This document shows positions 1 to 15,907 of a stretch of 15,907 bases of DNA, in pieces. A program made the position numbers and the translations under genes. Location of the stretch: the NCBI GenBank assembly GCA_038153405.1, contig JAYOYH010000063.1:1-15907 (forward strand). The letters are read 5' to 3'. This stretch comes from Gemmatimonadota bacterium. Its GTDB lineage: Bacteria; Latescibacterota; UBA2968; UBA8231. Within the stretch, counting starts at the first letter, position 1, and each line of letters begins with the position of its first letter. Below the pieces are notes generated by a model. That model was not told the DNA's origin. It searched no databases and saw only the letters and a list, made by a program, of their open reading frames with translations.

Positions 1-44
1 CCTGATCCGTAGTCAGGTGCTCTATCCAATTGAGCTATGGGTGC
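1..44 (-). tRNA. tRNA-Arg(ACG), 5' portion; the 3' part runs off the window
   Basis: The reverse complement reads GCACCCA TA GCTC AATTGGATA GAGC A CCTGA CT ACG GA TCAGG. This gives the acceptor 5' strand, a D-arm (GCTC/GAGC) and an anticodon stem (CCTGA/TCAGG) with anticodon ACG at 8-10. Confidence 0.95.
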
Positions 45-62
45 GCTCAAATTCAAGGACAA

Positions 63-91
63 AAAATAAGGGCGATCTGTGCCTTCGTCAA
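63..91 (-). promoter_or_regulatory. sigma70-type promoter for the tRNA
   Basis: Minus strand TTGACG (91-86), a 17-nt spacer, then TATTTT (68-63), ending 18 nt upstream of the mature tRNA 5' end. Confidence 0.7.
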
Positions 92-106
92 GAGCGCCGG
101 CGCCTG

Positions 107-1822
107 CTACTCGTCGAGCACGGCGCGCACCTTCTCGGCCAGCGCATCCAGCGAAAAGGGCTTCTGCAAAAAGTTCATCCCCGGCTCCAAGACATAGGTC
201 GTCAAAACGACATTGTCCGTATAGCCCGACATGTAGAGCACTTTGGACTGGGGCATAACCGGCTCTAATAGTTCGATCATTTCCGGTCCGCTCATCTTGG
301 GCATGACAACATCGGTGAGAATCAGATGGATATCGCCTGTATACTGCTCGCACACCCGCATGGCATCCATCGGATCTTCGCCTTCCAACACGGTATAGCC
401 GCACTGCTCCAACGAGTGCTTGCATAACTTGCGCACAGACTCGTCGTCCTCCACCAACAAAATCGTCTCATCGCCGCCGCTGTGTACCTGCGCGCGCGGT
501 AACTCTTTTACGCGAATTTCCGAATCAGCGTGTGGCAGGTAGAACTTAAAAACCGTGCCTTTACCCATTTCGCTATAGACCCAGATATACCCGCCGCTCT
601 GCTTAATGATGCCGTATACCGTCGACAGGCCCAACCCTGTCCCCTTGCCGCGCGCTTTGGTAGTGAAAAACGGGTCAAAAATGCGCTGTTGCGTGGCGAC
701 ATCCATGCCCGTACCCGTATCGGTGACGGCAACCATCGTATACGGTCCGTAGGCACCGGCTTTTACCACATCGTGCTGCATGGAATAGCTCTCGTCCATG
801 ACGACGTTTTGCGTTTCCACAACAAACTTGCCACCGTCCGGCATGGCGTCGCGTGCGTTGACGGCGAGATTCATAATGACCTGTTCGATTTGACCCGGAT
901 CGGCCTTTACTAGCCCCACCTGCGGATCGAGCACCGTCTCTAATTCGATGTCCTCGCCAATCAGCCGCCCGAGCATTTTTTCCAGCCGCCCGATAATCTC
1001 GTTGAGATTAATCACCTGCGCCTGCAGCACCTGGCGCCGGCTAAAGGCCAAAAGCTGGCGCGTCAGCGAAACGGCCCCGTCGCTTGCCTGTTCAATTTCC
1101 TTGAGGTTTTCTTGCACCACATGATCGGATGGCAGCAGACTCATGGCCAGCGAATTGTTGCCCGTAATGAGCATGAGCAGATTATTGAAGTCGTGCGCCA
1201 CGCCGCCGGCCAGCACGCCGATCGCCTCCATCTTCTGCGACTGCTGTAGCTGCTCTTCCAAACCGGCGCGCTCGTCTTCGGTTTTGCGCAGCTCTTCGCT
1301 CTGTTTGGCGAGCTCGCGCGTGCGCAACTGCACCTGTTCGGCTAGCTCGCCGTTGAGTTTTTCCAACTGATCGAGCATATAGTTGATGGACAGAGCCAGA
1401 CGGCCGATTTCGCCTTCGGGATTACCCACTGGCGTGCGCTCGCTCAAATCGCCGTGCGCAATGCGCTCGGTAGCATTGATCACCGTTTTCAGCGGGCGCG
1501 TCACGATACTGCCTATGAGATATATCGCCAGTAGACCAGCAATAAACGTGACCAAACTGACGACGACGAGGTCACTCCGGACGCGCGCCGCCCTTTCGCC
1601 CGCCATGGCGACGGCTTCCTCGATTGCAGCGGCGTTGACATCGGACGCGCTCTGTGCAGCCGACACAAGCACACGCCGCTCGCGTTCTTCATACCACATG
1701 GGATAGAAAACCGATACAGAAGCAGCGAGCAGGGCGAGGACTAAGCCACTCAGTAGCGTAAGGCGGATGCGAAGAGAGTACGCAGAAAGGCGTGAAGCTG
1801 TATTTGGTGCGCTATGACTCAT
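107..1822 (-). CDS. Hybrid sensor histidine kinase/response regulator (2 TM, HAMP, HisKA, HATPase_c, REC; CckA-like)
   Basis: Two hydrophobic segments; HAMP (TRPLKTV...EIGRLA); H-box AGGVAHDFNNLL; N-box NLAVNARDAM; G1 DTGTGM; F-box FDPFFTTK; G2 GTGLGL; receiver with LLVEDD, LTDVVMP and KPF. Confidence 0.93.
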   Translation of the reverse strand: MSHSAPNTASRLSAYSLRIRLTLLSGLVLALLAASVSVFYPMWYEERERRVLVSAAQSASDVNAAAIEEAVAMAGERAARVRSDLVVVSLVTFIAGLLAIYLIGSIVTRPLKTVINATERIAHGDLSERTPVGNPEGEIGRLALSINYMLDQLEKLNGELAEQVQLRTRELAKQSEELRKTEDERAGLEEQLQQSQKMEAIGVLAGGVAHDFNNLLMLITGNNSLAMSLLPSDHVVQENLKEIEQASDGAVSLTRQLLAFSRRQVLQAQVINLNEIIGRLEKMLGRLIGEDIELETVLDPQVGLVKADPGQIEQVIMNLAVNARDAMPDGGKFVVETQNVVMDESYSMQHDVVKAGAYGPYTMVAVTDTGTGMDVATQQRIFDPFFTTKARGKGTGLGLSTVYGIIKQSGGYIWVYSEMGKGTVFKFYLPHADSEIRVKELPRAQVHSGGDETILLVEDDESVRKLCKHSLEQCGYTVLEGEDPMDAMRVCEQYTGDIHLILTDVVMPKMSGPEMIELLEPVMPQSKVLYMSGYTDNVVLTTYVLEPGMNFLQKPFSLDALAEKVRAVLDE

Positions 1823-1881
1823 GGGGTACCTAAGCAGCTAGGTTAGCATCCGTGACGGACAATGCAGCCAGAACACCGGTT

Positions 1882-1890
1882 AATATAGCA
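1882..1890 (-). promoter_or_regulatory. Possible extended -10 promoter for the histidine kinase
   Basis: Minus strand TGCTATATT (TGn plus TATATT) in an AT-rich patch of the 1823-1927 intergenic region. No well-spaced -35 element. Confidence 0.35.
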
Positions 1891-1927
1891 TAATTATCAA
1901 ACGGACGCGCCAAACAGCGGGGGCGCA

Positions 1928-3082
1928 TCAGGCCAGCGCCTCGAGATACTTATAGCCGCTGCCCGTGTTAAACAGTACGATGCGCTCGTCGCCAGAGACC
2001 CTACCTCGCTCCTTCAGAGCGAGCAGTGCCGCCAGCGTTGCGCCCCCCTCGGGCGCGGGGAAAATACCCGTATACGCGGCGATGCGGTGGGACTGTTCGA
2101 CGAGGGCACTATCGCTGACGGCAATGGCCGTACCGCCGCTGGCGCGCAGCGCGCGCAGCATGAGAAAATCGCCGACGGCTGCTGGAACGCGCAAACCCGA
2201 AGCGACCGTGTGGGCTCCCGTCCACATTTCGGCTCCCTCGTCACCGCGTTCAAAGGCGCGCACGATGGGCGCACAGCCCTCGGCCTGAACCGACACCATG
2301 CGCGGCCGCTGGCTACCGATCAGTCCCATACATTCCATTTCTTCAAAGGCCTTCCACATGCCAATAAGGCCCGTGCCACCACCCGTTGGATAGACGATGA
2401 CGTCGGGGAGCTGCCAATCGAACTGCTCGGCCAATTCGTAGCCCATGGTCTTCTTGCCCTCTACGCGGTAGGGCTCTTTGAGCGTAGATACGTCAAACCA
2501 TCCTTCGCTCTCTTTGCGCGCGGCGACGATCTTGCCGCAGTCGCTTATAAGGCCGTCGACCATTTCCACTGTCGCCCCGCTCGAACGGCATTCAATAGCA
2601 AAGGCCGATGGCGTATCGCGTGGCATAAATACAAACGCTGGCAAGCCACAGGCCGCCGCATAGGCGGCGAGCGCACCGCCGGCGTTACCCGCCGTGGGGA
2701 TGGCCAACGCGCGCGCGCCGCGCGCACGCGCTGCGCTCACAGCAGCGGAAAGACCGCGCGCTTTAAACGAGCCGGTGGGATTGAGCGATTCGTCTTTGAT
2801 ATAGAGATTGGTAAAGCCCGCCCACGCACCGAGGCGCTCGACTCTGTGTAGCGGCGTAAACCCTTCGCCGAGCGAAACGATTTCATCGGTAGAGCGTATG
2901 GGCATTACTTCTCGATAGCGCCACATCGTAGGCGCGCGCTCCTTTAGGGCATCCGGTCGCAGCGTGGCAGCAGCCTTTTCCAGGTCGTAGCGCGCCAGCA
3001 GAGGTGCGCCGAGCGCAGAGAGATTATGCAACTCAGCAGCATCATAGGTGCTGCCATCCCGGGCGCATTCGAGATGGGTCAT
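1928..3082 (-). CDS. thrC: Threonine synthase (PLP-dependent, fold type II)
   Basis: Motifs SLGEGFTPL, KDESLNPTGSFKARG (PLP lysine), TAGNAG, EGKKT, YPTGGGTG, PEGGA and FNTGSGYKY. The true start is ATG 3082 (ATGA overlap with the nadD stop) or 3088; the ORF extension to 3460 overlaps nadD and looks spurious. Confidence 0.88.
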   Translation of the reverse strand: MTHLECARDGSTYDAAELHNLSALGAPLLARYDLEKAAATLRPDALKERAPTMWRYREVMPIRSTDEIVSLGEGFTPLHRVERLGAWAGFTNLYIKDESLNPTGSFKARGLSAAVSAARARGARALAIPTAGNAGGALAAYAAACGLPAFVFMPRDTPSAFAIECRSSGATVEMVDGLISDCGKIVAARKESEGWFDVSTLKEPYRVEGKKTMGYELAEQFDWQLPDVIVYPTGGGTGLIGMWKAFEEMECMGLIGSQRPRMVSVQAEGCAPIVRAFERGDEGAEMWTGAHTVASGLRVPAAVGDFLMLRALRASGGTAIAVSDSALVEQSHRIAAYTGIFPAPEGGATLAALLALKERGRVSGDERIVLFNTGSGYKYLEALA

Positions 3083-3663
3083 GTGCATGGGGTATAGAGT
3101 CCTTTTTCGCGAATGTAGCGCTCGACCGCATCGGGCACCATGGCCCGTACAGGCAAACCGCTGTGCAGGCGTTGGCGGATCTTCGTCGAGGACAGCTCGA
3201 TAAGTGGCGTATCGATAAAGTGCATGTGCCGCACCAATTCGGGGTCGACCTCGGCCTGTTCTGCGAGGCGCTGACCAGCTACCACAGTACACAGAGACAA
3301 GATGCCCTGCGGATCGTGCCACGTCGACATATGCGCGACATTGTCGCTGCCAATCACTAGGAAAAATGCGCTGTCGGGATATCGTTGATGCAGCTGGCGC
3401 AGCGTATCGACCGTATACGATTTGCCCGGACGATCCAACTCGATGCGCGAGGCAGAGCACGATGTGAGATCGGCAATTGCCAGTTCGACCATGGCGAAGC
3501 GGTCGTTGGAGTCGGCGTGCGTGCTGTCTTTATGAGGAGGGTCTGCGGCGGGAATAAAAACGATTTCATCGAGGGCTAGCGCCTCGCAGGCAAACAGCGC
3601 CAGCAGCACGTGCCCGTTGTGAACGGGATCAAACGTGCCGCCGATCAATCCGATGCGCTGCAC
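3079..3663 (-). CDS. nadD: Nicotinate-nucleotide adenylyltransferase
   Basis: Motifs GGTFDPVHNGH (HxGH), PPHK, SYTVDTL, IGSD, W(H)D and SSTKIR. Confidence 0.95.
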   Translation of the reverse strand: MQRIGLIGGTFDPVHNGHVLLALFACEALALDEIVFIPAADPPHKDSTHADSNDRFAMVELAIADLTSCSASRIELDRPGKSYTVDTLRQLHQRYPDSAFFLVIGSDNVAHMSTWHDPQGILSLCTVVAGQRLAEQAEVDPELVRHMHFIDTPLIELSSTKIRQRLHSGLPVRAMVPDAVERYIREKGLYTPCT

Positions 3664-3667
3664 CGCA

Positions 3668-4414
3668 CTACCCCGCCGAGGCGTTTAGCTGCGAGAGCGC
3701 TTCCTGCACTTCTTTCTTTAACTTGGCGTCTTCGCTGTCGCGCAGCACTTCTTCCCAGTGCTGCACGGCGCCATCAATGTTGTCTTCTGCACGGTCCAGT
3801 TCGCCTAGGCGAAACAGCGTGTAATAATACCAGGTCGTATCGGGATAGTCGCGCAACACGTCCTGAAAGGAAATGCGCGCCGCTTCCAAATAGCCCTGCC
3901 TCTGGTAGAGATAGGCACTGCGATAAATCTTCTCGGCCAGATTGTTGCGGCAGGTGACAATGCGCTCGCGCGCCGTCTCGACTAGCGACGAAGACGGATT
4001 GTCCTCGATGAAGTTGCGGAAGGCCATTAGCGCATCAAACGTTTCTTTCTGATCTAGGGCTGGCCGGCGCATTTGCTTAAAGTAGGACTCGCCTATTTTA
4101 AACTGCGCCTCTTCGGCCCACTGGCTAGCTGGATAGATATCGATGAGGCGCTGGTACTCGAAAGAGGCGTTTACGTAATCTTCGCTGCAAAAAAAGGATT
4201 CGGCCAGCAGATACTGCGACTCCGTGACGCGCTGCGAACCGGGGAAGTTGCTGACCAAACGCTGAAAGTGTTCGGACGCCTCCACGCAGCGCTTTTTCGC
4301 AAAGGCCTTTTGACCCTCGTCATAGTAGTAATCAGCGCCTTGCAACTTTTCCGGCGTGCTCGCACAGGCCGTTAAATAGCCAGCGACAGCGATAAGGGCA
4401 AAATATATAAGCAT
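3668..4414 (-). CDS. bamD: Outer membrane protein assembly factor BamD (TPR lipoprotein)
   Basis: Lipobox LTAC, five TPR-like units (FPGS, YPAS, NPSS and YPDT turns), the BamD-typical 'LDQKETFDA...F' segment, and a position next to nadD. Confidence 0.88.
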   Translation of the reverse strand: MLIYFALIAVAGYLTACASTPEKLQGADYYYDEGQKAFAKKRCVEASEHFQRLVSNFPGSQRVTESQYLLAESFFCSEDYVNASFEYQRLIDIYPASQWAEEAQFKIGESYFKQMRRPALDQKETFDALMAFRNFIEDNPSSSLVETARERIVTCRNNLAEKIYRSAYLYQRQGYLEAARISFQDVLRDYPDTTWYYYTLFRLGELDRAEDNIDGAVQHWEEVLRDSEDAKLKKEVQEALSQLNASAG

Positions 4415-4420
4415 AGGTAG

Positions 4421-5059
4421 TTAGCGATTGGAAAAGAATAGGTAGATTAGTCCGCCGAGCACAGTCGAGACGACCATGGGTTCGACGAACTTACTCCAGC
4501 TTTGTTCCTCTACTTCGGTCTGGGCAAATTTATAGGTTGAGTGCTGGAGTATTTCGAGTTGGTTTTTAGGTATGCGATCGGCGCGCAAGCGCGTGACTTC
4601 GTCCTGCCAGTAGACGATGTGGTCGCTTTCGCGGTTGAGGCGCAGAGCCAACGATGCCCGACTCTGGCGATCGGCGTGCGCGCCTCTTAGACCCGACTGT
4701 GCGGTAATGCCCATATCCAGTATACGAAAGGAAAAACGCATGCTCTCGGACCCGGCATTCGTCGAATCGGCCACTATGGAAAATCCGCGGTCGAGCAGGC
4801 ACTGCGCCAGCACGTGCTCGACCAGCCAGTTGGCATCATGGCGCCCCTGAGCGGCGATAAAGAGGGGAGCATCCGCTGCTTCGGCGGGCACCTCGAGCCC
4901 GGCCAGCGACTCATCGATGGCGTCTTCTACGGCGGCGACCAGGGCATCCATATTGCTCGGATAGGGAGCGATCGCCGCGGCGGAAAACGGGCCTATCAGC
5001 AACAGGGCAATAATCCGCCTCATCCCGCAGCGCAGCGACCGGGAAAATACATGCCCCAT
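4421..5059 (-). CDS. Hypothetical exported protein with a C-terminal membrane anchor
   Basis: The start is ATG 5059 (TAATG overlap with the upstream stop) or ATG 5023 (MRRIIALLLIGPFSAAA, signal-peptide-like). It ends in a hydrophobic helix, VEPMVVSTVLGGLIYLFFSNR. The ORF extension to 5326 overlaps the cpoB-like gene. Confidence 0.8.
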   Translation of the reverse strand: MGHVFSRSLRCGMRRIIALLLIGPFSAAAIAPYPSNMDALVAAVEDAIDESLAGLEVPAEAADAPLFIAAQGRHDANWLVEHVLAQCLLDRGFSIVADSTNAGSESMRFSFRILDMGITAQSGLRGAHADRQSRASLALRLNRESDHIVYWQDEVTRLRADRIPKNQLEILQHSTYKFAQTEVEEQSWSKFVEPMVVSTVLGGLIYLFFSNR

Positions 5060-5757
5060 TACAGGCCGCCGAGATATTTTAGCTCTTTGCGAGCAGTAGC
5101 AACGTATTCGCTTTCGGAGAACTCGTCCAGCAGCTTGCGAAAGGCGGCAATCGCCTGATCGCGCTCGCCAAGTGCTAAGTAGCAACGCCCTACTTTTAGC
5201 TGGGCATCGTCGGCTTTTTCCGTCTTGGAAAAGGCAAAGACCTTGGTGAACTCGGCTAATGCCTGGCGAAATCGTCCTAGCCCGTAGTAGCACTCGCCCT
5301 TCCAATACTGCGCGTTGTCGGCCCACTCACCGTAGGGAGCCGCCGCCAGAACGCGGTCAAACTGCACTACGGCCTGCTCGTACTCCTTTTGGTTGTAGAT
5401 GGCCAGCGCATTCTGATAGAGCGAAAGCGCGTCGTCGGCCCTGTTGCGAATGGCGTCGGGCGGACGCAGCGGACGCGTGTGCAGCGAATCCAAGCGCGCG
5501 CGCAGACTCTGGGTCTCTTCGCGCAGGGCACCCAGTTGCTGGCGCATTTCGGCAGCGCTTTCTTCTGCCTGGCGCAGGCGATCGGCCATGGCGCGCTCGC
5601 GGTCGTACGACGACTCGACGGCTCGCTTGAGCGCCTCGACGTCTTCGCGCTGTTCGTTCTGCCAAGTATCCAAACGCTGGTCTACCTGACCCGGCGTTGC
5701 GCAAGCGGCCCAGCCCAGCAGGAGAGCACAAAGAGGTATTTTTGCGTGCATAGACAT
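5059..5757 (-). CDS. cpoB: Tol-Pal system protein YbgF/CpoB-like lipoprotein (coiled coil plus 3 TPR)
   Basis: Signal peptide with lipobox-like WAAC, an N-terminal coiled coil, and the CpoB-type motifs ADNAQYWKGECYY, KADDAQLKVG and FSESEY. Confidence 0.8.
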   Translation of the reverse strand: MSMHAKIPLCALLLGWAACATPGQVDQRLDTWQNEQREDVEALKRAVESSYDRERAMADRLRQAEESAAEMRQQLGALREETQSLRARLDSLHTRPLRPPDAIRNRADDALSLYQNALAIYNQKEYEQAVVQFDRVLAAAPYGEWADNAQYWKGECYYGLGRFRQALAEFTKVFAFSKTEKADDAQLKVGRCYLALGERDQAIAAFRKLLDEFSESEYVATARKELKYLGGL

Positions 5758-5799
5758 GCTAAAAATATAAGGCCTCTTGCAAGCGCAGACCAGATATCG

Positions 5800-5816
5800 G
5801 CGCCGCAGCGCGGCGC
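5800..5816. other. GC-rich hairpin just after the cyclase stop codon
   Basis: GCGCCGC-AGC-GCGGCGC inverted repeat. There is no U-tract on the minus strand, so it is not a canonical terminator for the cyclase. Confidence 0.35.
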
Positions 5817-5817
5817 T

Positions 5818-8598
5818 TTATTTGCTCTCTGCGCGAAATACCAAGTCCTCGGGGGGATTGAGCGCAAACTCCTCGCAGCGATCGGCGTAGAGGGCAGACG
5901 GTCCGTCGTCCGGCACAATTTTTAACGCATCTTCAAAAAACGCGCGCGCCTCGTTGAATTCGTATTTCCAGTAGGCTTCCAGACCGCTCTTGTAGAGCGC
6001 CAATACCTGCATCATTTCCTCGTTCAATTCGCCCTTGCGCTCCAGCACTTCGTAGGCGACGACGGGCTCTTCCTTACCGACGACCTGAATCAAGTCGAGT
6101 TGGCGCGCTTCGATCAAATCCTTTACCTGCTCATAGATCTGATCGTTTACCATGATATTGGTGCCATAAATTTTCTGTCCGCTTTCAAAGCGTGCGGCGA
6201 GGTTCACAGTATCGCCCATCATGGTGTAGTCGGTGCGGCTGCGCGATCCCATATTGCCGACGATCATTGGACCAGCCGTGATGCCAATGCGCACCTGTGC
6301 GAAGGTGCGCCCCTGACCCTGCCAGCGGTCGCGCAGTTCTTCGAGACGCGGCGGAATGGCGCCCGGCTCGTTCCAGCGCTTGCGCAACTCGACAAGCATT
6401 TTCTGCTGGTCGATGCAGGCCATCACCGCCCGCGTCGCATGATCGTCGTAATAGAGCGGCGCACCGAAGAATGCAACGATGGCATCGCCTTCGAATTTGT
6501 CGATGGTTCCGCCGTAGCCCTCGATTATATCGCACATCTCGGTGAGATAGCCGTTGATAAAATCGACGAGTTCGGCCGGCGTCAAACACTCAGAGATAGT
6601 CGAAAAGCTAGCAATATCGGAGAAGAACGCCGTCATCACGCGCTCTTCGCCGCCTAGCTGATTGACCATGTCCGGGTTTTGCATGATCTGATCGACGACG
6701 GCAGGCGACAGATAGTGACCAAAGGCACCTTGGACGAATTCCTTCTCCTTCTCCTTTATGATGTAACCGTAAATCGTCAGCGCCAGATAGCCCACTACGA
6801 TAGTTAGCATCGGGCCTATAAACTCCAGCCAGAACCCATGCGTGAAGGAGTATAGGACGAGGACGGAGTAGACCGCTCCCAGCGCGCCAATGAGCAAGGC
6901 GCCCTGCAGCACCTTCAGCCGCGGCACGGCCAGCGACATGACCAAGCCCAGCAGTAGAATAAGCGCTACGCGTGTCCATACCGGCGTGCGGCTTATAAAG
7001 GCGTCGGTCAATATGGTATTGAGCACGTTGGAATAGATGCCGACCATGGGATAATTGCCCTGGAACGGGATCACGCTAAGGTCGGTGCTACCCGTTGACG
7101 TCTGCCCGTAGAACAGGATCTTGCCCTGGAGTTCATCCGGCGTGATAAGGCGCCCCTGTGCGCTGCGATAGGGATAGAAGTAGAGCGGACGCGCCTTCTC
7201 TTGGACTTTGCCGTCGACCAAGTGCCGCTGGGCAAAGTAGAGACTCTGCAAGAGATCTTCGCCGTCTTCTTGGGGCATTGCAGCCTGTAGTCCGGCCAGA
7301 TCAATATCGGGATTTTCCTCCAATAGCGCTGCGACGCGGTTGTTGCGGCGTATCTGCTCGTACATCAGGAGCTGCGCTTCTTGGGGCTCTTTGACGCCCT
7401 TTGAAGCCCAAAATGCACCCGCTTCTTGGTCTGGCTGCTTGCGCACGGCCGCTTCAATACCGCCTGCCTGCATCCAGGTCACCAACGCACCGCGCACCGC
7501 GCTCTGATCGTCATAGCCCTGCGCGGCCATCAGCCCGGGCAGGGGGCGCGGATTGCGGCGCAAGGCCGGGTCGTCAACGACCAGTTCCTTTATTTTATCG
7601 AGTAGTTTTTCGCGATCTTCGCGCTGGGCGGCCCGGCGCAGCGCTATGTGCGGATAGCGCACAAAGGTCTCCTCCCAGCGGCCGGTCCAGTTGACATTCA
7701 TCGTGCCGTGCTCGTCGATGGGAATGTTTATATCGCGTACGCTTCCATCGGGAAAGCGCGCATTGGGCAGAAGCACGCGGTCGCCGGGCCACACCTTTAC
7801 ATCGGCTAGATTAACCTGCAGGTGATCACAGGCCACATTCAGAGCAATTGATGGGAATAGAATGTCCTTGTACTGGAAGACCACCGGATAGCGCCTGCGC
7901 GCACCGTCAAAGTCCTCCGTCGTCTGAGCGTAGGAATAACCGCGCGCGGCGTTGCGCAGAACGGAAATGGGCGGTTCGAAATTGGTGGCTCGGCTAATAC
8001 CGCTCTCTTCGACGGGAACCATCAAGCGCGGCGAATTGGCTCGTATGTTTTCGAGCACGCCCTGCTTTTCCGCGTCGAGCGGTGGGTAATTCAGCTCTCC
8101 CTCTGACTCTTCTTCCTGCACGTTGAGGTACTGAGCCAAATACACGTTGTTGGCCTTTTCAATGGCTCGGCCAAAACGCGCATCGTAGTCGGCTTCAGCG
8201 AGCAGCCGTTCTATGCCCTTTTCGTCAATAGATGACAGGCCCCGAATCTGCTTTTCCGTAAGCAGTTTGGTGATGGGTTCGGGATAGTAGATATCAAATC
8301 CAATGCGCTCGGCTCCATATTCACCCATGATGCGCACGACATCGATATACTCAACGCGCGTCCAGTTTTGCCAACGCCCTTCTATTTCCAACGTCTGGTC
8401 GTCGATCTCTATCGTGCCGAGATTCGGATTCATCTGCGGGAGGCCAAAGATGGAATTGCGGATATTGAAGCGCCAGTCATAGCTGACCAACTCCGCGCGC
8501 TCATAGGCTTTAGTCAGGGCAAAAAGCAGTACCAGCAGGCCGACTATGGGTCCCAGATAAAGCTGTAAGCGAGGATCGTCTTTACTTGATGCCGCCAT
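5818..8598 (-). CDS. CHASE2-domain class III adenylate cyclase with C-terminal TPR-like helices
   Basis: N-terminal TM; CHASE2 motifs (YDWRF, IEIDDQTL...GRW..W.R, IGFDIYY, DFDGARRRYP, GKILFYG, GIYSNVLNTIL); three TMs; cyclase motifs FSDIASFS (D661), DKFEGDA (K701, D705) and DYTMMGDTVNLAARFE (T792, N799, R803). RBS GGAGG at 8610-8606. Confidence 0.93.
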   Translation of the reverse strand: MAASSKDDPRLQLYLGPIVGLLVLLFALTKAYERAELVSYDWRFNIRNSIFGLPQMNPNLGTIEIDDQTLEIEGRWQNWTRVEYIDVVRIMGEYGAERIGFDIYYPEPITKLLTEKQIRGLSSIDEKGIERLLAEADYDARFGRAIEKANNVYLAQYLNVQEEESEGELNYPPLDAEKQGVLENIRANSPRLMVPVEESGISRATNFEPPISVLRNAARGYSYAQTTEDFDGARRRYPVVFQYKDILFPSIALNVACDHLQVNLADVKVWPGDRVLLPNARFPDGSVRDINIPIDEHGTMNVNWTGRWEETFVRYPHIALRRAAQREDREKLLDKIKELVVDDPALRRNPRPLPGLMAAQGYDDQSAVRGALVTWMQAGGIEAAVRKQPDQEAGAFWASKGVKEPQEAQLLMYEQIRRNNRVAALLEENPDIDLAGLQAAMPQEDGEDLLQSLYFAQRHLVDGKVQEKARPLYFYPYRSAQGRLITPDELQGKILFYGQTSTGSTDLSVIPFQGNYPMVGIYSNVLNTILTDAFISRTPVWTRVALILLLGLVMSLAVPRLKVLQGALLIGALGAVYSVLVLYSFTHGFWLEFIGPMLTIVVGYLALTIYGYIIKEKEKEFVQGAFGHYLSPAVVDQIMQNPDMVNQLGGEERVMTAFFSDIASFSTISECLTPAELVDFINGYLTEMCDIIEGYGGTIDKFEGDAIVAFFGAPLYYDDHATRAVMACIDQQKMLVELRKRWNEPGAIPPRLEELRDRWQGQGRTFAQVRIGITAGPMIVGNMGSRSRTDYTMMGDTVNLAARFESGQKIYGTNIMVNDQIYEQVKDLIEARQLDLIQVVGKEEPVVAYEVLERKGELNEEMMQVLALYKSGLEAYWKYEFNEARAFFEDALKIVPDDGPSALYADRCEEFALNPPEDLVFRAESK

Positions 8599-8642
8599 GT
8601 GGAGACCTCCCGTAAGGTGAGCGTTTACTGACTTAGTATAAT

Positions 8643-8674
8643 AAAAAATGGAAGGCCCGAGGACCTTCCATTTT
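8643..8674 (-). terminator. Rho-independent terminator, possibly bidirectional
   Basis: 11-bp inverted repeat AAAATGGAAGG (8645-8655) / CCTTCCATTTT (8664-8674) with an 8-nt loop. The minus-strand transcript ends in TTTTTT, about 20 nt after the stop at 8695. Confidence 0.85.
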
Positions 8675-8694
8675 CACTAAACCTTTTCAGTCAT

Positions 8695-9207
8695 CTATTC
8701 GACGCTCAGCTGGCTTACTTTATTTTGCGCTTTCGCCGCATAGGGCGACTGCGGAAATTCCTTGGCGACCTGCGAGTAATAATCGCGCGCCTGCGCCGGC
8801 TTGCCGAGCTTTTCGTAGCACTGGGCGACAAAAAACTTTTGCTTGGGCGCATTGGCCGATTTGGGATCCTTGCTCAATGCATCCTGCAGCGTGCTGATGG
8901 CCTTCAGCAACTTGTCCTGGGACGGTGCGCGCTTGCCGCCTTTGTAATAGAGTTTGGCGAGGATATTGTCCTCAGCCTCGGCGCCGCGCACACCGGCCAC
9001 CGTGACCGTTTCCTGCAGCTTGAACTCCTCTTCCTTGACCATGTCGTCGACCTGAGTCCAAACCGTATTGAGCCAATCCTCATCGCCTCCGGCCGCCGCT
9101 GCATCTGCGGCTTCGGCGGGTTGAGCTTCGGCCTCGCCCTGCTGTGCAGCGACGGGGGCTGCACCCAATAGGGCAATGAGCAAATAAAAAAACTTGGCAT
9201 TCTTCAT
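8695..9207 (-). CDS. Small secreted protein with a C-terminal TPR pair (170 aa)
   Basis: RBS AAGGAGGT ahead of ATG 9207, a Sec signal peptide MKNAKFFYLLIALLGAAPVAA, an acidic Ala-rich linker, a TVTVAGVRGAE motif, and TPR 'FFVAQCYEKLGKPAQARDYYSQVAKEFPQSPYA'. Confidence 0.88.
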   Translation of the reverse strand: MKNAKFFYLLIALLGAAPVAAQQGEAEAQPAEAADAAAAGGDEDWLNTVWTQVDDMVKEEEFKLQETVTVAGVRGAEAEDNILAKLYYKGGKRAPSQDKLLKAISTLQDALSKDPKSANAPKQKFFVAQCYEKLGKPAQARDYYSQVAKEFPQSPYAAKAQNKVSQLSVE

Positions 9208-9272
9208 CAGATTGCACCTCCTTTTCAAGGTGACGGGCTTTGTATCTAAATATCGGCGCACGTGCGCAAAAA

Positions 9273-9294
9273 ATACATGATCTACATCACACTA
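9273..9294 (-). promoter_or_regulatory. CRP/FNR-family-like operator
   Basis: Minus strand TAGTGTGATGTAGATCATGTAT matches the E. coli CRP consensus AAATGTGATCTAGATCACATTT at 16 of 22 positions, with one perfect TGTGA half-site. Confidence 0.55.
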
Positions 9295-9353
9295 GAACAC
9301 TTTTTCTAGCTATGCTATAGACGGCTATCTATACGGCAAAGTTCCTATCCTTC

Positions 9354-10380
9354 TTATTCCACTTCGTCTAGGAAGTTTAAAAAGCCCTGATAGCGCTCAT
9401 CGGATTCAACGACTTGGCGATAGATAACCTGCGCTTCGTTGCGGCGCCCCTGCAAATAGCGCACGATCGCCATATTGAGCAGCACGCCGGGGTGCGAGGG
9501 CATCAGGCGTTCTGCCTCTTCCAACAGCGCGTAAGCTTCTTCGTACTGGCCGCTATGGCAGAGGACTACGGCCTTGGCGTTGTAGGCATCGCCCAGCTGT
9601 GGGTCGGCGGCCAGCGCCTTGTCGAGGCGCTCTAGCGCGCGACTGTACTCTTCCTGCTGCATATAGGCCGAGGCGATGCGATAGAGTTCCTCAGCCGATT
9701 CGACCTCGGCGAGAAAGTCGAGCAAGCCGCCATAAGCATCGTCTTCGCTGATAATCTGCTGGTAGAGCGCGTCGGCGCGATCGCGATCGCCCTTCAAATA
9801 GTAGATTAGCGCAATGTTGAGGCGGAAACCCGTCTGGCCGGGATCGATTGAGGCCGCCTTCTCGTAGAGCGAGAGGGCTTCGTCGTACTGGCCCTTGTGC
9901 GTAAAGACCACGCCCTTGGCATTGTAGGCATCGGCAAACTGCTCGTCGGCATTGATGGCCTCTTCAAACTGGGCCATCGCTAGATCAAAGCGATTCTGGC
10001 GCAGATAGGCCGTGCCGATATCATAGGATTCCTGCGCATTGCCCACTTCGGCCAGAAAGTCGAAGAGTTCCATATAGGAACCGTCGCGTGCAACGACTTC
10101 CTGAAAAAGCCGGTCGTAGGTCTCGCGCTCACCCTTCAAGTAGTAAGTGAGGGCGATATTCATACGCACGCCGGTGTTGTCGTCAAACTGCAGCGCGCGG
10201 CGATAGTATTCGAGCGACTCGTCGTACTGACCCTTGTGAGTCAGGATAACGCCCAAGGCATTGAGCGCGTCAAAATTCTCGGGCTGCATGGCCAGCACGC
10301 GCTCGAACATCGAAAAGGCTTTTTCTAGGTGGTTGACGCGCAGATAGGCCGCGCCGGCATCGTAGAGCCCTTCGGGCGTG
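9354..10380 (-). repeat. Three tandem approx. 114-aa TPR super-repeats inside the CDS
   Basis: Each unit ends in (D/N)FL(A/D)EV. The terminal Val codons at 10044, 9702 and 9360 are exactly 342 nt apart, and the units share H(K/S)GQY(D/E)E and N(I/M)A..(Y)YL.G motifs. Confidence 0.85.
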
Positions 10381-12401
10381 TCGAGCGAGACCGACGAGCC
10401 CAGCGCAATCTGGTCGACGCGCTGGTCAAAGAAGGCGATGTCGCGATTGAGCAAGCTGTCCATCAGCGCCGACTCAGGCAGTGAGACGGTGCGCGGCGGC
10501 AGCGTAGCCGGCTTGTAGGTCTGGAACAGCTGCTGCACGTAAAGTTCCTCAATCAGCTTGCGCGGCTTGAGGCGCTTGTACTCGGCAGCGCCGTTGCGCC
10601 AGGCATCGGCGAACGTAAAGCCATACATCGTGGTCTCTACCGGAATCCACACGCGCCCCTGCCAGACCACATATTCAGCGGTCGACAGAAAGTGATCCTC
10701 GGCGCGGTCGGGCGAAATACCGCTATCGAACATCATGTAGATGTGGCCCTTACCCGGATCGTTGGCCTCGAGAAAAGCCGTATCGATACTCAGGTTTTCC
10801 AGCAGCGACGCAAAGAGCACCGTCAGGTCGTCACAGTCACCAATTTTCGTCTCGACCCCTTCGGGCTTTTCCAACAATTCGCTGGGATACTGAACTGTGT
10901 CGAAGATCGTCTTGTCGTCGGAGACGCTGGCAAAGGGCGTCTTCTGGTCGGCTTGGTAGCGAATGCGATAGGAACCCAGCGCATTGAAGAGGATTGTCGC
11001 CTTACCGATGTTGGAGCGGTTAAACTTCTCGGCCAGCAGGTCGTTATAGCGCTGCACGAGACCGCGCGCCAAGCTGGCCACCGACATGTCTTCCGGAGTG
11101 ACAAAGGCGGCGGCCATGCCCTTTACGTTCCAACTCAGCTTGCCCTTGCCGGCTACGTAGATGCGCTCGAGCTGCTTTTCGGCAAACTGATCTTGGCGGT
11201 TGCGCTGATAGTCGACGCGCACGATCGGCGTTACAAAGTTGTCGTAATAGGCCTCATCTCTATTAAACAAATCGGTATCAAACGTCACCTTAAAGGTGTA
11301 TTTCTCGTTGCTCTGCGGCGGCAGCGTAACCTGTTCACGGTGCGGCACGCTCATCACCTTGGGCAAGAACAGCGAGACGCTCGCCTCAATCGCTTCGGTC
11401 GCCGAATTGGAAATAACGACGTCGAAAAAGTCGTTTTCCTGATAGTGCGGATAGAGCGAGCGGAAAACCGGATTGGGGCGAATCAGCGCGTCCTTGATAT
11501 TGATTACGCGCGGATTGTAGGCCAGCGCAATCGACGTATAGTGCGTCGGCGCTAAAACGGGGTGGCGCTCGTAGGCGTAATCGATCTGCGCAAAACGGTA
11601 CTTGAGCCCGATGCCAAAGGTGGTCGTCGTAGCATCGGCGAGGGACTCGGGCGTGTCGCGCTCGGTTGCCACGCCGGCGCGCAGCGCCAGCAGACCGCGC
11701 AACCAGTATTCGGCTCCTAGGTGAAACGAATCGTCTATATCTGCGCCGATGGTCAGTCCCTCAACCGGTCGGTGAGCGATGCCAAAACGATAGCGCGTAT
11801 CGTACACCGGCTCCGACACGCCGCTCTCGTACTGCAGGTTGGTGCCGCCCAGATCCTGCGCGACCAACGCCAGGCGAATGCCGAAGGGCAGAGGAACGAG
11901 CAGGCCTACATCAAAACCCCAGCCCGAGGCGCTGCCCAAGCTATTGCCGTCTAGATCGACGCTAAACGAGCGATACTTGCCGCTCACGCCAATGGCCGTA
12001 TTGCCGATGAGGGGACGCAGGCGCTGAATGCCATTGCGATAGCCGTAGGCAAAGGCCAGTTTGTTTTGAGCGGTGTTGAGTTCGGAATCGTCAAAGCCAA
12101 GATAGAGCCAGTCGACGCCAATGGCGTGCTGGTCGCCAACCGGCAGCACGTAGTTCAAGTAGGAATGATTGAGCCCCAGACCGTAGCGGTCGGCATAGGT
12201 CAGACCAATTTCCTGTCGCTGCAGCGACGCCAGCGCGGCCGGATTCCAGTGGGCAGCGCTCGCATCGGAGGCTACTGCACTGAAGGCCCCGCCCATGCCA
12301 ATGGCCCGCACGCCCACCATCTCCTGACGCGGCGCGGCCAGTGTCGCCTGGGCGGCGATTAGCGCGATGCCCATGATTGCTATTGCACTCCGATAGTTCA
12401 C
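9354..12401 (-). CDS. PorV/PorQ-like outer membrane beta-barrel fused to a beta-rich linker domain, a transglutaminase-like domain and TPR repeats
   Basis: GTG start overlapping the upstream TGA; signal peptide; GVRAIGMGGAFSAVASDASAAHWNPAAL (PorV/FadL-family N-terminus); amphipathic strands to about aa 295; motifs GDCDDL, GHIY and WIPVETT; about nine TPRs at the C-terminus. Confidence 0.85.
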   Translation of the reverse strand: MNYRSAIAIMGIALIAAQATLAAPRQEMVGVRAIGMGGAFSAVASDASAAHWNPAALASLQRQEIGLTYADRYGLGLNHSYLNYVLPVGDQHAIGVDWLYLGFDDSELNTAQNKLAFAYGYRNGIQRLRPLIGNTAIGVSGKYRSFSVDLDGNSLGSASGWGFDVGLLVPLPFGIRLALVAQDLGGTNLQYESGVSEPVYDTRYRFGIAHRPVEGLTIGADIDDSFHLGAEYWLRGLLALRAGVATERDTPESLADATTTTFGIGLKYRFAQIDYAYERHPVLAPTHYTSIALAYNPRVINIKDALIRPNPVFRSLYPHYQENDFFDVVISNSATEAIEASVSLFLPKVMSVPHREQVTLPPQSNEKYTFKVTFDTDLFNRDEAYYDNFVTPIVRVDYQRNRQDQFAEKQLERIYVAGKGKLSWNVKGMAAAFVTPEDMSVASLARGLVQRYNDLLAEKFNRSNIGKATILFNALGSYRIRYQADQKTPFASVSDDKTIFDTVQYPSELLEKPEGVETKIGDCDDLTVLFASLLENLSIDTAFLEANDPGKGHIYMMFDSGISPDRAEDHFLSTAEYVVWQGRVWIPVETTMYGFTFADAWRNGAAEYKRLKPRKLIEELYVQQLFQTYKPATLPPRTVSLPESALMDSLLNRDIAFFDQRVDQIALGSSVSLDTPEGLYDAGAAYLRVNHLEKAFSMFERVLAMQPENFDALNALGVILTHKGQYDESLEYYRRALQFDDNTGVRMNIALTYYLKGERETYDRLFQEVVARDGSYMELFDFLAEVGNAQESYDIGTAYLRQNRFDLAMAQFEEAINADEQFADAYNAKGVVFTHKGQYDEALSLYEKAASIDPGQTGFRLNIALIYYLKGDRDRADALYQQIISEDDAYGGLLDFLAEVESAEELYRIASAYMQQEEYSRALERLDKALAADPQLGDAYNAKAVVLCHSGQYEEAYALLEEAERLMPSHPGVLLNMAIVRYLQGRRNEAQVIYRQVVESDERYQGFLNFLDEVE

Positions 12402-13858
12402 GGTTCCACCACCGTTTCCTGGTCGCCGCCCTGCAGTCCGGTGAGGTTTACGAAAGAAGTCGAGCCGGGAAAGCGCACTTCGAGGCGGTAGTCCGATCCA
12501 CCTAACACGCCAAACGAAAGGCCCGCGGCATCGGTCACATAGCGGAAGCCCACAAGGCGATCGCCGGCGTCAAATAGGCTCACGCTGGCCCCCAAGCCCG
12601 TTGCATTGGCCCCGCCCTGCTGACCGCCCTTGCCCAGCACCTGCACTTTGATAAAGCTGCTGCCCGGCGTCTCGTTCTGGAAGAGCAGATTGCCGCTGCC
12701 AAAGCCATCGGTCATGTAGAGATCGGGCGCGCCGTTACCGTCGTAATCGCCCCAGCGAGCGGCAAAGTGGACGCTGCCGCCCGTGGGCAAGTTGGCAAAC
12801 GCCGTAACGTTGTCGAAGGTGCCGTCGTTGTTGTTGGCATAGAGAATGTCGCGCTGAAACTGTCGATCGCTGCCGGTGGCCAAGTACAGGTCGAGAAAAC
12901 CATCGCCGTCGTAGTCAGCCCAGTCGGCCATCGAAGTAAACCAACCGGCATTATCTATGCGCACGCCGGCCACATCGGCCACATCGACAAAGGCGTTTCC
13001 CCCGTCGTTTTCATAGAGCGCATTGGCGCCGATATTGGCCACGTAGAGGTCGAGGTCGCCGTCGTTGTCGTAGTCACCCCAGGCGCCGTTGAGCCCGATT
13101 TCGTTGTTGGCCACACCGAGCGCAGCCGACACCTCTGAAAAGGAACCATCGGAATTTAAATCGTTGCGGTAAAACTGATTTTCCTGCTCGCGATTGACAG
13201 TGTACAGGTCGGGGTCGCCGTCGCCGTCGTAATCGGCCCACAGCACGGCGTTGGTGTCGCGGCCATCGGCCACGTCGAGGTCGGTCACCGGGGTAAACGT
13301 GCCGTCCCCGTTGTTATTGTATAGCTCATTGGCGAAGTAGAACTTACCCAAATAAAAGTCGACGTAGCCATCGCCGTTATAATCGCCCCATCCCACGGAT
13401 GTGACGTTGCCGCGGCGCTCCAAGTTGACCAGACCGCGACTGCGTCCCACCTCGATAAAAGTGCCGTCGCCCTGGTTTTGGTAAAGAAAGTCTTGGGCGT
13501 AAAAATCGGCAATGTAGAGATCGAGATCGCCGTCGTTGTCGTAGTCGGCAAAGGCCGCCGCTACGCTGTTGCCGTTATTGGCCACCCCGGCCGCGGCCGC
13601 CGCATCGACAAAAGACCCATCGCCCTGGTTTTGAAAGAGCGCGTTGATCGGGTTAGTAACCGCCGTGCCCCAGTTGGTCGTATAGAGGTCGAGATCGCCG
13701 TCCCCATCGTAGTCGCCCCAGGCCAAATTCGTACTAAACAGCCCGGCGTTGAGCGTGCCGCTAACGCCCGACAGGTTCTGGAAGGTCTGCGCAGCAACGG
13801 AGCCGCTCAAGAGGATTGAGGTCAGCGCGGCGCTGAGTATGTAGGTTCGCAAGCGCAT
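12398..13858 (-). CDS. Secreted FG-GAP/VCBS-repeat beta-propeller protein (CRTAC1/ASPIC-UnbV-like)
   Basis: Signal peptide ending VAA-Q; seven (W/F)(G/A)DY(D/N)xxGxxD(L/F)Y Ca-binding repeats, most followed by N.GDG(T/S)F-type turns; a short ASPIC/UnbV-like C-terminal domain (GLGASVSL...FGV...EVRFP). Confidence 0.9.
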   Translation of the reverse strand: MRLRTYILSAALTSILLSGSVAAQTFQNLSGVSGTLNAGLFSTNLAWGDYDGDGDLDLYTTNWGTAVTNPINALFQNQGDGSFVDAAAAAGVANNGNSVAAAFADYDNDGDLDLYIADFYAQDFLYQNQGDGTFIEVGRSRGLVNLERRGNVTSVGWGDYNGDGYVDFYLGKFYFANELYNNNGDGTFTPVTDLDVADGRDTNAVLWADYDGDGDPDLYTVNREQENQFYRNDLNSDGSFSEVSAALGVANNEIGLNGAWGDYDNDGDLDLYVANIGANALYENDGGNAFVDVADVAGVRIDNAGWFTSMADWADYDGDGFLDLYLATGSDRQFQRDILYANNNDGTFDNVTAFANLPTGGSVHFAARWGDYDGNGAPDLYMTDGFGSGNLLFQNETPGSSFIKVQVLGKGGQQGGANATGLGASVSLFDAGDRLVGFRYVTDAAGLSFGVLGGSDYRLEVRFPGSTSFVNLTGLQGGDQETVVEP

Positions 13859-13859
13859 A

Positions 13860-15907
13860 TTACCTCACCACAGCGACGGTTTTCTCGCGGCGCACGTCGC
13901 CGGCATTGACGACCACGATATAGAGACCGCTCGACACGGCCCGACGATCTTCGTCGAGCCCGTTCCACTTGAGCGATATGCGACCCGGCGCCATCGGCTC
14001 ATCGCGAACGACGACGCGCTCCAACTTGCCGGCGCTGTTGTACACGCGCACCGTCACGTCGGCCGGACCGCTCAAATCAAACGAGATATCGGTTTCGCCG
14101 CGCAGCGTGGCGCTGCCGGGTGCAAAGGCGCGCGGCTGGCAGTCGAGGTCGCGAATTGCCAAATCGCCAACAGCCGTCGATAAGTCTTCAAAAATAGCGA
14201 AAGTGCCCAACTGATCGACCGCCGTGCGCACCACGTTGGCCTGCGGATCAACGCTGCCGCCGATGCGCAACCACTGGCCGCTCTCGTCGGAGCGGAAGAT
14301 GGCCAGATGCGCAGGATCGCGATCGCCCAACTCTTCGGCGCTGTAGTGCATCGTCAGCGTGGCGCGTTTGGCCAGCGCGCCGACCTGTGCCCGCACGGAA
14401 TAGGCCGCCGTTACCTGCGTCGTCTCTTGGGCGAGCTTACCCACCCCAGCCGCGATCCGGCGAATGGCGATTTCACTGCTGCCAGCCGGCAGGGCGTTGG
14501 GCGGAAAGTAGAGCTCGAGCGTGCCGCTGGCATTCTTCACGTTTCCGCCCTGGCGCGCGTCGGCGAGGCTGGTCGCCGTGCGAAAGCTCCAGCTGTAGCC
14601 CTGCGTTGCCAGTTCGCCAAGAACCTGTGCATCCATCGAGATCGTATACTCAGTGAACGGCTTTAACCCACCGGCGATCGAGAAGCTGATAACCGCACCC
14701 GTTGAATCGGCGCCAAAACCCGTCAACGTCACCACCTCGGACGCGGCAGCTGAATCGGCCAACGAGCGCGCCGAAATCTGGAAGTCACGCGCCAACTGCC
14801 GGGCAACGGGCGCCGAAAAGGCGATCTGCACGTTGGACGAAGCCAGGCCGATGCCCTCTTCCCCGTTGGACGGCGTCGTTCCGACGACGCGCGGCACTTC
14901 GGTGGTAAAGGACCAGTTGAGATCTTCAAGGCCAATGGCCGATGCCAGCGGGCCGCTGGCCAACGCCTGCGCGCTGGCGCTATACGCCGCACCGGAGCGC
15001 AGTTCAACGCTGGGAAAGCTGACGGTAAAGGTCTGCGGATCGTAGGAAAACTCGTCGCTGGCCAGCGGAATCAGTGCCCCTCCGCGACGCAAGCGAAAAT
15101 TCTGGTTGTTGATCAGCGCCGGATCGAGCGGGCCAGAAAAAATCACCTGCAGGCGCTGAGGACCCGGCGGCACGGTAGCCTCTGCGGCGGGTCTGGTCGC
15201 CACGGGGCTAGGCACGCGCGTGGCAAAATCCCAATTGTAAGCGGCGCCGTCGCCCTGCAGCGGACCGCCAATATCCGAAGACAAGCGCACCGAGTAGGCA
15301 CTGCCCGGCTTAAGCCCTTCGCTGGCATTAAAGCTCAGCACGCTGTTGCCCGGGTCAAAGGCCGGAGTTGTAATGGGAATGGCAATACCACCCTGCAACA
15401 GCACGACGGCCCCCTCGCTGCGCAGCGCTTCTTCATCGATTGATCCGTCGAACTGAGCGCTAATCGCAGTACCCATATCAATCACAGTCGTATCGCTCGA
15501 TGTCGGCGCGGTCCCCTCTAACACCGGCACGGCCGAGCTAAAACTAATTGTCTGCACCTGACCCGAGCCCAGCGGACCGCTGACGCTGGGCGCAATCTGC
15601 AGCTCGTAGCGCGTACCTACGCGCCAGCCGCCGGCCGGTGCAATCCCATACAGGTTATCTCCGCGCGAAACCGGATCGCCGGCGCGCACTTCGACGGCCT
15701 GGCCAAACGCACTCAGCACAAAGCTCGACGTATTCAACTCGTCCGAATCGACCGGCGCGCTAAACTGCAGCGTCAGCTCTTCGAAATCCACGCCAACCGA
15801 CGCCGAGCCGCTGGCCGGCGCGCTTCCTTCCAACACCGGCACCACTGTGCTGAAACTAATTGTCTGCACCTGACCCGAGCCCAGCGGACCGCTGACGCTG
15901 GGCGCAA
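13860..15907 (-). CDS. Large surface protein, 5'-partial: tandem bacterial Ig-like (Big_5/SbsA-type) domains, a ZU5-like domain and a FlgD-Ig/T9SS-like C-terminal domain
   Basis: The frame is open to the window edge (APSVSGPLGSGQVQ...), so the 'start' at 15869 is an internal GTG. Four complete approx. 105-aa units (VP....T.P...F...D...L..G..Y...GPL...W.F.T); a ZU5-like segment (GG.V...L.FPPNAL...L.IF...W...V.....GTFAIF); and the C-terminus VRVYNSAGKL...KWNGLDEDRRAVSSGLYIVVV...KTVAVVR. Confidence 0.85.
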   Translation of the reverse strand, partial: APSVSGPLGSGQVQTISFSTVVPVLEGSAPASGSASVGVDFEELTLQFSAPVDSDELNTSSFVLSAFGQAVEVRAGDPVSRGDNLYGIAPAGGWRVGTRYELQIAPSVSGPLGSGQVQTISFSSAVPVLEGTAPTSSDTTVIDMGTAISAQFDGSIDEEALRSEGAVVLLQGGIAIPITTPAFDPGNSVLSFNASEGLKPGSAYSVRLSSDIGGPLQGDGAAYNWDFATRVPSPVATRPAAEATVPPGPQRLQVIFSGPLDPALINNQNFRLRRGGALIPLASDEFSYDPQTFTVSFPSVELRSGAAYSASAQALASGPLASAIGLEDLNWSFTTEVPRVVGTTPSNGEEGIGLASSNVQIAFSAPVARQLARDFQISARSLADSAAASEVVTLTGFGADSTGAVISFSIAGGLKPFTEYTISMDAQVLGELATQGYSWSFRTATSLADARQGGNVKNASGTLELYFPPNALPAGSSEIAIRRIAAGVGKLAQETTQVTAAYSVRAQVGALAKRATLTMHYSAEELGDRDPAHLAIFRSDESGQWLRIGGSVDPQANVVRTAVDQLGTFAIFEDLSTAVGDLAIRDLDCQPRAFAPGSATLRGETDISFDLSGPADVTVRVYNSAGKLERVVVRDEPMAPGRISLKWNGLDEDRRAVSSGLYIVVVNAGDVRREKTVAVVR
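15541..15907. repeat. 55-bp exact direct repeat (15541-15595 and 15853-15907), period 312 nt
   Basis: AAACTAATTGTCTGCACCTGACCCGAGCCCAGCGGACCGCTGACGCTGGGCGCAA occurs twice, with partial identity extending leftward (AACACCGGCAC). The second copy is cut by the window end. Confidence 0.95.

Follow-up and report, generated by a model that had tools for sequence, protein, structure and literature searches.

Several described systems resemble the locus analysed here. In Sinorhizobium meliloti, the NsrA-CyaK/CyaD1/CyaD2-Clr system has an outer-membrane β-barrel upstream of a CHASE2 cyclase in the inner membrane and of a regulator of the CRP family (PMC13001267, PMC7529298). Operons pairing a LysM-FecR protein with a CHASE2 histidine kinase (BiofilmReg, PA4035-type) encode a secreted protein with an [AG][VI]RG strand beside the CHASE2 receptor, and combine a self-cleavable FecR fold with a kinase output; the BiofilmReg paper calls the CHASE2 stimulus unknown (PMC5192318). 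For Escherichia coli FecR, the self-cleavage site has been placed at Gly181-Thr182 (PMC12036975). The LapA/LapG/LapD system of Pseudomonas combines a large surface protein, a cyclic-nucleotide module and a periplasmic cysteine enzyme of the transglutaminase-like kind; this enzyme, LapG, is soluble, has a Cys-His-Asp triad and is under inside-out control by a c-di-GMP receptor (PMC3032545). In the T9SS, PorA-PorXY (PMC12152298) provides a precedent for the use of its parts in signalling. The PorV of the T9SS is a stand-alone barrel.

We call the window the whole stretch of DNA analysed (15,907 nucleotides), which covers bases 1-15907 of a contig of 22,276 bases and whose right end abuts a 100-N scaffold gap (contig 15908-16007). 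Close homologues are mostly named Candidatus Latescibacterota, and some carry the label Gemmatimonadota. An initial reading made from the sequence alone (the sequence-only reading) had described five co-oriented genes, and all five open reading frames are indeed found on the minus strand, together with the features that it took for translational coupling, a 1-nt gap at 13859 and a GTGA overlap at 12398-12401. The spacer between the barrel gene and the small gene measures 146 nt. The features of the locus are the following:

13860..15907, minus strand: C-terminal third of a large secreted surface protein, from domain profiles; the gene goes on beyond the 100-N gap
12398..13858, minus strand: secreted FG-GAP propeller of 486 aa, accessory, from domain profiles and locus comparison
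9354..12401, minus strand: barrel-enzyme-TPR fusion protein of 1015 aa, from a family profile and structure models
10635..10835, minus strand: codons of the predicted catalytic triad, with Cys523 at 10833-10835, His553 at 10743-10745 and Glu589 at 10635-10637
9276..9291, minus strand: CRP-like palindrome TGTGATGTAGATCATG, from a strict pattern across family loci
8695..9207, minus strand: small secreted protein of 170 aa with a TPR pair and a TVAGVRGA motif (aa 69-76, at 8980-9003)
8643..8674, minus strand: intrinsic-terminator-like hairpin in the spacer between the small gene and the cyclase, from folding of the spacer
5818..8598, minus strand: inner-membrane CHASE2 class III nucleotide cyclase of 926 aa, from domain profiles and TM segments

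The surface protein had been taken for an Ig-repeat protein with a FlgD/T9SS-like CTD. Four Big_5 domains and a FlgD_ig domain (32.2 against a cut-off of 27) are present, but the T9SS type A profile TIGR04183 is not reached (16.6 against 23), and the gene is not whole within the window: it continues to about contig position 20437, and the extension beyond the gap contributes N-terminal FG-GAP repeats and FN3 domains. Its product would measure about 2,100 aa, and its relatives within the genus have 2,084-2,118 aa. The adjacent gene encodes the secreted FG-GAP propeller that had been proposed, with seven FG-GAP_3 stretches.

The 1015-aa protein scores above the cut-off of NF033709, the profile of the PorV/PorQ family (96.5 bits against 90), in agreement with the PorV-like barrel first suggested, and falls short of the PorV equivalog NF033710 (32.5 against 250), its barrel being fused to 720 further residues. 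A signal peptide is followed by a helical plug and barrel (residues ~63-295), an Ig sandwich, a transglutaminase-like core and TPRs. In the barrel model (pLDDT 82) the N-terminal helical plug precedes 14 strands, as counted by eye from DSSP minus one loop hairpin, and since this number is even, the enzyme and the other C-terminal domains are predicted to lie in the periplasm. Residues 290-680 were modelled at pLDDT 89 as the Ig sandwich plus a core resembling transglutaminase-like proteins. A Foldseek search with this model gave TG2 and TG3 as the best matches, and the core could be aligned with 3kd4 (Z 9.8, rmsd 3.0, 135 aligned residues), TG3 (Z 9.0) and LapG (4fgo; Z 8.2, rmsd 3.4, 140 residues), with TG2, FXIII and 3isr also within Z 8-10; the scores are middling, and the models point to a transglutaminase core fold in the fusion protein. 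A PDB sequence search with the enzyme region returned no match. The residues of the Cys-His-Glu domain recognized earlier are conserved in the alignment of 43 sequences, in which Cys523 (43/43), His553 (41/43) and Glu589 (43/43) follow each other in this order, the Glu standing where the transglutaminase-like triad has Asp. In other proteins the Ig-enzyme-TPR cassette is found downstream of TM-free propellers or of a TM segment, and Reg_prop/Y_Y_Y and nSTAND2 proteins carry it as a fusion, where the stretches that we fetched hold no cyclase.

The product of the 926-aa gene contains CHASE2 and Guanylate_cyc domains, as read initially, and four hydrophobic segments, one N-terminal TM and three later ones. 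Its class III motifs have Lys and Thr, which in such cyclases mark specificity for ATP, and by this rule the window cyclase is likely ATP-specific, making cAMP. The CHASE2 region gave a single match in a PDB sequence search, which we put down to chance. The CRP-like box that had been noticed ahead of the small gene lies 68 nt upstream of its ATG. The strict pattern is found in 20 of 22 family loci having the cyclase, in neither of two loci without it, and in none of the four loci of families f2 and f3. Further, the terminator noticed downstream of the small gene could be recognized as a GC hairpin with a run of T behind it, and the spacer folds at -35.8 kcal/mol; a simple promoter/terminator scan performed at chance level and missed this hairpin. 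The surface-protein/barrel unit and the small-gene/cyclase unit are probably transcribed separately.

The sequence-only reading had named the absence of co-occurrence outside this genome as what would speak against it. The linkage recurs across phyla: the surface CTD, barrel-enzyme, AGVRG and CHASE2 genes are found together in Latescibacterota, KSB1 and Marinisomatota. The enzyme region was matched in 36 of 61 related genomes. A wider scan, using one genome per species, gave 572 confirmed loci, and the best 80 of these, which come from the three phyla, with close relatives and a few double copies among them, were examined. Among these 80, the giant CTD gene adjoins the barrel gene in all 62 loci with at least 2.5 kb of upstream DNA, the small gene is present in 70 of 73 scorable loci and the cyclase in 64 of 74; the separate FG-GAP gene is present in 49 of 71 and is dispensable to the module. 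In loci of the Marinisomatota type the cyclase lies upstream of the giant gene, a separate FG-GAP gene is absent, and eight of the ten cyclase misses are loci of this type that end at most 5 kb upstream, where the cyclase sits in that group. The remaining two are L093, a second copy in a genome with the full module, and L116, which bears the His-to-Arg replacement described below. Within family f1, CHASE2 is found in 35 of the 37 genomes bearing the small gene (lists compared by hand). Partial assemblies exist as well: barrel-enzyme paralogues adjoin CTD propeller proteins at loci that lack both the small gene and CHASE2 (L221/L222 of genome G070, L067 and L093), two genomes of family f9 (G069 and G070) have a cyclase of the window type and the small gene was not found in them, and orphan paralogues of the small gene (L166-L168) have neither barrel nor CHASE2 nearby.

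The 170-aa product of the small gene is the secreted TPR protein that had been predicted. The sequence AG[VI]RG appears in 71 of the 72 small proteins from the best 80 of the 572 loci, and makes up five of the ten invariant columns of their alignment; E-A-E-D residues C-terminal to the motif are likewise conserved. Strict invariance of the motif is ruled out by families f13 and f14, in which the module is intact yet the corresponding sequence is VAARR[AH] (6-8 bits). When the small protein was used for a profile search of the full library, TPR proteins dominated and no further motif-bearing family was reached; G[VI]RG is present in 31 of the 40 short matches.

A sign of a functional connection comes from genus g16. 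Two of its genomes (G022 and G032, 92-93% complete) lack CHASE2 and every class III cyclase, and they hold the only two of 43 enzyme sequences in which His553 is replaced by Arg. In their small proteins SAGVPP replaces AGVRG, and the CRP-like box is missing, with the surface protein, the barrel and the scaffold of the small protein retained. In a third g16 genome (G129) we searched for the enzyme, the small gene and CHASE2 and found none of them. A quick tree of 32 chosen rows shows the g16 clade nested inside f1 on a long branch. This coupled loss, a single evolutionary event, ties catalysis, motif, box and cyclase together.

One could suppose that the surface protein with its barrel and the small gene with its cyclase are just two units inherited together, with no direct signalling between them, as their probably separate transcripts would allow and as the f1 flanking genes (rfaE2-like, cpoB-like, bamD and nadD), which are equally syntenic, would suggest. 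However, these flanks are conserved within f1 only and vary between families and phyla, so that inheritance alone does not explain the linkage; the association survives in other phyla, where the flanks differ and the cyclase has moved, and the coupled decay affects both units, which makes such loose linkage very unlikely. A trans-envelope module, as first proposed, is supported by synteny across phyla, by a rearrangement that keeps the linkage and by coupled loss in one genus. We are highly confident that the four genes form a functional module, and consider it probable that enzyme, motif and cyclase share one pathway.

Our main reading, to which we give a probability of about 0.4, is an outside-in signalling chain that would run from the surface protein to the barrel enzyme, the small protein and CHASE2, with feedback through cAMP-CRP. 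The PorV-type barrel would hold the CTD-bearing surface protein outside and the transglutaminase-like cysteine enzyme in the periplasm, where the enzyme would act on the AGVRG stretch of the small secreted protein by cleavage (or acylation). Once exposed, this stretch would switch the CHASE2 cyclase, and cAMP-CRP would likely feed back on the separately transcribed small gene via the conserved box. This reading is built on what was observed of gene linkage, of domain content and fold class, and of conserved residues, together with the coupled loss and a motif match. From these we infer secretion via SprA/PorV, binding of the CTD by the barrel and catalysis, as well as the substrate, the ligand of CHASE2 and the sign of the regulation. 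Weighing against it are the partial assemblies described above, the cassette fusions that have no cyclase in the fetched stretches, the divergent sequence in f13 and f14, the missing strict box in f2 and f3, and the middling fold scores.

The motif match concerns FecR proteins encoded close to CHASE2 genes. Sixteen plasmid cyclase/CHASE2 loci were chosen by hand, of which ten have an annotated FecR gene adjoining the CHASE2 gene or at most two genes off, four were unannotated and two had none; a FecR-profile match with the motif, beside CHASE2 or at most two genes from it, was also found in five of 20 other Latescibacterota CHASE2 loci. In a by-eye alignment, all 15 CHASE2-adjacent FecR proteins show [AG][VI]R[GS][TA] on the strand that matches Gly181-Thr182 of E. 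coli FecR, and one of them has AVAGVRG, identical to the small proteins of Marinisomatota. Scored with a matrix made from these 15 sites, the window motif reaches 17.0 bits, exceeding all 1,256,231 background windows from 2,544 long ORFs of the source genome, in a test that is post hoc because the site regex was written after the FecR resemblance had been conceived; the g16 small protein peaks at -2.2. Anti-sigma FecRs have [AV]LGT in six of seven cases, the seventh (L198) being degenerate and containing ARG, and the Arg of [AG][VI]RG may be there for structural reasons in secreted FecR domains. The FecR-domain gene of 1,190 aa immediately preceding cyaK has AAAIRGT; we take this gene to be nsrA, and the FecR domain of NsrA rests on that identity. 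Fusions of SH3 and M48 also adjoin CHASE2 cyclases (L208, by Pfam; L220, similar by eye), and since their best windows score at chance, SH3/M48 clusters were discarded as carriers of AGVRG. Motif scores were likewise at chance level in caspase-linked FecR-like neighbours of CHASE2 genes, and we found no open-access literature linking CHASE2, M48 and SH3. A general, if somewhat doubtful, extension of the main reading is that CHASE2 domains may be receptors for a proteolytically exposed [AG][VI]RG peptide end, which would be produced in most bacteria by self-cleavage of a neighbouring FecR domain and, in the phyla that have the module, by a cysteine protease tethered to a barrel, which would process a small protein devoted to this role under a T9SS-type surface sensor.

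Self-cleavage of FecR by the N-O route requires Thr, Ser or Cys after the Gly. Two of the 15 CHASE2-adjacent sites are G-A (AGIRG-A), so that self-cleavage by this route is impossible there, and these two proteins would suit a relay without cleavage, in which an uncut AGVRG strand lets the small protein bind CHASE2 or the active site of the enzyme. The small protein would then be an inhibitor, an adaptor or a feedback regulator induced by cAMP, and the real substrate or ligand would lie elsewhere, for example in a piece of the surface protein. The CRP-like box and the terminator of the small gene's own suit an inducible regulator, conservation of E-A-E-D after the motif is also consistent with binding, and the CTD of PorA is an intact periplasmic ligand (PMC12152298). 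Nevertheless, the catalytic His, the motif and the cyclase were lost jointly while the small scaffold was retained, and the motif falls on the known cleavage strand of FecR; we therefore regard a relay of this kind as rather doubtful, and keep the outside-in chain with processing of the small protein as the preferred reading.

The rest of the genome bears on the role of the barrel. A check for SprA, PorU and a CRP-family regulator, suggested with the initial proposal, revealed SprA over the cut-off, a PorU-like C25 protein adjoining the best porV of the genome, and one CRP-type regulator. There are 10 PorV-family matches (seven over the cut-off) and 99 FlgD_ig matches (91 over the cut-off); GldM and GldN gave no match in the genome, their profiles being equally silent in control genomes. 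The sequence-only reading had favoured adhesin display or processing with a Lap-like logic. In such a display module the enzyme would clip, anchor or cross-link the surface protein or the cell wall, under control of the cyclase from inside. The pairing of barrel-enzyme with an adjacent CTD propeller is the most widespread one, occurring also without small gene and cyclase, LapG is among the fold matches of the enzyme, and the Ig sandwich plus core matches the layout of animal transglutaminases. Against this, the enzyme is predicted to be periplasmic and a PorV-held CTD would be outside, the genome has its separate PorU-like protein next to porV, no LapD-type c-di-GMP receptor domains were found among the five window genes, and in g16 the motif and the cyclase decay with the His while the surface protein is kept. 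The trans-envelope part of the initial proposal stands, and its Lap-like part becomes the weaker, and in our view unlikely, reading.

The module is closer to NsrA-CyaK than to Lap, with which it has only the enzyme fold in common. Judged by sequence only, it has these features of the NsrA-CyaK type: a barrel-linked CHASE2 class III cyclase, a CRP regulator and a box. The differences from that system (PMC13001267, PMC7529298) are that the window barrel, of the PorV type, carries a cysteine-enzyme domain and lacks FecR, that a separate small protein bears the motif and that a CTD surface protein is co-encoded. No FecR domain (PF04773) was found in the genome, which is 93% complete, the controls being positive in 5, and this absence puts the module outside both the NsrA-CyaK and the FecR-CHASE2 operon classes. 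In place of the FecR fold and kinase output of the LysM-FecR/CHASE2 operons (PMC5192318), the window has a TPR-type small protein, a dedicated enzyme and a cyclase. Unlike LapG (PMC3032545), its enzyme is joined to a barrel and has Cys-His-Glu; the signal would run outside-in, with cAMP as the likely nucleotide. With the T9SS (PMC12152298) it shares a PorV-family barrel, CTD-type cargo and, in the genome, SprA and a PorU-like protein, but its barrel is fused to an enzyme and TPRs. In our search of open-access papers we found no publication on a module of this composition, no description of a direct CHASE2 ligand, and no work joining at least three of T9SS, Latescibacterota, Marinisomatota and SprA.

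For CHASE2, a widespread sensor, the module points to the AGVRG stretch as a concrete ligand candidate and also supplies a candidate enzyme. What it predicts would apply equally to tractable pairs of FecR and CHASE2, for instance CyaD1/CyaK of S. meliloti. If true, the idea of an exposed [AG][VI]RG end would amount to a bacterial tethered-ligand receptor logic common to unrelated systems, NsrA-CyaK included. The module also suggests that, beyond Bacteroidota, T9SS-type parts are used for sensing at the cell surface by uncultured phyla that are abundant in marine and subsurface settings.

The genes that flank the module, which lies on the minus strand, are listed here by their positions in the window.

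107-1822, HAMP hybrid histidine kinase with receiver
1928-3460, putative threonine-synthase-like ORF, assigned by eye
3079-3663, NadD-like ORF, assigned by eye, downstream of the module
3668-4414, BamD, downstream of the module
4421-5056, 211-aa ORF, downstream of the module
5059-5757, CpoB/YbgF-like TPR protein, downstream of the module

The synteny of the four genes at 3079-5757 is found only in f1, the Latescibacterota family that includes the window's genome. At L060, L138 and L148, loci from single-contig genomes, module genes look split, probably through assembly frameshifts.

The CHASE2 cyclases of L208 and L220 are immediately preceded by SH3-M48 peptidase fusions (L208:5926-7179, L220:6239-7522), and caspase C14, CHAT or M28 peptidases lie near other CHASE2 genes (L203, L215, L217, L213); peptidases are repeatedly found in this neighbourhood. 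At Marinisomatota-type loci (L142, L145, L147, L150, L152) the cyclase is adjoined by a secretin and a GspB-like gene.

Orphan paralogues of the small protein, carrying TAGGVRG, adjoin sugar aminotransferase genes in L166-L168. One contains the motif twice, and two of the three genomes have additional CHASE2 genes at other sites.

The source genome encodes a second cassette of Ig sandwich and transglutaminase-like core (G000:C78:8151-12533), within a 1,460-aa secreted protein that has neither barrel nor TM segment; relatives' proteins of similar length contain Reg_prop/Y_Y_Y propellers. In L068:6090-8873 and L069:6093-8777 the order is nSTAND2 NTPase, TM segment, cassette, so that a cytoplasmic NTPase is fused to an enzyme predicted to be periplasmic.

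A second strong CRP-like box in the source genome (G000:C18:82190, 24.0 bits), between a divergent gene and one encoding a protein of 1,471 aa whose C-terminus is FlgD-type, possibly marks a member of the cAMP regulon.

Follow-up and report, generated by a model that had tools for sequence, protein, structure and literature searches.

A single gene in the 15,907-nucleotide stretch of Latescibacterota DNA analysed here (the window) encodes, as one conserved polypeptide, a barrel of the PorV/PorQ family joined to a transglutaminase-like enzyme domain. The gene sits with a T9SS cargo, a small secreted partner carrying an AGVRG motif, and a CHASE2-domain cyclase across Latescibacterota, KSB1, Marinimicrobia and Zixibacteria. 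We consider it probable that the fusion, the partner and the cyclase belong to one pathway. We are evenly divided on the leading, more specific reading, in which the fusion acts as an outside-in receptor-protease whose cleavage of the partner exposes an end that switches on the CHASE2 cyclase. No description of a barrel-enzyme fusion or of a peptide ligand for CHASE2 was found among the papers listed by literature searches, which covered few subscription papers. The features of the locus are as follows, with the basis for each in brackets.

9354..12401, minus strand: fusion gene; signal peptide, PorV/PorQ-family barrel, Ig-like domain, transglutaminase-like domain and TPR tail, 1015 aa (ORF, profile scans, model)
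12336..12401, minus strand: predicted Sec signal peptide, aa 1-22, hydrophobic at 5-24, ending in ATLA (sequence and hydrophobicity scan)
11517..12335, minus strand: barrel of 14 strands with N-terminal WNPA hatch, aa 23-295; loop-2 GFDDxEL aligned with PorV G114-F115 (NF033709 profile, model)
11148..11516, minus strand: Ig-like beta-rich domain, aa 296-418, accompanying the enzyme domain (model)
10482..11147, minus strand: transglutaminase-like domain, aa 419-640, GDCDD...H...WIPVET (weak DUF553, ESM Atlas, triad, model)
10833..10835, minus strand: Cys523, predicted nucleophile at a helix N-terminus (120/120 homologues listed, model)
10743..10745, minus strand: His553, predicted catalytic His (117/120 homologues listed; replaced only in one clade)
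10635..10637, minus strand: Glu589, predicted third triad residue (119/120 homologues listed)
9357..10376, minus strand: TPR tail of three units of about 110 aa (Pfam)
8695..9207, minus strand: small secreted partner, 170 aa, with ATG at 9207 behind a GGAGG site; conserved helix, TVAGVRGAEAED motif and C-terminal TPR (scans, alignment)
8983..8997, minus strand: AGVRG motif of the partner, aa 71-75; putative cleavage site and CHASE2 ligand end (alignments)
5818..8598, minus strand: membrane-anchored CHASE2-domain class III adenylate cyclase, 926 aa (scans, alignment)
12398..13858, minus strand: secreted FG-GAP repeat protein, 486 aa, with a 4-base overlap with the fusion start (ORF, scans)
13860..15907, minus strand: C-terminal part of a large T9SS-type cargo with Big_5 repeats and a FlgD-Ig/type A-like CTD; the gene runs past the window over a scaffold gap (scans)

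Integrity and architecture of the fusion gene

The ORF begins with GTG at position 12401, ends at 9354 and contains no internal stops. An alignment-based AlphaFold model (130 rows, mean pLDDT 90.8) places 14 strands up to THYTSIALAY; after these come the Ig-like domain, which is rich in beta structure, then a domain of alpha/beta type and a series of helical repeats. Thus, the same-frame architecture and barrel described in an earlier note on this DNA are upheld by the ORF, the NF033709 profile, the model and the TPR matches, which pass the Pfam cut-offs. Close relatives carry one to five TPR units. That note had also asked whether the region near the barrel junction was chimeric. This can be ruled out, and the fusion is genuine: of the 120 homologues listed, among them the protein of the window itself, 118 align over 93% or more of aa 1-670 (41-100% identity), and contigs of two other studies run across the barrel/Ig junction without any difference (X7, 11253-11875; X9, 11318-11610). 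However, the architecture is not the rarity it had been taken for, as it represents a widespread family in the four phyla named above. RNA contigs from one metatranscriptome overlap sections of three genes, those for the fusion, the partner and the cargo; these were not counted as expression.

The barrel domain

Residues 23-295 pass the NCBIfam PorV_fam profile NF033709 (104.4 bits, cut-off 90), and fail the PorV equivalog NF033710 (37.6 versus 250 bits) and the PorQ profile (35.9 versus 220). Among 48,161 solved chains, the top match by VIA-align is PorV 6h3i_F (Z 30.2, rmsd 2.5, 266 aligned residues), with which a FadL homologue is tied (Z 30.1); these matches cover the barrel and TPRs only, and a Foldseek search with the whole model listed only TPR-type matches. 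The predicted model keeps the N-terminal NPA hatch. The loop-2 glycine and phenylalanine are present in 108 and 92 of the 120 homologues listed, respectively.

In barrels with an even number of strands and short turns on the side of both termini, the termini are periplasmic. Given that the modelled barrel has an even strand count and that its two termini lie where its short turns are, the C-terminal enzyme/TPR part is predicted to face the periplasm, as the earlier note had proposed. An internal hydrophobic helix ahead of the enzyme cassette occurs in only two of 150 representatives, both STAND-NTPase versions, which fit this location. The note's cargo binding by the barrel remains putative: a CTD-bearing gene adjoins at all 29 full-context loci and the loop-2 Gly-Phe is kept, which suggests that the barrel may bind cargo. 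A CTD lysine is known to bind PorV (PMC10994853); it is present in just 26 of 57 upstream cargo C-termini.

The enzyme domain

Pfam recognizes the transglutaminase-like domain weakly (DUF553, E 0.16), a PDB sequence search with aa 296-670 gave no hits, and the BTLCP profile had no enzyme-domain match at E up to 10. Membership of the transglutaminase-like superfamily is nonetheless supported by ESM Atlas similarity (0.95 and 0.94 to clusters with Transglut_core or DUF553 on 12-28% of members) and by a conserved triad, with Cys-His-Glu in 370 of 379 partly redundant ungapped domain rows. In the model, with geometry judged by secondary structure, Cys lies at a helix start, and His and the acid lie on two following strands. 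Judged by alignment, this domain is the most conserved part of the fusion, with 48 of 220 columns at 97% conservation or above, versus 14 of 235 for the barrel; the same figures rule out a pseudo-enzyme in the window's copy. The enzyme cassette occurs without any barrel in 106 of the 150 representatives, and it forms 1945 clusters at 50% identity whose only database name is 'tetratricopeptide repeat protein'.

Operon neighbours and their co-occurrence

The cyclase is predicted to be catalytically intact, with D661, K701, D705, N799 and R803 invariant in 49 rows. The partner's AGVRG is kept in 64 of 64 sequences of a locus-derived alignment and its R74 is invariant in 71 rows, and AG[VI]RG is found in only eight of the genome's own 4357 ORFs. 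The ESM Atlas gave no usable match to the motif region. A frameshift in the upstream cargo was considered and rejected, given that a run of N lies just beyond the window. The FG-GAP gene is missing from Marinimicrobia-type loci. The same genome encodes the T9SS proteins SprA, PorU and PorV. Its true PorU (665.7 bits, cut-off 420) lies on contig C91 beside a canonical PorV, and the fusion is absent from the genome's 51 matches to the PorU profile NF033707.

Among 151 genomes of the phylum, the enzyme cassette is present in 60, the full partner in 55 (after removal of five weak TPR-only matches) and the window's CHASE2 family in 56. All partner and CHASE2 genomes fall within the 60 cassette genomes and 53 have all three, although these tallies include kin and are not independent. 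Of the 63 barrel loci that extend 700 bp or more downstream, 56 have the partner; the 29 full-context loci have the cargo at 29, and the cyclase and the partner at 24 each. Gene order is the same in Latescibacterota, KSB1 and Zixibacteria and is rearranged in Marinimicrobia. In genome G153, the partner is parted from the fusion and adjoins the CHASE2 gene.

Two genomes, G078 (one contig) and G087, have no CHASE2 domain. Their fusion has Arg in place of the catalytic His, and their partner reads SAGVPPARQ where others read VAGVRGAEA, but the cargo gene is intact. They belong to a derived, nested clade (support 100/100), within which all five His losses among the 379 rows fall, two of the five being tied to a genome (G078 and G087). 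The joint loss of CHASE2, the His and the partner's RG is one evolutionary event. The triad is also retained in another clade of barrel fusions and in many cassettes lacking a barrel, where neither a partner nor a cyclase is encoded close by. Two genomes, G009 and G002, have fusions of this second type and CHASE2 genes with no partner detected, and therefore in these genomes the enzyme must act on something else.

The arginine motif at other CHASE2 loci

Among ten hand-picked proteobacterial loci with CHASE2-type genes, seven have FecR-type neighbours with [IV]RG (VAGVRG-T in two), and three are without the motif. Because [IV]RG[T] is a general feature of the FecR family, this count is not independent proof of CHASE2 binding. 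One such protein, L156 (1197 aa, directly upstream of cyaK), carries AAIRG-T and is probably NsrA. Two further CHASE2 loci encode a caspase or CHAT protease together with a small secreted protein with a G-x-x-R linker, and other CHASE2 loci are paired with a C39, caspase or CHAT protease or with a FecR domain. According to the passages available, FecR cleaves itself at G181-T182 (PMC12036975), and NsrA signals to CyaK by a mechanism that these passages do not give (PMC7529298, PMC13001267).

Proposed pathway and alternatives

In the reading on which we are evenly divided, the barrel would be a dedicated shuttle and surface anchor for the co-encoded FG-GAP/Big_5 cargo, with its outer loops holding the CTD. 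Occupancy by the cargo, or a ligand caught by it, would be relayed through the barrel and the Ig domain to the enzyme. The enzyme, its TPR tail serving as the docking site for the partner, would cut this substrate within or beside AGVRG, and the freed end (...AGVR or ...AGVRG) would bind CHASE2 and switch on cAMP synthesis. The earlier note had left the choice between outside-in signalling and cargo processing; we favour signalling, given that a partner and a CHASE2 cyclase accompany the fusion and are lost jointly.

Cargo processing would have the enzyme remove the CTD or anchor the co-encoded cargo in a sortase-like manner, with the cyclase a co-regulated neighbour. The cargo does adjoin at all 29 full-context loci, including paralogues without a cyclase. 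However, the genome has its own PorU-PorV pair as well as SprA, the enzyme is predicted to be periplasmic and to face away from a surface-held cargo, and the cargo persists where the catalytic His is lost; we judge this reading quite improbable. That constancy of the cargo also suits a Lap-like inside-out arrangement, in which the CHASE2 cyclase or the partner controls the enzyme, AGVRG is a docking or inhibitory element, and the surface cargo is released or remodelled as a result. LapG and DvhG are periplasmic transglutaminase-like proteases under inner-membrane receptors, as described in the available part of PMC13090378, and a joint loss would suit any shared pathway. We nevertheless consider this unlikely: whereas the LapD/DvhD receptors are degenerate, the cyclase keeps its catalytic residues and so looks like an output; the cargo bears a T9SS-type signal at its C-terminus, with no periplasmic retention module seen; and the motif is also found next to CHASE2 genes that lack an enzyme of this kind in their vicinity.

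The chemistry of the enzyme bears on a further alternative, since protease and transferase or deamidase activities are both present in the transglutaminase-like superfamily. An acyl-transferase or deamidase might cross-link or modify the partner or the cyclase, with CHASE2 reading the change; the triad is completed by Glu, where LapG-type proteases have Asp, and the partner is conserved on either side of RG. Yet Gln and Lys are absent from the invariant motif, and the caspase, CHAT, C39 or FecR companions of other CHASE2 loci point to cleavage, which makes this distinctly unlikely. Finally, a FadL-like import channel with a periplasmic hydrolase for an incoming small molecule or peptide would agree with the structural tie noted above, the NPA hatch, and the Treponema FadL-like proteins with periplasmic TPR bundles in the part of PMC8407342 available. 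We regard it as very improbable, given that the barrel passes PorV_fam but falls below the Pfam Toluene_X cut-off (PF03349, FadL/TodX; 24.1 versus 29.7 bits), that the cassette also functions barrel-free, and that the partner motif and the joint loss would be left unexplained.

If outside-in signalling by cleavage is correct, a T9SS shuttle fold gains a signalling role and the cassette of 1945 clusters gains a function. We offer more tentatively a broader proposal, that the locus exemplifies an undescribed trans-envelope peptide relay in which a T9SS surface sensor on a PorV-type barrel drives a fused protease whose ...AGVR(G) product is the CHASE2 ligand, and that CHASE2 is generally a receptor for peptides ending in Arg or Arg-Gly. 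Such ends would come from FecR self-cleavage, caspase, CHAT or the fusion enzyme, and the signalling of NsrA to CyaK would be explained. The signal sensed by CHASE2 was stated to be unknown in the accessible text of a 2016 paper (PMC5192318), and the fusion/partner/cyclase operon would point to this long-sought signal. The proposal can be tested without culturing the organism, since the peptide is short enough to synthesize and the sensor domain and the enzyme, whose triad residues are named, are both soluble.

Comparison with known systems

The fusion resembles PorV of F. johnsoniae (PDB 6H3I) and the NF033709 family in its 14-strand barrel, NPA hatch, loop-2 Gly-Phe, CTD cargo neighbour and the presence of SprA in the genome. 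Unlike PorV, its barrel is shorter, carries an extra 720 aa of enzyme and TPRs and does not stand alone beside porU, the porU-linked PorV-family gene being that on C91. Dedicated barrels encoded with their own cargo are also found in the T9SS PorP/SprF pairs, although in the portion of PMC12618676 available these serve type B CTDs and no enzyme is described, whereas the CTD of the fusion's cargo is FlgD-Ig/type A-like.

The Treponema pallidum FadL-like proteins TP0548, TP0859 and TP0865 likewise combine a hatch barrel, modelled with 14 strands, and a C-terminal TPR bundle that is presumed to lie in the periplasm, but in the available text they have no described Ig or catalytic domain and are proposed lipid importers (PMC8407342). 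With LapG and DvhG (BTLCP), the fusion shares a transglutaminase-like enzyme in which acidic residues flank the Cys, and its candidate substrate resembles theirs in that an xxAG motif of small residues comes after a helix; LapG-type proteases cut at [T/A/P]AAG, which follows a targeting helix (PMC13090378, in part). The fusion differs in its C-H-E rather than C-H-D triad, its lack of a BTLCP Pfam match, its joining to an outer-membrane barrel, and its link to an apparently intact cAMP cyclase rather than a c-di-GMP receptor.

NsrA-CyaK/CyaD of Sinorhizobium meliloti also places an outer-membrane barrel and TPRs beside a CHASE2 adenylate cyclase, a likeness by genetic link only. There, L156, the probable NsrA, is ordered FecR, TPR and C-terminal barrel and has no transglutaminase-like domain, whereas the fusion, in which domain scans gave no FecR match, has an N-terminal PorV-type barrel; its unit also includes a T9SS cargo, and the motif is carried by another protein, which is not of the FecR type.

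A conserved barrel-enzyme fusion

The fusion gene is a single open frame on the minus strand that starts with GTG at 12401 and encodes 1015 amino acids. Residues 23-295 score 104.4 on the NCBIfam PorV/PorQ family profile (cut-off 90) and fall below the cut-offs of the PorV and PorQ equivalog profiles, and the protein is a member of this broad family. By sequence, PorV was the sole PDB match (E 0.012). An AlphaFold model built on a 130-row alignment (mean pLDDT 90.8, pTM 0.59) begins with a hatch and 14 strands, two of which are interrupted in the DSSP line. An Ig-like domain follows, then an alpha/beta domain and finally helical repeats. VIA-align ranks PorV first for this model (Z 30.2, rmsd 2.5, 266 aligned), level with a homologue of FadL. 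The modelled architecture thus agrees with the earlier note, in which a PorV-like N-terminal barrel was read as continuing in frame into a beta-rich domain, an enzyme and TPRs. Because 14 strands place both termini on the short-turn side, the last 720 residues are predicted to be periplasmic.

The note had also called for a chimeric assembly to be excluded. Given that 118 of the 120 homologues listed cover at least 93% of residues 1-670, and that contigs from two other studies cross the barrel/C-terminal junction unchanged, the junction is real. Membership tests ruled out PorV, PorU, LapG, FadL and NsrA as identities for the fusion.

The enzyme domain and its cassette

Pfam barely detects the enzyme domain (DUF553, E 0.16), and Atlas groups it with Transglut_core/DUF553 clusters at 0.94-0.95. 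Judged by motif and model, it belongs to the transglutaminase-like superfamily, as had been proposed. In the model, Cys523 (within GDCDD) lies at a helix start, His553 at a strand start and Glu589 after the next conserved strand; this C-H-E triad is found in 370 of 386 partly redundant domain rows, with 7 gapped and 9 different. The enzyme is the most conserved part of the protein, with 48 of 220 columns conserved at 97% or more, compared with 14 of 235 in the barrel (residues 61-295) and 0 of 225 in the distal TPRs.

The Ig-like and enzyme domains form a mobile cassette, usually followed by TPRs, and account for 1945 clusters with E values of 0.001 or less. Among the best 150 of these, 44 carry the barrel and 147 keep GDCDD. 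Of the 27 non-barrel cassette proteins scanned, some have Reg_prop/Y_Y_Y or NHL propellers, and a STAND NTPase occurs in one. Only 2 of the best 150, this STAND protein and another resembling it, have an internal hydrophobic helix ahead of the cassette, as would be expected of an enzyme outside the cytoplasm. In these two (P0162, where the NTPase is nSTAND2, and P0244) a STAND NTPase is followed by a membrane helix and then the cassette, giving a membrane-spanning version whose NTPase is cytoplasmic. A second cassette in the fusion's own genome (G000:C78:8151-12533) lies behind Reg_prop propellers and Y_Y_Y without a membrane helix, and might act as another sensor upstream of the one partner and cyclase.

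Genomic setting and distribution

The genes are arranged as follows, in operon order and then downstream.

13860-15907 (continuing to 20506 in G000:C63): large FG-GAP/Big_5 cargo
between the cargo and the fusion: FG-GAP protein
9354-12401, minus strand: fusion
8695-9207: 170-aa secreted partner
5818-8598: CHASE2 adenylate cyclase
3079-5757, minus strand: CpoB/YbgF-like TPR lipoprotein, protein without a family match (4421-5326), BamD-like and NadD-like genes

The cargo gene is only apparently split into two ORFs, because a scaffold gap (a run of N just past the window end) falls inside repeated Big_5 units; in relatives the cargo is one protein of 1843-2405 aa. Other samples vary at clustered sites in 15652-15750 of the window, as expected for repeats. 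The downstream run is kept only in family-level relatives, and therefore probably lies outside the system. After the NadD-like gene come genes for a threonine synthase-like protein and for a HAMP hybrid kinase.

Named relatives belong to KSB1, Marinimicrobia, Zixibacteria and Latescibacterota, the last partly under the deposited name Gemmatimonadetes. One more distant barrel fusion, among ten entries looked up with a taxon, is labelled Spirochaetota. The operon is also present in two records titled Enterobacterales and Thaumarchaeota, which are probably mislabelled or mis-binned contigs.

In the genome itself (C29, C91 and about 50 other genes), SprA is present, PorU adjoins a PorV-family gene, ten matches to the PorV family occur, and dozens of proteins end in FlgD-Ig/type A-like, cargo-type C-terminal domains (CTDs). 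These genes point to a T9SS-like system outside Bacteroidota; SprA was also detected in all five other genomes checked. Given the separate PorU, PorV-family gene and SprA, the fusion is not the genome's housekeeping shuttle or sortase.

Association of fusion, partner and cyclase

The barrel is present in 71 of 80 loci examined, and the partner in 56 of the 63 that extend far enough downstream. All 29 full-context loci have a CTD gene, with cyclase and partner in 24 each. Among 151 genomes of the phylum, 60 contain the cassette, 55 the partner (leaving out 5 weak TPR-only matches) and 56 the operon's CHASE2 family, the latter two nested entirely within the 60; these tallies are descriptive, since related genomes are not independent. 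In a midpoint-rooted tree of 48 hand-picked enzymes, a 100/99 branch separates the 24 operon-type sequences from the paralogous barrel fusions and the cassettes that have no barrel. The partner adjoins the CHASE2 gene away from the fusion in one genome (G153), and all three genes are present but apart in another (G154).

The partner comprises a conserved helix, a short linker and AGVRG, which occurs in all 64 rows of the locus-derived alignment; across 71 aligned rows A71 and R74 never vary, and the remaining motif positions are at least 90% conserved. Two genomes of one genus (G078, 1 contig, and G087, 10 contigs; 92-93% complete) retain cargo, fusion and partner, and have no CHASE2 domain. 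In their fusions Arg replaces the catalytic His, and their partners have lost RG and the motif's acidic tail. All five His losses seen fall in this one derived clade. Joint loss thus ties catalysis, motif and cyclase together, as one event with three coinciding changes.

One genome (G105) has intact partner and cyclase genes, and its fusion gene is split into two pieces that lie about 37 kb from each other, each break being marked by transposase-like ORFs. Second partner copies with TAAGVRG or TAGGVRG lie away from any CHASE2 gene in three genomes (G077, G045, G143).

A possible signalling mechanism

The barrel likely holds a cargo CTD: PorV outer loops are reported to bind CTDs through N87 and F115 (PMC10994853), the fusion keeps a loop-2 Gly-Phe matching that of PorV, and PMC12618676 describes cargo proteins paired with shuttles of their own. 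The usual CTD lysine, however, is found in only 26 of 57 cargo C-termini. The enzyme would cut the partner in the manner of LapG-type enzymes, reported to cleave at [T/A/P]AAG after a targeting helix (PMC13090378). The newly cut partner end would then bind CHASE2. Because the cyclase retains what we take to be the class III catalytic residues, cAMP is the likely output.

Paralogous fusions with intact triads and adjacent Reg_prop/CTD cargo have no partner nearby in the loci opened, and two genomes with CHASE2 genes and fusions (G009 and G002) have no detectable partner; both observations count against a single mechanism.

The motif beside other CHASE2 genes

Ten hand-picked proteobacterial plasmid loci with CHASE2-type genes (the domain being Pfam-confirmed for some) were compared. 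In seven, the directly upstream protein carries [IV]RG (AGIRG-A and AGVRG-T twice each, AVRG-T, AAIRG-T and SVRG-T), and in two of the loci opened the motif is absent. Six of the seven proteins are FecR by annotation or scan. To our knowledge the motif is family-wide among FecR domains, and these loci therefore offer weaker support. E. coli FecR is reported to cleave itself at G181-T182 (PMC12036975). The AAIRG-T protein upstream of cyaK is probably NsrA, judging by where it lies, how long it is and what the S7 legend of PMC7529298 says.

The remaining one of the ten, on a Niveispirillum plasmid (L133:2600-8272), encodes a TPR-CHAT protease, a small secreted LGAVR protein without a Pfam match and a CHASE2-type cyclase. 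One G009 cluster (L153:6730-15568) combines caspase+DUF4384, a secreted 300-aa HGMAR protein, a CHASE2-cNMP-binding protein and a CHASE2 cyclase. AG[VI]RG turns up in 8 of 4357 ORFs of the fusion's own genome, which gives the chance background. Against it, what stands out is a non-FecR partner that keeps the hexapeptide of these FecR proteins beside CHASE2.

Comparison with known systems

The fusion is real, conserved and, as far as the literature listings show, undescribed; it would represent a variant of cell-surface signalling. In Treponema a periplasmic TPR tail on a barrel has already been modelled (PMC8407342), and that part is not new. At the level of literature listings, we found no published description of an enzyme on the barrel, a T9SS cargo link or a peptide partner, and the available parts of PMC8195603, PMC5192318 and PMC11285876 do not describe the fusion. 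By analogy with the published accounts (PMC7529298, PMC13001267), the system would work most like NsrA-CyaK.
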